A stretch of 64,000 nt of DNA, taken from an uncultured Clostridia bacterium. GTDB taxonomy: Bacteria; Bacillota; Clostridia; Christensenellales; UBA1242. The translations under genes were made by a program, and so were the position numbers. Numbering within the stretch: the first letter of the stretch is position 1; every line of letters begins with the position of its first letter. Where the stretch lies: NCBI GenBank assembly GCA_944377465.1, contig CALWFA010000001.1, positions 3,994 through 67,993 on the forward strand. The letters are read 5' to 3'. This document shows positions 1 to 64,000 of the stretch, piece after piece. The notes beneath the pieces were generated by a model. That model searched no databases. It saw nothing but the letters and a program-made list of their open reading frames with translations, and was not told the DNA's origin.

Positions 1-958
1 CATATGGGTCAGTAGCGATCTTGAAGGCAAGCGCTGAGAAAGGCTCATTATCACTATTGCTTCGCTCCACTTCTGTACCATCTGGTAATGTACCCTTGAT
101 AGGTGGCACATCAATAGGGCTAGGCATATAGTCTACTACTGCGTCAAGTAATTCTTGAATACCCTTATTCCTAGCAGCTGTACCGCAAAGGACAGGGAAC
201 ATCTTTAATGTACAAGTAGCAGTCCTAATACCACGCTTGATCTCATCGATAGTAAGCTCTTCACCTGAGAAGAACTTGTCGAGCAAAGCGTCATCTGTCT
301 CAGCCACTGCTTCGATCAATTTCTGTCTATATTCCTGTGCCTGAGCGAGCATATCTGCTGGGATCTCTTCCTCTCGGACATCTTTACCGAGATCGTCATA
401 GAAAACATAAGCTTTCATCTTGACAAGATCTACGATACCCTTGAATGATGCTTCCTGACCGATAGGCAACTGAATAGGCACAGCATTTGCACCTAATACA
501 TCAGAAATACTCTTGACTGCTTTCAAGAAATTCGCATCATTGATATCCATCTTATTGATAAAGCAGATGCGGGGCACATTGAATTTAGATGCCTGTCTCC
601 AGACATTTTCGCTCTGTGCTTCTACACCGTTACGCGCACTGAATAGTGCTACCGCACCGTCCAATACTTTCAGCGAACGCTCTACTTCTACTGTAAAGTC
701 CACGTGTCCTGGAGTATCGATGATATTGATAGTGCAATCACGCCACTTACAAGTGGTACAAGCAGATGTAATAGTGATACCACGCTCTTGCTCCTGTGCC
801 ATCCAGTCCATAGTAGCCTGACCATCATGCACCTCACCCATCTTGTGATTGATACCAGTATAGAATAGGATACGCTCAGTAGTGGTGGTCTTACCTGTAT
901 CGATGTGCGCCATGATACCTATATTTCTAATTTTTTCTAATGGAACTTGTCTCGCCAT
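1..958 (-). CDS. fusA: Elongation factor G, N-terminal part (partial; continues past window start)
   Basis: My minus-strand translation from the ATG at 956..958 reads [35 protein letters not shown]...[16 protein letters not shown] (G1 and G3 GTPase motifs). SD aggggga lies upstream. It directly follows rpsG as in str operons. It is absent from the ORF track because it is truncated. Confidence 0.9.
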
Positions 959-975
959 ATTATATTCCCCCTAAA

Positions 976-1446
976 TTACCAACGATAATGTGCAAATGCC
1001 TTATTTGCTTCTGCCTGTCTATGCATATCGTCTCTCTTCTTCACTGCTCCGCCAGTCTGATTATAAGCATCTACGATCTCGGCACTAAGCTTAGCTGCCA
1101 TACCGCGCTCGTTTCTCTTGCGTGCGCACAATACCAACCAACGAATAGCTAGAGTCTGCTGACGATCAGCACTTACTTCTAGAGGCACTTGATAGTTTGC
1201 TCCACCCACGCGTCTAGCTTTGGTCTCGAGCTTTGGCTTGATATTCTCAATAGCAGTAGTCAGCACTGAGAGTGCCTCTTCATTGAGCTTCTCACTTGCG
1301 GTCTTCATCGCACTATATACGATCGACTGTGCGATACCCTTCTTGCCATCTAACATCACTTGATTGATGATCTTTGCTACAAGGACAGAATTGTAGATAG
1401 CGTCAGGTAGGACTTCTCTTTTTATAGCCGCATTTCTTCTTGACAT
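976..1446 (-). CDS. rpsG: 30S ribosomal protein uS7
   Basis: 156-aa ORF. Typical uS7 sequence (PDAIYNS..., ...[20 protein letters not shown]). Lies between rpsL and fusA. Confidence 0.96.
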
Positions 1447-1620
1447 ATTTATCTCCTTAATTATATTATTTAATCTTATTTCAAATATTTCATGGATCTT
1501 TAATATAAATATACAAATTTATAATAAAGAAATTGAATAATGAGATAGACTATCTCGTCATATCTCAAAATTTACACACTATTAATCTCACTATAAGGCG
1601 ATTAAGCGTGTGGACTATAT

Positions 1621-1992
1621 TTATTTAGGACGCTTAGCGCCATACTTACTTCTGCCTTGTTTACGCTTCTGTACAGCTGCAGTATCCAATGCACCACGAA
1701 CGACATGATATCTAACACCTGGTAGATCTGGCACACGACCGCCACGCACTAGCACTACATTGTGCTCTTGCAGATTGTGACCTTCTCCAGGGATATAACA
1801 AGTCGTCTCTTTGTCATTAGATAGACGCACCCTACATATCTTACGCAAAGCTGAGTTAGGTTTCTTAGGAGTAGTAGTAGTGACAGTCAAACAAACCCCA
1901 CGCTTCTGTGGGCATTCGTCTAAAAGTATTGATTTGCTCTTTACTTCCTGCTTTACTCTTCCTTTTCTAACTAATTGATTCACTGTAGGCAT
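1621..1992 (-). CDS. rpsL: 30S ribosomal protein uS12
   Basis: Start trimmed to [12 protein letters not shown] (canonical uS12 N-terminus) with SD aaggagga upstream. The 18-aa upstream extension in the ORF track is unsupported. Confidence 0.95.
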
Positions 1993-2071
1993 TATATCCT
2001 CCTTAATATTATTGCAACCACTTTTGGCATAAGCCAGTATAGACAATCAGCATTTGTACTATAACGAATTT

Positions 2072-2100
2072 ATTATATAAAATATTAGATAAATTGTCAA
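2072..2100 (-). promoter_or_regulatory. Sigma-A type promoter for rpsL (TTGACA-17-TATAAT)
   Basis: Minus strand reads ttgaca atttatctaatatttta tataat, about 80 nt upstream of rpsL. Confidence 0.6.
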
Positions 2101-2194
2101 TAGTTTTAATAATTTATATTTCAAATTTTTGTAGATTTTATGCAGTCGAAATAGAGAATTTTAAATAAACATTTATTTGTAAATTTTACGCATT

Positions 2195-2225
2195 AAAAAG
2201 AAAAACAATCTAGAGTATCTAGACT
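2195..2225 (-). terminator. Intrinsic terminator after the 184-aa gene
   Basis: Minus-strand hairpin agtctaga-tac-tctagatt followed by gtttttcttttt. Confidence 0.55.
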
Positions 2226-2266
2226 GTCTTTTAATATAATTTAATATTATTTGGTATATGACCCAC

Positions 2267-2821
2267 TTAGCTAAATGACACTACACCATCCTGAGTATCT
2301 ATATTCGAATGTAGCCAATCGTTGATATTCTCATATACAGAGAGTTGCAATTCTCTCTTCTTTTTATCATCGACCTCTTCTATATCAAATGGATACACGG
2401 CGCGTCTCATCTCTTCTTGAATCACTGCTTGCTTGAACCTTCTATCTGAATAGAAATCTTTATTTAGATTGAAATAATTTATCCTAGGATTCTTTAAATA
2501 TTGATATAATGCGGCACCCGACTCAGTCTTTACATCTGTGATTCTACCAATTATATCGCGATATTTATTCTCATCTCCTGGCTTCTTTATCACTACTGAA
2601 AAGCCATCAATGCATCTAGAGATCTTATGATATGTCTCGCCTAGAGTACCATCAAAATTGACTATATGCCATGGACCGTCCATGAATGACTGAACTACAA
2701 TGAAATCATCAAAAATTTGAATATTATAAAAAACTTCTCCGTTTAAGCGTCCATTAGGAAATTTTAATTCGTATTTACCATAATCGCCTACTACTTTATA
2801 TTGATTAAACATATATACCAC
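2267..2821 (-). CDS. Hypothetical protein, WG-repeat-like
   Basis: 184-aa ORF with SD aaaaggtgg and its own promoter. DGPWHIVNFDGTLGETYHKISRCIDGFSVV resembles WG/KWG beta-repeat units. Function unknown. Confidence 0.7.
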   Translation of the reverse strand: MVYMFNQYKVVGDYGKYELKFPNGRLNGEVFYNIQIFDDFIVVQSFMDGPWHIVNFDGTLGETYHKISRCIDGFSVVIKKPGDENKYRDIIGRITDVKTESGAALYQYLKNPRINYFNLNKDFYSDRRFKQAVIQEEMRRAVYPFDIEEVDDKKKRELQLSVYENINDWLHSNIDTQDGVVSFS

Positions 2822-2837
2822 CTTTTAATGTAGATAG

Positions 2838-2866
2838 AATATATCACAAAGTCTCTACCCTGTCAA
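2838..2866 (-). promoter_or_regulatory. Promoter of the 184-aa gene (TTGACA-17-TATATT with TG extension)
   Basis: Minus strand reads ttgaca gggtagagactttgtga tatatt. Confidence 0.55.
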
Positions 2867-2906
2867 TACTTAATGAAAAAATAAAGTAAAATAAGTAAAA
2901 AATCTA

Positions 2907-2935
2907 TTGAATTATGTCGAAAGGTTTGATATAAT
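2907..2935 (+). promoter_or_regulatory. Promoter of the DUF2188-like gene (TTGAAT-17-TATAAT with TG extension)
   Basis: ttgaat tatgtcgaaaggtttga tataat, 22 nt before the ATG at 2958. Confidence 0.55.
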
Positions 2936-2957
2936 AAAATATATAAGGAGAGTGTGT

Positions 2958-3164
2958 ATGGAAGAGAAAGAAAAGAAGGGTGTCTATCGACTGATCTACA
3001 GCAAAGAAAATCGCGTCTGGCAGATCAAAAAGGATGGTGCAAAGCGCACTATTGCCTCGTACCCAGTGAAAGACGACGCACTCAAGCGTATCAAAGAGCT
3101 GAGTGAGACAAATGAGATGAGCTATATCGTACATAAAAAAGATGGTAAATTTCAGAAGAAATAA
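2958..3164 (+). CDS. DUF2188-like small protein
   Basis: Start moved to MEEKEKKGVYRL, which follows SD taaggaga. RVWQIKKDGAKRTIASYPVKDDALKRIKEL...VHKKDGKFQ matches the DUF2188 pattern (W.vk.eGakRa...t..eA...a..la......ivH..dG.iq). Confidence 0.7.
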   Translation: MEEKEKKGVYRLIYSKENRVWQIKKDGAKRTIASYPVKDDALKRIKELSETNEMSYIVHKKDGKFQKK

Positions 3165-3302
3165 TATTTTAGTCTTTGACTAATTTGTCCATGTTTTTTA
3201 TGCAAATTTATCCCATTTTACGCAAAGCAAATTTTCAATAACTCTACCTACAATCTCATCTATAGTAATTTAATATACCCAATAAAATCAAACCACTCTA
3301 GC

Positions 3303-3326
3303 AAAAAATCCACCGATATGGTGGAT
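3303..3326 (-). terminator. Intrinsic terminator ending the alpha operon (after rplQ)
   Basis: 7-bp stem atccacc/ggtggat. A U-run follows on the minus strand (plus-strand A6 at 3303..3308). Confidence 0.7.
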
Positions 3327-3330
3327 CTTT

Positions 3331-3840
3331 TTATATCAATTCGATGATAGCCATTTCAGCATTGTCGCCCTTTCTAAGTCCTGTGCGAACAATCCTAGTA
3401 TAGCCACCCTTCTGACCTAATTCTTTAGCACGCTCTGCATACTTAGGTGCATAGACATTGAATATCTTTTCCAAAAGTGGATTTTTGATATTGTCGATAC
3501 GAAGTAGGTAGTCAGCCTTCTTCTCGCCTGGCTTACGCTCTTCTTTTACTGAATAAGTCTTAGCGATAATCTTTCTCCTAGCTGCCAGTTTCTTTGGTCC
3601 GTCATTCATCACTTCGACTGTAGTCTTAGTACCCTTTTTGTCTACTTTTTCCTTCTGAACAGTGATCACATCTTCGTAGCTATTGATAGCGAGAGTCAAT
3701 AACTTCTCCACATAGCTCTTCAATGATTTTGCTCGTGCAAGAGTGGTCTCAATCTTACCTTTCCAAAGAAGGTCTGTAGCCTGATTGCGCATAATGGCTA
3801 AGCGCTCTTCGGTAGGTCGTCCTAATTTCATTACTTTCAT
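3331..3840 (-). CDS. rplQ: 50S ribosomal protein bL17 (long form, 169 aa)
   Basis: N-terminus KLGRPTEERLAIMRNQATDL and C-terminus GGYTRIVRTGLRKGDNAEMAIIELI are canonical bL17. The middle carries extra residues. Confidence 0.93.
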   Translation of the reverse strand: MKVMKLGRPTEERLAIMRNQATDLLWKGKIETTLARAKSLKSYVEKLLTLAINSYEDVITVQKEKVDKKGTKTTVEVMNDGPKKLAARRKIIAKTYSVKEERKPGEKKADYLLRIDNIKNPLLEKIFNVYAPKYAERAKELGQKGGYTRIVRTGLRKGDNAEMAIIELI

Positions 3841-3850
3841 CTGTCACTCC

Positions 3851-4807
3851 TTAATAATTTTCATTACCTTCGAGGACTATGCCGTATGATTCAAGCTTGT
3901 TGATGACTTCTTCCATAGATTTAGCACCCATATTGCGCACTTTCATCATCTCTGCGCGAGTCTTCTTTGCAAGGTCACCTACAGTATTGATACCTGCTCT
4001 CTTCAAGCAGTTGTAACTACGAACGCTAAGCTCCATTTCCTCAATAGGTTTTTCAAACAATTTTGTTCTTTCGTCTTCTTTTCTAGCCACGAGAATGTTC
4101 ATTCCGTCCATACCCTCGACTAAGTCTACAAACATTGTAGCATAGTCATTGATGAGTTTTGCTGACAGAGCGACCACTTCTTTAGCTGACACTGTACCAC
4201 GCGTCTGCACATCGAGCACCAATTTGTCATAGTCTAGGCTACGACCAACACGGCTAGATTGCACTTCGAAATTGACACGCTTTACAGGCGTGAAGAGCGA
4301 ATCAATAGCGATGAAATCGACTTCATCTGAGAAAGATTTATTCTGACTAGCAGGCACATATCCGCGACCGCGACCGACATATAGCGTCATGTCTAGATCT
4401 GCATCATCGTCTGTCGTGCAGATGTATAAGTCTGGATTCATGATGCTGACGCCGTTCTCGCACTCGATATCCTTAGCATAGACTTCACCAGCCCCTATTT
4501 TCTTCAATCTAAGCGTAGCTCTAAAGTCTGCCTCAGTATTTTCAGTCTTGACTGCTAGTGATTTTAGATTCAAGACAATATCTGGCACATCTTCAGTGAC
4601 ACCTTTTATTGTTGAAAACTCGTGCAAAACATTTTTGATCTTTACACCTACTACGGCAGCACCAGGCAATGAGCTAAGTAGAGTCCTACGAAGCATATTA
4701 CCAATAGTGATACCAAAGCCCTTTTCTAATGGCTCAACAGTGATCACAGCGTGTGCGCCATTGTCCAATTCTTCCAAAGCAATTTTGGGTTTCTCGATTT
4801 CCATCAT
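3851..4807 (-). CDS. rpoA: DNA-directed RNA polymerase subunit alpha
   Basis: 318 aa. Contains GNMLRRTLLSSLPGAA and a C-terminal domain ELSVRSYNCLKRAGI. Confidence 0.96.
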   Translation of the reverse strand: MMEIEKPKIALEELDNGAHAVITVEPLEKGFGITIGNMLRRTLLSSLPGAAVVGVKIKNVLHEFSTIKGVTEDVPDIVLNLKSLAVKTENTEADFRATLRLKKIGAGEVYAKDIECENGVSIMNPDLYICTTDDDADLDMTLYVGRGRGYVPASQNKSFSDEVDFIAIDSLFTPVKRVNFEVQSSRVGRSLDYDKLVLDVQTRGTVSAKEVVALSAKLINDYATMFVDLVEGMDGMNILVARKEDERTKLFEKPIEEMELSVRSYNCLKRAGINTVGDLAKKTRAEMMKVRNMGAKSMEEVINKLESYGIVLEGNENY

Positions 4808-4821
4808 AATCTTATCTCCTA

Positions 4822-5439
4822 TTATCTTGAATAAAATTCTACAATCAAGTGTTCTTGAATGCCTAAATCAATATCATCTCTCTCTGGCTCTGCTAGTACT
4901 TTTCCAGTCAGAGTTTCAGGATTGAACTCTAGCCACTTAGGGGTGTTCACCTTCATAGTCTTTAGGCTAGCAAACATCTCAAGTGACTGTTTGTTTTCTT
5001 TTACCTGGATCACATCGCCCACTTTCACCTGATAAGAAGGGATATTGACCTTTTTACCATTGACAGTGATATGTCCGTGATTTACTATCTGACGGCATTC
5101 AGCTCTAGATGAGCCTATTCCCATACGATATACGACATTGTCGAGTCTCTTTTCAAGCATCTTTAGCAATGCCCAACCTGTACCTTCCTTGCTACGAGTA
5201 GCTTTTTCGTAGTACAGTCTAAATTGCTTTTCTAATAATCCATAAGTCTTACGCACTTTCTGCTTTTCGCGTAACTGCATTCCGTACTCAGAGAATTTCT
5301 TTCTACCTGTACCATGCTGTCCAGGAATCACTGGACGCTTGTCGAATGCGCACTTTGTAAGACATCTCTCACCTTTAAGGAAAAGCTTAGTGCCTTCTCT
5401 ACGGCATATCTTGCAATCTGCATTAGTATATTTAGCCAT
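4822..5439 (-). CDS. rpsD: 30S ribosomal protein uS4
   Basis: 205 aa with typical uS4 sequence (MAKYT...CKICRREG, YGMQLREKQK). Confidence 0.95.
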   Translation of the reverse strand: MAKYTNADCKICRREGTKLFLKGERCLTKCAFDKRPVIPGQHGTGRKKFSEYGMQLREKQKVRKTYGLLEKQFRLYYEKATRSKEGTGWALLKMLEKRLDNVVYRMGIGSSRAECRQIVNHGHITVNGKKVNIPSYQVKVGDVIQVKENKQSLEMFASLKTMKVNTPKWLEFNPETLTGKVLAEPERDDIDLGIQEHLIVEFYSR

Positions 5440-5447
5440 ATTACCTC

Positions 5448-5846
5448 CTATAACCTTCTAGCCTTAGGTGGTCTGCAACCATTGTGTGGGATAGGAGATA
5501 CATCTTTAAACATTGTAACGCCTATGCCATCATATGTCGTTGCTGCTCGGACTGCTGCCTCGCGTCCGCCACCAGCGCCTGCGCCTTTAATATATATAGC
5601 GATCTTTTTGATTCCAAAGCCAGCTGCATTCTTGAGCACATCTTCTACCACTTGCTGAGCAACATATGGAGTACTCTTCTTTGCACCACGATAGCCGAGT
5701 TTGCCCGCACTGCTCTGAGCGAGTGTGTTACCAAAACTATCTGTTAAAGAGACTAAAGTATTATTGGCAGACACTTTAATATGCACAGCACCTTCGCCAT
5801 TACTTACTGAACTTTTCTTTTTCTTAGTTTCTTTTTTAATAGCCAT
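5448..5846 (-). CDS. rpsK: 30S ribosomal protein uS11
   Basis: 132 aa. ...DVSPIPHNGCRPPKARRL is a canonical C-terminus. Confidence 0.95.
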   Translation of the reverse strand: MAIKKETKKKKSSVSNGEGAVHIKVSANNTLVSLTDSFGNTLAQSSAGKLGYRGAKKSTPYVAQQVVEDVLKNAAGFGIKKIAIYIKGAGAGGGREAAVRAATTYDGIGVTMFKDVSPIPHNGCRPPKARRL

Positions 5847-5856
5847 TATTCACTCC

Positions 5857-6225
5857 TTACTTCTTCTTATTTGCTACCGTCTTCTTTGGACCTTTGCAAG
5901 TGCGTGCATTACGCTTGCTAGATTGTCCACGGACAGGCAAGTTTGCTACATGTCTGAGTCCACGATAACATCTAATTTCTTTTAAACGCTTGATGTCGAG
6001 AGCGACATTTTTGCGTCTTTCACCTTCCACGACAAAATTGGCATCTATATATTTACGAATAGATGCAATCTCATTCTCAGTCAGGTCTTTTACTCTGGTG
6101 TCTGGATTGATGCCAGTAGCAGCCAATATCTTGTCCGCACTAGCGCGTCCTATACCATAAATATAGGTTAGTCCTATTTCTACCCTTTTTTCATTAGGTA
6201 AATCCACGCCCGATATACGTGCCAT
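5857..6225 (-). CDS. rpsM: 30S ribosomal protein uS13
   Basis: 122 aa. [10 protein letters not shown]... is a canonical N-terminus. Confidence 0.95.
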
Positions 6226-6309
6226 ATAATTTATCCTCCAAATCTAATATTTATGTCCTCACATGGTCAAATTTTGCCGCGGTTGACCGTGTGTTTATTT
6301 TCAAAACAA

Positions 6310-6426
6310 TTAACCTTGACGCTGTTTGTGCTTAGGTGACTTCGAACAAATAACCATAACCTTTCCGTTACGCTTGATCACTTTGCACTTTTCGCACATT
6401 GGTTTAACTGATGGTCTTACTTTCAT
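6310..6426 (-). CDS. rpmJ: 50S ribosomal protein bL36 (Zn form)
   Basis: Below the ORF-track size cutoff. My translation is [38 protein letters not shown] (38 aa). SD ggagtaa lies upstream. It sits between infA and rpsM. Confidence 0.93.
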
Positions 6427-6437
6427 AATTACTCCTT

Positions 6438-6659
6438 CTAGTTTTTATCTCTCCACACGATTCTACCTTTCGTGAGATCGTATGGACTCATTTCGACTTT
6501 CACCTTGTCTCCCTCTAAAATGCGTATCTTGTTGGTACGCAACTTACCTGAGATATAGGCAGTGATGATATGGTTATTCATAATCTGGACTTTGAAGTTG
6601 CCACTTTTCAGCACCTCAACCACAACGCCCTCAGCATCGATAAGATCTTCTTTCGACAT
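6438..6659 (-). CDS. infA: Translation initiation factor IF-1
   Basis: 73 aa with an S1-like fold sequence ([33 protein letters not shown]). Confidence 0.95.
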
Positions 6660-6660
6660 A

Positions 6661-6933
6661 TTACTCCTTTACATTTTTATATACTTTGATCATCTTGTGG
6701 ATTTCGGTATCCGTACTCGTAGGCTGACTGATGCGCTCAACTATGCTATCATCATGACCTACTAACAATAGATGTTTAGGATTCTTTAGCTTTGGATAAT
6801 CTCGCTTTCGATACTTACCATCTATTATACCAATAAATCCATTTTTGTCAATAGTTGTCACTATAAATAAACGGTTTTTGTCGTGTCCAGATAGAGATTT
6901 TACTATATCTCCCACTCTAAATTCGTTCTCCAT
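6661..6933 (-). CDS. KOW-domain small RNA-binding protein
   Basis: 90 aa. The FRVGDIVKSLSGHDKNRLFIV KOW-like motif is present. The position between map and infA is typical of Clostridia. Confidence 0.65.
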   Translation of the reverse strand: MENEFRVGDIVKSLSGHDKNRLFIVTTIDKNGFIGIIDGKYRKRDYPKLKNPKHLLLVGHDDSIVERISQPTSTDTEIHKMIKVYKNVKE

Positions 6934-6940
6934 AACTCTC

Positions 6941-7687
6941 CTACATGGTCAAGATTTCCACACCATCTTTTGTGATAAGAATGGTGTTCTCATAATGAGC
7001 ACTAGGCGACCCGTCCTGTGTCGTCACCGTCCAATCATTGTCTTCCAAATAAACTTCACGACTACCTAGAGTAGACATAGGCTCGATAGCTAGCGTCATA
7101 CCTGCCTCAAGAGTGATGCCTGAATTGTATTTACCGAAATTGAGAATACATGGATCCTCATGTAGATGCGTACCTATGCCATGTCCTGCTAACTCACGCA
7201 CCACACCATAACCATGACTCTCGAGACACAGTTGAATCTTGTGACTGATATGCCCTAGTCTAGAGCCTGCTTTTATGCCTTTGATGCCCTCGAAGAATGA
7301 TTGTTTAGTCACTTCGATCAGGCGAGATTTTTCAAGCGAGATGTTGCCCACAGCAAAAGTGCGCGCCGCATCTGAATGATAGCCTTCCCATATGACTCCA
7401 CAGTCGATGCTGATAATATCTCCTTCCTTCAGCGGAACGGACGAGCAGAACCCATGCACCACTTGTGCATTCACACTGGCACAAATCGTGTATGGGAATC
7501 CCTCATAGTTCAAAAAGGAAGGTTTAGCACCTTGGGAAATGATATAATTATAGGCCAAATCGTTAAGGTGCAAACTGGTCTGGCCAGGATAAATTGATGC
7601 TTCGATGAGGTCGAGAGTCTCTTTCAAGATCTTGCCCGCACGGCGCATCTTTTCGATTTCTTGCTCGTTTTTGATAGTTACATTCAT
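6941..7687 (-). CDS. map: Type I methionine aminopeptidase
   Basis: 248 aa. Metal ligand context is present (DCGV..GYHSD, HGIG...HE). Confidence 0.93.
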   Translation of the reverse strand: MNVTIKNEQEIEKMRRAGKILKETLDLIEASIYPGQTSLHLNDLAYNYIISQGAKPSFLNYEGFPYTICASVNAQVVHGFCSSVPLKEGDIISIDCGVIWEGYHSDAARTFAVGNISLEKSRLIEVTKQSFFEGIKGIKAGSRLGHISHKIQLCLESHGYGVVRELAGHGIGTHLHEDPCILNFGKYNSGITLEAGMTLAIEPMSTLGSREVYLEDNDWTVTTQDGSPSAHYENTILITKDGVEILTM

Positions 7688-8298
7688 TTGATTACCTTCA
7701 TTACATCTGCAAGTACTTCGTCAGGCGTCTTGCTCGCATCTATCTCGTACAAGACACCGCGCGACTTGTATCTCTCTATCAATGGATAGGTCTCAGAGTA
7801 ATATTGTTCGAATCGCTTATTTACAGTCTCTACAGTGTCATCAGAGCGCACCACTAACTTTGCCCCGCACTTAGGGCAGATCATATCTGGGCTAGTCTTT
7901 CTATCCGAGATGTGTCCACATTTTGTGCAGTTTAGACGATTCAGGATACGATCGATAGCTATCTCTTTCTTTAGATTGAGATAGATCACTTTATCCACCT
8001 TGCAGATCTCGTCTAGTGCGTCTGCCTGCTCGTCACTCCTAGGGAAGCCATCAAATATCACGATATCTGACGCACATGTCTTGAGTTTGTTTTTCACAGC
8101 ACTCATGACATATGGCAATTCTACTAGCTCACCATTTTCCATCTTCTCTTTGATCTGACGGCCAAGAGGAGAGCCAGATGCGACTTCTTCTCGAAGAAGA
8201 CTGCCTACTGACACTAGGGCAAAGTCCATGTGTTTTTTTAGATTATTCACGACAGTGCCCTTGCCAGAACCCTGTATTCCTAATAGAACAATATTCAT
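7684..8298 (-). CDS. adk: Adenylate kinase (4-Cys lid)
   Basis: 204 aa. P-loop GIQGSGKGT and lid CTKCG...CPKCG are present. It overlaps map by 4 nt. Confidence 0.93.
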   Translation of the reverse strand: MNIVLLGIQGSGKGTVVNNLKKHMDFALVSVGSLLREEVASGSPLGRQIKEKMENGELVELPYVMSAVKNKLKTCASDIVIFDGFPRSDEQADALDEICKVDKVIYLNLKKEIAIDRILNRLNCTKCGHISDRKTSPDMICPKCGAKLVVRSDDTVETVNKRFEQYYSETYPLIERYKSRGVLYEIDASKTPDEVLADVMKVIK

Positions 8299-8305
8299 AT
8301 TACCC

Positions 8306-9616
8306 CTATTTCAAAAATCCACGATAATTTTTCATCATCATCTGTGCTTCTAGCTGTTTATTAAACTCAAGAGCTACCGAGACGATGATCAGCATTCCTG
8401 TAGCACTGAAGGCTGAGTTCAATCCGCCCGTGCCGATGGCTGTGAATACCAATGTAGGTATTAGAGCCATAAAGGCTAGGAAGATCGCACCAAAGAGGGT
8501 GATCCTCTTATTTATACTACTCAAATACTGTGCGGTAGGTTTACCTGGACGAATGCCTGGGATAAATCCACCATTCTGCTGAATCTGACGACTGATCTCC
8601 TCAGTGTCGAAATTAATCATTGTATAGAAATATGCAAATGCCAATATCAAGAGTGACAAAAGTATCGCATATATCCATGTGCCAGCGCCGATCCACTCGT
8701 TCCACCACTGAGCAAATCCACTACTAGAATCTGAGTCGAATATGCTGAGTAATAGCTGAGGGAAAGTGAGCAATGCGCTCGCGAAGATGATAGGCATCAC
8801 GCCATTCGCATTTACTCGCACTGGAATGTAAGTGGACTGTCCGCCATACATGCGTCTGCCTTTCATTTGCTTTGCATACTGGATACCCACCTTTCTCTCA
8901 CCGCCGTCTACGAAGACTACGAGAGCAAAGATCGCTATCAATGCTACCACAAATAATACTAACTGCCAAGCAGCTGTCTGCGTGGTCTCTCCACCTACGA
9001 AAAGGTTTTGGAAATTGGTCAAAATCGCACTAGCCGCACTAGACAAGATACCTACGAAGATAAGTAGCGACATACCATTGCCGATACCGATCTCTGTGAT
9101 CTTCTCACCTAACCATACTGTAAACATTGCACCCGCTACTAGCATCAACACGATGAATGAATAGCACAATGCTTCATTATTCCAGAAAGTCTCTAAATGT
9201 ACGCTACCTGCCGTGCCGAAGCCTACGGTAATACCGATAGCTTGAGCAAGGGCAATGATGAGAGCTGCGATTTTGGTATACTGACTGATTTTCTTTCTAC
9301 CATCGGCTCCGCCTTCCTTGCTGAGTCTCTGCCAGCTAGGAATGACTGCTGCGAGCAACTGAATGATGATAGAGGATGTAATGTACGGTGATACTCCTAG
9401 CGCTAGGAACGAACCTTGCGACAAGGCACCACCACTCACACTACTGAGCAAACTAAGGAAAGTATTTCCTTCGACACTCACTCCGAGTGCCTCGCTATCG
9501 ATTCCCGGAATAGGAACCCAACAGCCAAGGCGGTAAATAAAGAGCAAGAGCAGTGTTAATAACAACTTGTTTCTCACTTCTTTTATTTTAAACGCGTCAG
9601 CTAATGTCTTGAACAT
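8306..9616 (-). CDS. secY: Preprotein translocase subunit SecY
   Basis: 436-aa multi-TM protein with a typical SecY sequence, in the spc-operon position. Confidence 0.95.
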   Translation of the reverse strand: MFKTLADAFKIKEVRNKLLLTLLLLFIYRLGCWVPIPGIDSEALGVSVEGNTFLSLLSSVSGGALSQGSFLALGVSPYITSSIIIQLLAAVIPSWQRLSKEGGADGRKKISQYTKIAALIIALAQAIGITVGFGTAGSVHLETFWNNEALCYSFIVLMLVAGAMFTVWLGEKITEIGIGNGMSLLIFVGILSSAASAILTNFQNLFVGGETTQTAAWQLVLFVVALIAIFALVVFVDGGERKVGIQYAKQMKGRRMYGGQSTYIPVRVNANGVMPIIFASALLTFPQLLLSIFDSDSSSGFAQWWNEWIGAGTWIYAILLSLLILAFAYFYTMINFDTEEISRQIQQNGGFIPGIRPGKPTAQYLSSINKRITLFGAIFLAFMALIPTLVFTAIGTGGLNSAFSATGMLIIVSVALEFNKQLEAQMMMKNYRGFLK

Positions 9617-10062
9617 TATACCTCCTCTACACTGCCACCTTGTGCTGTAATCTTCTCTTTTGCTTGTGCTGTGAACTTATTTGCCACAACCTTCAATGCT
9701 ACAGACAACTCACCGTTGCCTAGTATCTTCACGCCGTCTTTTTCTATCTTGGATACAACGCCATACTCGAGCAATTTAGCTGCATCTACAGTAGTATTTG
9801 GCTCGAAAATATTTAGACTAGCCACATTTACTGTAGAATAAACTTTCTTGAATTTAGCATTGCTGAATCCGCGTGCTGGCAGTCTTCTGTATAAAGGATT
9901 CTGTCCACCTTCGAAACCAGGACGAACACCGCCACCAGAACGCGCGTTTTGTCCCTTGTGTCCCTTACCCGAAGTCTTACCGATACCGCTACCAATACCA
10001 CGACCTAGCCTTTTCTTGCTAGTCCTAGCACCGTCTGCGTTCTTTAATTCGTGTATATACAT
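9616..10062 (-). CDS. rplO: 50S ribosomal protein uL15
   Basis: 148 aa. Gly-rich N-terminus [19 protein letters not shown]. Confidence 0.95.
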
Positions 10063-10073
10063 AATTCTCTCCT

Positions 10074-10271
10074 TTATGCTTCTTCTTCCACTTTCAACAA
10101 GTGTTTTACTTTGAAGATACTGCCTCTAATGCAGTCATTGTCAGGAAGGATACGAGTCTGACCTAATTTCTTGAAGCCTAGAGCCTCTACTATCTTCGCC
10201 TGACGCTTGTCATAGCCGATAGCACTCTTGACATAAGTCACTTTGATAGTCTTTACTTGTTTCTTTGCCAT
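10074..10271 (-). CDS. rpmD: 50S ribosomal protein uL30
   Basis: 65 aa. [29 protein letters not shown] is typical. Confidence 0.92.
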
Positions 10272-10281
10272 ACTTATCCTC

Positions 10282-10800
10282 CTAGATCTCTTCTACTGAC
10301 TTACCACGAAGCATAGCGATCTCTTCTTTCGTCCTCAACTGCTTGAGTCCGTTTAAAGTAGCGCGTACTACATTGATTTTATCAGTAGAACCGTAGATTT
10401 TTGCAGTAATATCAGTGTATCCAGCGAGTTCAAATACTGTACGAGCTGCACCACCTGCGATCAGACCGCTACCCTTCTTTGAAGGGAGCATCTTTACGCT
10501 AGTTTTTGCAAACTTGCCGATGATTTCGTGTGGAATGGTACCATTGACTACTGGTACAGTGATCAATGTCTTCTTTGCTGATTTACTTGCCTTTTCAATA
10601 GCGGTAGGCACTTCGGCAGCTTTCGCAATACCCATACCTACACGACCTTTCTTGTCTCCTACTACAACAAGAGCAGAGAAACGCATGGTACGACCGCCCT
10701 TGACTACTTTCGTAACCCTACGAACATTGAGCATCTTCTTGTCGAACTCGTCTTTTTCCTCAACTCTAGGTTTTCTGAATTCTCGTTTTTGTTGTGCCAT
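10282..10800 (-). CDS. rpsE: 30S ribosomal protein uS5
   Basis: 172 aa. Contains RVTKVVKGGRTMRFSALVVVGD. Confidence 0.95.
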   Translation of the reverse strand: MAQQKREFRKPRVEEKDEFDKKMLNVRRVTKVVKGGRTMRFSALVVVGDKKGRVGMGIAKAAEVPTAIEKASKSAKKTLITVPVVNGTIPHEIIGKFAKTSVKMLPSKKGSGLIAGGAARTVFELAGYTDITAKIYGSTDKINVVRATLNGLKQLRTKEEIAMLRGKSVEEI

Positions 10801-10809
10801 AATTTCTCC

Positions 10810-11178
10810 TTAAAACTCTAGTCCGCCAGCGCGTGCGCCGTCAGCTAATTCTTTCACTCTTCCTGTATATAGATATCCGCCACGATCGAATACGACTGTC
10901 TTGATCTTCTTCTTTTTAGCAAGCTTTGCGATCTCTTCACCGATGAATCTAGCCTGCTCTTTATTGGTCATATCTTTGATCTTTGCCTGAATATCTTTCT
11001 GAGTAGTGTTGCATGCCACTAGAGTCGCCTGCTTGCTATCATCGATGATCTGAGCATAGATATGCTTCAAAGTACGATATACGCACAGTCTAGGACGAGC
11101 GGTCGTGCCGACTAAGTCATGACGAATCTTGATATGACGCTTCACGCGAAGATTATTCTTATTCTCTTTCTTTATCAT
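10810..11178 (-). CDS. rplR: 50S ribosomal protein uL18
   Basis: 122 aa. C-terminus FDRGGYLYTGRVKELADGARAGGLEF. Confidence 0.95.
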   Translation of the reverse strand: MIKKENKNNLRVKRHIKIRHDLVGTTARPRLCVYRTLKHIYAQIIDDSKQATLVACNTTQKDIQAKIKDMTNKEQARFIGEEIAKLAKKKKIKTVVFDRGGYLYTGRVKELADGARAGGLEF

Positions 11179-11189
11179 AACTTAACCTC

Positions 11190-11735
11190 CTACTTCTTCT
11201 TACCTGCCGATTTGCCCGGCTTCAAGATTATCTTTTCATTAGTATAACGAATACCATAACCATGATAAGGCTCTACTCGGCGTAAATCTTTAATCTTTGC
11301 AGCCACTGCACCGACCTGCTCTTTATTTGCTCCCTTGACTAAAATAGTATTATTGTCTGGAGTCTCGATCGTGATGCCTGGCTCTTCTACGAATTCTACT
11401 GGGTGGCTGAGTCCTAGGTTCATCACAAGCTTGTTTCCTTGCTTTGCGATCTTGTAACCGACACCCTGCACTGTCAGTGACTTTGTGAATCCGTCTTTTA
11501 CTCCGACGATCATGTTATTGATGAGCTGACGATATAGACCTTGCTTTGCATTTGAATCTGTCGTGTCGTCATTTCTAGTCACATAGACATGATTGTCCTT
11601 TACTTCTACTGTCACATTCTTAGAGAAGTCTTGACTAAGAGTAGCCTTAGCTCCCTTTACGGTGATGACATTGTCCTTCACCTCTACAGTCACTCCGTCT
11701 GGAATCGCGATAGGTAATTTACCAATTCTTGACAT
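11190..11735 (-). CDS. rplF: 50S ribosomal protein uL6
   Basis: 181 aa. Starts MSRIGKLPIAIPDGV. Confidence 0.95.
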   Translation of the reverse strand: MSRIGKLPIAIPDGVTVEVKDNVITVKGAKATLSQDFSKNVTVEVKDNHVYVTRNDDTTDSNAKQGLYRQLINNMIVGVKDGFTKSLTVQGVGYKIAKQGNKLVMNLGLSHPVEFVEEPGITIETPDNNTILVKGANKEQVGAVAAKIKDLRRVEPYHGYGIRYTNEKIILKPGKSAGKKK

Positions 11736-11746
11736 AACTCACCTCT

Positions 11747-12145
11747 CTACCATACATAGGCGAGAATCTCTCCGCCTACATTCAACTTTCTAGCATTCTT
11801 GTCTGTGACGATACCCTTGCTAGTCGATACGATTGCAATACCTAAACCGTTCAATACCTGTGGTATCTCACTAGCATTTGCATATATTCTAAGACCTGGC
11901 TTGCTGATGCGCTTCAATCCTTGGATCACTTTCTCGCCATTAGGACCATATTTAAGTGTAATTTCTATCATCTTGATCCCATCTGCGACTGTCTCTTTAT
12001 AATCTACGATGTATCCCTCTGACTTTAGGATCTCAGCGATAGCGAGCTTAGTCTTAGATGCTGGAACAAGTACATTCTCATGCTTATTTGCATTTGCATT
12101 GCGAATGCGAGTAAGCATATCTGCTATAGGATCTATTATTAACAT
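11747..12145 (-). CDS. rpsH: 30S ribosomal protein uS8
   Basis: 132 aa. Contains [13 protein letters not shown]. Confidence 0.95.
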
Positions 12146-12157
12146 AGTCTACTCCTT

Positions 12158-12343
12158 TTACCAACTAGCCTTTTTAACGCCAGGAATCTCACCCTTGCTA
12201 GCCAAGTTTCTAAAACAAATTCTGCAAATTCCATACTTTTTGAGTACGGCATGTGGACGGCCACAGATAGAGCATCTCGTATATTCACGAGTGGTGAACT
12301 TTTGCTGTTTTTGTTGTTTATTAACCATTGCTTTTCTTGCCAT
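12158..12343 (-). CDS. rpsN: 30S ribosomal protein uS14, type Z (Zn form)
   Basis: 61 aa. Contains [20 protein letters not shown]. Confidence 0.94.
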
Positions 12344-12352
12344 AATTCACTC

Positions 12353-12907
12353 CTATACCTTTTTGAACGGTACGCCCATGAGCTTTAGTAGCTCATATGC
12401 CTCTTCGTTCGATTTTGCTGTGGTCACGAACATGATATCAAATCCGCGTACTGAGTCGATCTTGTCATACACGATCTCAGGGAAGATGATCTGCTCTTTC
12501 ACACCGAAACTATAGTTTCCGCGTCCGTCAAAAGACTTTGGATTGAGACCTTGGAAGTCTCTCACTCGTGGCAATGCCACTGATACAAGTCTATCGAAGA
12601 ATTCGTACATCTTTTCACCACGAAGAGTGACTTTTGCACCGATCTTCTGACCTTGACGAAGCTTGAAATTTGCTACAGACTTTTTAGCATGTGTCACTAC
12701 AGCATGCTGACCTGCGATCAGGCTCAACTCTTCTACTGCAGTATTAAAAGTCTTTGCATTATCTTTTTCTTTACCTAGACGAAGGCTAAGCACTATCTTC
12801 TCTAACTTTGGAATTTCCATTACATTCTTGTAACCGAACTTTTCCTTTAGAGCCTGCTTCACCACATCGTTATAGTATGCATGACGCCTATTTAATTCTT
12901 TTTCCAT
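12353..12907 (-). CDS. rplE: 50S ribosomal protein uL5
   Basis: 184 aa with typical uL5 sequence, in the spc-operon position. Confidence 0.95.
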
Positions 12908-12920
12908 ATGTCATACTCCT

Positions 12921-13277
12921 TTATGCCTTTTTACTGCTCTTTGCAGTCTTCTTTGCTTTTGCTACATCTAGAGAAGCACCGCACTTTTTGCAGATACGAG
13001 TCTTCGTATCTCCCTCGACCTTGTGAGCGACACGCGTAGCCTGCTTGCACACTGGGCAAACTACTTGAACATTGCTGATATCGATAGCGCCTTCGCTCTT
13101 GATGATGCCACCCTTGTCGTCTTTGCTTCTAGGCTTCTTGTGATGAGCCTGAATGTTTACATTAGCGACCAGCACTCTGCCATCTTCACGGTTTACTTCG
13201 AGTACTTCACCAGTCTTGCCAGCATCTTTACCAGCGATGACTAGTACATTGTCACCTTTTTTCACACTATATTTCAT
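12921..13277 (-). CDS. rplX: 50S ribosomal protein uL24 (with CxxC...CxxC insertion)
   Basis: 118 aa. KOW motif KKGDNVLVIAGKDAGKTGEV is present. The C-terminal half carries CPVC...CKKC. Confidence 0.93.
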   Translation of the reverse strand: MKYSVKKGDNVLVIAGKDAGKTGEVLEVNREDGRVLVANVNIQAHHKKPRSKDDKGGIIKSEGAIDISNVQVVCPVCKQATRVAHKVEGDTKTRICKKCGASLDVAKAKKTAKSSKKA

Positions 13278-13287
13278 AGTCTGCCTC

Positions 13288-13656
13288 CTATAATACTTCT
13301 GGTGCTAGCGAGATGATTTGATTGAATCCCTTAGCACGAAGCTCTCTTGCGATCGGCCCAAACACACGAGTACCACGCGGTACATTGTTCTTGTCAATGA
13401 TCACTGCCGCGTTCTCATCAAACTTGATCGAACTACCGTCTGGACGCTGTACGCCTTTCTTAGTACGCACGATTACAGCACGCACGACATCTCCCTTCTT
13501 CACCTTGCCATCTGGATCAGCACGCTTTACAGACGCGACTATGATATCGCCCACATTTGCAAACTTTCTCACAGATCCACCTAAGCAACGGATACACATG
13601 ATCTTCTTTGCTCCAGTATTGTCGGCTACATTTAATGTAGATAATGGTTGTATCAT
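13288..13656 (-). CDS. rplN: 50S ribosomal protein uL14
   Basis: 122 aa. Starts [17 protein letters not shown]. Confidence 0.96.
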
Positions 13657-13666
13657 ATTTCGCCTC

Positions 13667-13927
13667 CTACTTCGCGCGCTCTACGATGGTCAAGAGACGG
13701 AAGTACTTGTCTTTGCTGAGCGGGCGAGTCTCAATGATGGTCACTGTATCGCCTACATGTGCTTCATTCTTCTCATCGTGAGCCTTATATTTCTTTGTAA
13801 AAGTCATATACTTTTTGTATATTGGGTGTTTTTTCTTGCTGGTGACTAAAACAGTAATAGTCTTGTCCATCTTGTCAGATACGACAACACCTTGTATAGT
13901 CCTGTGATTAACTTTCTCTTTTTCCAT
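13667..13927 (-). CDS. rpsQ: 30S ribosomal protein uS17
   Basis: 86 aa. Contains [16 protein letters not shown]. Confidence 0.94.
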
Positions 13928-13930
13928 ACA

Positions 13931-14128
13931 TTACTCCTTTGCCTCAGCAGATTTGTTCTTTAGGGCAGTCTTTACCCTAGCGATATTTCTTCTAACGATT
14001 CTAATTCTCGAAGTATCAGTCAGTTGACCTACTTTGTGCTGGAAAGTAAGGTTGAATAGTTCACTTCTCAGCTTGCTCTCCTCTGCGGTCAATTCCTTTA
14101 TTGACAAATCTTTGTAATTATTCTTCAT
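13931..14128 (-). CDS. rpmC: 50S ribosomal protein uL29
   Basis: I prefer the ATG at 14128 ([17 protein letters not shown]..., 65 aa, normal length) over the GTG at 14137 used by the ORF track. Either start overlaps the rplP stop. Confidence 0.9.
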
Positions 14129-14549
14129 TGTTTTCACCGCCTTTTTCCTTATAGACTATTCTAGTCTTGCAAGGAAGTTTATGTGAAGCGAGACGAAGTG
14201 CCTCTAGGCAAATCTCTTCGCTAGGACCGCTCACTTCGATGATCACGCGGTCGCGCTTTACGACTGCTACATGACCTGATTGTGCACCCTTACCGCTACC
14301 CATACGAGTGTCAGCAGGCTTCTTCGTGATAGGCTTGTGTGGGAAGACCTTGATCCACAGTTTACCACCACGCTTCATATATCTATTGATCGCAACACGC
14401 GCTGCTTCAAGCTGATTTGGAGTGATCCAGCATGGCTCAGTAGCCTGCAGACCATAATCACCATATGTCACCTTGCTACCACGAATAGCACGACCGGTCA
14501 TACGACCGCGGTGTTGCTTTCTTCTCTTTTCTCTCTTAGGTAATAACAT
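14118..14549 (-). CDS. rplP: 50S ribosomal protein uL16
   Basis: 143 aa. Starts [17 protein letters not shown]. Confidence 0.95.
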
Positions 14550-14550
14550 A

Positions 14551-15225
14551 TTAGTTCTCTCCTTTCTTGTGATTTACTGAACTTTGAGAAACTTTACCCA
14601 AAATCTCACCCTTATAGATCCACACTTTCACACCGATCACACCGAATGTAGTGTGAGCTTCTGTGATAGCATAGTCAATATTTGCTCTAAGAGTGTGTAA
14701 TGGAAGTGAACCCTCGTGGTAGTGCTCACTACGCGCAATTTCTGCTCCGTCTAGTCTGCCAGACACCATGATCTTGACACCCTGTGCACCTGCGCGCATC
14801 ACTCTCTGCATAGCAGATTTCATCACTCTTCTGAACTGAGCACGCTTCTCTATCTGAGCTGCGACAGATTCTGCTACTAGCTTTGCATCAAGGTCTGGGT
14901 TCTTCTGCTCTACGACATTGACATTCACACGCTTTGCGTCTGACATTTTCTCAACATTCTTTTTCAAAGTCTCGACTCCAGCGCCTTTCTGACCGATCAA
15001 AACGCCTGGCTTAGCAGTGGTGACAGTCACGGTCACTGTGTCGTTTGTCCTCTCAATCATTACATTTGAGATGGCACAATTCTTATATTCTTTAAGGATA
15101 TAGTTACGGATAACATTGTCTTCCTTAATGTTCTTTGCAATATTTTTCTTGTCTGTGTACCAAAAAGAATTCCATGTCTTATTGATACCGATCCTCATTC
15201 CATTTGGATTTACTTTCTGTCCCAT
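14551..15225 (-). CDS. rpsC: 30S ribosomal protein uS3
   Basis: 224 aa. Starts [13 protein letters not shown]. Confidence 0.96.
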
Positions 15226-15229
15226 ATCT

Positions 15230-15619
15230 CTACTCCTTTACATCTAGCACAACTTTGATGTGGCTAGTCTTAGTCACTGGGATGCTTACTCTGCCACGAC
15301 CGTGATAATTGTACCCTTTACTTCTAATAGGGCCATTGCCAAGTACGATCTCAGCAAGGTATAGGTCGTGCACATTCAGTCCCTTATTATGCTCTGCATT
15401 CGCACCAGCAGATTTCACTACTTTCAGTAAAATTGCGGCTGCATCTTGTGGCATATTCGAAAGTATAGCCACAGCATCATCATAGCTCTTGCCACGCACT
15501 GTGTCGATCACTATCTTCGCCTTTGTAGGAGAAAGACGCACATAGCGAACACTAGCATATGGACGAGTATCTTTAATAGCTTTTATCTTTTCTGTTTTTT
15601 CTTTCATTCTCTTTGCCAT
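15230..15619 (-). CDS. rplV: 50S ribosomal protein uL22
   Basis: 129 aa with typical uL22 sequence, in the S10-operon position. Confidence 0.94.
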   Translation of the reverse strand: MAKRMKEKTEKIKAIKDTRPYASVRYVRLSPTKAKIVIDTVRGKSYDDAVAILSNMPQDAAAILLKVVKSAGANAEHNKGLNVHDLYLAEIVLGNGPIRSKGYNYHGRGRVSIPVTKTSHIKVVLDVKE

Positions 15620-15628
15620 AATTCACTC

Positions 15629-15901
15629 CTACTTCTTTGCTTCTTTTTGCTTGTGACCTTTGAAGGTACGAGTAGGCGCGAATTCGCCTAACTTGTGTCC
15701 TACCATGTCTACAGTGCAATATACAGGTATATGTTTCTTACCATTGTGGACAGCGATCGTATGACCTACAAATTCTGGATAAATAGTGCTAGAACGAGAC
15801 CAAGTCTTGATAGCCTTCTTCTCATTTTTAGCATTCATCTCATTGATGCGAGCCATGAGTTTTTCTTCCACATATGGTTTCTTTTTCAAACTTCTACTCA
15901 T
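15629..15901 (-). CDS. rpsS: 30S ribosomal protein uS19
   Basis: 90 aa. [11 protein letters not shown]... and [16 protein letters not shown] are present. Confidence 0.96.
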
Positions 15902-15910
15902 ATTTTACTC

Positions 15911-16744
15911 CTACTTCTTAGCTCTCTTGACAATCAACTTGTCGCTAGCTTTTTTATGTTTTCTAGTCTTGTATCCAAGAGCTGGCTTACCCCATGGGGT
16001 GACAGGACCAGCATGACCTACTGGAGACTTACCTTCACCACCACCGTGTGGGTGATCTACTGGGTTCATCGCAGAACCACGCACTGATGGACGAATACCC
16101 ATGTGACGCTTGCGTCCAGCCTTGCCTAGAGATACGATCTCATTTTCTTCATTGCCTAACACGCCAATAGTAGCACGGCACTCTGCCAATACTTTTCTCA
16201 TCTCGCCAGAAGGAAGACGAAGAGTGACATATGCGCCGTCCTTTGCCATCAGCTGAGCTGACATACCAGCACTACGCGCCATCTGTCCGCCTCTACCTGG
16301 CTGTAATTCGATATTGTGAATGATCGCACCCAGAGGGATATCCTTTAGCTTGAGTGCATTACCTGGCTTGATCTCAGCGCCAGCACCGCTCATCACTTTA
16401 TCTCCGACATTCAAGCCCTTTGGAGCTAGGATAAATCTCTTCTCTCCGTCAGCATAGCTGATCAGTGCTATATATGCCGTTCTATTAGGATCGTACTGAA
16501 TGCTCTCGACCTTTGCCACGATGCCGTCTTTATTGCGTTTAAAGTCGATGATTCTATATTTTCTTCTATTCTCACCACCAATATTGCGAACGGTGATCTT
16601 GCCCTGTGCATTTCTTCCGCCCGTCTTCTTCACCGTGGTGAGCAACTGCTTTGGAACAACAGCGTCTTTCGTCAATTCTTCGTAAGTCTTATATGTCACG
16701 AAACGACTGCCCGCAGATGTAGGTTTTTTAGTTCTAATAGCCAT
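15911..16744 (-). CDS. rplB: 50S ribosomal protein uL2
   Basis: 277 aa. Contains [16 protein letters not shown]. Confidence 0.97.
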
Positions 16745-16756
16745 ATTCTACTCCTT

Positions 16757-17059
16757 TTAGTTCAAACTCTCGAAGAATGCGATACCTTTTGACTCAGGCT
16801 TCAAGAAAACTACAGCCTTCTTGTAATCGCTAGTTCTACCAGTTACACGACCTTGTTTGGTAATTCTTGATTTTGTTTTACCTTTGCAGTTTACAGTATT
16901 CACTTTTGCTACCTGCACTTCAAATAGCTCTTCTACCGCCTTTTTGATCTCTACTTTATTTGCAGTAGGTGCTACCTTGAAAGTATACACTTTATTTGGG
17001 AAGCCTGCGTACGACTTTTCTGTCATAATAGGCTCCAAGATGATTTCTTGCGCTTTCAT
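16757..17059 (-). CDS. rplW: 50S ribosomal protein uL23
   Basis: 100 aa with typical uL23 sequence and position. Confidence 0.93.
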   Translation of the reverse strand: MKAQEIILEPIMTEKSYAGFPNKVYTFKVAPTANKVEIKKAVEELFEVQVAKVNTVNCKGKTKSRITKQGRVTGRTSDYKKAVVFLKPESKGIAFFESLN

Positions 17060-17682
17060 TATACGTATGCCTCCTCTAATTTCTTAATAGCGTCCTTTGT
17101 GAAGACGAGATAGGTATTCTCTACGATTTGTGCTACATTAAGAAGCATCACATCTTCGCAACTAACCTTTTGGATATTGCCAGTCGCTCTCATCACGCTC
17201 TCATTCTTGCCATCTGTCAAGATGATAGTGCGTTTATTAAGACCAAAAGTCTTTAAGAATTCACTAGCAGACTTAGTCTTATTGTCAGCGAAATTCACTT
17301 CGTCTAAGATGACTACTTCATTCTGTCTGATCTTCTGAGAAAGTGCAGACGAGAATGCGACATCTCTCATCTTCTTATTGATCTTCTGACTAAAGTCGCG
17401 TGGCTTTGGAGCGAATACTACGCCACCACCGTCGAACTGAGGCGCACTCTTTTCATCATGACGCGCACCGCCAGTGCCCTTTTGTCTATAGATCTTTCTC
17501 TTGCTAGCATTTACTTCGCTACGAGTAAGGGTAGACTTTGTACCCTGGCGAGCGTTGTTATGCATTGCTACCACTACTTGATGAATGAGTGGCTCATTGT
17601 AGTCAGCATCAAACACCATATCGTTAAGGCTAATATTGCCGACTTCTTCTTTCTTCATATTATAAACTTTTAGTTTCGCCAT
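17059..17682 (-). CDS. rplD: 50S ribosomal protein uL4
   Basis: 207 aa. Contains KRKIYRQKGTGGARH. Confidence 0.95.
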   Translation of the reverse strand: MAKLKVYNMKKEEVGNISLNDMVFDADYNEPLIHQVVVAMHNNARQGTKSTLTRSEVNASKRKIYRQKGTGGARHDEKSAPQFDGGGVVFAPKPRDFSQKINKKMRDVAFSSALSQKIRQNEVVILDEVNFADNKTKSASEFLKTFGLNKRTIILTDGKNESVMRATGNIQKVSCEDVMLLNVAQIVENTYLVFTKDAIKKLEEAYV

Positions 17683-17693
17683 AGTTTACTCCT

Positions 17694-18326
17694 TTAAGCC
17701 TTAACCGCAGACTTGATAGTAACTATTGACTTCTTAGGACCAGGGATAGCACCCTTTACTAAGATCAAATTTCTATCCGCGTCTACGCGTACGACTTTCA
17801 GATTCTGGACAGTGACAGCTTCGTTACCGTACTGACCAGGCATCTTCTTGCCTTTGAATACACGACTAGGTGTAGAGTTCGCTCCCATAGAACCTACTTC
17901 TCTGTGCACAGGTCCTACACCGTGAGTCATCTTTAGTCTCTGTTGATTCCAACGCTTGATGACGCCAGTGAATCCGTGTCCCTTAGTGATACCAGACACA
18001 TCTACTAGATCACCCTCGCTGAACATATCCGCCTTGATCTCCTGACCAAGAGAGAATTTTGATATATCGTCGTATTTGAATTCTTTTAATACACGCTTTG
18101 GCTCTACACCAGCCTTTTTGAATGTGCCAGCTACTGGCTTATTTACATTCTTTGCCTTGATGTCGCCGAAAGCCACTTGGACTGAATTGTATCCATCTTT
18201 GTCCTGAGTCTTGATCTGAGTCACATAGCAAGGACCTGCCTCAATGACTGTCACAGGCTCTACTCTTCCGTCATCGGCGAATACTTGAGTCATGCCGATC
18301 TTTCTACCGATAATTGCTTTTTCCAC
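17694..18326 (-). CDS. rplC: 50S ribosomal protein uL3 (GTG start)
   Basis: Start trimmed to the GTG at 18326 ([16 protein letters not shown], canonical uL3 N-terminus), preceded by SD aaggaggg. The ORF-track ATG at 18374 would overlap rpsJ. Confidence 0.93.
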
Positions 18327-18336
18327 AGTTCCCTCC

Positions 18337-18645
18337 TTATAACTCAACCTTGATATCCACACCTGAAGGAACATTCATCTTGAGTAAGGCATCTCTAGCC
18401 TTGTCATTTGGTGCGAAGACATCGATGAGTCTAAAATGTGTACGAGATTCGAATTGCTCACGCGAATCTTTGTACATGTGCGTAGCACGAATGATTGTCA
18501 CCACTTCTTTCTTAGTAGGAAGCGGGATCGGTCCAGACACTTTACATCCAGACTTAGTGGCAGTGTCAAGAATCCTTGATACTACATTTTCGAGCAAACC
18601 TGTATCGTAAGATGCAAGTTTGATTCTGAGTTTTGTTGTTGCCAT
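18337..18645 (-). CDS. rpsJ: 30S ribosomal protein uS10
   Basis: 102 aa. Starts [10 protein letters not shown]. It is the first gene of the S10 operon. Confidence 0.96.
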
Positions 18646-18897
18646 TTTCTTCTCCTTTTAATTTTGTCAACACTAAATCGGCTCTACCTTACAATGAGCT
18701 TGTGTCGTGTAGTATGAGATCAATAAGTCTCACTTGCACGCGCATTACACCGCCCCGTGTGTAAAGTGCTGATCTCCAAAAATAATCGGGCTCTGACACC
18801 CTCATTTCGCCGACATCCATACGGACTAGGTCAGCACGAATTCCCATCTGTCGCTTGCTAACAAGATGCAACCTCGTGCGTCAATCCATTAATCAGC
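18646..18897 (-). promoter_or_regulatory. Long structured 5' leader of the S10 operon (candidate r-protein autoregulatory RNA)
   Basis: About 250 nt lie between a consensus promoter and the rpsJ ATG. The region is markedly more GC-rich than surrounding spacers. Nested helices are visible (see findings). Confidence 0.45.
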
Positions 18898-18903
18898 AAT
18901 GTA

Positions 18904-18932
18904 ATTGTAGCAAAGAAAGAATAGATTGTCAA
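18904..18932 (-). promoter_or_regulatory. S10-operon promoter (TTGACA-17-TACAAT)
   Basis: Minus strand reads ttgaca atctattctttctttgc tacaat. Confidence 0.65.
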
Positions 18933-19254
18933 CCCTTTTTCAAAACTTTTTCGATAATTTTTACCACAAAAAATAGCCTTTTATATCTCTAATAAATGAC
19001 TCTTTTCCTCTGTCTAATATACAATTTTAATTTTTATATTTATATAAGGATATTAATATACTGACATTTTCAAGATTTAATAAAATAGGAAATACTGCAA
19101 AAATTTAATGCTGAACTTCATATATATTCAATTTAAAATTAGAAAGACACATATTTGTTTATAGATATAGACAATGGCCAAGTTTAGTCGAATATGAATT
19201 GGTCTGACATTTATAATGGCAAAATGCTATATTATAAAGAAAATATAATTCTAG

Positions 19255-19283
19255 TTTACATTCAGTTTGATTTATGATAACAT
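19255..19283 (+). promoter_or_regulatory. Promoter of the RNHCP gene (TTTACA-17-TAACAT with TG extension); -10 is 6 nt from the ATG
   Basis: tttaca ttcagtttgatttatga taacat atcagt ATG. No SD is present. Confidence 0.5.
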
Positions 19284-19289
19284 ATCAGT

Positions 19290-19631
19290 ATGAAGCAATT
19301 TGAGAAGAATGATAATAGTTTTACCTGTGCGTGGTGCGGTCATGCCGTACCCATTCTAAAATATAGCTCGCGCGATCATTGCACGCATTGCTTAGCGTCT
19401 CTACATGTAGATATCAATCCAGGCGACAGGGCGAACATTTGTCACGGTGTAATGTTACCTATAGATATCTCTACGGACTCAAAGAAGGGATACATTATCC
19501 ACTATCGCTGTCAGAAATGCGGTGCACTACATAATAATAAGTCCGCCGAAGATGATAAATTCGCCACCATCCTGAAAGTGATGAACAAGACCTATACCCC
19601 GCTCGACTACAAGGATAAATATCGCAAATAA
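19290..19631 (+). CDS. RNHCP domain-containing protein
   Basis: 113 aa. FTCAWCGHAV...SRDHCTHCLASLHVDINPGDRANICHGVM...YRCQKCG matches the RNHCP-family pattern (RNHCPxCLxSxHvD..PGDR). Confidence 0.75.
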   Translation: MKQFEKNDNSFTCAWCGHAVPILKYSSRDHCTHCLASLHVDINPGDRANICHGVMLPIDISTDSKKGYIIHYRCQKCGALHNNKSAEDDKFATILKVMNKTYTPLDYKDKYRK

Positions 19632-19984
19632 GTGAAAGGTTACCTTTAGGAGTTATCTTATGAAATATTTATAATCATATTGATCCTATAAGACATATAT
19701 AGTAAGACATCTATATCCTAGCACTAATTTGCCCATATTTGAATATATATCAATATTAAAATGTTAGTCGAATATAATTATTTGATAAACTCATGACTAT
19801 CAAATCAATGATAGTATCATAATTGTCGATTTCATATTCAGCAATCAGCCGTCTAAGACCTTTAAACAGTATTTACTACCCAAAATCTTCACCTATCCTC
19901 ATATTTTAGTGCTAAAATAGCCATTAGATGATAAAATACTAAGATAAATATCGAAATGATTATAAAAAAATTTAAAAAAAGGTA

Positions 19985-20013
19985 TTTACAAAAATAAAAT
20001 AATATGATACAAT
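19985..20013 (+). promoter_or_regulatory. Promoter of the 173-aa orphan gene (TTTACA-17-TACAAT with TG extension)
   Basis: tttaca aaaataaaataatatga tacaat. The ORF-track ATG at 20004 lies inside this promoter. Confidence 0.5.
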
Positions 20014-20045
20014 CAAGGCGAATAAATATAAATAGGAGTGTATAT

Positions 20046-20567
20046 ATGACAATGGAAGAATTGAAAGCTCAAGCCCAAAAAGAAACAGCAAATCTACTGA
20101 GATCTGTGCGTAGAGAGGGCGATGTCGCATGCGCTGAGAGATTTCTTCAGCCCAAAGGTACTACTACCACTGATTATAGTATAAAATCTATGGCAAGATT
20201 AGTAAACAGTCTCGCCGACACTAAAAACCCTGATGGTACCATAAAATATCCATATGTGAATAGTTTAGACACGGTGGATAGAGCATTCTTGGCGCAATTC
20301 TTCACAGGATTTCATTCTGCTGTGAACCCTGAAATATATGATCTAAACTTCGAGGCGTTCGTTGCACTGTATGAAAAAATATTGTCAATTAATTATCCTG
20401 TGATGCAAGAAGCTATTAGCAAGAGAAACGAACAATCGATTGAATCAGGCAAAGAAGTAATGAATACTACTCAATTAAACGCCGATTTAATTGCTCAAAT
20501 GAAAGCGTTGATCAATTCTATATCTTATGCCAAAATTCAGAGCGCTGGAGTTGGAGTCGTGTCATAA
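20046..20567 (+). CDS. Hypothetical protein (173 aa)
   Basis: Start moved to MTMEELKAQ, which follows SD taggagtg. Predicted helical, with no motif I recognise. Confidence 0.65.
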   Translation: MTMEELKAQAQKETANLLRSVRREGDVACAERFLQPKGTTTTDYSIKSMARLVNSLADTKNPDGTIKYPYVNSLDTVDRAFLAQFFTGFHSAVNPEIYDLNFEAFVALYEKILSINYPVMQEAISKRNEQSIESGKEVMNTTQLNADLIAQMKALINSISYAKIQSAGVGVVS

Positions 20568-20585
20568 ATCATCAAATCATCAAAC

Positions 20586-20618
20586 AAAAAATCGTTTTGA
20601 TAATCAAAACGATTTTTT
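20586..20618. terminator. Bidirectional intrinsic terminator between convergent orphan genes
   Basis: aaaaa-atcgttttga-taa-tcaaaacgat-ttttt. A perfect 10-bp stem is flanked by A5 and T5. Confidence 0.75.
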
Positions 20619-22416
20619 ATATCATTGACTTTACTTCTTGACCAGATTGAGTCTCCACACGAGTACCATTCTCAATATCCAACACTGACTGATTCTCTGC
20701 AGTAACCGCATTGGTTTCTTGAATCGCCCTGATGGCATCTTGCATTACAAGTGTAGCATTTTCATCAGCATTCACGACCACACGATTGCTATTTGTCTTA
20801 TTTTGCCTCCTATACCTTTCATTTCTTTCCTGTCTTGCTTTACTCATCTCTTCTATTAGGCTAGGCTCCTGTGTGCCCTTTTCACTCTGTGTCTGCTGAG
20901 GATTCGACGCTGAGTCTACTCCTGCAGAATGAGGAGAGGATTTTGCCGAGGCTGATTTTTTATCTTCCTTTTTGGGTTTCTCTGCCTTATACAATTTGCT
21001 AGGATCTGTGAAACGATAGTTTACAGCAGGTCCCTTCTTTGCCGCTCCCTTAGATGCCGGTTTTACTTCAGCTGAGTCCTTTTTCTCTGCCTGCTGACCA
21101 GCTGTCATGCCTGCAGCATTCTTTTTCTCCGTCTCTGCTTTTCTATCTCGGAATGCTTGGATATTCTTTTCAGCCTTTTCTGTCAGCATATTTTCGCGTT
21201 TCACACCGCGACCTTCGATCAGCTCAAAGAGCAATTCGCGATTAGTCTTTTCCCTCGGGGTATTCTCTCCCTTCTGACCCTGCTTCGTCTTAGAGGTCTC
21301 TCCTGCAGACAAGATTGAATCTATCTGATCAGACGAGATGCCCTTCTCTTCGACGCTCACGGTATCCACTTCGCCCGTGACGATAGCAGTAGCCTCTTCT
21401 TCTAGGCGCGCGTCTGCACGCTTAGTAGATCTAGCTAGGCTCTGTCCTGTCTCCAAGACGGTCTCATTCTCTTCAGCATTATGCGTGTCGATCATATATC
21501 TATCGATACGCTCTGCTTCGATCTGACTGCCTACCTGCTCTGCCTCGACAGCTAGAGTGTCGACCTTGACTTCGACAGACTCTTCCATCTTTATATTATA
21601 ATTATTCAATATATTTCGTTTGTCTACCTCAAACGACTGCTTCTCTTGCTCACTTAATACTTCTATATTTTTCTCTATCGCATTATTTATGACTTCATTT
21701 ATCGTCTTTGCGAAATTTGGCCTGTCAAGGCACACGAAATCCACACGCTCACTTAGCACACGCTTCATCTCTTCGTCTACCGCTTTTTTGAGTTTCGGAT
21801 ATGACTTCAACGCATTCATAATCTCGACAGCATACTCTGCTTCGATCTCTTCTGTGTCCGCCTCTCTATCTAGGAGCAATTCATTTGCCTTCATGAGATA
21901 TTTGAATCTATTTACCAAATTTGTATATAGCGCGAGTGTCTCTTCGTCCATGTGGAACGCGTCCAACACATCTCCACCATAAGCTGAGATATTCCAGCGT
22001 TTGTACAATAGATTGATATCCACCGCGCCTGAAGTCTCCACTTCGTCTAGGATAATTTCATTGATATTGCTATATGCGCCACTATTGAGTCTAAAGTTCG
22101 CTTCATAGTTAATCTTCTCTACAAGCGATAGTGTGGCACGATTGCCCTCTAGAGTCACGAAAAATGTGATCTGTCTATCAAATCTCACTGCACTCTGACA
22201 AATCTCGATATTGTCCATGCGCTCGACAAAATATTTCTTTATAGCTATGAGCTCGCGCACGATCTCAGGCGGTATCACATATTTGCCATTTGAGTCAAAA
22301 TCGCCCCACATAAATCCAAGAACAGTGTGACGCAAATTTTGAAATTTCTGATACTTGATCTCTGCCACATCTTCAATATAGCCCTGTACACTATCTGGTT
22401 TTAAATATTTCGCCAT
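20617..22416 (-). CDS. Hypothetical protein (599 aa) with long charged low-complexity C-terminal half
   Basis: Has its own promoter and SD caggaga. The N-terminal ~290 aa look globular. The rest is E/K/S/T/Q/A-rich. Confidence 0.75.
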   Translation of the reverse strand: MAKYLKPDSVQGYIEDVAEIKYQKFQNLRHTVLGFMWGDFDSNGKYVIPPEIVRELIAIKKYFVERMDNIEICQSAVRFDRQITFFVTLEGNRATLSLVEKINYEANFRLNSGAYSNINEIILDEVETSGAVDINLLYKRWNISAYGGDVLDAFHMDEETLALYTNLVNRFKYLMKANELLLDREADTEEIEAEYAVEIMNALKSYPKLKKAVDEEMKRVLSERVDFVCLDRPNFAKTINEVINNAIEKNIEVLSEQEKQSFEVDKRNILNNYNIKMEESVEVKVDTLAVEAEQVGSQIEAERIDRYMIDTHNAEENETVLETGQSLARSTKRADARLEEEATAIVTGEVDTVSVEEKGISSDQIDSILSAGETSKTKQGQKGENTPREKTNRELLFELIEGRGVKRENMLTEKAEKNIQAFRDRKAETEKKNAAGMTAGQQAEKKDSAEVKPASKGAAKKGPAVNYRFTDPSKLYKAEKPKKEDKKSASAKSSPHSAGVDSASNPQQTQSEKGTQEPSLIEEMSKARQERNERYRRQNKTNSNRVVVNADENATLVMQDAIRAIQETNAVTAENQSVLDIENGTRVETQSGQEVKSMI

Positions 22417-22433
22417 ATCATTCTCCTGATAAG

Positions 22434-22462
22434 ATTATATCATAGTTGTACTTTTTTCGCAA
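22434..22462 (-). promoter_or_regulatory. Promoter of the 599-aa gene (TTGCGA-17-TATAAT with TG extension)
   Basis: Minus strand reads ttgcga aaaaagtacaactatga tataat. Confidence 0.55.
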
Positions 22463-22488
22463 ATAAAAAATAGCGATTAAACGCTATT
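22461..22488 (-). terminator. Intrinsic terminator after prfA
   Basis: Minus strand reads aatagcg-tttaat-cgctatt followed by ttttttattt. Confidence 0.65.
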
Positions 22489-22518
22489 TTGTCATTAATT
22501 TAGACATTGTGTCTAAAA

Positions 22519-23592
22519 TCATTCTTCTGCTTGCTCGCTGAGTTTTCTCTGCTGGTCGGCTAGAGTAAGCGCGTCTATCATCTCGTCCAGATCTCCGTCC
22601 ATAAACGCATTGATATCATATAGGCTGAGTCCTATTCTGTGGTCTGTCACGCGTCCCTGAGGGAAATTGTATGTCCTAATACGCTCGCTTCGGTCTCCTG
22701 TGCCCACCTGATTCTTTCGATTTTGGCTATACTCCGCCTCTTTCTGTTGCTGATAATAGTCGTATAGTTTCGCTCTCAGCATCGCAAAGGCCTTTTCTTT
22801 ATTCTGTGTCTGACTGCGCTCGTCCTGACAGCTGACCACGATACCTGTCGGGAAGTGCGTGATACGGATAGCTGATTCTGTCTTATTGATATGCTGACCG
22901 CCCGCACCGCTACTACGGAATAGGTCGATACGAATATCTTTGTCATTGATCTCTACATCTGTATCTTCCATTTCAGGTAGGATCGCCACCGTCACGGTAG
23001 AAGTATGCACTCTGCCCTGACTCTCGGTCTCTGGCACGCGCTGTACCCTATGCACGCCTGACTCGTACTTAAACCTCGCATACGCGTTCTTTCCTTTGAT
23101 CATCGCTTGCACTTCCTTCACTCCGCCGAGCTCGGTCTCTTCAATATTTAGAATCTCCATTTTGTATTTATGTGCATCGCAATACATCTGATACATTCTA
23201 AGTAAACTGTGCGCAAATAGGGCACTCTCTTCTCCACCTGCACCGCCTCGGATCTCTAAGATGACATTTTTACTGTCATTTTCATCCTTTGGCAATAATA
23301 ATATCTTTAGCTTTTCTTCGCTATCCTGTAATTGCTCTCTTAGATCCTGACTCTCCAACCTCGCCATCTCGCGCATCTCAGCATCCGTCTCACTCTCTAT
23401 TAAGGCATTTGCATCATCTAGCTCTTTTTTGATACGAATATAGTTGTCATATTCTTCGATGAGAGGCTGTAGTGAAGCATGCTCTTTTACTTTCTGCTGC
23501 CACACTTTAGTATCGGCTATCACCTTAGGATCAGCGATCTCGGCGGTCAGAGTATCAAATCTGTCTTTCACCGCTTTTAACTTCTCTATCAT
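22519..23592 (-). CDS. prfA: Peptide chain release factor 1
   Basis: 357 aa. GGQ motif (SGAGGQHINKTESAIRITH) and RF1-type PxT tripeptide context (QRVPETESQGRVHTS) are present. Confidence 0.95.
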   Translation of the reverse strand: MIEKLKAVKDRFDTLTAEIADPKVIADTKVWQQKVKEHASLQPLIEEYDNYIRIKKELDDANALIESETDAEMREMARLESQDLREQLQDSEEKLKILLLPKDENDSKNVILEIRGGAGGEESALFAHSLLRMYQMYCDAHKYKMEILNIEETELGGVKEVQAMIKGKNAYARFKYESGVHRVQRVPETESQGRVHTSTVTVAILPEMEDTDVEINDKDIRIDLFRSSGAGGQHINKTESAIRITHFPTGIVVSCQDERSQTQNKEKAFAMLRAKLYDYYQQQKEAEYSQNRKNQVGTGDRSERIRTYNFPQGRVTDHRIGLSLYDINAFMDGDLDEMIDALTLADQQRKLSEQAEE

Positions 23593-23601
23593 ATTCTCTC
23601 C

Positions 23602-24423
23602 TTATATTTTTTTGAGTACCAACACTCGATCTATACCATTCAGATCTTTGACACAATCAATTAGTTCAAAATCGATGAATAGATCCGTCACCAAGCGTCT
23701 CTGATCATATCCTATCTCAAGTACCAGCATTCCGCTTTCATTCAAGTGCTGGCGTGCATTGTCATGAATGATATTGTAATATTTCAGCCCCATATCTCCG
23801 CCGTCTAATGCAATGTGCGGATCAAAATCTCGCACTTCTCTATCTAACTCTGAGATATCGTCGCTCGATATATATGGTGGATTCGATATGATGATATCGT
23901 ATTTGTCCGTGATTTTCTCAAACATATCTGAGCGGACAAAATTTATATCCACATCATTGCTCTTTGCATTGAATCGTGCTATTTTTAGTGCCTTTGCAGA
24001 TATATCACTCGCGGTGACAGATAGCTTTGGCACATTCTTTTTTATGGCTATAGCGAGTGCCCCCGAGCCAGTGCATAGGTCCAGCATGGTGTGGTAGTCA
24101 TTTTCTTTGATAAGATCAATCGCGGTATCTACTAGGATCTCGCTGTCCTGTCGCGGGGAGAGCACATTGTCGTCCACCTTTAATCTTAGGCCATAAAAAT
24201 ACGCGCGCTGAAACATCTTGTCTATAGGCATATTTTCATTGACTCTGAGCTCGCAAAAGTGACGAATTTTCGACTCATCTTCACCAGTGATCTCATCTAC
24301 AAGGGCGAGCTCCGTGCGGGGTATGTCTAATACCTCTGAGACAATAAAATCCACATCAACATCATCAAGTGAATGTTGAGTAAATGTCTCTTTCATCTCC
24401 TTTCTCAAATCAAATAATCTCAT
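23602..24423 (-). CDS. prmC: Release factor glutamine N5-methyltransferase
   Basis: 273 aa. SAM motif LDLCTGSGA and NPPY are present. It lies upstream of prfA on the minus strand (prmC then prfA in transcription order). Confidence 0.9.
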   Translation of the reverse strand: MRLFDLRKEMKETFTQHSLDDVDVDFIVSEVLDIPRTELALVDEITGEDESKIRHFCELRVNENMPIDKMFQRAYFYGLRLKVDDNVLSPRQDSEILVDTAIDLIKENDYHTMLDLCTGSGALAIAIKKNVPKLSVTASDISAKALKIARFNAKSNDVDINFVRSDMFEKITDKYDIIISNPPYISSDDISELDREVRDFDPHIALDGGDMGLKYYNIIHDNARQHLNESGMLVLEIGYDQRRLVTDLFIDFELIDCVKDLNGIDRVLVLKKI

Positions 24424-24478
24424 AAAACAAAAAAGCGTGCCTCATCTCGCATAGCAAAAAAAGACACGCAAAAAAATG

Positions 24479-24697
24479 CTATTTTAAACCGTGTTTCTTA
24501 TTAAACTTATCTACTCTACCCTGTGTATCTACCAACTTCTGCTGACCAGTAAAGAATGGATGACATTTATCACAAACTTCTAGTTTGATCACATCGCCTG
24601 CTTTCACGCCCGGCTTTGAGCTCTTGCCCTTAAACTTCTCTCCACAAGCACACTCAAAAGTCACTTCTACATAGTTCGGCTGGATATCTTTTTTCAT
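24479..24697 (-). CDS. rpmE: 50S ribosomal protein bL31 (Zn form)
   Basis: 72 aa. [13 protein letters not shown]...[10 protein letters not shown]. Confidence 0.93.
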
Positions 24698-24732
24698 AAT
24701 TCTCTCCTTGATGTATTCTTTTAAACTTCTTG

Positions 24733-24761
24733 ATTATAACTTGAATTATGTGATTTGTCAA
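24733..24761 (-). promoter_or_regulatory. rpmE promoter (TTGACA-17-TATAAT)
   Basis: Minus strand reads ttgaca aatcacataattcaagt tataat, directly after the murC stop. Confidence 0.6.
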
Positions 24762-24769
24762 CAGTTTTT

Positions 24770-26011
24770 TCAATTTCTTTCAATAATCTTTCTAGCTATC
24801 TGATCTATATCCCCCGCGCCGACGAATGCTATCGCTGACTGATCTATGATGTATTTTTTGACATTCACAGCACTTGCCACATATTTTACATTAGGATTGA
24901 TCTTCTTTAATTCGTGGAAAAGATCACGAGCGGACAGCCCTGCTGTAGGTTTCTCACGCGCGGGATATTCCTTGAATATCAATAGATTTTTTACTCCACC
25001 GAGCGTGTCTAAAAACTCTCTTAGCAAAAATTTCGTACGCGAATAAGTGTGTGGCTGAAATACGATCAGCGGGTCCTCATATTCAGATGAAAATGCTGAG
25101 ATGAAAGCCTTGACTTCGCTCGGATGATGTGCATAATCAATGTAGACTTTTCGCCCTTTATACTTGCCAATACACTCGTACCTGCGCGCCACTCCCTGAA
25201 AGGAATTTACAGCTCGAATTATAGTATCCGTCTCCACCCCAAGTTTAGTACATACCGCTATGGCTAGTGAAATATTGTCTAAATTGTAGTCACCCTTTAA
25301 TTTAGGAGAAATGGATAGATCTGTGCGCGTCACAAAGGCTACATCTTTTACTTTTGTCAAATATTTTGTGCTCGCATTGTCGCTTACAAATCTATATCTG
25401 CCACGCTTTAAAAATGTCATAAAAGCCATTTTCAGATTAAATAGACTGCCATAACTATCCATGTGCTCGGCTTCGACATTGGTCACCACACTGATCGTCG
25501 GCTTTAGTGACAAAAAACTACGATTGTATTCGCAGGCTTCGACCACTAGATAGTCGTCTCCTAGCACAAATCTAGGCGCAAAGACATCTGCACCTATATG
25601 ACAGGACACTTTCTCACCATTCTGCCGTAATATCTCATAAATTATACTAGCTGTAGTGCTCTTTCCATGCGTGCCCGCCACAGCTATCACGCATTTAAAC
25701 TCGCCCGCGAGATATGCTAAAAAATCGGCTCTATCGACGATCGGAATATTGAGTTTTCTAAGCAGTGTGACATAACGATTGTCTTCCTTGATTGCCCCTG
25801 TCTTTACGCATAAATCTACAGAGCAAAATTCACTTTTAAACCTATTCGTGACAGCTATACCGCAACGCACACATTGATCAGTATATTGATTTGTCTTCGC
25901 ATCATATCCCAGCACTCTTTTCCCCGCCGATTTCATAGCAATGGCGAGCTGATGCATACTGACTCCGCCTATACCTAAAAATAAAACAGATTGAAACTTA
26001 TATTTTCTCAT
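24770..26011 (-). CDS. murC: UDP-N-acetylmuramate--L-alanine ligase (Mur ligase family)
   Basis: 413 aa. N-terminal FLGIGGVSMHQLA and ATP loop AGTHGKSTT are present. It is shorter than typical MurC, so an Mpl-like alternative is not excluded. No SD is visible. Confidence 0.75.
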   Translation of the reverse strand: MRKYKFQSVLFLGIGGVSMHQLAIAMKSAGKRVLGYDAKTNQYTDQCVRCGIAVTNRFKSEFCSVDLCVKTGAIKEDNRYVTLLRKLNIPIVDRADFLAYLAGEFKCVIAVAGTHGKSTTASIIYEILRQNGEKVSCHIGADVFAPRFVLGDDYLVVEACEYNRSFLSLKPTISVVTNVEAEHMDSYGSLFNLKMAFMTFLKRGRYRFVSDNASTKYLTKVKDVAFVTRTDLSISPKLKGDYNLDNISLAIAVCTKLGVETDTIIRAVNSFQGVARRYECIGKYKGRKVYIDYAHHPSEVKAFISAFSSEYEDPLIVFQPHTYSRTKFLLREFLDTLGGVKNLLIFKEYPAREKPTAGLSARDLFHELKKINPNVKYVASAVNVKKYIIDQSAIAFVGAGDIDQIARKIIERN

Positions 26012-26106
26012 ACATTGATATATGATTTAGGCTAATTTTTTGCGAAAATAAAACTGAATAAAGGCTAAATACCACTAAAAAAATGACAAAATATATATAA
26101 AAACAT

Positions 26107-26135
26107 TTGCATAATTTTTCTATATAGGTTAAAAT
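26107..26135 (+). promoter_or_regulatory. spoVG promoter candidate (TTGCAT-17-TAAAAT)
   Basis: ttgcat aatttttctatataggt taaaat. Confidence 0.45.
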
Positions 26136-26184
26136 TATAGTGACTACAGAGTAGTTAATCTATAAAAGGGGAAGGTGAACAGAC

Positions 26185-26451
26185 TTGAACATCACAGACA
26201 TTAGAATTAGACTGGTCAGCAAAGATGATAGCAAGTTGAAGGCCGTTGCCTCATTCACGATCGACAACGCATTCGTAGTGCACGATGTGAAGATTATCGA
26301 AGGCACCAATGGCAACTTTATCGCTATGCCTACTAGACAGACTCCAAGTGGCGAATATAGAGACATTGCACATCCGCTGAACACTGAGACCAGAGAGCAA
26401 ATCAGTTCTGCTATATTGGCTGCTTACGAGAAAGAAAAGAGCAATCAATAG
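26185..26451 (+). CDS. spoVG: Septation protein SpoVG (TTG start)
   Basis: 88 aa. NITDIRIRLV....LKAVASFTIDNAFVVHDVKIIEG.NG.FIAMP is canonical SpoVG. SD aaaggggaagg lies upstream. Confidence 0.93.
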   Translation: MNITDIRIRLVSKDDSKLKAVASFTIDNAFVVHDVKIIEGTNGNFIAMPTRQTPSGEYRDIAHPLNTETREQISSAILAAYEKEKSNQ

Positions 26452-26460
26452 TCTCACACG

Positions 26461-26486
26461 ATCTGCATTCCGATGCAGATTTTTTA
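26461..26486 (+). terminator. Intrinsic terminator after spoVG
   Basis: atctgcat-tccg-atgcagat followed by ttttttatt. Confidence 0.8.
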
Positions 26487-26682
26487 TTTCATCTAACGCT
26501 AATTTAATGTATCTTTGTTTATCTTCAATAATTGTATGATCGAATAATATACAACAATAAAGATAAAGACTTGATCTCGGTTTTTGATCACAACGATCTT
26601 GCTAATAAGATACTATCTGATCGCTAAATAATTTTTATATATATGAATATATGAATGCAATCCCATAGCATAATAATCACAA

Positions 26683-26740
26683 TAAAAAAGAGCAGATATG
26701 AAGTGACCCTTCGGGGTTCACTTCAATGTCCGCTCTTTTT
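26683..26740. terminator. Long bidirectional hairpin terminator after the 1,065-aa gene
   Basis: Inner stem gaagtgaccc-ttcg-gggttcacttc and outer stem aagagc/gctctt, flanked by an A-run and a T-run. Confidence 0.65.
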
Positions 26741-26747
26741 ATCTATT

Positions 26748-29700
26748 TTACTCTACTGAGCTAAGGAAGGTCAGACTAATACCATTGTCCTGAGTCCAAG
26801 TACCATTCATATTGAATGTCAGATCTCTAGTATATGATACAGTGACACCCCAATAGCCTCTGTCTGATATTGTATGTGTGCCTACGAATGTCGTAGCTCT
26901 ATCGAATTCTGTGTTGTTTACAGCTTTGACATTATTTTGATTTTCTGAATTAGCATATGAACTGATATTGAATATATCAAATCTAAATTCACCTGCGATC
27001 AAAGTCTTGCCTGTAGAACCAGCTCGCTCGGTATTGATTACCACACTAGTCATTCTACCTGAAGCAGAGGTTCTAGCATAGATATTGTAATGATCCTGAT
27101 CATAAGCGTCAGCATAGTCTTTCCATGTCTCGCGGTAGAAGTCACCATTGCCATCTACACTACTATTTACGGTCACATTAGATATAGATGCTTCTTGTGG
27201 GAAGATCAATACTACTAGAGAGGTCTTAGTCGAATTTACTTCGCCCACTAGATTGCTCTCCGTCTGAATGTTGGTCATCTCACCTGCTGTGAAGTTGTAG
27301 CACACACCTGCGACATACTTATCACCAGAGATGATCCTTTCCGACACTGCGTCAGTGATAGGGTCAAAGCCTGCTACCAACACTCCATCCACACGAGCAT
27401 CTGCAGATGTCATATTTACAGTCACACCAGATACGATATTTCCGCGAATATTTGAGCCTGCGATAGAGTTCGTGATAGTGCCATTATTGTCCACAGTGAT
27501 ACCACCCACTGATAGATTTCTACCTGCGATGTATGTACCGATGCTGATCATTAGGTTGTATCCACGATCAATAGTACCATTATTTACTGCAGATATACCG
27601 CCTATGCTATGGTTCTGAGCCTCTGTCTCATCGACTACGATACCTGCACCAGATAGTTTCACTTCACTGATATTTCCATTATTTACAGCTGTAGCACCAC
27701 CTACCATGATAGATCTATTGGCGCGATTTACATCTATGCGTACATTCATATCGACATTGGAGATATTGGCATTATTTTCAGCTACTACACCACCGACATA
27801 TGCGTCGAAATTGTTTTCACTATATACTAGGCTTACATCACCATTGATATTAGATATTGTGCCATTGTTTACCGCTACTACACCACCGAGTCGGTTGTTT
27901 GCACTGAGAGTCACATTTGAGATCTCTGTCACATTTTCATTGCCGACGATAGATCCGTCTACCAATCTACCTGCTATAGCACCTGCATTCTCTACTACAG
28001 CTTCTGTATCCACACTGAGATATGCTACCGTGCTAGCCACTATCTGCGAGCCATTTTCTACACTACCCGCTATACCACCTAGCGTCGTGATTTGACTAGT
28101 CAATGCACCAGTACCAAACTCAACCTGCACATTGTTGACCTGTGAAGCTGAAGCCGATGATGATGATACCAATCGTCCTGCTATTGTACCAGCATATGTG
28201 CCACTAGCAGTGATTCTCACATTTGTGAATCTAATATTGCTGATCGAGCTATTATCCATTTCTGCGAATAGACCGATATTTCCATCTGTAGATTTAGCGA
28301 GAGTGAGATTTGATATCTCTATCATTCTATTCTCTTCTGTCGTGATGATAGAATTTACTAATACATATGGAGTCCAATCTATCCCTGATAGATCGATATC
28401 TGATGCCAATACTAATCTGACATCTGAGATGACTCCGTTGTCTGCTGTCTGTAAGATATCTAGCAATGCGTCTCTATTCGTTACAGTAGTCTCCTGTAGA
28501 TTCTTGAGCATATACTCTGCACTGATTGCGCTCAAAGTCACATTCTCAGTCTTGAGAGTAGGCATCTGACCGCTCACGAATTCCCATGCTGAAGCATCCC
28601 AAAGAGTGAGATTATTTCTATCTACAGCATAGAAGACATAATTTGAATTTGACACCATATTGTCAAGGCTATTGTATCCTACAATAAAGTAGATAGCATT
28701 GTCGATATCATAATATCTTTCAAAGAAGCGTATGCCGTTCCTATCTTCTGTATTTGCAAGGTCATTCGTCCTAACTACGACATTATTGCCGTTGGTCAAA
28801 GCGTAGTTACCTACTAGATATGTGAGCTGATTTGCTTGAGCGTTGTTAAAGTTTGTACCCGAACTGATCTGACCGATAAAGCCTGCAAAATTAGCGTATT
28901 CACTAGTCGTGATAGAATATGATTCTTGAATAGAGCCAACATCTGTACCTATCACAAATTTACCAGTGAAACCAGCCACATTGCCCGTGCTACCATTGTC
29001 TGCTGAGATGGCAGTATCCGCGAATGTTGCCTGCACTTTAGACTGATCTACGATACCTGCAAATCCACCTACATTTGAATTCGATACAGCAGTCGAACTC
29101 ATTGTGATAAATGAATTCGTGACACCTGATACGCTCACTGAAGAATTATTAGTAATCGTACCAGCAAGTCCACCGACATTTGAATTAGCCTTAGCGTTAG
29201 TCACGCTAGAATCTAATATTCGCACGCCTGTTACGATACTACCATCATCGATTCTACCTGCCAATATACCAGCATTGTCATATGTACCGTTTACACTAGC
29301 CTGACTGATAGTCAAATCTTGTACCGAAGCACCGATCAAACTAGAAAATAGACCAGCATTTGAATACTCATTGCCTGTCAAATTCAGTCCTGAGATCGTA
29401 AATCCATTACCATCGAACGATCCAGTAAACCCTGCGTACTGATTTGATGTGTAATTGTAGCCAATAGGCAAGAATGAGCTAGATAGTGTGATATTGCTCC
29501 TCAGCTGATAGCTGCTATCCAAACTATACATGTCGCCTATCTTCTGAATGTCGAACATATTTTCAATATAGTAAGGATACTCACTCGTACCATCGCCTAT
29601 GTAAACATGAATCTTAAAGTTTGTATAATTTTCGTTGCTCGTATTTATGACGATGTCCACTTCTCCACCAGTAGTACCATTTACTACATAGTAGCCCTGA

Positions 29701-29945
29701 TCTTCGTCATAACGCACTAATGCAGTCACAGCGTCTCCGCCTGCATTGTAATCATATGTCGTTTTACGGTGCTGTTTGATCACACGATAGCCTAGGTCAT
29801 CTAGTGTAATGATATCTCCCGTATTGACATATATCTCTTTAGTACTGAAATTAATAGCCTCGTCATTTCGTAAGAAATAATATGTAGTAAGTCCAACACA
29901 TACTACTACGACGATTGCCACAAGAAAGATTAAAAATTTCTTCAT
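26748..29945 (-). CDS. Membrane-anchored GLUG-motif repeat protein (1,065 aa)
   Basis: N-terminal TM segment FLIFLVAIVVVVCVGLTTYYFL. Entry motif ...FTGSFDGNGFTISGLNL....NAGLFS is present. There are many NVGGLAG, NVGGFAG, LGGIAG and VGGxxAxNNGxI repeats. Confidence 0.85.
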   Translation of the reverse strand: MKKFLIFLVAIVVVVCVGLTTYYFLRNDEAINFSTKEIYVNTGDIITLDDLGYRVIKQHRKTTYDYNAGGDAVTALVRYDEDQGYYVVNGTTGGEVDIVINTSNENYTNFKIHVYIGDGTSEYPYYIENMFDIQKIGDMYSLDSSYQLRSNITLSSSFLPIGYNYTSNQYAGFTGSFDGNGFTISGLNLTGNEYSNAGLFSSLIGASVQDLTISQASVNGTYDNAGILAGRIDDGSIVTGVRILDSSVTNAKANSNVGGLAGTITNNSSVSVSGVTNSFITMSSTAVSNSNVGGFAGIVDQSKVQATFADTAISADNGSTGNVAGFTGKFVIGTDVGSIQESYSITTSEYANFAGFIGQISSGTNFNNAQANQLTYLVGNYALTNGNNVVVRTNDLANTEDRNGIRFFERYYDIDNAIYFIVGYNSLDNMVSNSNYVFYAVDRNNLTLWDASAWEFVSGQMPTLKTENVTLSAISAEYMLKNLQETTVTNRDALLDILQTADNGVISDVRLVLASDIDLSGIDWTPYVLVNSIITTEENRMIEISNLTLAKSTDGNIGLFAEMDNSSISNIRFTNVRITASGTYAGTIAGRLVSSSSASASQVNNVQVEFGTGALTSQITTLGGIAGSVENGSQIVASTVAYLSVDTEAVVENAGAIAGRLVDGSIVGNENVTEISNVTLSANNRLGGVVAVNNGTISNINGDVSLVYSENNFDAYVGGVVAENNANISNVDMNVRIDVNRANRSIMVGGATAVNNGNISEVKLSGAGIVVDETEAQNHSIGGISAVNNGTIDRGYNLMISIGTYIAGRNLSVGGITVDNNGTITNSIAGSNIRGNIVSGVTVNMTSADARVDGVLVAGFDPITDAVSERIISGDKYVAGVCYNFTAGEMTNIQTESNLVGEVNSTKTSLVVLIFPQEASISNVTVNSSVDGNGDFYRETWKDYADAYDQDHYNIYARTSASGRMTSVVINTERAGSTGKTLIAGEFRFDIFNISSYANSENQNNVKAVNNTEFDRATTFVGTHTISDRGYWGVTVSYTRDLTFNMNGTWTQDNGISLTFLSSVE

Positions 29946-29976
29946 AATTACCTTCCCCTCTCAATGTGATACAAGT

Positions 29977-30004
29977 ATTATACCCTAAATCTAGAATTTG
30001 TCAA
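29977..30004 (-). promoter_or_regulatory. Promoter of the 1,065-aa gene (TTGACA-16-TATAAT)
   Basis: Minus strand reads ttgaca aattctagatttaggg tataat. SD gaggggaagg lies before the ATG. Confidence 0.6.
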
Positions 30005-30311
30005 TACCCTATTTTATTAAAATTTTAAAATTATAATGCGCGTATCTGTCGACATAATTTAGTTTTCCACAATTTTTACACAATCTATAAAAACTGGATG
30101 GCTGAAAACTTTCATATTCTATACTGAAAATTTATGTAAAAATTTTAATTTTTATAAAATATGTATGCTTTGATGCTAAAAATATAGGTTAAATGACAAA
30201 TTTTTAAATTTTTTATCATTTTATATACCTGCAACTCTTTCTATTCGATAACGAATTTTACCATTTATTATGCCGTATATTTGTTAACATATCTACTAAA
30301 TGATATAAAAC

Positions 30312-30343
30312 AATATATAAAAAGAGTGCCATTACTGCACTCT
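30312..30343 (-). terminator. Intrinsic terminator overlapping the stop of the 363-aa gene
   Basis: Minus strand reads agagtgc-agtaatg-gcactct followed by ttttatat. The stop codon lies in the loop. Confidence 0.6.
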
Positions 30344-31423
30344 ATTTTTTACTGTCTCATCTCTTTTAGACATGGTCAGTCTCGCTAGCTCCATTACCAC
30401 ACTCGTTGGGATATCTTCTGCTGGAGCTTTCACTGCTTTTGGTCCGCGTTTTATTATTCTATGTGCGAGTTTGTCCACAAGATAACCATCATCTGCCACT
30501 GATTCCATATAGTCTGCCAGTGTCCAATCTATTTTGACTGACTCTTTAGCATCTACGATTACACCCAGCTTTAGCAATCTGTCGATAAGTTTCACAATGG
30601 ACTGACCGTCTAGATTTGGTACATTGGATAAAAATCTCTCGATCCATTCAATGTCATTGGTCGGTATTATCGCCTGTGCGAGTTCATCTAATGGCACATC
30701 ATCTAATAGTGCGACCCTGTATATTGCACTCGGATCTCCGATATCAATGATCCTTTTTATCGCCTCGTCTTTTGGAGTAAAACTAAATCTTTCTAATGTA
30801 TCACATATTGCTTTTGCGTCTTGAGAAGCGAGTATTTTTATCATTAGGTATTTCATAATGAGAGTTTTTAGCGAATCATCTATAGTGTCATTATCTATGA
30901 CAGTCTCCAGCATTTCCATGTCAATGTGAGCATCGCCGACTATTGTAGAGCGGGCTTTTATAATCTCCTCAATGTCTTCACCTGTAATATCCCTTTGACT
31001 AAGGTACTCTAGCACAAAATTTCCAACGAAAGCATCATTTTCTCTATGATATTGTGTAAATTCTCTATTTTTTATGCTCTGCTCTGACGAAAGGCTTTGG
31101 AGCAACTGTCTACTCTTATTCGTGATACTATCCTCATCCAGCACTAATGAAGATAATATCTGATCTTTTAACTTTGATGAGAGTCTTTTCACTCGCATAT
31201 GTAAGGTATTTAGCTCGTACGCGTCGCAGTCTGTATCTATCGAGATATTTACGATCCCCCACCTAATCGCTCCTGATATATCATATACCACTTTTTCAAA
31301 ATCTTCGGTCGATGAATACGACTCAACTTCCTCTAAGCATGAATTAATAATATCTATCTCATTCTTTTCAAAATGCGACCACATTTTGTCTGCCATCAAT
31401 CTACTCACCATACTACTCGTCAT
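30332..31423 (-). CDS. Hypothetical acidic helical protein (363 aa)
   Basis: Has its own promoter and SD agtgaggga. I recognise no motif. It is divergent from recD2. Confidence 0.75.
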   Translation of the reverse strand: MTSSMVSRLMADKMWSHFEKNEIDIINSCLEEVESYSSTEDFEKVVYDISGAIRWGIVNISIDTDCDAYELNTLHMRVKRLSSKLKDQILSSLVLDEDSITNKSRQLLQSLSSEQSIKNREFTQYHRENDAFVGNFVLEYLSQRDITGEDIEEIIKARSTIVGDAHIDMEMLETVIDNDTIDDSLKTLIMKYLMIKILASQDAKAICDTLERFSFTPKDEAIKRIIDIGDPSAIYRVALLDDVPLDELAQAIIPTNDIEWIERFLSNVPNLDGQSIVKLIDRLLKLGVIVDAKESVKIDWTLADYMESVADDGYLVDKLAHRIIKRGPKAVKAPAEDIPTSVVMELARLTMSKRDETVKNRVQ

Positions 31424-31444
31424 TTATTTCCCTCACTTTTTTTG

Positions 31445-31473
31445 AGTATATTGCACTTTTACATCCTTGTCAA
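31445..31473 (-). promoter_or_regulatory. Promoter of the 363-aa gene (TTGACA-17-TATACT)
   Basis: Minus strand reads ttgaca aggatgtaaaagtgcaa tatact. Confidence 0.55.
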
Positions 31474-31492
31474 TAGCAAATTTTAAAATCGT

Positions 31493-31521
31493 TTGCGTTA
31501 ATTTTTGGTTTGTAGTATTAT
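31493..31521 (+). promoter_or_regulatory. recD2 promoter (TTGCGT-17-TATTAT); -10 is 6 nt from the ATG
   Basis: ttgcgt taatttttggtttgtag tattat gagtat ATG. No SD is present. Confidence 0.45.
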
Positions 31522-31527
31522 GAGTAT

Positions 31528-33744
31528 ATGAAAATTACTGGCACGGTGGAGAATATAGTATTCAGAAATGCAGACAACGGATATTCTGTCGTCAATCTTT
31601 CTTGCGACAAGAAGCGAGTGACTGCAGTCGGGAATTTTCCCGAACTATATGAAGGGCAGACAGTCGAGCTCACTGGTGACTATGTAGTAAATAAGAAATT
31701 TGGTGAGCAATTTAAGGCTGATGAGATCTCTATCGTCGAGCCCACGAGCCTAAGCGCTATAGAAAAATATCTAAGTAGCGGGCTGATATATGGGATAGGT
31801 CCTGTCACTGCAAAAAAGATCGTAGACGAGTTCGGCACTGATACGCTCGCCGTACTAGAGTTCAATCCTATCAAGCTCAGTAAAATCCGTGGTATCAGCA
31901 AGCAAAAGGCAATAGAGATCTCGAATAATTATAATGACATGAAAGAGATGCAAAATGTGATAATGTTTCTGCAATCTCATTATATCAGCACTAATCTCGC
32001 GATAAAGATATACAATGTCTACAAAAAAAAGACTATCGAAATCGTCAAAAATAATCCTTATCAGCTGATCGAAGATATTGACGGTGTAGGATTCGCCACC
32101 GCAGACAAGATCGCACTAAAATTAGGTATAGATATGTTTGGTGAAAATCGTGTAAAGGCGGGGCTAATCTACACCTTAAAGACATATAGCGAGCGCGAAG
32201 GACACACCTATCTAAAGCGAGATGATCTAGTAAATAACTGCATTGAAATATTAAATTTTTCTGAAAATGAAAAAAATATTGTGCAAAATTGCATAGATTA
32301 CCTGCAGATCGAAGGAATGGTGAAAAATTTTAATCATCATGGCGAGGATATCACTGTGCTGACTAAATTTTATTATCAAGAAAAATATATCGCTCGAAAA
32401 CTATATAAATTATCCTACAATCAATTCGAAGAGCGTATGAATTTTATAGACAATATTAATCATTATCAACGGCTACACCACATAGTGCTAAATGGAGAGC
32501 AGACTGATGCCGTACTTGCAAGCCTTACAAAAGGCGTGTCTATCATCACTGGTGGACCAGGTACGGGTAAAACGACCATTGTGCGATGTATACTTGAGAT
32601 GTTTAGACAGCAAAATTATAAAGTCCTATTATGTGCGCCGACAGGCAGAGCAGCAAAACGACTATCTGAAAGTAGCGGAATGGAAGCAAAAACTATACAC
32701 CGCGCCCTAGAGATGAATGGCGGTGACGGAGAAGGAATATTCCATAAAAATGAAGAAAATCCTATCGAAGCCGATGTGATAATCATCGATGAGATGAGCA
32801 TGGTAGATGTAGCGCTATTCTATCATTTGCTGAAAGCTGTCCGCTCGACCACACGAGTCATTATGGTAGGAGATAAAGATCAGCTACCTAGTGTGGGTGC
32901 AGGCAATGTCTTGCGCGACCTGATCGAGAGCAAAAAACTGCATACCACTGAGCTGATCAACATATATAGACAAGGAAATGATAGTCTGATCATCACCAAT
33001 GCTCACTTGATAAATAGCGGGAAAATGCCAATCATTGACAACACGAGCAAAGACTTTTTCTATGAGCAAGGCAAGGATCTGATATCCAATAGTGAGACTA
33101 TAGTAGATTTAGTCTCCACTCGCCTACCTAGATATTTTGGGTACAAGCCGGAGGATATACAAGTGCTCGCGCCTATGAAGGCGGGTCCTTGCGGTATTGA
33201 CAATCTAAATCGTCGTCTCCAAATGACTATAAATACACACTATTCCGGTATTGAATTGGAGAGCGAGTTTTCAAAATTTCATGTAGGAGACAAAGTGATG
33301 CAGATGGTCAATAACTATGATCAATCATATGTGAAATATGAAGAGAACGGCATGACTCAAGAAGGCAGTGGTGTATTCAATGGAGATATTGGATATATTA
33401 CCCGAATAGAGCCTGACACACACGAAGTGACCATACGGTTTGACGACGGAAAGATATGCAAATATGCTCGCACTGACCTATATCAGATCAGTCTTGCTTA
33501 CGCCATCACTATACACAAGAGTCAAGGTAGTGAATTTGACTGTGTCGTAATACCGCTCGTGCCAGGTGCTCCAATCATCATCACGAGAAATTTACTTTAC
33601 ACCGCTATCACGCGTGCGAAAAAGACGGTCGTGCTTGTAGGTAGCAAGCAAATACTTGCGCGCATGATTCACAATAATTATACTGCGAAGCGATACACAC
33701 TACTTAAAGATTTCATAGCAGAAGAATACAAGCAAGACAGTTAG
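31528..33744 (+). CDS. recD2: SF1B ATP-dependent RecD-like DNA helicase (RecD2)
   Basis: 738 aa. It has an N-terminal OB/HhH region, Walker A GGPGTGKTT, DEMSMVD, VGDKDQLPSVGAGNV and a C-terminal TIHKSQGSEF. Confidence 0.92.
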   Translation: MKITGTVENIVFRNADNGYSVVNLSCDKKRVTAVGNFPELYEGQTVELTGDYVVNKKFGEQFKADEISIVEPTSLSAIEKYLSSGLIYGIGPVTAKKIVDEFGTDTLAVLEFNPIKLSKIRGISKQKAIEISNNYNDMKEMQNVIMFLQSHYISTNLAIKIYNVYKKKTIEIVKNNPYQLIEDIDGVGFATADKIALKLGIDMFGENRVKAGLIYTLKTYSEREGHTYLKRDDLVNNCIEILNFSENEKNIVQNCIDYLQIEGMVKNFNHHGEDITVLTKFYYQEKYIARKLYKLSYNQFEERMNFIDNINHYQRLHHIVLNGEQTDAVLASLTKGVSIITGGPGTGKTTIVRCILEMFRQQNYKVLLCAPTGRAAKRLSESSGMEAKTIHRALEMNGGDGEGIFHKNEENPIEADVIIIDEMSMVDVALFYHLLKAVRSTTRVIMVGDKDQLPSVGAGNVLRDLIESKKLHTTELINIYRQGNDSLIITNAHLINSGKMPIIDNTSKDFFYEQGKDLISNSETIVDLVSTRLPRYFGYKPEDIQVLAPMKAGPCGIDNLNRRLQMTINTHYSGIELESEFSKFHVGDKVMQMVNNYDQSYVKYEENGMTQEGSGVFNGDIGYITRIEPDTHEVTIRFDDGKICKYARTDLYQISLAYAITIHKSQGSEFDCVVIPLVPGAPIIITRNLLYTAITRAKKTVVLVGSKQILARMIHNNYTAKRYTLLKDFIAEEYKQDS

Positions 33745-34212
33745 TCTCGCTTGTATTTTTTGTAGCAATTTTTATATAAAATTTTTAAACACATCAATAA
33801 AATATATTAAATAACTTATTTCTTTATTAATTTATCTATATTATTAAATTATTTTAAGTATTTTATAAAACTAAATTTAAAAATAATCTATCAAGTCCTA
33901 TCTTATTATCATCATTATTATTTTATTAAATATAATGATTAATCTTTTGCATTTTTTTGACTTAATTTAAGTAAAAGAAATAATAATTATCTCATTATTT
34001 TAAATAAGTATATATTATTTATTGATAATATAATTAATAAAATTAATATAGCATAATTAATAAAATAAATTTTAAAATAATTTATATCTTAGCTAAACAT
34101 ATTCCTTTTTTAATAGTTACTTATAAGATTTTAATAAAATTTTTTAAATATGATACTATTCAAATATTGATATTAAATATTGCTATATTATTTTATATGT
34201 TTTGAACCGTCA

Positions 34213-35001
34213 TTATTTATCTTTTTTATTTTCCACTTCTTCGCTCTGTCCATCGCCCTGACCGTGTGCGAGCGTAAACACGACTACATCGCGTGCACCA
34301 GCATCTTTGATGACACGCGCTATTTCACTAGTCGTCGCACCTGTAGTGTAGACATCATCTACGATCATTATTGTCTTATCCTTGATAGTCTTTTTATATT
34401 CGCCCTTTATCTTATAAGCACCTTTCACATTTGCTTTTCTTTCTGCGAAACCAAGACTAGCTTGACGAGAGTTGTCCACAATCTTTACACATAAATCTAA
34501 ATATTTGATATTGAATTTCGTCCCTAAGGCGCGTGCTAGAAGTTCACTTTGATTGAATCCACGCTCTTTTAATCTATTTTCGTGCAACGGTACGGCAGTG
34601 ATAAAGTCTACCGACAGATCAGAAGTCGCAAAATAATCGGTCATGAAGCCTGCTAAAGGTTCAGACAAATATTTCAAATAATTGTATTTATATTTATGAA
34701 TTACTTTTACGATATCATCAGTATACACAAAGACGCTTCTCGCGATGCTAAAATCGAAATTATTAGTTTTGCAATTTAGACATACACCGTCGTTGTTTTC
34801 ATTTCGCTCTCCGCCACAACGCGGACAGGGACTTTTAATAAACGGGAGCTTTGATAGACAGTCTACACATGTGTCATTGTGAGAATTCTCATCTAGCTCT
34901 TCATTACAAAAAATACACTTTATATGTCTAGGATAAAGCCAATCTAATATTCCTTCTTTTATCATTTCCCATTTTATCTTTTTCATAAGTAGTGAACGCA
35001 T
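34213..35001 (-). CDS. comF: ComF family protein (Zn-finger plus PRTase-like domain)
   Basis: 262 aa. N-terminal CxxC pairs and PRTase motif IMIVDDVYTTGAT are present. The start is uncertain (alternative MKKIKW, 5 codons downstream). No clear SD. Confidence 0.85.
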   Translation of the reverse strand: MRSLLMKKIKWEMIKEGILDWLYPRHIKCIFCNEELDENSHNDTCVDCLSKLPFIKSPCPRCGGERNENNDGVCLNCKTNNFDFSIARSVFVYTDDIVKVIHKYKYNYLKYLSEPLAGFMTDYFATSDLSVDFITAVPLHENRLKERGFNQSELLARALGTKFNIKYLDLCVKIVDNSRQASLGFAERKANVKGAYKIKGEYKKTIKDKTIMIVDDVYTTGATTSEIARVIKDAGARDVVVFTLAHGQGDGQSEEVENKKDK

Positions 35002-35169
35002 TAAAATTTTATTATTTTTATTATTTATAATGAAATTTTATATTAATTACATGAAAATATATGAATCTTTAATTTTTTATAGTAATTTAAGTATATATTG
35101 CTAAATAATTTTATATTTTTATTCTGATTTATTAATTAAAATGATATTTAAAATTAATTATAAATATAA

Positions 35170-35493
35170 TTAATCAGCAATATAATAAAAAGTATTTTTG
35201 ACCTGAGGTAATTTAGCATAGCGATATAAAATATCAAAATAATTATCCACATTCAGATTGATATTCAATTTCGTACTCATCGCAGGATTATATATTAATC
35301 GCTCTACAAATTCAGCAAAGAAATACGGCATTTCTCTAGACTTTTTATTTTTAATACTCGCGAGCGGGAAATCTATATAGCCATACTCTTTTAAAAATTT
35401 TGATCTATCAGGCAAAGAGACATATTCATACTTATCTCCGTCATAGGTTAATTCTCCTATTTTTAGATCCTTATAACACAGTTTAACTTTCAT
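35170..35493 (-). CDS. HipA N-terminal-subdomain-like small protein (HipS-like)
   Basis: 107 aa. KVKLCYKDLKIGELTYDGDKYEYV and MPYFFAEFVE resemble the HipA N-terminal (Couple_hipA) pattern. It overlaps the upstream kinase gene by 11 nt and has SD gaggtga. Confidence 0.6.
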   Translation of the reverse strand: MKVKLCYKDLKIGELTYDGDKYEYVSLPDRSKFLKEYGYIDFPLASIKNKKSREMPYFFAEFVERLIYNPAMSTKLNINLNVDNYFDILYRYAKLPQVKNTFYYIAD

Positions 35494-37048
35494 ATCTCAC
35501 CTCTCTAAGACCAGAAGTCTTATCTATCTCTAGACCCATTCTCTGCAATCTTTCTATATCTTCATATTTTAATTTATTGTTCGTAAATGAGTTTATGAAT
35601 CTAATATATTGCTTTAACAATCTCTTTATCTGCCGATATTCCTGCTTTGACTCAGCTGAAGCATGTGCTATATCAAAATTAGCGCACCATTCGCGTAGCG
35701 CTTTAAATACCGAATACTCCTGGCATATCCTAAAAAAGCCATATTCACGCGTTCTCCATAGTTCTTCTTTCGGCAGTTCTACATACCTCTTCTCCAGCCC
35801 ATCAAACAATAGCACCTGAATATCGTCATATAAATTATGATTAATAGGTCGGCGCTCTAGCATATTCTGCAGTATCTTAGCATAATAAGTGCGCCTTTTA
35901 TTTGCCAGCTCTTCTTTTGCGGACTGGACCTCAGGATCGTCCATATTCGACGCCAGCTCTAGACACTCGTCGTACCATTTCCATGCAGTTATTTCGCCAT
36001 GTTTTTCTTTATAAAAATTGGTGTAGCTATGGCTATACGAATCTTCTCCATAATACTCTGCCAAGGTTATCGCAAAATGATATTCATAATCTGCCGACTC
36101 TGGCATGTGTCTCTTAATAACCGCATAGACCACTTCTAGCGGGATAAAAGTCTCCACGACTTTTCGCATCTGACACTGCTTGATTTTATACTGGACCGCG
36201 CTCTTTATCCTATCTTTGATCGTGAGGTAGTGTTCCTTAATATAAATCTTATCCAATCCGTAGATTTCGTTGAATTCATGTATCAAGGCGTCAAAATTCT
36301 CATCACTAAAATTAGTAGAAAACCAATCTAGCATATCATGAAATTCTCCATTCAATAATTTTTGCTCTTCTACTCCATATACATGTGAATTATTTGGACT
36401 GAACTTAAAAAATTTATCAGTAGAACGCATGAATGCATTGCCGTTGTCATAGAGAGGCGCTAGATCTAAGTAGTTCATCCCACGCTCTTGTTTTATTTGA
36501 AAGGCAATATTCCTACCATGCCTATCTCTCTGCGAGGTCAAATAATCAAAACAGGAAATTTTATTTAGCTTTTGTCTTAGTTTCTCGGAATCTAGTGAGA
36601 CATTCGTAAAGCGATCTATGCGCGCCTCTAATCGCTCTATGATATCCATGACCGATGTGGACCAGCCCGAGTAATCGATCTCTCCGCCAAATTCACTATA
36701 TGCGACATGTTCGCCAAAATCTGGAGAGATTACACCCAAAGCTTGGACGCTATGGTCTATCAATAACTTTGCATCAATGCAGTCGATCCCGAGCTTCTTT
36801 GCTATAAAGGAGGTAAACAATTCAGTAAAAAATTCATGTTTTTCCCCACCGAGTGCAGGATATTTCACAAAATATTTATTTCCTTCTATCTCTATATATT
36901 TACTTGCCGTTCTACCGATATTTGTACTATAACTTGAATTTTTGGTGTCAAAGATTTCGATCACGCCGGGAAACCCTTTCATCGAATCGAAATCTAATAG
37001 TTTATAAAGAGTGTCCACCTTGTCCTTAAAATTTGATAAATCTGACAT
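35483..37048 (-). CDS. HipA_C-like Ser/Thr kinase (HipT-like) with ~280-aa C-terminal extension
   Basis: 521 aa. LTSQRDRHGRNIAF (D-x-H-x-x-N catalytic-loop type) is followed 26 aa later by LAPLYD, as in HipA-family kinases. Confidence 0.7.
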   Translation of the reverse strand: MSDLSNFKDKVDTLYKLLDFDSMKGFPGVIEIFDTKNSSYSTNIGRTASKYIEIEGNKYFVKYPALGGEKHEFFTELFTSFIAKKLGIDCIDAKLLIDHSVQALGVISPDFGEHVAYSEFGGEIDYSGWSTSVMDIIERLEARIDRFTNVSLDSEKLRQKLNKISCFDYLTSQRDRHGRNIAFQIKQERGMNYLDLAPLYDNGNAFMRSTDKFFKFSPNNSHVYGVEEQKLLNGEFHDMLDWFSTNFSDENFDALIHEFNEIYGLDKIYIKEHYLTIKDRIKSAVQYKIKQCQMRKVVETFIPLEVVYAVIKRHMPESADYEYHFAITLAEYYGEDSYSHSYTNFYKEKHGEITAWKWYDECLELASNMDDPEVQSAKEELANKRRTYYAKILQNMLERRPINHNLYDDIQVLLFDGLEKRYVELPKEELWRTREYGFFRICQEYSVFKALREWCANFDIAHASAESKQEYRQIKRLLKQYIRFINSFTNNKLKYEDIERLQRMGLEIDKTSGLREVRYES

Positions 37049-37054
37049 ATTTCC

Positions 37055-37083
37055 ATTTTAATATAATTGGTGCGGTTTGTCAA
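37055..37083 (-). promoter_or_regulatory. Promoter of the HipA-like kinase gene (TTGACA-17-TAAAAT); -10 is 6 nt from the ATG
   Basis: Minus strand reads ttgaca aaccgcaccaattatat taaaat ggaaat ATG. No SD is present. Confidence 0.5.
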
Positions 37084-37117
37084 ATGCACAGTTTGATTAA
37101 ATCCTAAGCGTAATTAT

Positions 37118-37142
37118 AAAAAAATGCCACGGATAGTGGCAT
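37118..37142 (-). terminator. Intrinsic terminator after rplL
   Basis: Minus strand reads atgccac-tatcc-gtggcat followed by ttttttt. Confidence 0.8.
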
Positions 37143-37158
37143 TTTGTAGCATAAAGAA

Positions 37159-37530
37159 TTATTTAAGTTCAACAGTAGCACCGGCAGCCTTAAGAGCTTC
37201 TTCAAGAGCCTTAGCATCAGCTGTAGGAACATTTTCCTTCACTGTAGAAGGAGCGCTCTCTACAAGGTTCTTAGCTTCCATCAAGCCAAGACCAGTAGCC
37301 TCACGCACAGCCTTGATGACAGCGATCTTATTAGCGCCTACTTCCTTCAATACTACATTGAATTCAGTCTTTTCTTCTGCAGGGGCAGCAGCCTCACCAG
37401 CTACAGCTGGACCAGCCACTACAGCAGCAGCTGCACTTACGCCAAATTCTTCTTCTAATGCTTTTACCAACTCGTTTAATTCAACGGCGGTCATCTTTTT
37501 GATTTCTTCAACGAATTCTTGTTTAGTCAT
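37159..37530 (-). CDS. rplL: 50S ribosomal protein bL12 (L7/L12)
   Basis: 123 aa with an Ala-rich hinge. C-terminus [19 protein letters not shown]... Confidence 0.96.
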
Positions 37531-37557
37531 AACTTTCTCCTTTTAATATTTTAAGTC

Positions 37558-38043
37558 TTATTCTTTTTCTGCGATTGCTTTTAATGCACGAGCAAGACCC
37601 GAAACTGGTGCATTGAGGACATACAATAACTGTGCAACAAGCTGATCTTTGCTAGGAATGTTAGCTAGAGTCATCACGCCTTTGTCATCGAGAGCCTGAC
37701 CATTGTAATAGCCAGCCTTGATAGACATTGCGGTGTAATCTTTCATAGCATTCTTGATCATGCGAGGAGCTACAGTCTCGTCATCTAAGCCAAACGCAAA
37801 TGCGGTGGTACCATTTAGTGATTCGTCTAGACCCGTGATGCCTAGTTGGTCACATGCTTTCTTGAACAATGTATTTTTAATAACCTTATACACTACATTA
37901 TTCTCACGCATAGACTTTCTAAGAGCGGTGTCTTGAGCCACTGTGATACCGCGGTAATCAACTAATACTACCGATTTCGAATCAGAAATCAGCTTCTTAA
38001 TCTCTTCTACCGCAGATTTTTTTGCTTCTAGATTTGCTGACAC
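37558..38043 (-). CDS. rplJ: 50S ribosomal protein uL10 (GTG start)
   Basis: 161 aa with typical uL10 sequence. SD aaaggagg lies upstream. Confidence 0.94.
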   Translation of the reverse strand: MSANLEAKKSAVEEIKKLISDSKSVVLVDYRGITVAQDTALRKSMRENNVVYKVIKNTLFKKACDQLGITGLDESLNGTTAFAFGLDDETVAPRMIKNAMKDYTAMSIKAGYYNGQALDDKGVMTLANIPSKDQLVAQLLYVLNAPVSGLARALKAIAEKE

Positions 38044-38192
38044 TTTATCCTCCTTTATGCTTTGTAAATAAAAATTCCTCTTGCCAAGACAAAAGGAATC
38101 TAATCAATCGACATTCTCTTCTCTCCTACACAAGCAACTTCGTTTACGCCAAGTGTGGCACTTGTGGTCTTTGGCAGAATTTTTATTTAACT
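38044..38192 (-). promoter_or_regulatory. rplJ leader with attenuator hairpin (L10-leader-like)
   Basis: A ~149-nt leader follows a consensus promoter. Hairpin auuccuuuug...caagaggaau followed by uuuuuauuu (38065..38100) sits just upstream of the SD. This matches the transcription-attenuation layout of Firmicutes L10 leaders. Confidence 0.55.
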
Positions 38193-38198
38193 GTGTAT

Positions 38199-38227
38199 AT
38201 TATATGTCAAAAGAAATGATTTGTCAA
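38199..38227 (-). promoter_or_regulatory. rplJ-rplL promoter (TTGACA-17-TATAAT)
   Basis: Minus strand reads ttgaca aatcatttcttttgaca tataat. Confidence 0.65.
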
Positions 38228-38284
38228 CAGTATTTTTACATAATTTTAAAATCTTTTTACTGTTCTATTTATCCGCTTGAACAC

Positions 38285-38358
38285 GGCGGAAGCAAATCTA
38301 GCGATTTTAGGCGAAGGCAAGCCTTCGCCCGGCACGGCTCACGCCGTGCGCTTCCGCC
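38285..38358 (-). ncRNA. Candidate structured RNA or palindromic element: 74-nt GC-rich four-helix junction
   Basis: A 9-bp closing stem encloses three hairpins of 7, 8 and 5 bp, all Watson-Crick. On the minus strand two loops are canonical tetraloops (GUGA, CUUG). Strand and function are uncertain. Confidence 0.35.
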
Positions 38359-38740
38359 CCCACCATTGATCCTGACTACTAGGTATATCACTCATATATG
38401 TTCATACGAAATAAATCTATAAAATATAAAACATATCTAAATATAAAAATATAAAGACTCTTTATACCATAATAAAAGAACTTATATCATAAACTTATAT
38501 CTCTTCATGAATGCTAGCAATAAGACAAGACCCTGATCTTACTATAATTAAATTATAAATCTATCATTATTCGTATATCAATAAATGTAGCCCAAACCCG
38601 CCTTGATCTGATAAAATCTGCTAAAAATACCATAATCTTTAATCTTATATACTGACCAAACACAGATCGATAGCTAATTTTTGACAAGATTTTTCGACAT
38701 TTATTCGTAAAAATATGGCATATAATCTCACAATCATATA

Positions 38741-38769
38741 TTGACATATCATGACGAATGTGATAAAAT
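38741..38769 (+). promoter_or_regulatory. Promoter of the 349-aa lipoprotein gene (TTGACA-17-TAAAAT with TG extension)
   Basis: ttgaca tatcatgacgaatgtga taaaat. Confidence 0.6.
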
Positions 38770-38792
38770 GACAAGAGATAATAGGAGAAATT

Positions 38793-39842
38793 ATGGAAAA
38801 TCTTTTAGTAAAATTAGCAAATAAGCTAAAAAACGCTTTCATTTCAAAGACTGGTAAGCGTGAAAACGCTTTCCCTTCAAAGACTAGTAAGCGAGCGATT
38901 ACTAGTCTCGTGCTAGCTGGAGCGCTAGTCGCTACTATGGTAGGCTGTACATATACACCTTCGACCGATAGACCTGTCGACCCAGACAACCCAATCGTCG
39001 ATCCGATCAATCCCGACAATCCTAACCCTAACCCAGACAATCCTGATCCGACCGCACAATATAGCGATATCCTACGAGCCGTACTAAACGATCCATACTA
39101 TGATGAGGTTATAGAAGAGTATCACAATGCCGAGGAGGGAACTGAGAGGGTAAATAAAATATTTGCCATACCTTATGGATATATCGAAAGTATAGGCATA
39201 GATACCACTCCAATCAAAAACGATGAAGTGGAGGCATATGCCACTACTTATATCAAAGATGATGAGCCGAATTACCTATATGTGTATGCTAGAGTGGAGA
39301 ATAATGACTCCACCCCGTACTATACTTGCTATAATCTAAAATATTCTATCACCGATCAAGAAAAAGAAGAGTTTGTAATGCTTCATGAAGATGGCTATAT
39401 CCAAGCACCATTCTTTGTCCAAGAGATATCTAACAAAAAGACTCCAGTGGAAGCAAAAGTCGCGAGTCTTACCACTGAAAGATATGAAGCGTATCTAAAC
39501 GACTTTAGAAGAGACAGAAATATTCGAGAAGTATTAGGCGACGACCTTGATTTCTCATTGTTAGATTTCTCTGTAGAAGATCAGACTTTTGATGTCCAAA
39601 TAATGACTCATGCAGACTCTATCATTGATAAAGGAGAATACAGGACTATCCAGCTAATACCTTCACTTGGTGCAGAAGTGACAACAATCGGGAATAATGT
39701 ATTAAATCAACCACTAGCTTGGACTTGTACTAACGAAGCATTGGAAGAATTTCAAAACAATGCCACAAATGTTACATATTATTTCTCATATAATAGAATA
39801 ACATTTAAAAATTATGAATCAGAATTAGAATCTGAGCAATAA
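38793..39842 (+). CDS. Putative lipoprotein with Pro/Asn/Asp-rich linker (349 aa)
   Basis: SD taggaga. The hydrophobic segment ITSLVLAGALVATMVGC ends in a lipobox-like Cys, followed by PVDPDNPIVDPINPDNPNPNPDNPDP. The signal region is unusually long (~50 aa before the Cys). Confidence 0.75.
   Translation: MENLLVKLANKLKNAFISKTGKRENAFPSKTSKRAITSLVLAGALVATMVGCTYTPSTDRPVDPDNPIVDPINPDNPNPNPDNPDPTAQYSDILRAVLNDPYYDEVIEEYHNAEEGTERVNKIFAIPYGYIESIGIDTTPIKNDEVEAYATTYIKDDEPNYLYVYARVENNDSTPYYTCYNLKYSITDQEKEEFVMLHEDGYIQAPFFVQEISNKKTPVEAKVASLTTERYEAYLNDFRRDRNIREVLGDDLDFSLLDFSVEDQTFDVQIMTHADSIIDKGEYRTIQLIPSLGAEVTTIGNNVLNQPLAWTCTNEALEEFQNNATNVTYYFSYNRITFKNYESELESEQ
38832..38897 (+). repeat. 33-bp tandem duplication (2 units, 27/33 identical) inside the lipoprotein N-terminus
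   Basis: aacgctttcatttcaaagactggtaagcgtgaa / aacgctttcccttcaaagactagtaagcgagcg, encoding NAFISKTGKRE / NAFPSKTSKRA. Confidence 0.8.
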
Positions 39843-39880
39843 AAACAAAGCCACCAGAGATCTGGTGGCTTTATGATATA

Positions 39881-39915
39881 AAAATCACTTCACGGGATCG
39901 CGTGAAGTGATTTTT
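39881..39915. terminator. Bidirectional terminator shared by the lipoprotein gene and the giant gene
   Basis: aaaa-tcacttcacg-ggatcg-cgtgaagtga-ttttt. A second hairpin gccaccag-agat-ctggtggc lies at 39850..39869. Confidence 0.75.
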
Positions 39916-39917
39916 CA

Positions 39918-42900
39918 TTAAATTATGCCTATACTACCTACAACTGTTCCGTTGCCATTGTCAGAGTCAGAGGTCCAAGTATTATAGAATACGCCTCCAC
40001 CGAGTATCACTCTACAGCCTTCTACTAGGTAAGTCGTCTTACCCGCATTAGGCTGAGCGTAGCCTTCTCTATATACATAATAACTACTGCGGTCCGTACT
40101 TGTACCACTATCTGTATTCAACCGTGGCCATACAGTCGCCCCATTGAAATATGTAGTAGAACTATATCTATATCTAGTATAGATCTGAGCATCAGGATTG
40201 ACTAGATACTTATTATAATTATAATTCGTATCCGTATTATTCGTCTGAGGCAATATAATATCTACAGTCGCCAGATTACCGTCTATTATATTAGCCGAAT
40301 CGGATATTCTATATAAGCCATCATTCGCTTGATAATAATAATTGTATGATAATGAATATATCCTTAGTTCTTCATCCGAAATTAAACCTGATACATCGTT
40401 AATGTATAGATCGTCTATTTCTGCCGAAGTAGAAATTTCTCCATAATACACTTTAATTGAATTTCCTGACATGACAGATATTAGATCCGCTATAGTGAAA
40501 TTATTTCCTTCGTTATCCCTATACACCTGTGTACTATTATTGCTCTCTTCATCATATATATACAAGCTAATATTCCCTTTATTTTTACTGATTTCATCAT
40601 CTCCAACTTCTTCGCTATCTATTATTTTAATATATGCCGTATGTTCTGTGCCTTCAGCTGTATTCTGAATTTCGACATGATATCCGCCCTCATAGTAATA
40701 ATATGTAGGAGTGTGCCTAATAGGACTGCTGATGCTAGTATTATATTGATATGCTATATAGTATTCTGAATCTTTAGCATTTCCTTCAAATGAGATATGA
40801 TACGGATCTGTAAACGAATATGGATATAGCCTATAAGTATAATAACTAGCATTATAATTTCCTGCTTCGACGGATATGTCTCCAGTATAAGATGCTGTGC
40901 TATCATTCTTCTCTGGCTCAGTCACAGCTGTTAACATATAATAATGTGGAGTAATGTCAATAATGACACCTTCTGCATCTCTTGTATATTCATTCACCTG
41001 AATATAGTCTACACCTTTAGTGAGACCCGTGAGATCTGGTTCGTCATCTTGTATGCGTGTGAATGTACCGACTTTATATAGAGACTCCATCCCTGTAATA
41101 GAAGTATAATTATTACCTATCGCAGTGTAGTAAGCACCTTGCATATAGCCATAACCTAAATCATATATTTTTGAGTCTGTCCCTATTCCATATTCTAATT
41201 TCCCATTATTTGCAGATACACCTAGAATAGGATAATATGACACCGCTTTAGATGAATAGGTAGGCTCGTATCCTTTATTCGCAGCGGTCGTATTCGACCA
41301 TTCTACTCCGTTTACTGAATATTCACCATTGCTATAGCTAAGGCTATTTGTGACGCCTCCACTAACCTCATATGTCATGTCATCTGAATCATACGAACCA
41401 CGCACATAGTAGTAGCCACGATTCATCACATAATCATTGTCCTCTCTCATATCTGATGTGTCAAAGTATTGCGTCAATCGATATTCCATCTCTACAGCAT
41501 CTGCCAGTATATAATACGCACCATCCTGGTATTCATAATATGGATATGCATAATATGTAGTACCGCCATATGTATATTCATATGCTCCAGCAAAATCATT
41601 GTTTTCACCTATAGGATCATTATTACTTATATCTACAGGAAGCTCAGAAAGCAACTCTGTAACATATGCACCATTTTCTTCGTGATATACATAATATCTA
41701 TTGATATAATAGTCATTTGGTCTCGTAGATGAGTAATACAAATAAGAATCTCCATTTTCACCCACATATGCACTATCGGATTGTACCACCATGACGCCAT
41801 TCTCAAACTTAACGGATCGCTGATATGATTCTGACATATAACCTAGCGTCTGATTTCTAACATTACTATAGGTACTTTGAACATAAAGTGTAGCTAGCGA
41901 CTGTCCAAAAATCACTTGTGAAATTGCATAACCGATTAACACATTAAGGGCTCCCTTAATAAGTTTTTTCACCGTCATTTTCTTTACAAGTGAGACAATA
42001 CCTTTACCTATTAATTTCCCTGCTCCTTTTATTAAGCTCATACCGCCAAATCCTACGAATATACCCGCTATTTCAACAACGGTTACAAATGTTTTCCATC
42101 CTTTATACCAAGGATATGTCTCTTCATTAGCTTTATTTTTCATTACTGTATCATAATTCGTAGTAGCTACACCATTCGTATCAAACATTGAGCCACTGTC
42201 TGCTAGCTTATCTGAAACAGTTACGCTTACACCACTATTACTTAATGTATTGTTTTCATAGAATACATTAAACTGGAAGTATACAGATTGTCCATCATAG
42301 TTATCTATTGTGCAGAAATATTGTCTAAAACTCTTGTTTGATTCCCAGAATGTTGCTTTAGAGTCTTCTCCTGGTTGTGGATTAATAGTTGTATATTGTG
42401 TACCTTCACTAAAATCTAAATATGTCAAACCTTTATAAATTCCTTCATTTAGATTTAGATTGTAAAGTGTAGGTGGCGGTTCATTCCATCCAAATATCGC
42501 GCCTGCCCATTGCCAATAATCTGGACCAATATTTTGAGGTGTATCATAATCTCCGTTGTTATCATAATAAGGATCGGCAATGCCTATCGGAGAATAAAGT
42601 TTTGGCATACCTTCTACTTCTTCATATACTGTGTAGCAAATATAGTTTGGATTGAAGATATAATTTGAGCCACTCTTTTCAATCATTGGAAGGTTCATCC
42701 ATGCATGCAGTCTTCTACTATAATCTTCATTCGATTCACCAGTGTTTTGCGTCGGCTTTTTAATGGAACCAGAGAAAGTATCTACGGCTGTGTCTTCAGG
42801 CAATATGCCTGCATTGACTGCCGCGGTCACACTGTCCGTCCATAATTTGCTAGGACCAGCCAAGGCTGTATTCTCTAACTTTAAATTATCAATAGTCCCT

Positions 42901-45900
42901 ACATATTTGATATTCTGAGCATCGTAGACCTCTGAGATAGCGTCCCATTCAGCTTCCGTCTGTGAGATCGCTCTCTGCATCTGCTTGAACATCGTGTATT
43001 CTGCTGCCCAACCCCAACTGTCATCTGGACGAGTAGGGTTCTTTGCCCTCGCACTATAGAAGCTAGCATCACTAGTAGGCGAGATTCTGAAGCTGTCAAG
43101 GTTGACATATGTCGCGATAGCGGTGAGATACACTTCATTGTCACTCTCAGACGCATCATACACACTAGGTGCATCATAGTAATTGCTATTCTCGATCGTA
43201 TTGATCGTAAAGGCGTAATAATGAGTGCCTTCTACTGTGATGACATATCCAGAATTTTCACTCGAACTCTCTGCTACCTTGAGCATACCGATCAGACCAC
43301 CGAAATTGGTACTAACAGAAGAATCACTATATCCACCAGTAGTCACCTGCGTGCTGACATCGCCTCGGAAGGTGATGTCTCCATTAGCGAGCACTCTACC
43401 TACCAGTCCGCCCGAATAGTAAGTATTCGTAGTGTTGATCCTGACTTTTACATTCATATCTTCTGTAATGGCTAGATATGGAGAGTCTCCACTCTCGACA
43501 GTGAGCTGACCTATCAAGCCACCGACATACATTCCTACGATACTATTTGCATCATCATTAGTAGCGCCTGTGGTATCGTCTGTGCTAGTCTTACCTTGGA
43601 TATAGATCGTCACATTGCCTGCTACTTTACCTAAGTCAAAGTCACCGATTGATTCGCCTGCGTATTGACCGATGACTCCACCTACGCTGTAGCCACCACT
43701 GACAATGACCTCTCCATTTTCTCTACCTACCAACTCTGGAGTCTGGATCACTGTGACGACTGAGTCTTGAGTCCAATTATCTGCCGCATAATAGTAGCCA
43801 TAGTAAGCACCGACATTGACACCTAGGCTAGCTACAGTATCTGCTGCAAAAGTATTGGTATTTATATAGAAATAGGTATCACTTGAGTCCCTATTCAGAG
43901 TGACATTGGTGTGGATCGCACCTGCAAAGCCACCATATCCTGTAGAGATATCATTGAAATCTACAGTACGCATACTGCCGTCACTCGTCTCAAATTCGTA
44001 ATGATTATAATTCACAATATTGTCATTGTTCATCTCTACATCGACATATCCGACGCCTGCACCATTGCTAGATGATTCTATAATGTTCACATCTACCATA
44101 TTATTTGCATTAGTGGATATAGTGAGATTGTTCGTATTGGTCATCACGATGCCTGCGTTAGAGTCGAGACCTTCCTGTGCACTAGTGACAGAGACATCTA
44201 ATACTGTATTGTACTCGATGACGCCGTCAAACGCATATCCTACGAAACCACCTATATTAGTAGGTATGACATAATTGGAGATCACCACATCTTCTTCTTC
44301 GTCGAGGGTCTTATAATTTACATATATACCTTTGACTAAAATCTCTGTCGGAGCCATAGCATCTTCTACGGTCTCTAAGCGATAGAAGTTATAAGAAATA
44401 TAAGAATTTGAATTCTTTAAGTATCCGACCATTCCGCCGACATTAGCATTGCCAAACACATTACCGCTAGCGTATACATTGACAATCTCTGCTCCATTTA
44501 CATACCCGACTGCACCGCCGACATTCACTGCACCGATGACCGAGCCAGACTGATTGCTTTCAGTATTTAGATTGTATAAACTGTCTAAATCAGTACCCGT
44601 GTCCGTATCTGCATTGTATGACACTAGATCATATCTCACCAAGCCAGTAGCATCATCCACCACTCTCTGATAATAAGTACCACTTGCTAAGCTTGTTGCA
44701 CCATTTTCTAGTGCTTTCACATAGGTCGAATCTGCATTGTCCAGACTGATACCTGTACCCGATGCTATGCCTACTAGACCTCCTACATTCTGATATCCCA
44801 CAATAGTGGCAGTATTCTGAATGTTCGTGATAGTGACATCTTCTGGCAATACGCCTACCACTCCGCCGACATTCACCGTACGAATAGATTTATACAATAC
44901 AGCCTGCGTTCCTTGAGAGTCAGGCTCGGTATTTACATTCAGCACATTGGTGCTTGCACCTACGCCATTTGTGTCATCTGTAGTGAGTCCGTCGATATTA
45001 CCTTCATTCTTAAGATTCGTGATAACAGTAGCGTCAGTATTACCCGCAATACCGCCGACATTGTAGATGACTACAGGTGTATCTGCGTCTACTGCTGGTA
45101 TGGTGATAATATTTGCGTTGACGATATAGTCAATGTCATCTTCATCGACCGTTTCGCCCTCTGCTATTTCATTGCCTAAAATGTTTGCCTTGTAATATCC
45201 AAATAGTCCACCATAGTTGTATCTATTAGTGAAACCAGTAAAAACTGTCGATATAGTAGCAAATGGATAATCTTCTGCTAAGAAATTCCATGCGCCGTCA
45301 TCTTCATCGATCATATCACTAATATCGTCCGTCACCAGACCGACCGCTCCGCCGACATTGGTCGTACCTTTTATATTGACCATATATCTATAATCTTGAT
45401 TATCTTCTGAAGCGTTGGTGATCGATATAGTACCTCCACTATATACGCCGACTATTCCGCCTAAGTTATAACCATTTTGCACGGTAATACTAGGCATCTT
45501 TAGTCCTACTTTTCCTTCAGCTCCAGTCATACCTGTCGTATTGAATGAATAGCTAACTTCTCCATCGCTCATGCTTCCCACTAATCCACCGAAAGCATGA
45601 TTTTGTTCATAGATTGTACTATATCTAGATTCAGTATCTGTACTATTCATCTGTATTGTTATAGTGCCTGCTTCTGCATTGGCATAAGAATATAGATTAT
45701 CTACAGTCAAGATGCCACCCTGCACTGAAGCCGCCAGCATACCAAACTGATAAACTTCATCGTCAGATAATGTCGACTCTATCCTGATCTCACTGCTGAA
45801 ATCAATCGCACAATCTGTGAATGTGATGTTTTGCGATGAACTAGCGATCAGCCCGCCCAAAATTCTCGTATTGATCGGATCGTCATTTGCCGACAGATCG

Positions 45901-48900
45901 ACGATTATATTTTCAACAGATGCTGAGACGGTAGAATTCGTGCCAGTAGCAGATCCAATGATACCGCCTAGAGACGCTATCGAGCGTGTCCTATCGTCTG
46001 CGGTGATCTTTATGATATATTCGTTACCTATGATCCTAGTAGCCACATTAGAATTGATATTTCCTATCAATCCACCCGAGACATCGTCTCTATCTCCTGT
46101 GAAGTTTACATACAAGGTAGAATTATATTCGTTCACATTTTCATTAGACAATGTGAGAGTACCGCCTGTCATCTGACCAGCGATCAATCCCATGCTCTCT
46201 GCTCCATATAATGTAACGGAATATGACTGCACTCCTGCAAATACAAAATATGTGATGAAATCTTTGATCGTGACATTACCCGAACTGATCGTACCAAATA
46301 GTGCACCGATAGCGGTAGATATATCTCCACCGTCTGCACCGGTATTGTTATTTGCAGTGACAGTAGTGCCTTCTAATATCTGGATATTGTCTACTACGAT
46401 GTTGCTAACCGAACTAGAATTACCATCAGCAGTAGTCAGACCATTCACAGTTTTACCTAAAAGTCCTGATGCTGAGAAACCGCTAGTAGAATTGCTACCA
46501 AACTTTATATATCCGATATAAGAATCTTGGATATTGTCAAATAGTCCGTCCGTAAGCCCGCTGACGATACATGCGGAGGCTGATCCCTCTCCAGTAGCAT
46601 CTAACTGAATGATAGCACTGCCGTCCGCCATTTCAAAGTCATAATATTTGCTAGAAATGAATAATCCATTGAAGGACGCTAGGGCACCATCATAGAAAGC
46701 ACTACCATTGTCTCTACCACCTACAGACATCCATGTCGCTTCTTTGTCTATGTCGTAGATCAATACATAGTTTAGTTTAGTCTGATTTGAATTTACGACC
46801 ATAGATACATTGCCATCAGCATCAAATGGTATAGCCAATGACTGTATCGCACTAAGCACTCCTAGATGCGGTATACGCATAGCGTTATTCAGCGCGGTCA
46901 TATTACTTGCAAACGCGTCGATCGTACTTACGCTTGCATTCGCATATTCGCCATCTACATTCGCTCCTGTACCTGTATACAGCTGATAAGCACCGTCACT
47001 GAAAGTTACAATATCCCCATTGAGCGTGCCAGAAGCGAGCTTATTAAACGCGATGACAGGATATAGATAATTGTATCCGTAAGTCAGACTAGCCGTATCA
47101 AAATAGATATAGCCTGAAGTATGCCTCTTCGCTGTCAGATGCCAGCTACCAGACAATAATGAATTATTTGCCATCAAATCCGCTGTCAAAGCTGTCCTCA
47201 ATACTTCGCCATTAGTACCTATCGAGACAGTCTCTACATTGGATAAACTATCTATATAGTTATTCTTTCCGCGTGCAGAATCTGCAGAGTCCTCTATGCC
47301 TTCCGTAAATAAGCCGTCTGCATATGCTATGAAACTATTATAATTGTCCGTGTCTTCTTCAGTCATCGTGCTCGAGCCGATCTGCTCGATCACACCTGCC
47401 ATGTAGCAGTTATAGATATATCCCTCATACGAGTCTAGTGAGTCAGTTTGGATCTGAATCAGTATACCTGCAGAGATGATAGAATCTGTAGCTAGATTGT
47501 CCTCGCCTATAGCTAATCTATTGTCAATATATCCGGTAAAGTAGCTAGATACTAATAGTCCCGCATTTTGATACGCGATACCAGCTAGCGTAGGTCTATT
47601 GTCTGAGCCTGAATCTGTGTAATTTAATTTAACGATCTCAGCTGTCGAATATGCATACTCGAGCATACCTTCGTTCTGTCCTACGATCAGACCGACATCT
47701 TGACCATTATTAAGTCCTAGCGTTATGCCCGTGCCTTGCACTGAGACATTGGATACCACGCCGTTATTATAGCCCACTATCAAGCCGAATATTCCCGCAC
47801 CTGTTAGTGCTGTGTCTGCATCTAGTCTAATGTGAAGATTCGACACTGCGCTATGTTTAGCTACTGCTGGGATTATGCCATAGTAGACTAACGAACCATC
47901 TCCACCTATTGTGATATTTTTGATATCAAAGCTAGAGATGTCATACTCTGTCTCTCCACCCATCAATATACCATTGAGTGCGACATTATTCGTACCGTCG
48001 CTCGTAGGTAGACTGAAATGATCGACTTCGTTGCTAGACATTATATAGTATTTATACGACTCTACCCAATTAGAGTCAGAATTTGTACCTGTCAAGATAG
48101 TAGGATTCAGAGCACTAGGTATATAAGTATATCCCCTTGATCCAGCTGTCGTATTTAGAGACATGATACTATAATTAGTCATAGCCTCGGTGAGACTCGC
48201 TATGAATGGTAGATAAAATTCACTAGCCGTATTCGAATTTGTATCCACACCTGTGACCTCTGCCCAAATATTTTGACTAGAGTTAAATGGATTGCTTATA
48301 TCTATTCGCCAGCTATTTGAGCGTGCGAGTGTATATGCTGACAAGTTAGAGCCCACACCAGATAGCTCTGGTACTAGAGCATAGTCAGATGAATAATATA
48401 CATGCTGTATTTCATCTTTATTTAGGTTTTCGACATCCCCAAACAGTGCGCTCGCATTCACTTTTTGAATAGAGCTATCCTGCACGCTATCCGTGATGAT
48501 GCTGGATAGTGAGTATACGGCATTTGCTAATACGCTACCGTCCACCTTTCCGACAAGACCTGCGAAATAGAAATCCATCTCGCTAATGTCCGAATTCTCA
48601 TCAGTGATAGGTATCACTCGTCCGATGCTCTCACAGTTGATCAGTTCTACACGGTAGGCTTGACCTACGAGACCACCAATATACATCTCATATGAGTCGT
48701 ATCCACCCAGTATAATATCAGTAGTGGACATCACCTCGCTAAGCCTGATAGTAGAATTATTTGATCCATAAGCCAAAGCGCCACCAGCATGCGCCACGCT
48801 AATATTAGGATAGCCACCGTCCTCATCTTCTGATGAGATAGTACCAGTGAATAGACATTGCTCAATAGAGATTGAATTGTTGTTAGTAGCACTAGCGTAT

Positions 48901-51900
48901 CCAATACCTGTAGACACATATAGATTGCCTATCGTAGTGTTGGTCGAACTATTACCTATATTGATGATTGCTTGGGTATTTGAGTTATCCACATTTCCTG
49001 CACTCAAACTAACACTCGTACTATTTACTGACATGAATCCTATCAATCCTGCTACGATAGTGCGTTGTCCACCTGTAGACTCTCCTTGTCCAGAATCTCC
49101 AGTCAGATTGATCTCACTCAGGACATCTGAAGAACTGATGACCGAATTGTCAGAGTTTCCTACCAATCCACCAAAGTTTACATAAGAATTGGTATTGCCT
49201 GCTAATTTAATATTGAAGGTAACCTTTTGATAATCACTAGAATATGTGTATCCACCCACATTGATAGCTGACACTGCACTAGACACTGCGCGTCCTACTG
49301 CGCCACCAATATTGACAGTCGAGCCACCTAGAATGCTTAGATCAAATTTAGTCTTTTCGATCTCCTCCATCTCGCTATAATTCATACCTACATATGAATT
49401 CATTATAGTGGTATTACCTTCTACTATATTGCCTTCTTCGTCTTCGCTAAATCCAGACCTTGTGGCAAGACCTACGATCGCACCAAAATCTATATTCGAT
49501 GTGCTGACAGAATTGCTCAGATTTGTATTCACATATCCTGAGAAGGTGCAATTCGTGATAGTGCTATTATCAGCATGACCTACCACTCCGCCGAAGCCTG
49601 CTATGCTACCTCTATTAGTAATATTGCTCTCGCCGAACAAACTAGTTTCGATATTTGGATTACTTTCATTATTGGCACTAGTATTCGCTACGCGCACAGT
49701 GATGTTCGTGAATTGCGAATTCTGATCGTATGCGCTCACTCCACCAAAGGTATTGATCGTGACTTTGTTGTTTAGATTTACAGCGACATTGTCTGTGCCA
49801 TCTTCCCATACAAATGTGATGTTTCTAAAGATCGCGTTTGTAGACTGTCTAAATAGTCCCGCATCTTGATTGCTGTATCCTGGGCTTAGCTTTAGTCCGC
49901 TGACGACTGGAATACCACCGTCATCTTCCTTCTCGCCGACCAGCACACCTTGGAAATCTATATCAAAGATAAAGTTTGAATTCGTAGCTATCTTGTCATA
50001 CCAACTATCCTCGCTATTTGCTAAATCGATATCTTGTACAATCTTGTAGCTACCTGTAGGGTTTGACAGCATATTTAAGAAGTCAGAAGCGGTCGCTATT
50101 TCAATATAATTGAGTACTCTATTTTCCAAAAGTAATGGGAAATATCTCTCATGATCCAATGACCAGTATTGAGTCTCCCAACCACCGAAGATAGTGTTGA
50201 AGATCGACTCCTGATCTTGCGCTTCTACATTGTAGATATCGGCTAGATTCTCATCATGATTTGAGAATGTACTGAATAGTGCTACTCCGTCTGTATCGGT
50301 CTCTAGCTCGTACTGAGACACTCTGCCTGAATATGTAAACTGCATAGTAGTGCCACCATTGCTAGTGATATCTCCAAAATCGTACTGTCCCACTCTACCA
50401 AAGTCGGCAGCGACATAATTGTATTCGATATTGTCACCATTCGTATTTGTATTCGCTATATCCTCTCTATCGATCAATATAGTAGAGAATGTATAGATCA
50501 AGTCGGTCGACTGATTTCGCACTCCTAATATAGTATTCAAGAAATTGATATATGTGCCTACTTCGTTGTTTCTATTCTGCGAAGCATATGCAGATCCGAT
50601 CAGACCGCCTATCTTTTCGTAGACGATATTTGTGCTATCAAAGTTAATATATGGCACAGCATATGACTGTCTAATCTCGCTCGCTACGCTCACGCCTAAT
50701 AGTCCACCTACTGTGACACCTGAGATGAAGCTTGCCTTGCTGTAGCTAGCATAGATATTCGAATTGATACCTATGCCCACCAGTCCACCAGCATAGCCAT
50801 ATGACTCGAGTAGTCCAGGATTACCTATGAGTGAGTCGTCTATAGTCACATCTTCGCCACTCTCTAAGGCGATGATATATTCTCCGAATTCTGTATCATA
50901 GGTGTACTGAATATCCTCATCTGCTGTGACTTGAGAGGCTGTGATATCTCCTACTAGCACTGCGAATAAGCCACCGACCGCAAACTGTCCACTGATCCTA
51001 TCCGTCGTACCTGTATAGTATTTTAGTCGTATAGCATTCACATTTCTGCTCGCATATCCCGCGATACCGCCCGCGTAATCGGCTAGGATATTTGCCTCGA
51101 CATCTGATCGCTGATACATCTCATCACCATGTATATTGATGAAGGATAGATTGTAATTCACATTCGCTCTGCTCGTCACATCTATCACACCTGCTATACC
51201 GCCCGCGTATGAGAGAGAGTCGAGATATGCATCATACTGATCACTAGTCGTGATCTGTAGAGCTATAGCATCTTGCTCACTATAATATAGATTATAGTTT
51301 GGATTGGTATTCTGCACTTGTACGCTCAGATTCGAGTCTATGCCATGCACTAGACTAGATCCTATGACGATACCAGCGAGACCACCTGCAAAGTTTGCTC
51401 CATTGATAGTGGTAGATGCACCGTCTAGATTGATATTAATAATTACAGAATTATTCACTCTTCCAGCGAGACCACCAGAATATTTTGCTCGGCTAGTACT
51501 GAATACACCATTTGTCGCACTAGGAGAAGCAAATTCTAGATTCATATTCTTTACATATGCATTTTCTATGCTAGAGAATAGACCCACGCTATCATTAGAT
51601 AAAGTATCGCTCTCATTGATATCAAGGACGATGCCACTGATAGTCATACCATTACCGTCTAGACTCGTGATCGAATTGTTATTCACATCGCCGAGTGTAT
51701 AATTTAGACTAGTGCTGATAGCATTTGCATTCTCTGCAAAATCGATATTATTTATTAATCTGATATATCCGCTCATCGCAGATGAATTAGTAGGACGCAA
51801 GGTCGAATTAAACTCATCTACACTGCGAATAATGTGTGGATTATTGCTACTACCTGGTACAAAATCTCTAGCGTTTGTGTAATTGTATACACCATTCTCG

Positions 51901-54900
51901 TCTTGATACAATAGATACCTATATGAATGAGCTATCTGATTTGCTGAATTTAGCTCTGGCAATCTGCGATAATCATTATCTACTGTATAGTAAGACCATA
52001 CTCCCTGCTGACGCTCGGTGCGTGAATTGCTGTCTATGAACACGAAGCCCGTCAAGCTATCGATATTAGACATATTCTCTAGATTTAGTCCGCTAGCTTG
52101 ATCTTTATCTGAATTTGGAAGTGTGTAATTTGCCTCATCATCTAATAGATAAAACACATTTGATAGAGTGCCGTCCGAGAGTAGATTATTATTATTGTCT
52201 ACACCCACGAATGGCTGCTCAGCGGCGTCACTGGTAACATTGTCACTATTCATGATACATGCCGAATAGCTCTCTTCTATATATCCAGTATTATTGTAGA
52301 CGAAGCCTGCTACGAATGCGGAAAGAGTATACAACTCAGTATTTGCATATGAGTTGCTAATAGTACCCACATTGCTATATACGAAGCCACCTACGCTACC
52401 ATTAGATGCAGCATAGATCTGGAAGCCTGTAGAATGTGGATTCGTCTCAGTGATCACATCTTCGCGTGCCTGGACATAGCTGAATCTGATCTCACCTGTG
52501 CTAGTATTCTCTGCTACGAAGCCTGCGAGCATATTTGTATTTAGATTCGATGAATAGCTCGTCACACCAGTATTCGATACATACGAGCTAGCGATGATAC
52601 CGCTATTCACGCCGACGAAGCCCGCCACCCTACTAGCAAATCCTCTAGCCGTATCGCTACCTACTACAAACTGTAGTCCTGCGCCATATACTGTCCTAGT
52701 CGATTCGCCAGTCGAATTTACTACTATCTGAGTGTATTCAGTGCGACCCACTCGAGAATTTGTGATGATTCCCGTGAATCCACCTGCATTTCTATTCTCT
52801 CCTACGAGTCCACCGAACACCACATCTACACTTGCGCTATCATCCACGATGATCGATACAGTCTTAGTATTAGTGCTGAGGTTCATCACATCACAGTTGT
52901 AGATGAGACCGCCGTTATTCACAGCCACGAGTCCGCCAAACACTACATCTGTGATATTATTATTGGTCAGCATTAGATTCGTATTGAATTCGCTATAGTC
53001 GACGATCACATTCTTTAGTATCGTCTGTCTAGTCTCTTCTGTCCCGTCTCCAGTGTAAGTATAAGTACCGATCGAGTCGAATAGTCCGTAATTCGTCCTA
53101 TCCACTGAGACTGCGAAACTACGAATCTTGATCACCTTATTATTTCCGTCTAAGCTCGCGATAGCTGTGCTGATTGGGGTAAAATTCTCAAGCGTGATGT
53201 CATTCATCAAGATATAGTCAAAGCCTTCTACTAATAGGATATTGCCATTCTCGTCAAATATATCGTCTACCGAATAGATAGGTCGAGCATGCTCCTCTGT
53301 CGTACTCAGCTGAATATTGAGCATAAACTCTAAAGTGAGAGTATATCTAGCGCTATTAGACTCATTAGTCTCAGGGTCTACGAAGCGCACTACATATTGC
53401 CCATCTTCTAAGATGTAGTCATACTTCACTATGAAAGTGATCTCTTCGTAGAAAGCATCTAAGCCTGTGATGGTCACTATGCCGTCTCTGAGGCTCACTG
53501 TAAACTCTGGATGATACTCACTCTCGCTGAAGCGAACTATTCTACCTGCGTCATTCGTGTAATAGAAGAGATCTAATATATTCACGCCTTTATCTGACAA
53601 ATCTTGTAGCATCTTCTCATAGATGACAGATGAATAGTCATATGTGCTGTTTTCTGTAGCAAAGGCAAAATTCAGTCCAGTAGTCCTATTGTATGCCAGC
53701 TCGACATTGCCGTCCGACATATTGCTAAGACTCAAGCCATCTTCATCTAGTATGTAATCTACTGGGTGGAATACCACGCTACCTTCTTGATCACTCGTGA
53801 TGCGTGAATCAGCCGTAGCCAGCGACAATCGAGCGGACACACGGAAGCTAGCTGGAATATTTCGAGCTACACCCATTCTGATGACGACTGTATATGAGCC
53901 GTCAGAATTCTGTGTGATCTGATCATAATTGCTCAAGAAATAGTAAGATACATAGTTTCCGACTGCATAGGTATTGCCTGAGTCGTCTACTATCACGCTC
54001 TTGTCTATCACTTTTTCATAATACAAGGCATTAGCATCATATGTGTCTCCAGCTAGGACAAATACTCCAGTAGTGTCCTCTATATAAGTGTCTAGACCTG
54101 ACTCTACGCGCTCGTTAAACTCTGCCTCTGTGAGAGTAATCCTATCAAATCTAGTTTTCGTAGGATCGTATTCGTATGCTGAATCTTCGTCGAGCTCCCA
54201 TTCTAGACCGATCTCTGGATTAGCATTGAATTGATAACCATACACGCGTATAGTGACATCATTTTCATATGTAGCTTTCTGGATTAGGTAGCCACCGTCG
54301 TCAGTCGCTATTCCATCATATATTACATTTGCTCCTGGCAGATATTCGGTGATGAGAGGTTTGGTCGTCTGTACGACTCCGCCATTTATTGTATTCACTG
54401 TCAGCTCTACATCTATCGTGCCAGCATAGCCGACAAATCCCTCTATAAAGGTATGAATATATATTCTACCGTCGTAGCTATTGTCGCTATTTGAAATCAA
54501 GTTTAATCTGATACCAGTTTTATCATCTGCTTCGCTACTGGTGCCATTGTCTTCTGAGACTGTCTCGTTATTTCCAAAATATGTCTGATATGTACCGTCT
54601 GAATTTCTGACTAGTTGCTCAAACATAATGTTTACATATCTACCGAGCGAAGGCACATAAAGCTTCGTGCTAGTGAGTATCGCATCAGTCACATTGGCAT
54701 AACTTGGCTCTAGGTAGATGACCATCACACCACCATATGATCCTGGTGAGATGATGGAGGTCTCTGTAGCATTGCTCTGGAGAAGCGAGGTGTAATTGCT
54801 GATCTGAGTGACATTCGTAGCGGTGAAGTTCTCTATGCGCACGGTATTGAGTGCTGTAGGAATGAATGTGACAGTGATACTATCACTCACACTAGATGAG

Positions 54901-57900
54901 CTGACACTAGTCACAGTGATATTAAGATTGATATCCGACTCTATATATCTATAGTCAAAGTCGTCTTTTAAAATCAGCTCTACATAGTATCTATATCCTA
55001 CAATCTCTACATTCTCTCTATTCAACTCATATGAGAATGAATAATCAAATAATTCTGCCGATCCACTCACACCTGCTTGTGTCATTAGCGCATTCAATTT
55101 CTCTTGATCTGCTTCACTCTCTGCTTCGATGGTGAGATAGATGCTATCTTTGCCCGTCTCGTTTAGTAATACACGATTTTGATATGCTGTGATCTGATCA
55201 TTAGGAATATATTGAGCCAGATCATTTTCATCATAATATCCAGTGTCTAGGTCTAGATTGAAACTAATATTTGCATTCGTATTCGCTTCGTAGCTAGTAC
55301 CACCATTGATAGTCAGACTAGAGGCACTCTTGTATACCACCACTCGAAGTGTCGTAGAAGCGAGCTCTAAATATTGGTCTTGACCTGCGATCTGTGGATA
55401 GATATTTTCTCCATAATATTTAGTGAGATTTAGCTTCAAGACGAAATTTACTATTTCACTAGTCTCTCTACCGTCAAAACTATCTGAAATGACGCTGATA
55501 GTCACATTTCGTAGTGAATTTCTAGTGTCCACACGCAATATAGAATTCGTAGCTTCTGAATACGCGTCGACAGTAAGATATTCTTCTATCGAATTCGCGT
55601 CAAAGATAGTGGAGAATGCTTGATCTCTATATATATTCTCTGCGTTTATATCTATTAAAATTGAATTAGTGTTAGTATAAGTAGTGAGCTCAAACTCTGC
55701 ATTTGGCTCATTGCTTGAGTAAATCGTGCTCGAATCTAGTACGAGATCCGAGATACCTAGCTGAGTATAGAACACTACATAGGTCGATATCTCACTATTG
55801 AATACTGAATAGCATCGCACAATGATAGGATTAGCATTCGATACTGCCGTGAATACGATCTGATTATTGCTATTGATATATGCGTACTGAGTGCCTTGCA
55901 CCACTCTAAACTGCACGCCACCTTCGGCTCCTGCCGGCAAGACCTCTACATCGAGCAATCCGCTCTCTAGCAAATTACCCTCATCGTCATACCTATCCAT
56001 TAAATAATAGCTATTGTATGACTCTGCGACATATTCTGTCGTGCTGGTATGGTAGTTTATGATAGCAGTGTGTGCTACGCTGATATTGTCTACAGTGATT
56101 TCGTTTTCTACGAATTCCGAACCGATCTCAATGATATAACCTTCATCAATGCTTGCCCTAATCTCATTAGGTCTATCTACTAGTAGAGAATTTCCTTCAT
56201 CATCTATTAAATATGGGAAATAGAAGTTGATATCATTGAAGGTGATATAATTGTAATCTTCTGCATAGCTCCAAATATTTGTGTCATAAGAAGCCTCACC
56301 TATCAAAGATTGAATGTATGTCTGCCAATCTGCGTCATTCCATTCGAGCTTTCTAAAATATGTGGTATTTATATTTATATTATCATCTGTAACATTAGTA
56401 TAGACATTTCCATTCTGAGTGTAATAGTCAGAGATATCGTCATCCACAATATTATAATAAGTAGTGGAAGAGTCATACCCTGTACCTTGATTCGAGATCA
56501 GATCACCATTCTGATCTGCGTGATACATTGTATTCCACACTGTATCATTTAGTTGATAATATTCAGCATCCTCACTGAACACTGCATCTTCTCCGAGCAG
56601 AGTCCAGCTAGCGCCATCTGTAGTATACAGACCTAAAGCTAAATATTGATCAAAATCTTGAGCAGTAGGGGTCACTAGTGTCATAATGTTGCTAGTGATG
56701 AGATCATCTGTAGGCACTACAGCATAGATTTCGCCCGCATCCACTGCCTCAAAGTAAGCATTCCATGCAAGAGTACTCATGCTTGTGCCGTTGTAGATAT
56801 ACACATTTTCATCAGTGTATACCACATGATAGCCCGCATCTACTCTAGAGACGATCTTGCTATCGTCGAAATTCGATACCTTACCTAAATAATAAGTGTC
56901 ACTCTCATTGATGCCCGTAGGAGAAGTGAGATAGACTGCTCCCATTGCCGTTTCGTTTAGATCGATATCTACACTTACTAATGAGCGAGCTACTGTACCA
57001 CTGCCCGAATATACCAGTCCTGCGACTTGATTGGTAGTACTATATAGAGATTGTGCATTCAGAGTGAAGTTTTCTACTGTAGCAAAGGTGATCTGTCCAT
57101 TATCCATTTCTGCCACAACACCAGCTACTACATCATCTCCACGCAGTATACCGTTGGTCGTAATGTTTGCAAACTCTACTCTCGCCGTCATTATGCGTGC
57201 ATTGCTTAGACTACCTGTGAGATAGCCGACTGCCCCAGACACCTTGATATCCGAGCTAGTAGCGTCTAGTTCTAAGCCGAGAGAAGCTACTGTGTCAATA
57301 GTATTTGTATTTTGCGCAGATATTCCGCTCAGGTAGCCGTCTATGACGATATTGCTACCTATACTATTAGATATACCTATGCGACCACCTACGATCACAT
57401 TCTCAATATTGCCCGTATTGATACCAGATATTACAGCGATATTTGCACTCGCTCCGGTGGAATTATTGAGTACGATCAAATCTGCTATCGCAGTATAATT
57501 CACACTACTTAAGCTAGATTTGCCTAGATATGCGCCATATATTTCACCAGCATTTACACCCGCCACTAGGGCTATATTATGCGAAGTGACTGAGTTGATA
57601 GTAATGTAAATATGCTCTGCACTGCTCACACTCGAAGTGGTGAGATCTATAGTCCCTGCATTATATCCTACGATACCGCCGAAATTGACTACTGTGCTAA
57701 TATTCGATGCGAATGATAAATTATAGTCATCGCTACTAATTGTCACATTGACATCACTGATCCTGCCACCGTCATTGTATCCAGCTAAAGCGCCGACATA
57801 TAGCTCTCCATTTTGAGCATTTGAGGTGAAGTCCGCTGTATCAAACTGCACTTCTATATCTAGATTTTCGATCCTTGCATCATGTCCCAGTCTTGCAAAC

Positions 57901-60900
57901 AGACCTGAATAGACATTTCCTTCGCTGTCTAATGCCGTGTCGTTTGCCGTGAATATGATCTTGTATCTAGCGGTAGATATGATCTCGTTGTCCGAATTCA
58001 GTGTGTCCATGCTACCAGTAAGTGTGCCTGTGAATTCTTCTATTCCTGATGTCAGCTTACCTATCGGTGCCCAATCTCCACTGATCTCGATGTTATTGCA
58101 CAGCACAAAGTGGCTGTCCATATTGTTGACAATGTTTGCCAAATCCGACTGATCGCTTATGAGATATTTGTTCTGAAGGGTACCATCACTAATAGAGATG
58201 AATAGCGAGAAGGTAGTGTCGTATTCGCCCGTCTCCTCATTGTAGCTATCCATACTACCCAGCACTAATCTAAATAGTCCGCCACCATAATTTTTATTTG
58301 CATAAATGATGACACGCTTTTGATTAGAATTCTCTATATCTTCTATCACTACACGCACGCCAGACTGATTAGTCATCTCGTGCATGATAGCTTGATTGTT
58401 TTCATCTAGGCTGATATTTCCGTTCGCGTCTTGCTCGATCTGATAGAGCTTATAACCTATATCATTATAATGGAATGCCTCACTATTCGAATATGTCGCT
58501 TCTGCGTAGAATTCCGCACTATCCTCGCCCGCTTCGACATCTATAAACGACATATAGATATAATAGCTATCTTGACCGTTTTGCACTATCTCGCTACCGC
58601 TCACACTGATGCCGTTCGCTAGCTCATAATCTGCGAATTGGATATTAGTAGACACTCGTACATCAGTCACCGTGCCAAACTGCAATGCTGTAAAACTGAT
58701 AGTAATATCCGATAGTCCGCTAGTCCTAGGATCAGCCGTAAGACGCACGACTATTTCTCCTGTCAATGCATCTAAAATGCTATTATTTGCAAGAGCAGTT
58801 TGACTATCTGAAAGGTAGATCTCTACAGGGCTATTTTCATCATAGCCTACGCCACTTACATTGAAGCGCAACTGTGACACACTATTGATCACGCGCACCG
58901 TATCTCCGTCAGTGAAGGTTACACTTCTAGATGGATAGCTTAGCGAATTAAATCTGATCTCCGTGCTAGCCGCGTCCTCATACATGCTATTGATATATAC
59001 TATCTCTCGGTCTGAGATCTCTAATTGTACACTAGCGATAGGCTCATATACCGCTATCTCCATTTTGACTGCCTGCTCTACTGATTGTACAAGGTTGTTT
59101 GCATCTACTGTATAATATTGGATATATACAGTGATGATCTGAGTGACCGTGCCTGTGCCATTGTCCCCTACGGACAAAGTATTTACCTGTAGTTTGTCAT
59201 ACTTACTGCCTTCTGTATTGTACACTCGACCGTATGAAAGTATAGAAGATGAATTACTAAAGCCTGATAGATTATTGTCCTCTTGCAATCTCTCTATACG
59301 ATTGACTGATATGGCGTCACTAGACAGAGTACTAGCCCCACTCACTCGGCTGAGCACATTAAAGATGACGCTATTACCACGCACAATAGCAAAATTATAA
59401 TGCCCATTATTGATATAATTTGTGTCTGTGGTATCGTTGAACGAAGTCACACCTTCACTACCCGCATACGGCTCGATAGAGATACCTGCGCTTTCATCCA
59501 TTACATACACACTTCGAATAGAGAATTTCTCTTCGAGTAGTGTCACCTCTGCGCCAGCAGTGATCACTATATCTGCGGTAGCCTCAGTATTTATGCTGTC
59601 TAATGTGATCTCAAATAAAGCCTGCCCAGTAGCTGAATCACGCATCACCACACTTGCGTCGTTTAATCTGAGAGTAGTACTGCCATTCGAGAAGCGTATC
59701 GCCCCTTGATTCGTGCTGTCACGCTCTATCCTAAGCTCAATGGATGACCTATCGAGCGTAGTACCCGCATAGTCTACTAAAAGGTAAAATTTCGTATCAG
59801 AATTGGCATTTATCGTGAGCTCTTCATCATTGATCTGATAGGCTGGATCGGTCACGATCGTATTTGAATATGAATATATACCTATCTCATCTGCCGTCAC
59901 TATTTTGTTGATCGTATATACTACTGTCACATAGCCTTCGTCTACGGTCTCGTTTTCAAATGTCGCAGGAGTATTTTTTACACGCAAAATGAGATCGGTA
60001 CTGCTGACTGTAGATCCACTTAAGAATCGTACCGTTATACTATCGCCAGAGCTAACGGCATAATAATCTCCTTTATCTGATAGTGTCACGCCTGAAATGT
60101 TTAGATTTGTATTCTTCTCTATCAATATCTCAGTGCTAGAAATGGTGCTGATAGGAGATGCGTCGAGCTTGATAGTAATGCCATTGTATGTACTATTGTA
60201 ATAGATTGAGCCGTACAAATGACCATTTTGCGCTAATTCATCGTTTACTGAAATGTTATTCGGCAAAATGCTCTTGTACACACGCACCGTCTTTTGATAA
60301 TTCGGTGCTGAATTATTTTGAAAATGTGCGCCACTTAGCTCTACTGCAAAGGTAACATCATCATATGTATCCACATTATTTACATTTCTAATGCTGATAC
60401 GATATTGATTCTCGGCATTTGTCACTTTTGTGACGATGATATCACTATCTTCATCCTGTATGCTAAGGTCATATCTCTCACCGTCGATATAGATAGCTAT
60501 CTCATATCTTAGCAAGCCATCCACAGTGTAGACCCCAGATGTGTATACACTATTTAGGTCAGACAGGTCGATGACTAAGTCGGTCGTAGCATATGAGCTG
60601 TCCTTATATAATGTGATTTCGCTGATGTCGATAGCCATTCCATTATTGTATTCTGATAGATAATACGCTCTAGGTGAAAAGGTCTGATTCTCGACTAGAT
60701 ACACATCAAAGTAGGCAGAGATTTCAGAATTGTATCTAGATGTAGCCTTGACGCGCAGAATATAATTGTTCGTCTCTATCGTAAAATCAGACAAGATTGA
60801 CAAGATGCCATTGCCGTCTATAGAGAAAATTCGTGCGACACTGTCTGCATTCCTATTTATGTGATATTCGTTGCTAGCATCATAGTAACCTGTGCTATCT

Positions 60901-61496
60901 ATTTCATATAATACGCCAGTCTGGTTTGTGAGTGGATTACCATTCTTGTCCTGTGGCCAATAGATCAAATTGTCTAATTGATTTAGATCGATCGAATTCC
61001 CCACACGATTCACTATAGCAGGAGTGACAGCACTGTCGACCTCTATACTCTCTAGCGAACGATATACTCCAAAGCTGATTTCCTTACTCTTGCCAGAATT
61101 CGTCTCATAAAATCTAAGAGTAGAGACAGCATTGCCTGCGACCTGCACTGCAAACACTTGATTTTGCGATACAGTAGCACTAGTAAAGAGCAGATTCGAG
61201 CTCGTGCTGACTGTAGTCACCATGATCTCGTCTATGTATTTTTCCTTCACATTTCTAATCTCGACACGGAAATAAATCGTGCCCCCAGTACTGTCATCTA
61301 ATACAAAAGGATCTCCCTCTGTACCATAATTGAGCACTACTCCATTATTCGCATCGTACCACTCGCTCGCGTCTTCGCTGAAAGCGTATGTGATATTAAA
61401 CTCCAGGTCTCTATATTTATCTCCACATGCAGACAAAAAACTGCACATGACGAAGACTAATATAGTGGCTAAAATGCTAAATGCTCTTTTTTTCAT
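39918..61496 (-). CDS. Giant surface lipoprotein, 7,192 aa, with reiterated GLUG-like modules and a C-proximal TM hairpin
   Basis: Uninterrupted 21,579-nt ORF with its own promoter, SD gtgagggg and terminator. Signal peptide MKKRAFSILATILVFVMCSFLSAC ends in lipobox L-S-A-C24. I counted at least 30 GG[LIVFMA][VIALF]G motifs by eye. TM segments lie at about aa 6467-6489 and 6516-6539. Confidence 0.9.
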   Translation of the reverse strand: MKKRAFSILATILVFVMCSFLSACGDKYRDLEFNITYAFSEDASEWYDANNGVVLNYGTEGDPFVLDDSTGGTIYFRVEIRNVKEKYIDEIMVTTVSTSSNLLFTSATVSQNQVFAVQVAGNAVSTLRFYETNSGKSKEISFGVYRSLESIEVDSAVTPAIVNRVGNSIDLNQLDNLIYWPQDKNGNPLTNQTGVLYEIDSTGYYDASNEYHINRNADSVARIFSIDGNGILSILSDFTIETNNYILRVKATSRYNSEISAYFDVYLVENQTFSPRAYYLSEYNNGMAIDISEITLYKDSSYATTDLVIDLSDLNSVYTSGVYTVDGLLRYEIAIYIDGERYDLSIQDEDSDIIVTKVTNAENQYRISIRNVNNVDTYDDVTFAVELSGAHFQNNSAPNYQKTVRVYKSILPNNISVNDELAQNGHLYGSIYYNSTYNGITIKLDASPISTISSTEILIEKNTNLNISGVTLSDKGDYYAVSSGDSITVRFLSGSTVSSTDLILRVKNTPATFENETVDEGYVTVVYTINKIVTADEIGIYSYSNTIVTDPAYQINDEELTINANSDTKFYLLVDYAGTTLDRSSIELRIERDSTNQGAIRFSNGSTTLRLNDASVVMRDSATGQALFEITLDSINTEATADIVITAGAEVTLLEEKFSIRSVYVMDESAGISIEPYAGSEGVTSFNDTTDTNYINNGHYNFAIVRGNSVIFNVLSRVSGASTLSSDAISVNRIERLQEDNNLSGFSNSSSILSYGRVYNTEGSKYDKLQVNTLSVGDNGTGTVTQIITVYIQYYTVDANNLVQSVEQAVKMEIAVYEPIASVQLEISDREIVYINSMYEDAASTEIRFNSLSYPSRSVTFTDGDTVRVINSVSQLRFNVSGVGYDENSPVEIYLSDSQTALANNSILDALTGEIVVRLTADPRTSGLSDITISFTALQFGTVTDVRVSTNIQFADYELANGISVSGSEIVQNGQDSYYIYMSFIDVEAGEDSAEFYAEATYSNSEAFHYNDIGYKLYQIEQDANGNISLDENNQAIMHEMTNQSGVRVVIEDIENSNQKRVIIYANKNYGGGLFRLVLGSMDSYNEETGEYDTTFSLFISISDGTLQNKYLISDQSDLANIVNNMDSHFVLCNNIEISGDWAPIGKLTSGIEEFTGTLTGSMDTLNSDNEIISTARYKIIFTANDTALDSEGNVYSGLFARLGHDARIENLDIEVQFDTADFTSNAQNGELYVGALAGYNDGGRISDVNVTISSDDYNLSFASNISTVVNFGGIVGYNAGTIDLTTSSVSSAEHIYITINSVTSHNIALVAGVNAGEIYGAYLGKSSLSSVNYTAIADLIVLNNSTGASANIAVISGINTGNIENVIVGGRIGISNSIGSNIVIDGYLSGISAQNTNTIDTVASLGLELDATSSDIKVSGAVGYLTGSLSNARIMTARVEFANITTNGILRGDDVVAGVVAEMDNGQITFATVENFTLNAQSLYSTTNQVAGLVYSGSGTVARSLVSVDIDLNETAMGAVYLTSPTGINESDTYYLGKVSNFDDSKIVSRVDAGYHVVYTDENVYIYNGTSMSTLAWNAYFEAVDAGEIYAVVPTDDLITSNIMTLVTPTAQDFDQYLALGLYTTDGASWTLLGEDAVFSEDAEYYQLNDTVWNTMYHADQNGDLISNQGTGYDSSTTYYNIVDDDISDYYTQNGNVYTNVTDDNININTTYFRKLEWNDADWQTYIQSLIGEASYDTNIWSYAEDYNYITFNDINFYFPYLIDDEGNSLLVDRPNEIRASIDEGYIIEIGSEFVENEITVDNISVAHTAIINYHTSTTEYVAESYNSYYLMDRYDDEGNLLESGLLDVEVLPAGAEGGVQFRVVQGTQYAYINSNNQIVFTAVSNANPIIVRCYSVFNSEISTYVVFYTQLGISDLVLDSSTIYSSNEPNAEFELTTYTNTNSILIDINAENIYRDQAFSTIFDANSIEEYLTVDAYSEATNSILRVDTRNSLRNVTISVISDSFDGRETSEIVNFVLKLNLTKYYGENIYPQIAGQDQYLELASTTLRVVVYKSASSLTINGGTSYEANTNANISFNLDLDTGYYDENDLAQYIPNDQITAYQNRVLLNETGKDSIYLTIEAESEADQEKLNALMTQAGVSGSAELFDYSFSYELNRENVEIVGYRYYVELILKDDFDYRYIESDINLNITVTSVSSSSVSDSITVTFIPTALNTVRIENFTATNVTQISNYTSLLQSNATETSIISPGSYGGVMVIYLEPSYANVTDAILTSTKLYVPSLGRYVNIMFEQLVRNSDGTYQTYFGNNETVSEDNGTSSEADDKTGIRLNLISNSDNSYDGRIYIHTFIEGFVGYAGTIDVELTVNTINGGVVQTTKPLITEYLPGANVIYDGIATDDGGYLIQKATYENDVTIRVYGYQFNANPEIGLEWELDEDSAYEYDPTKTRFDRITLTEAEFNERVESGLDTYIEDTTGVFVLAGDTYDANALYYEKVIDKSVIVDDSGNTYAVGNYVSYYFLSNYDQITQNSDGSYTVVIRMGVARNIPASFRVSARLSLATADSRITSDQEGSVVFHPVDYILDEDGLSLSNMSDGNVELAYNRTTGLNFAFATENSTYDYSSVIYEKMLQDLSDKGVNILDLFYYTNDAGRIVRFSESEYHPEFTVSLRDGIVTITGLDAFYEEITFIVKYDYILEDGQYVVRFVDPETNESNSARYTLTLEFMLNIQLSTTEEHARPIYSVDDIFDENGNILLVEGFDYILMNDITLENFTPISTAIASLDGNNKVIKIRSFAVSVDRTNYGLFDSIGTYTYTGDGTEETRQTILKNVIVDYSEFNTNLMLTNNNITDVVFGGLVAVNNGGLIYNCDVMNLSTNTKTVSIIVDDSASVDVVFGGLVGENRNAGGFTGIITNSRVGRTEYTQIVVNSTGESTRTVYGAGLQFVVGSDTARGFASRVAGFVGVNSGIIASSYVSNTGVTSYSSNLNTNMLAGFVAENTSTGEIRFSYVQAREDVITETNPHSTGFQIYAASNGSVGGFVYSNVGTISNSYANTELYTLSAFVAGFVYNNTGYIEESYSACIMNSDNVTSDAAEQPFVGVDNNNNLLSDGTLSNVFYLLDDEANYTLPNSDKDQASGLNLENMSNIDSLTGFVFIDSNSRTERQQGVWSYYTVDNDYRRLPELNSANQIAHSYRYLLYQDENGVYNYTNARDFVPGSSNNPHIIRSVDEFNSTLRPTNSSAMSGYIRLINNIDFAENANAISTSLNYTLGDVNNNSITSLDGNGMTISGIVLDINESDTLSNDSVGLFSSIENAYVKNMNLEFASPSATNGVFSTSRAKYSGGLAGRVNNSVIININLDGASTTINGANFAGGLAGIVIGSSLVHGIDSNLSVQVQNTNPNYNLYYSEQDAIALQITTSDQYDAYLDSLSYAGGIAGVIDVTSRANVNYNLSFINIHGDEMYQRSDVEANILADYAGGIAGYASRNVNAIRLKYYTGTTDRISGQFAVGGLFAVLVGDITASQVTADEDIQYTYDTEFGEYIIALESGEDVTIDDSLIGNPGLLESYGYAGGLVGIGINSNIYASYSKASFISGVTVGGLLGVSVASEIRQSYAVPYINFDSTNIVYEKIGGLIGSAYASQNRNNEVGTYINFLNTILGVRNQSTDLIYTFSTILIDREDIANTNTNGDNIEYNYVAADFGRVGQYDFGDITSNGGTTMQFTYSGRVSQYELETDTDGVALFSTFSNHDENLADIYNVEAQDQESIFNTIFGGWETQYWSLDHERYFPLLLENRVLNYIEIATASDFLNMLSNPTGSYKIVQDIDLANSEDSWYDKIATNSNFIFDIDFQGVLVGEKEDDGGIPVVSGLKLSPGYSNQDAGLFRQSTNAIFRNITFVWEDGTDNVAVNLNNKVTINTFGGVSAYDQNSQFTNITVRVANTSANNESNPNIETSLFGESNITNRGSIAGFGGVVGHADNSTITNCTFSGYVNTNLSNSVSTSNIDFGAIVGLATRSGFSEDEEGNIVEGNTTIMNSYVGMNYSEMEEIEKTKFDLSILGGSTVNIGGAVGRAVSSAVSAINVGGYTYSSDYQKVTFNIKLAGNTNSYVNFGGLVGNSDNSVISSSDVLSEINLTGDSGQGESTGGQRTIVAGLIGFMSVNSTSVSLSAGNVDNSNTQAIINIGNSSTNTTIGNLYVSTGIGYASATNNNSISIEQCLFTGTISSEDEDGGYPNISVAHAGGALAYGSNNSTIRLSEVMSTTDIILGGYDSYEMYIGGLVGQAYRVELINCESIGRVIPITDENSDISEMDFYFAGLVGKVDGSVLANAVYSLSSIITDSVQDSSIQKVNASALFGDVENLNKDEIQHVYYSSDYALVPELSGVGSNLSAYTLARSNSWRIDISNPFNSSQNIWAEVTGVDTNSNTASEFYLPFIASLTEAMTNYSIMSLNTTAGSRGYTYIPSALNPTILTGTNSDSNWVESYKYYIMSSNEVDHFSLPTSDGTNNVALNGILMGGETEYDISSFDIKNITIGGDGSLVYYGIIPAVAKHSAVSNLHIRLDADTALTGAGIFGLIVGYNNGVVSNVSVQGTGITLGLNNGQDVGLIVGQNEGMLEYAYSTAEIVKLNYTDSGSDNRPTLAGIAYQNAGLLVSSYFTGYIDNRLAIGEDNLATDSIISAGILIQIQTDSLDSYEGYIYNCYMAGVIEQIGSSTMTEEDTDNYNSFIAYADGLFTEGIEDSADSARGKNNYIDSLSNVETVSIGTNGEVLRTALTADLMANNSLLSGSWHLTAKRHTSGYIYFDTASLTYGYNYLYPVIAFNKLASGTLNGDIVTFSDGAYQLYTGTGANVDGEYANASVSTIDAFASNMTALNNAMRIPHLGVLSAIQSLAIPFDADGNVSMVVNSNQTKLNYVLIYDIDKEATWMSVGGRDNGSAFYDGALASFNGLFISSKYYDFEMADGSAIIQLDATGEGSASACIVSGLTDGLFDNIQDSYIGYIKFGSNSTSGFSASGLLGKTVNGLTTADGNSSSVSNIVVDNIQILEGTTVTANNNTGADGGDISTAIGALFGTISSGNVTIKDFITYFVFAGVQSYSVTLYGAESMGLIAGQMTGGTLTLSNENVNEYNSTLYVNFTGDRDDVSGGLIGNINSNVATRIIGNEYIIKITADDRTRSIASLGGIIGSATGTNSTVSASVENIIVDLSANDDPINTRILGGLIASSSQNITFTDCAIDFSSEIRIESTLSDDEVYQFGMLAASVQGGILTVDNLYSYANAEAGTITIQMNSTDTESRYSTIYEQNHAFGGLVGSMSDGEVSYSFNTTGMTGAEGKVGLKMPSITVQNGYNLGGIVGVYSGGTISITNASEDNQDYRYMVNIKGTTNVGGAVGLVTDDISDMIDEDDGAWNFLAEDYPFATISTVFTGFTNRYNYGGLFGYYKANILGNEIAEGETVDEDDIDYIVNANIITIPAVDADTPVVIYNVGGIAGNTDATVITNLKNEGNIDGLTTDDTNGVGASTNVLNVNTEPDSQGTQAVLYKSIRTVNVGGVVGVLPEDVTITNIQNTATIVGYQNVGGLVGIASGTGISLDNADSTYVKALENGATSLASGTYYQRVVDDATGLVRYDLVSYNADTDTGTDLDSLYNLNTESNQSGSVIGAVNVGGAVGYVNGAEIVNVYASGNVFGNANVGGMVGYLKNSNSYISYNFYRLETVEDAMAPTEILVKGIYVNYKTLDEEEDVVISNYVIPTNIGGFVGYAFDGVIEYNTVLDVSVTSAQEGLDSNAGIVMTNTNNLTISTNANNMVDVNIIESSSNGAGVGYVDVEMNNDNIVNYNHYEFETSDGSMRTVDFNDISTGYGGFAGAIHTNVTLNRDSSDTYFYINTNTFAADTVASLGVNVGAYYGYYYAADNWTQDSVVTVIQTPELVGRENGEVIVSGGYSVGGVIGQYAGESIGDFDLGKVAGNVTIYIQGKTSTDDTTGATNDDANSIVGMYVGGLIGQLTVESGDSPYLAITEDMNVKVRINTTNTYYSGGLVGRVLANGDITFRGDVSTQVTTGGYSDSSVSTNFGGLIGMLKVAESSSENSGYVITVEGTHYYAFTINTIENSNYYDAPSVYDASESDNEVYLTAIATYVNLDSFRISPTSDASFYSARAKNPTRPDDSWGWAAEYTMFKQMQRAISQTEAEWDAISEVYDAQNIKYVGTIDNLKLENTALAGPSKLWTDSVTAAVNAGILPEDTAVDTFSGSIKKPTQNTGESNEDYSRRLHAWMNLPMIEKSGSNYIFNPNYICYTVYEEVEGMPKLYSPIGIADPYYDNNGDYDTPQNIGPDYWQWAGAIFGWNEPPPTLYNLNLNEGIYKGLTYLDFSEGTQYTTINPQPGEDSKATFWESNKSFRQYFCTIDNYDGQSVYFQFNVFYENNTLSNSGVSVTVSDKLADSGSMFDTNGVATTNYDTVMKNKANEETYPWYKGWKTFVTVVEIAGIFVGFGGMSLIKGAGKLIGKGIVSLVKKMTVKKLIKGALNVLIGYAISQVIFGQSLATLYVQSTYSNVRNQTLGYMSESYQRSVKFENGVMVVQSDSAYVGENGDSYLYYSSTRPNDYYINRYYVYHEENGAYVTELLSELPVDISNNDPIGENNDFAGAYEYTYGGTTYYAYPYYEYQDGAYYILADAVEMEYRLTQYFDTSDMREDNDYVMNRGYYYVRGSYDSDDMTYEVSGGVTNSLSYSNGEYSVNGVEWSNTTAANKGYEPTYSSKAVSYYPILGVSANNGKLEYGIGTDSKIYDLGYGYMQGAYYTAIGNNYTSITGMESLYKVGTFTRIQDDEPDLTGLTKGVDYIQVNEYTRDAEGVIIDITPHYYMLTAVTEPEKNDSTASYTGDISVEAGNYNASYYTYRLYPYSFTDPYHISFEGNAKDSEYYIAYQYNTSISSPIRHTPTYYYYEGGYHVEIQNTAEGTEHTAYIKIIDSEEVGDDEISKNKGNISLYIYDEESNNSTQVYRDNEGNNFTIADLISVMSGNSIKVYYGEISTSAEIDDLYINDVSGLISDEELRIYSLSYNYYYQANDGLYRISDSANIIDGNLATVDIILPQTNNTDTNYNYNKYLVNPDAQIYTRYRYSSTTYFNGATVWPRLNTDSGTSTDRSSYYVYREGYAQPNAGKTTYLVEGCRVILGGGVFYNTWTSDSDNGNGTVVGSIGII

Positions 61497-61542
61497 AACC
61501 CCTCACTTTACTTTGTGCTATTATCGAAATAATATTAAAAAT

Positions 61543-61572
61543 ATTATACAAAATATAGTCGCAATCTGTCAA
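61543..61572 (-). promoter_or_regulatory. Promoter of the giant gene (TTGACA-18-TATAAT)
   Basis: Minus strand reads ttgaca gattgcgactatattttg tataat, about 45 nt upstream of the ATG. Confidence 0.6.
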
Positions 61573-61771
61573 GAAAATAGGGATAAAAGTCGATTTTTAA
61601 TATAATATATATTAATTGGCGAAAATATAGCAAATGGGCAACTTTGCCTATAAGATAGCATTATATGGATATTTTCGATCTTTATTTTTAATTATTGCAT
61701 TTTTGACAATTTAATTTTTAATTGTTTTTAATTTAAATTCGTCAAAATTTTTAAAAATTTATAAAAATATA

Positions 61772-61799
61772 TTGAATTTTACGCATTTTTTGGTATAAT
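61772..61799 (+). promoter_or_regulatory. Promoter of the PP-loop ATPase gene (TTGAAT-16-TATAAT with TG extension)
   Basis: ttgaat tttacgcattttttgg tataat. SD tggaga lies before the ATG at 61833. Confidence 0.55.
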
Positions 61800-61832
61800 T
61801 TAGTGAAATAAAAAATTTTTTGGAGATTTTAT

Positions 61833-62552
61833 ATGCAGAGAATTTTAAGTAGCATGAGAAAGGCAATAGAAAAATATCGACTAATACAGGACGGCGATCG
61901 CATAGCCGTAGGGGTATCAGGCGGAAAAGATAGTCTAGTATTATTAAAAGCTTTAGCCGAATTTAGACGATTTAATTTATACAAATTTGAAATTATAGCA
62001 GTAAATATTGACATCTATTCAGGCAAGGAAGACTACAGTGGACTCAAAAAATTTTGTGCTGAGCTCAATGTAGATCTAGTCATCGAGCCGACCGATATCA
62101 AAGAAATCGTGTTTGACATCAGGCATGAAAAAAATCCCTGCTCATTATGCGCAAAGATGAGACGCGGAGCATTAAACACCGTAGCTAAGCGCCTAAATTG
62201 CAACAAGCTAGCGCTCGCACATCACATGACAGATGTGATCAACACCTTCTTTATGTCGCTATTATACGAGGGACGCCTCTCCACCATGATGCCGAAGTCG
62301 TATATGAGCAAGACCGACATTACATTGATCCGACCGCTATATCTTACAGACGAGAGAAAGATCATAGCAGTCAGCAAAAATTTGCCTATCCTAAAGAGCA
62401 AATGCCCAGCAAACGATAACACATCTAGAAAAGTAATAGACGATTTTGTGAAAGATATATATTCTAGATTTCCATTATCTCAAAAGCTCATAGAAACGGC
62501 GATCATTTCACCCGAGCGCTATAATTTGTTAGACAAGATTGATGCTGACTAG
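61833..62552 (+). CDS. ttcA: PP-loop ATPase, TtcA-like tRNA 2-thiocytidine synthetase family
   Basis: 239 aa. PP-loop VGVSGGKDS and CSLCAKMRRG are present. Confidence 0.7.
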   Translation: MQRILSSMRKAIEKYRLIQDGDRIAVGVSGGKDSLVLLKALAEFRRFNLYKFEIIAVNIDIYSGKEDYSGLKKFCAELNVDLVIEPTDIKEIVFDIRHEKNPCSLCAKMRRGALNTVAKRLNCNKLALAHHMTDVINTFFMSLLYEGRLSTMMPKSYMSKTDITLIRPLYLTDERKIIAVSKNLPILKSKCPANDNTSRKVIDDFVKDIYSRFPLSQKLIETAIISPERYNLLDKIDAD

Positions 62553-62643
62553 CCAGCCACTATTCGACAAATTTTATTATTTTTTACCAAATTCTAACAT
62601 ATTTTGTCTATTTATAAAATACCTTATACCAAGGAGACAAAAT

Positions 62644-62943
62644 ATGAATTATGAAGATTTAGACGACAGAGCGCTCAGACTCGCTTATTACATTTTAGAT
62701 AAACACACCACCATTCGTGCGACAGCAAAAGCATTTAATATCCCGAAAAGCACCGTGCACCACGATCTCAGTGTCAAATTAAAATATTTGGATTATAAAC
62801 TATTCTTAGATGTCAAACGACTCATGGAGGAGAACTTTAATGTAAAACACATCCATGGCGGAGAATCTACAAAATTAAAATATGAAGCACTAAAAAAAGA
62901 AATAAATAAAAATGATGAATACGAATATTCATGCAATGTATAA
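62644..62943 (+). CDS. spoIIID: Sporulation transcriptional regulator SpoIIID
   Basis: Start set at MNYEDLD, which follows SD aaggaga. TIRATAKAFNIPKSTVHHDL (HTH) and HIHGGESTKLKYE closely parallel B. subtilis SpoIIID (TVRVIAKEFGVSKSTVHKDL...RHLRGGEATKLKYK). Confidence 0.88.
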   Translation: MNYEDLDDRALRLAYYILDKHTTIRATAKAFNIPKSTVHHDLSVKLKYLDYKLFLDVKRLMEENFNVKHIHGGESTKLKYEALKKEINKNDEYEYSCNV

Positions 62944-63081
62944 AAAAATAAAAAATTAATAAAAAATACCGCAAAACACTATAAATAGCGGTATTTTTAA
63001 TATAAAATTTATTTTTTCGAGTATTTTTTAATATATTTTTTATAGATTAAAAATCTATATTTAATTAATTTTAAACTAAAT

Positions 63082-63996
63082 TTATTTTAAGAATCCCTCT
63101 ATAATCTTGCTCTCCGCCTGCTCCTTATTGAGCCCTAGCGTCATGAGTTTTACGATTTGCTCACTCGCGATTTTTCCTATAGCTGCTTCGTGCGATAGCG
63201 ATGCATTTTTATCTCTAGCGCACACCTTAGGCACTGAGTCGATTCTAGCATTGTCGAGCACTATTCCGTCGCACTCGACATGCCCAAAACATTCGGCTTT
63301 ACCTATTAGGTCGGACTTAAACACCTGCTCGCTCTCCCCTCTCGCCACACTGCGCGACACGATATTACATTTACTATCTTCTCCCGTCATTACGACGCGG
63401 AAATTCGTCTTCGTCACATTGAAGCCAGATGTCAGTATCTTTTCCTTTACCATTAGACTAGCGCCTGCTTTTAGATTTGCCTTCGTGACCCTATCTGAGA
63501 AATCCACTCCGCCCAGTTGATTCGTCTCCATAGTCATACTACTATTCTTCTGCATATCAATGTTGGTGACTGGATTCAGCACCTTATTTTGACCACTACC
63601 GAGCGCTATATGATTCTCTACATATGTCACTACGGCATTCTCTCCGATATGAAAAGTGTGTATACCATTATGTCCAGCCTCGCCTGATGAGTGTACTCCA
63701 CAGCCAGCGACTATCGTGACTACCGCTCCTTTATCTATATAGAAGTCATTATAGACTTCATCAAAGATACCATTCTCACTCACCACTACGGGTATATGAC
63801 AGGCTTCATTTTGACAAGCAGAAAGTACATGAATATCTATCCCTGAGCCGTCAGCCTTGCGCGATATCTCGATATGCGGAGTGGAGCGAATCAGCTCTCC
63901 CTTGCCATTTCGCCTGAAAGATACCGCTCCGTCAGGGATCTCATGAAGATTAGCGATTTTTTCTAAAAGCATCTTTGAAATATTGTCTAACTTCAT
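63082..63996 (-). CDS. SufB/SufD-family Fe-S cluster assembly protein
   Basis: 304 aa with beta-helix-like repeats. C-terminus SHEAAIGKIASEQIVKLMTLGLNKEQAESKIIEGFL is typical of SufB/D. An upstream gene appears to end at 63997 (cta), outside what can be called. Confidence 0.8.
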   Translation of the reverse strand: MKLDNISKMLLEKIANLHEIPDGAVSFRRNGKGELIRSTPHIEISRKADGSGIDIHVLSACQNEACHIPVVVSENGIFDEVYNDFYIDKGAVVTIVAGCGVHSSGEAGHNGIHTFHIGENAVVTYVENHIALGSGQNKVLNPVTNIDMQKNSSMTMETNQLGGVDFSDRVTKANLKAGASLMVKEKILTSGFNVTKTNFRVVMTGEDSKCNIVSRSVARGESEQVFKSDLIGKAECFGHVECDGIVLDNARIDSVPKVCARDKNASLSHEAAIGKIASEQIVKLMTLGLNKEQAESKIIEGFLK

Positions 63997-64000
63997 CTAA

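Follow-up and report, generated by a model that had tools for sequence, protein, structure and literature searches.

What kind of element is a short, perfectly paired, G+C-rich cloverleaf in the AT-rich spacer upstream of a ribosomal protein operon, and is it RNA, DNA structure or part of the control of that operon? The locus lies in the window, i.e. the whole 64-kb stretch of DNA that was analysed, from an uncultured gut Clostridia species. Here a 74-nt element (window positions 38285-38358) folds identically on both strands into a cloverleaf-shaped closed four-way junction, with 9 + 5 + 8 + 7 = 29 Watson-Crick pairs, no mismatch and no G-U pair, linkers of 0, 2, 2 and 0 nt at the junction, and loops of 4 nt in all three hairpins (Table 1). 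An earlier reading of this DNA, made from the sequence alone, had proposed just such an outer stem enclosing three hairpins with 29 Watson-Crick pairs, and both the sequence and RNAfold, run on both strands, agree with it.

As RNA, the + strand of the element reaches -46.7 kcal/mol (z -6.9) and the - strand -49.9 kcal/mol (z -8.5; RNAfold, ViennaRNA), with the four-way junction as both the minimum free energy and the centroid structure, and on neither strand did any of 200 shuffles fold equally well. Single-stranded DNA parameters return the identical structure, at -30.1 and -31.1 kcal/mol (z -6.7 and -8.4, respectively). The G+C content of the element is 64.9%, as opposed to 26% in the remaining spacer, and both the highest G+C content and the lowest folding energy of any 74-nt segment in the whole window are found here, so that the G+C island noted earlier is borne out. 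The element is real and very stable, far beyond what would be obtained by chance. Two larger units were considered and set aside, namely a pairing of 38265-38283 with 38399-38417 found by RNAfold, and a 16/20 AT-rich inverted match between 38252-38271 and 38438-38457; in neither is the pairing kept across strains, and neither has a flanking duplication.

Table 1. Positions, in window numbering, of the parts of the element and of the neighbouring genes and signals
Feature	Position	Strand	Remarks
rplL	37159-37530	-	
rplJ	37558-38043	-	
L10 leader (RF00557)	38060-38192	-	59.7 bits; also in relatives without the element
rplJ sigma-70-type promoter, TTGACA-17-TATAAT	38227-38199	-	12/12; conserved in strains, recognisable in relatives
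Outer stem, 5' arm (+ strand), GGCGGAAGC	38285..38293		9 nt, 100% complementary to 38350-38358; invariant in all strains
Hairpin AAATC-TAGC-GATTT	38294..38307		5-bp stem; loop varies at 38300 and 38302
Central hairpin GGCGAAGG-CAAG-CCTTCGCC	38310..38329		8-bp stem; perfect 20-bp palindrome with a CGCG or CATG centre
Apex dinucleotide, hypervariable	38319..38320		six alleles
Hairpin GCACGGC-TCAC-GCCGTGC	38332..38349		7-bp stem; - strand loop GUGA; invariant in all strains
Outer stem, 3' arm (+ strand), GCTTCCGCC	38350..38358		pairs with 38285-38293
C-run (+ strand) / G-run (- strand) abutting the outer stem	38357..38361		4, 5 or 6 bases by strain
AT-rich block adjoining the element	38359..38515		conserved within the species; 1-5/20 columns vary vs 6-13/20 in 38535-38690
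Lipoprotein gene near-consensus promoter	38741-38769	+	
Lipoprotein-like gene, 349 aa	38793-39842	+	divergent from rplJ

Between the element and the -35 hexamer of the rplJ promoter downstream there are 57 nt, and the match to the L10 leader is 93 nt away from the element, on the far side of that promoter; the earlier placement of the element outside the leader and about 60 nt from the -35 hexamer was thus accurate. In the other direction, 434 nt of AT-rich DNA separate it from the lipoprotein-like gene. The gene content of the window includes ribosomal proteins, RF-1, PrmC, a Mur ligase, RecD2, ComFC, a HipA-like kinase and a protein of 7192 aa. Among the 19 non-ribosomal ORFs of the window, scanned against Pfam, none encodes a transposase, recombinase, reverse transcriptase or relaxase; no partner enzyme or mobile-element gene was found near the element within the window, and no regulator gene adjoins it.

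Several features of the neighbourhood may be recorded in their own right. The 7192-aa protein is encoded by a single ORF on the - strand (39918-61496), with a lipoprotein-like signal at the N-terminus and no Pfam domain on record. Its length is 7189-7211 aa across strains, homologues in relatives are called at about 2000-6600 aa, and in some species a homologue lies directly upstream of rplJ. The 349-aa lipoprotein-like protein appears to be a fast-evolving surface protein, since it shows 79-100% identity between strains whose L10 is 100% identical; a paralogue (71-80% identical) is found at another locus, beside AsnA and an amino-acid kinase (L095 2501-3478; L098 2501-3478). Throughout the clade (the window and L011-L033) rplJ-rplL stand without a preceding rplK-rplA, and the giant gene or the divergent lipoprotein gene precedes them instead. 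Between rplL and comFC, this species only has a HipA_C-like gene of 521 aa with an overlapping ORF of 107 aa (35170-37048, - strand), in place of which strain L010/L093 has a 283-aa gene call; in relatives, comFC or a small HTH gene follows rplL immediately. The conserved AT-rich block next to the element contains, upstream of it, two exact 10-nt direct repeats in tandem (AACTTATATC; 38479-38501, 13 nt start to start). Among the relatives, the L10 leader of L011 is interrupted by about 130 nt of inserted sequence with a 23-nt direct repeat at its borders (GAAAACTAGCAAGAATGCAGTTCG; L011 2690-2900), and L012 (2900-2985) and L030 (3955-3985) have extra sequence between the terminator-like hairpin of the leader and the ribosome-binding site.

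Comparison with known classes of element

No family in Rfam 15 reached its gathering threshold over the element: the best overlapping matches scored 15-17 bits against thresholds of 37-50, under permissive settings, and the only family that passed its threshold, RF00557, lies outside the element. This is in line with the sequence-only reading, which had recognised no Rfam family here. By its length of 74 nt and its cloverleaf arrangement of four helices, the element could be taken for a tRNA-like element or a decayed tRNA gene, and the CCCACCA that follows it on the + strand (38359-38365) resembles a tRNA 3' end. However, ARAGORN predicted no tRNA gene in the window, and no Rfam tRNA or tmRNA match was obtained at the element even with E up to 10. 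The closing stem has 9 bp instead of 7, the 4-nt loops include no T-loop, D-loop or anticodon loop, and the CCCACCA is probably due to chance, the number of Cs before ACCA varying by strain. A tRNA relic is therefore extremely improbable and, for practical purposes, already refuted; the earlier statement that this is not a tRNA stands.

An intrinsic terminator was not found at the element by a terminator scan, and on neither strand is the structure followed by a T-run (3' flanks: GUGUUCAAGC on the - strand, CCCCACCAUU on the + strand). Bacterial extragenic palindromic repeats include the GTAG- and CGTC-tagged REP families (PMC3733652). Neither tag is present at the ends of the palindrome (GGCG.../...CGCC), the nearest GTAG lying about 20 nt off in the flank, and RAYT-type transposases are absent from the 19 ORFs scanned. 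Nor is there a target-site duplication of the MITE type, the flanks (GGGG and GTGT on the - strand) not being duplicated despite the outer 9-bp inverted repeat. Inspection by eye showed some likeness to Chi sites, HipB operators and attC boxes, in the form of short partial matches of the kind expected by chance in G+C-rich sequence. Since the defining features that were tested fail, the element should not be filed under tRNAs, Rfam families, intrinsic terminators, tagged REPs or MITEs. Cruciforms generally need negative supercoiling and perfect inverted repeat arms of at least about 6 bp with a short spacer (PMC9180970), and three of the four repeats here have arms of 7-9 bp, with spacers of 2-4 nt in the inner hairpins. 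The element is best described as an intergenic hairpin-forming palindromic element. What sets it apart is that the four-way junction is closed, that the stems are perfect and that it is apparently present in a single copy.

By analogy, the element resembles REP, MITE or GC-cluster hairpin elements more closely than any other kind. With REPs and BIMEs it shares the character of a G+C-rich extragenic palindrome that can form hairpins in DNA or RNA, comes as a compound unit and has a patchy taxonomic spread. REPs, however, are single imperfect palindromes of 20-40 nt with a GTAG or CGTC tag, copy numbers from the tens to the hundreds and, in many cases, a linked RAYT transposase, whereas the element is a closed four-way junction with perfect stems, untagged, seen once, and without a transposase in 64 kb. 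Like MITEs, it is of small size, encodes nothing, has an inverted repeat at its borders (the 9-bp outer stem), folds stably and departs in composition from its surroundings; unlike them, it has no target-site duplication and is single copy in the window and second locus taken together, and with 74 bp it barely reaches the size range of MITEs. Mitochondrial GC clusters, double-hairpin elements and repetitive hairpin-forming elements are likewise G+C-rich hairpin islands in AT-rich spacers, with preserved stems and variable loops (PMC2800124), but they are organellar and multi-copy and have no sequence relationship to the element. The inverted terminal repeat of parvovirus/AAV is a T-shaped hairpin (PMC9180970) that also has a closing stem around small internal palindromes, forms in single-stranded DNA and exists in flip and flop orientations, which may be compared with the TT/AA and AC/GT alleles described below. 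That repeat is nevertheless three-way, and is a viral replication origin of 125-145 nt at the end of a genome, whereas the element is a chromosomal four-way junction. As the RNA that folding predicts, the element would be similar in size and four-helix topology to tRNA and the enterovirus 5' cloverleaf, which are four-way-junction RNAs of 75-90 nt, yet it has none of their conserved loop or junction nucleotides, its loops are of 4 nt, and there is no sequence or profile similarity.

Distribution and variation within the species

The element is restricted to one uncultured gut Clostridia species and is fixed in all strains read. Strain loci were gathered from metagenome contigs by means of the identical L10 protein, and in addition by L12, an L10 variant and lipoprotein variants; the element was present in 27 of the 27 strain-level loci read, which represent about 15 haplotypes. 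The contig index has 102 blocks with this L10 protein. In a collection of 5.8 billion proteins the closest other L10 proteins show 84% identity, no intermediate relatives being known. As relatives we compared four lineages of L10 homologues and at least 14 species-representative genomes, which include, among the matches listed, uncultured Clostridia, Candidatus Onthoplasma and a Christensenella-like MAG. Upstream of rplJ in these four lineages and at least 14 related species there was no such element, no similar sequence and no comparably folded G+C island, and the best 74-nt folds in that region ranged from -17 to -30 kcal/mol. The G+C maxima upstream of rplJ that could be mistaken for analogues are the proline-rich part of the lipoprotein gene in L028 and L030, and an unrelated weak fold in L032.

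Wider searches gave the same result. A covariance model built on the strain alignment (R1) found no match in 167 kb of DNA from relatives and, with filters off, a single match in the 64-kb window, the element itself; BLAST of the window and of the 167 kb likewise revealed no further copy. There was no copy in the few kb of a second locus, apparently from the same species (L095-L098), and exact-pattern scans for each half, with loops free, returned nothing from 185,579 species genomes, JGI metagenomes and IMG/VR. BLAST of the element had no matches in phage records and, in plasmid records, only short chance matches in G+C-rich genomes. The divergent lipoprotein/rplJ arrangement is common to seven relatives, all of which retain the promoter and leader without the element. 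Thus, the arrangement is older than the element, and rplJ can be controlled without it. The sequence-only reading had named a lack of conservation in relatives as grounds for giving up a dedicated RNA gene; above the species level conservation is indeed lacking, with at least 14 species devoid of the element, whereas within the species it is fixed and constrained.

When 12 distinct haplotypes were aligned over 4.2 kb, 9.6% of the columns proved variable. The spacer falls into two parts, one hypervariable (about 38535-38690, where 6-13 of every 20 columns vary) and one conserved, which extends from about 38515 to rplJ and has the element inside it. The hypervariable block, upstream of the lipoprotein promoter, consists of two deeply divergent haplotypes that stop abruptly at about 38515, an edge that looks like a recombination boundary. 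Within the element, one of the 58 stem positions varies, as opposed to four of the 16 unpaired ones (Fisher p=0.007). The same 1/58 may be set against 21/215 columns in the non-coding DNA of the conserved block (binomial p=0.019) and against 17% of columns in the whole spacer (p=0.0002); in the promoter and leader 6/184 columns vary, and the stems are equally invariant. Stem invariance, taken together with a genome composition that would be expected to erode G+C-rich DNA, provides moderate evidence that the complementarity of the arms is under constraint.

The sole stem change is a G-to-C substitution at position 37 of the - strand (window 38322), present in L004, L009 and L092, which affects the apical pair of the central hairpin and is uncompensated. 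The remaining 28 of 29 pairs never vary across nine distinct alleles, with neither compensatory nor wobble changes, and covariation therefore speaks neither for nor against the fold. Covariation in orthologous spacers had been put forward earlier as a way to check the structure; the spacers of other species proved unalignable, and the strains supply only these near-invariant pairs.

At the apex of the central hairpin the alleles are, on the - strand, TT, AA, AC, GT, GC and AT. The two columns require 5 and 4 parsimony steps, are tri-allelic and rank in the top 0.8% of 4003 columns on a neighbour-joining tree of the flanking 4 kb, a tree that is only a rough guide because of heavy recombination in the population. 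The CUUG that the sequence-only reading took for a canonical tetraloop of the - strand is thus the allele of one strain, replaced elsewhere by CGCG, CACG, CGTG, CAAG or CATG. It had served, with the GUGA loop, to argue that the rplJ strand is the functional one. Being the most variable spot, it can no longer be used in this way, and the argument is left with GUGA, which is invariant. In the 38294-38307 hairpin the loop reads GCTA, GCCA or ACCA on the - strand.

With a GC or AT apex the central hairpin is a perfect 20-bp palindrome. All six apex alleles are connected by single steps, from C to T or from C to A on one strand or the other. Such strand-symmetric, C-directed change would be the expected pattern if loop bases were exposed in single-stranded DNA, or if a methylated C in the central CG were deaminated; local hypermutation in bacteria is known to result from hairpins, from single-strand exposure and from methylation (PMC10710837). 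A flip/flop inversion of the central loop was also considered, TT/AA and AC/GT being reverse complements, yet the non-palindromic loops of the other two hairpins were never inverted. Point mutation therefore accounts for the alleles no less well than flipping and, given the single C-directed steps, mirrored point mutation is the simpler explanation. The G-run of 4-6 bases beside the outer stem has a length variation that is typical of homopolymer slippage.

Origin and possible roles

The reading that we prefer, tentatively and with somewhat less than even confidence, is that of a compound DNA palindrome peculiar to this lineage. It would have been gained by insertion, its pairing would be maintained at the DNA level, and it would have no part in the regulation of rplJ. 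On this view a set of four nested inverted repeats, all perfect, would have entered the AT-rich divergent lipoprotein/rplJ spacer in the ancestor of one species. The cloverleaf would fold when either strand is single-stranded, as in the lagging-strand template and possibly in strongly underwound DNA between the divergent promoters; the Watson-Crick complementarity of the arms would be preserved, and the loop apices would be free or hypermutable. Any role for the host would probably be modest and structural, for example to provide a rigid G+C-rich block or a spacer on the upstream side of a very strong promoter. We infer all three components, namely origin by insertion, maintenance at the DNA rather than the RNA level, and an insulator or spacer role. 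For insertion we rely on composition and distribution, because spacers upstream of the promoter are unalignable between species, and no empty site was seen. A 65% G+C segment inside 26% G+C DNA makes local point mutation an unlikely source, and the absence of the element from related lineages that keep the promoter and L10 leader also counts for this reading. Furthermore, 29 Watson-Crick pairs with no G-U pair fixed or segregating would be expected if it is DNA pairing that is preserved, since G-T destabilises DNA hairpins (P about 0.05 at an assumed wobble frequency of 10% per pair). No conserved promoter feeds the element, the only strong candidate (38581-38552) lying in the hypervariable block and being lost in L007. 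The contrast between stems and unpaired positions and the C-directed changes at the apex also favour this reading, as do the negative searches of the genome, metagenome, viral, phage and plasmid collections.

The DNA palindrome also meets difficulties. The element is single copy in the 64-kb window and a few kb besides, whereas REP and MITE families are multi-copy, and it has no target-site duplication, no GTAG/CGTC tag and no mobile-element enzyme in the window. Purifying selection on the stems suggests some function, of which a purely selfish or relic element would have no need, and a host function at the DNA level is hard to name. As a rough estimate, two single-stranded DNA cloverleaves amount to about -61 kcal/mol, and the 74-bp duplex to about -125 kcal/mol. 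The estimated extrusion cost of about 60 kcal/mol exceeds the likely physiological supply of supercoiling, so that formation of the whole cruciform in vivo is doubtful; single palindromes would be borderline for extrusion, and folding when a strand is transiently single-stranded seems most plausible by these estimates.

The sequence-only reading had raised four possibilities, namely a small RNA, a protein-binding or insulator RNA, a REP/MITE-like element and a cruciform, of which a palindrome acting at the DNA level and a structured RNA both stay in contention. A species-specific structured RNA, whether stable and small in its own right or a module within a longer upstream transcript that runs towards rplJ (- strand) or the lipoprotein gene (+ strand), is possible but, on balance, doubtful; the cloverleaf would then be a protein-binding platform or a nuclease-resistant end structure. 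Many bacterial small RNAs are confined to one species or genus. The extreme stability of the RNA fold (-50 kcal/mol, z -8.5), the invariant GUGA loop, of the GNRA type, on the rplJ strand, and the combination of conserved stems with variable loops, a pattern of structural RNAs, point to RNA, as do weak promoter-like sites at 38224-38252 on the + strand (9/12) and 38581-38552 on the - strand (11/12). However, the better of these promoter candidates lacks conservation among strains, the structure has no intrinsic terminator or U-tract behind it on either strand, and neither wobble pairs nor covariation are seen. There is also no Rfam match, the CUUG loop that was an argument for the - strand is hypervariable, and the element is missing from all relatives examined. 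In a wider form, the element could be a dedicated single-copy structure of one species in the rplJL control region, either a cloverleaf RNA of a new, small kind or a four-way DNA junction to which a protein binds, with the fast-changing apical dinucleotide as a recognition or contingency site, and this we regard as somewhat unlikely.

Two further explanations place the function in the DNA. In one, negative supercoiling between the divergent promoters would convert at least one of the palindromes into a cruciform, which, by taking up torsion or by attracting proteins that bind junctions, would modulate the rplJ promoter, the lipoprotein promoter or both. The element does lie between divergent near-consensus promoters, the twin-domain model predicts underwound DNA in just such a position, and the perfect arms, the spacers of 2-4 nt, the AT-rich flanks and the strand-symmetric apex variation are all consistent with extrusion; but arms of 5-9 bp are short, the whole cloverleaf would take an estimated 60 kcal/mol or so to extrude, and relatives with the same divergent arrangement manage without the element, which makes this regulatory structure unlikely. 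In the other, the element would be a cluster of palindromic operators, bound as duplex by dimeric proteins that contact the half-sites and leave the central bases free. Variation exactly at the centres of two palindromes, with half-sites invariant, would then be accounted for, as would the distance of about 20 bp (two helical turns) between palindrome centres and a location about -90 to -165 from the rplJ start, which is where upstream activators bind in other bacteria. Yet the three inner palindromes are unrelated in sequence, so that three different proteins would be required. Their perfect nesting in a fourth inverted repeat, with linkers of 0, 2, 2 and 0 nt, is a requirement of a folded junction and unlike independent operators, and there is no adjacent regulator gene; we consider an operator cluster very unlikely.

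Taken as nothing more than a palindromic insertion, the element would show that a cluster of G+C-rich hairpins of foreign origin can become fixed beside an operon that is among the most strongly expressed in an AT-rich genome. With arms that stay complementary and apices that mutate repeatedly, it would also serve, in an uncultured gut bacterium, as a natural record of the mutagenesis associated with hairpins. Should it be transcribed or bound by a protein, its biological reach would still be narrow, because it is confined to one lineage, but it would represent an unusually compact, species-specific four-way-junction element without known relatives, and as such would be relevant to the discovery of RNA and DNA structures.
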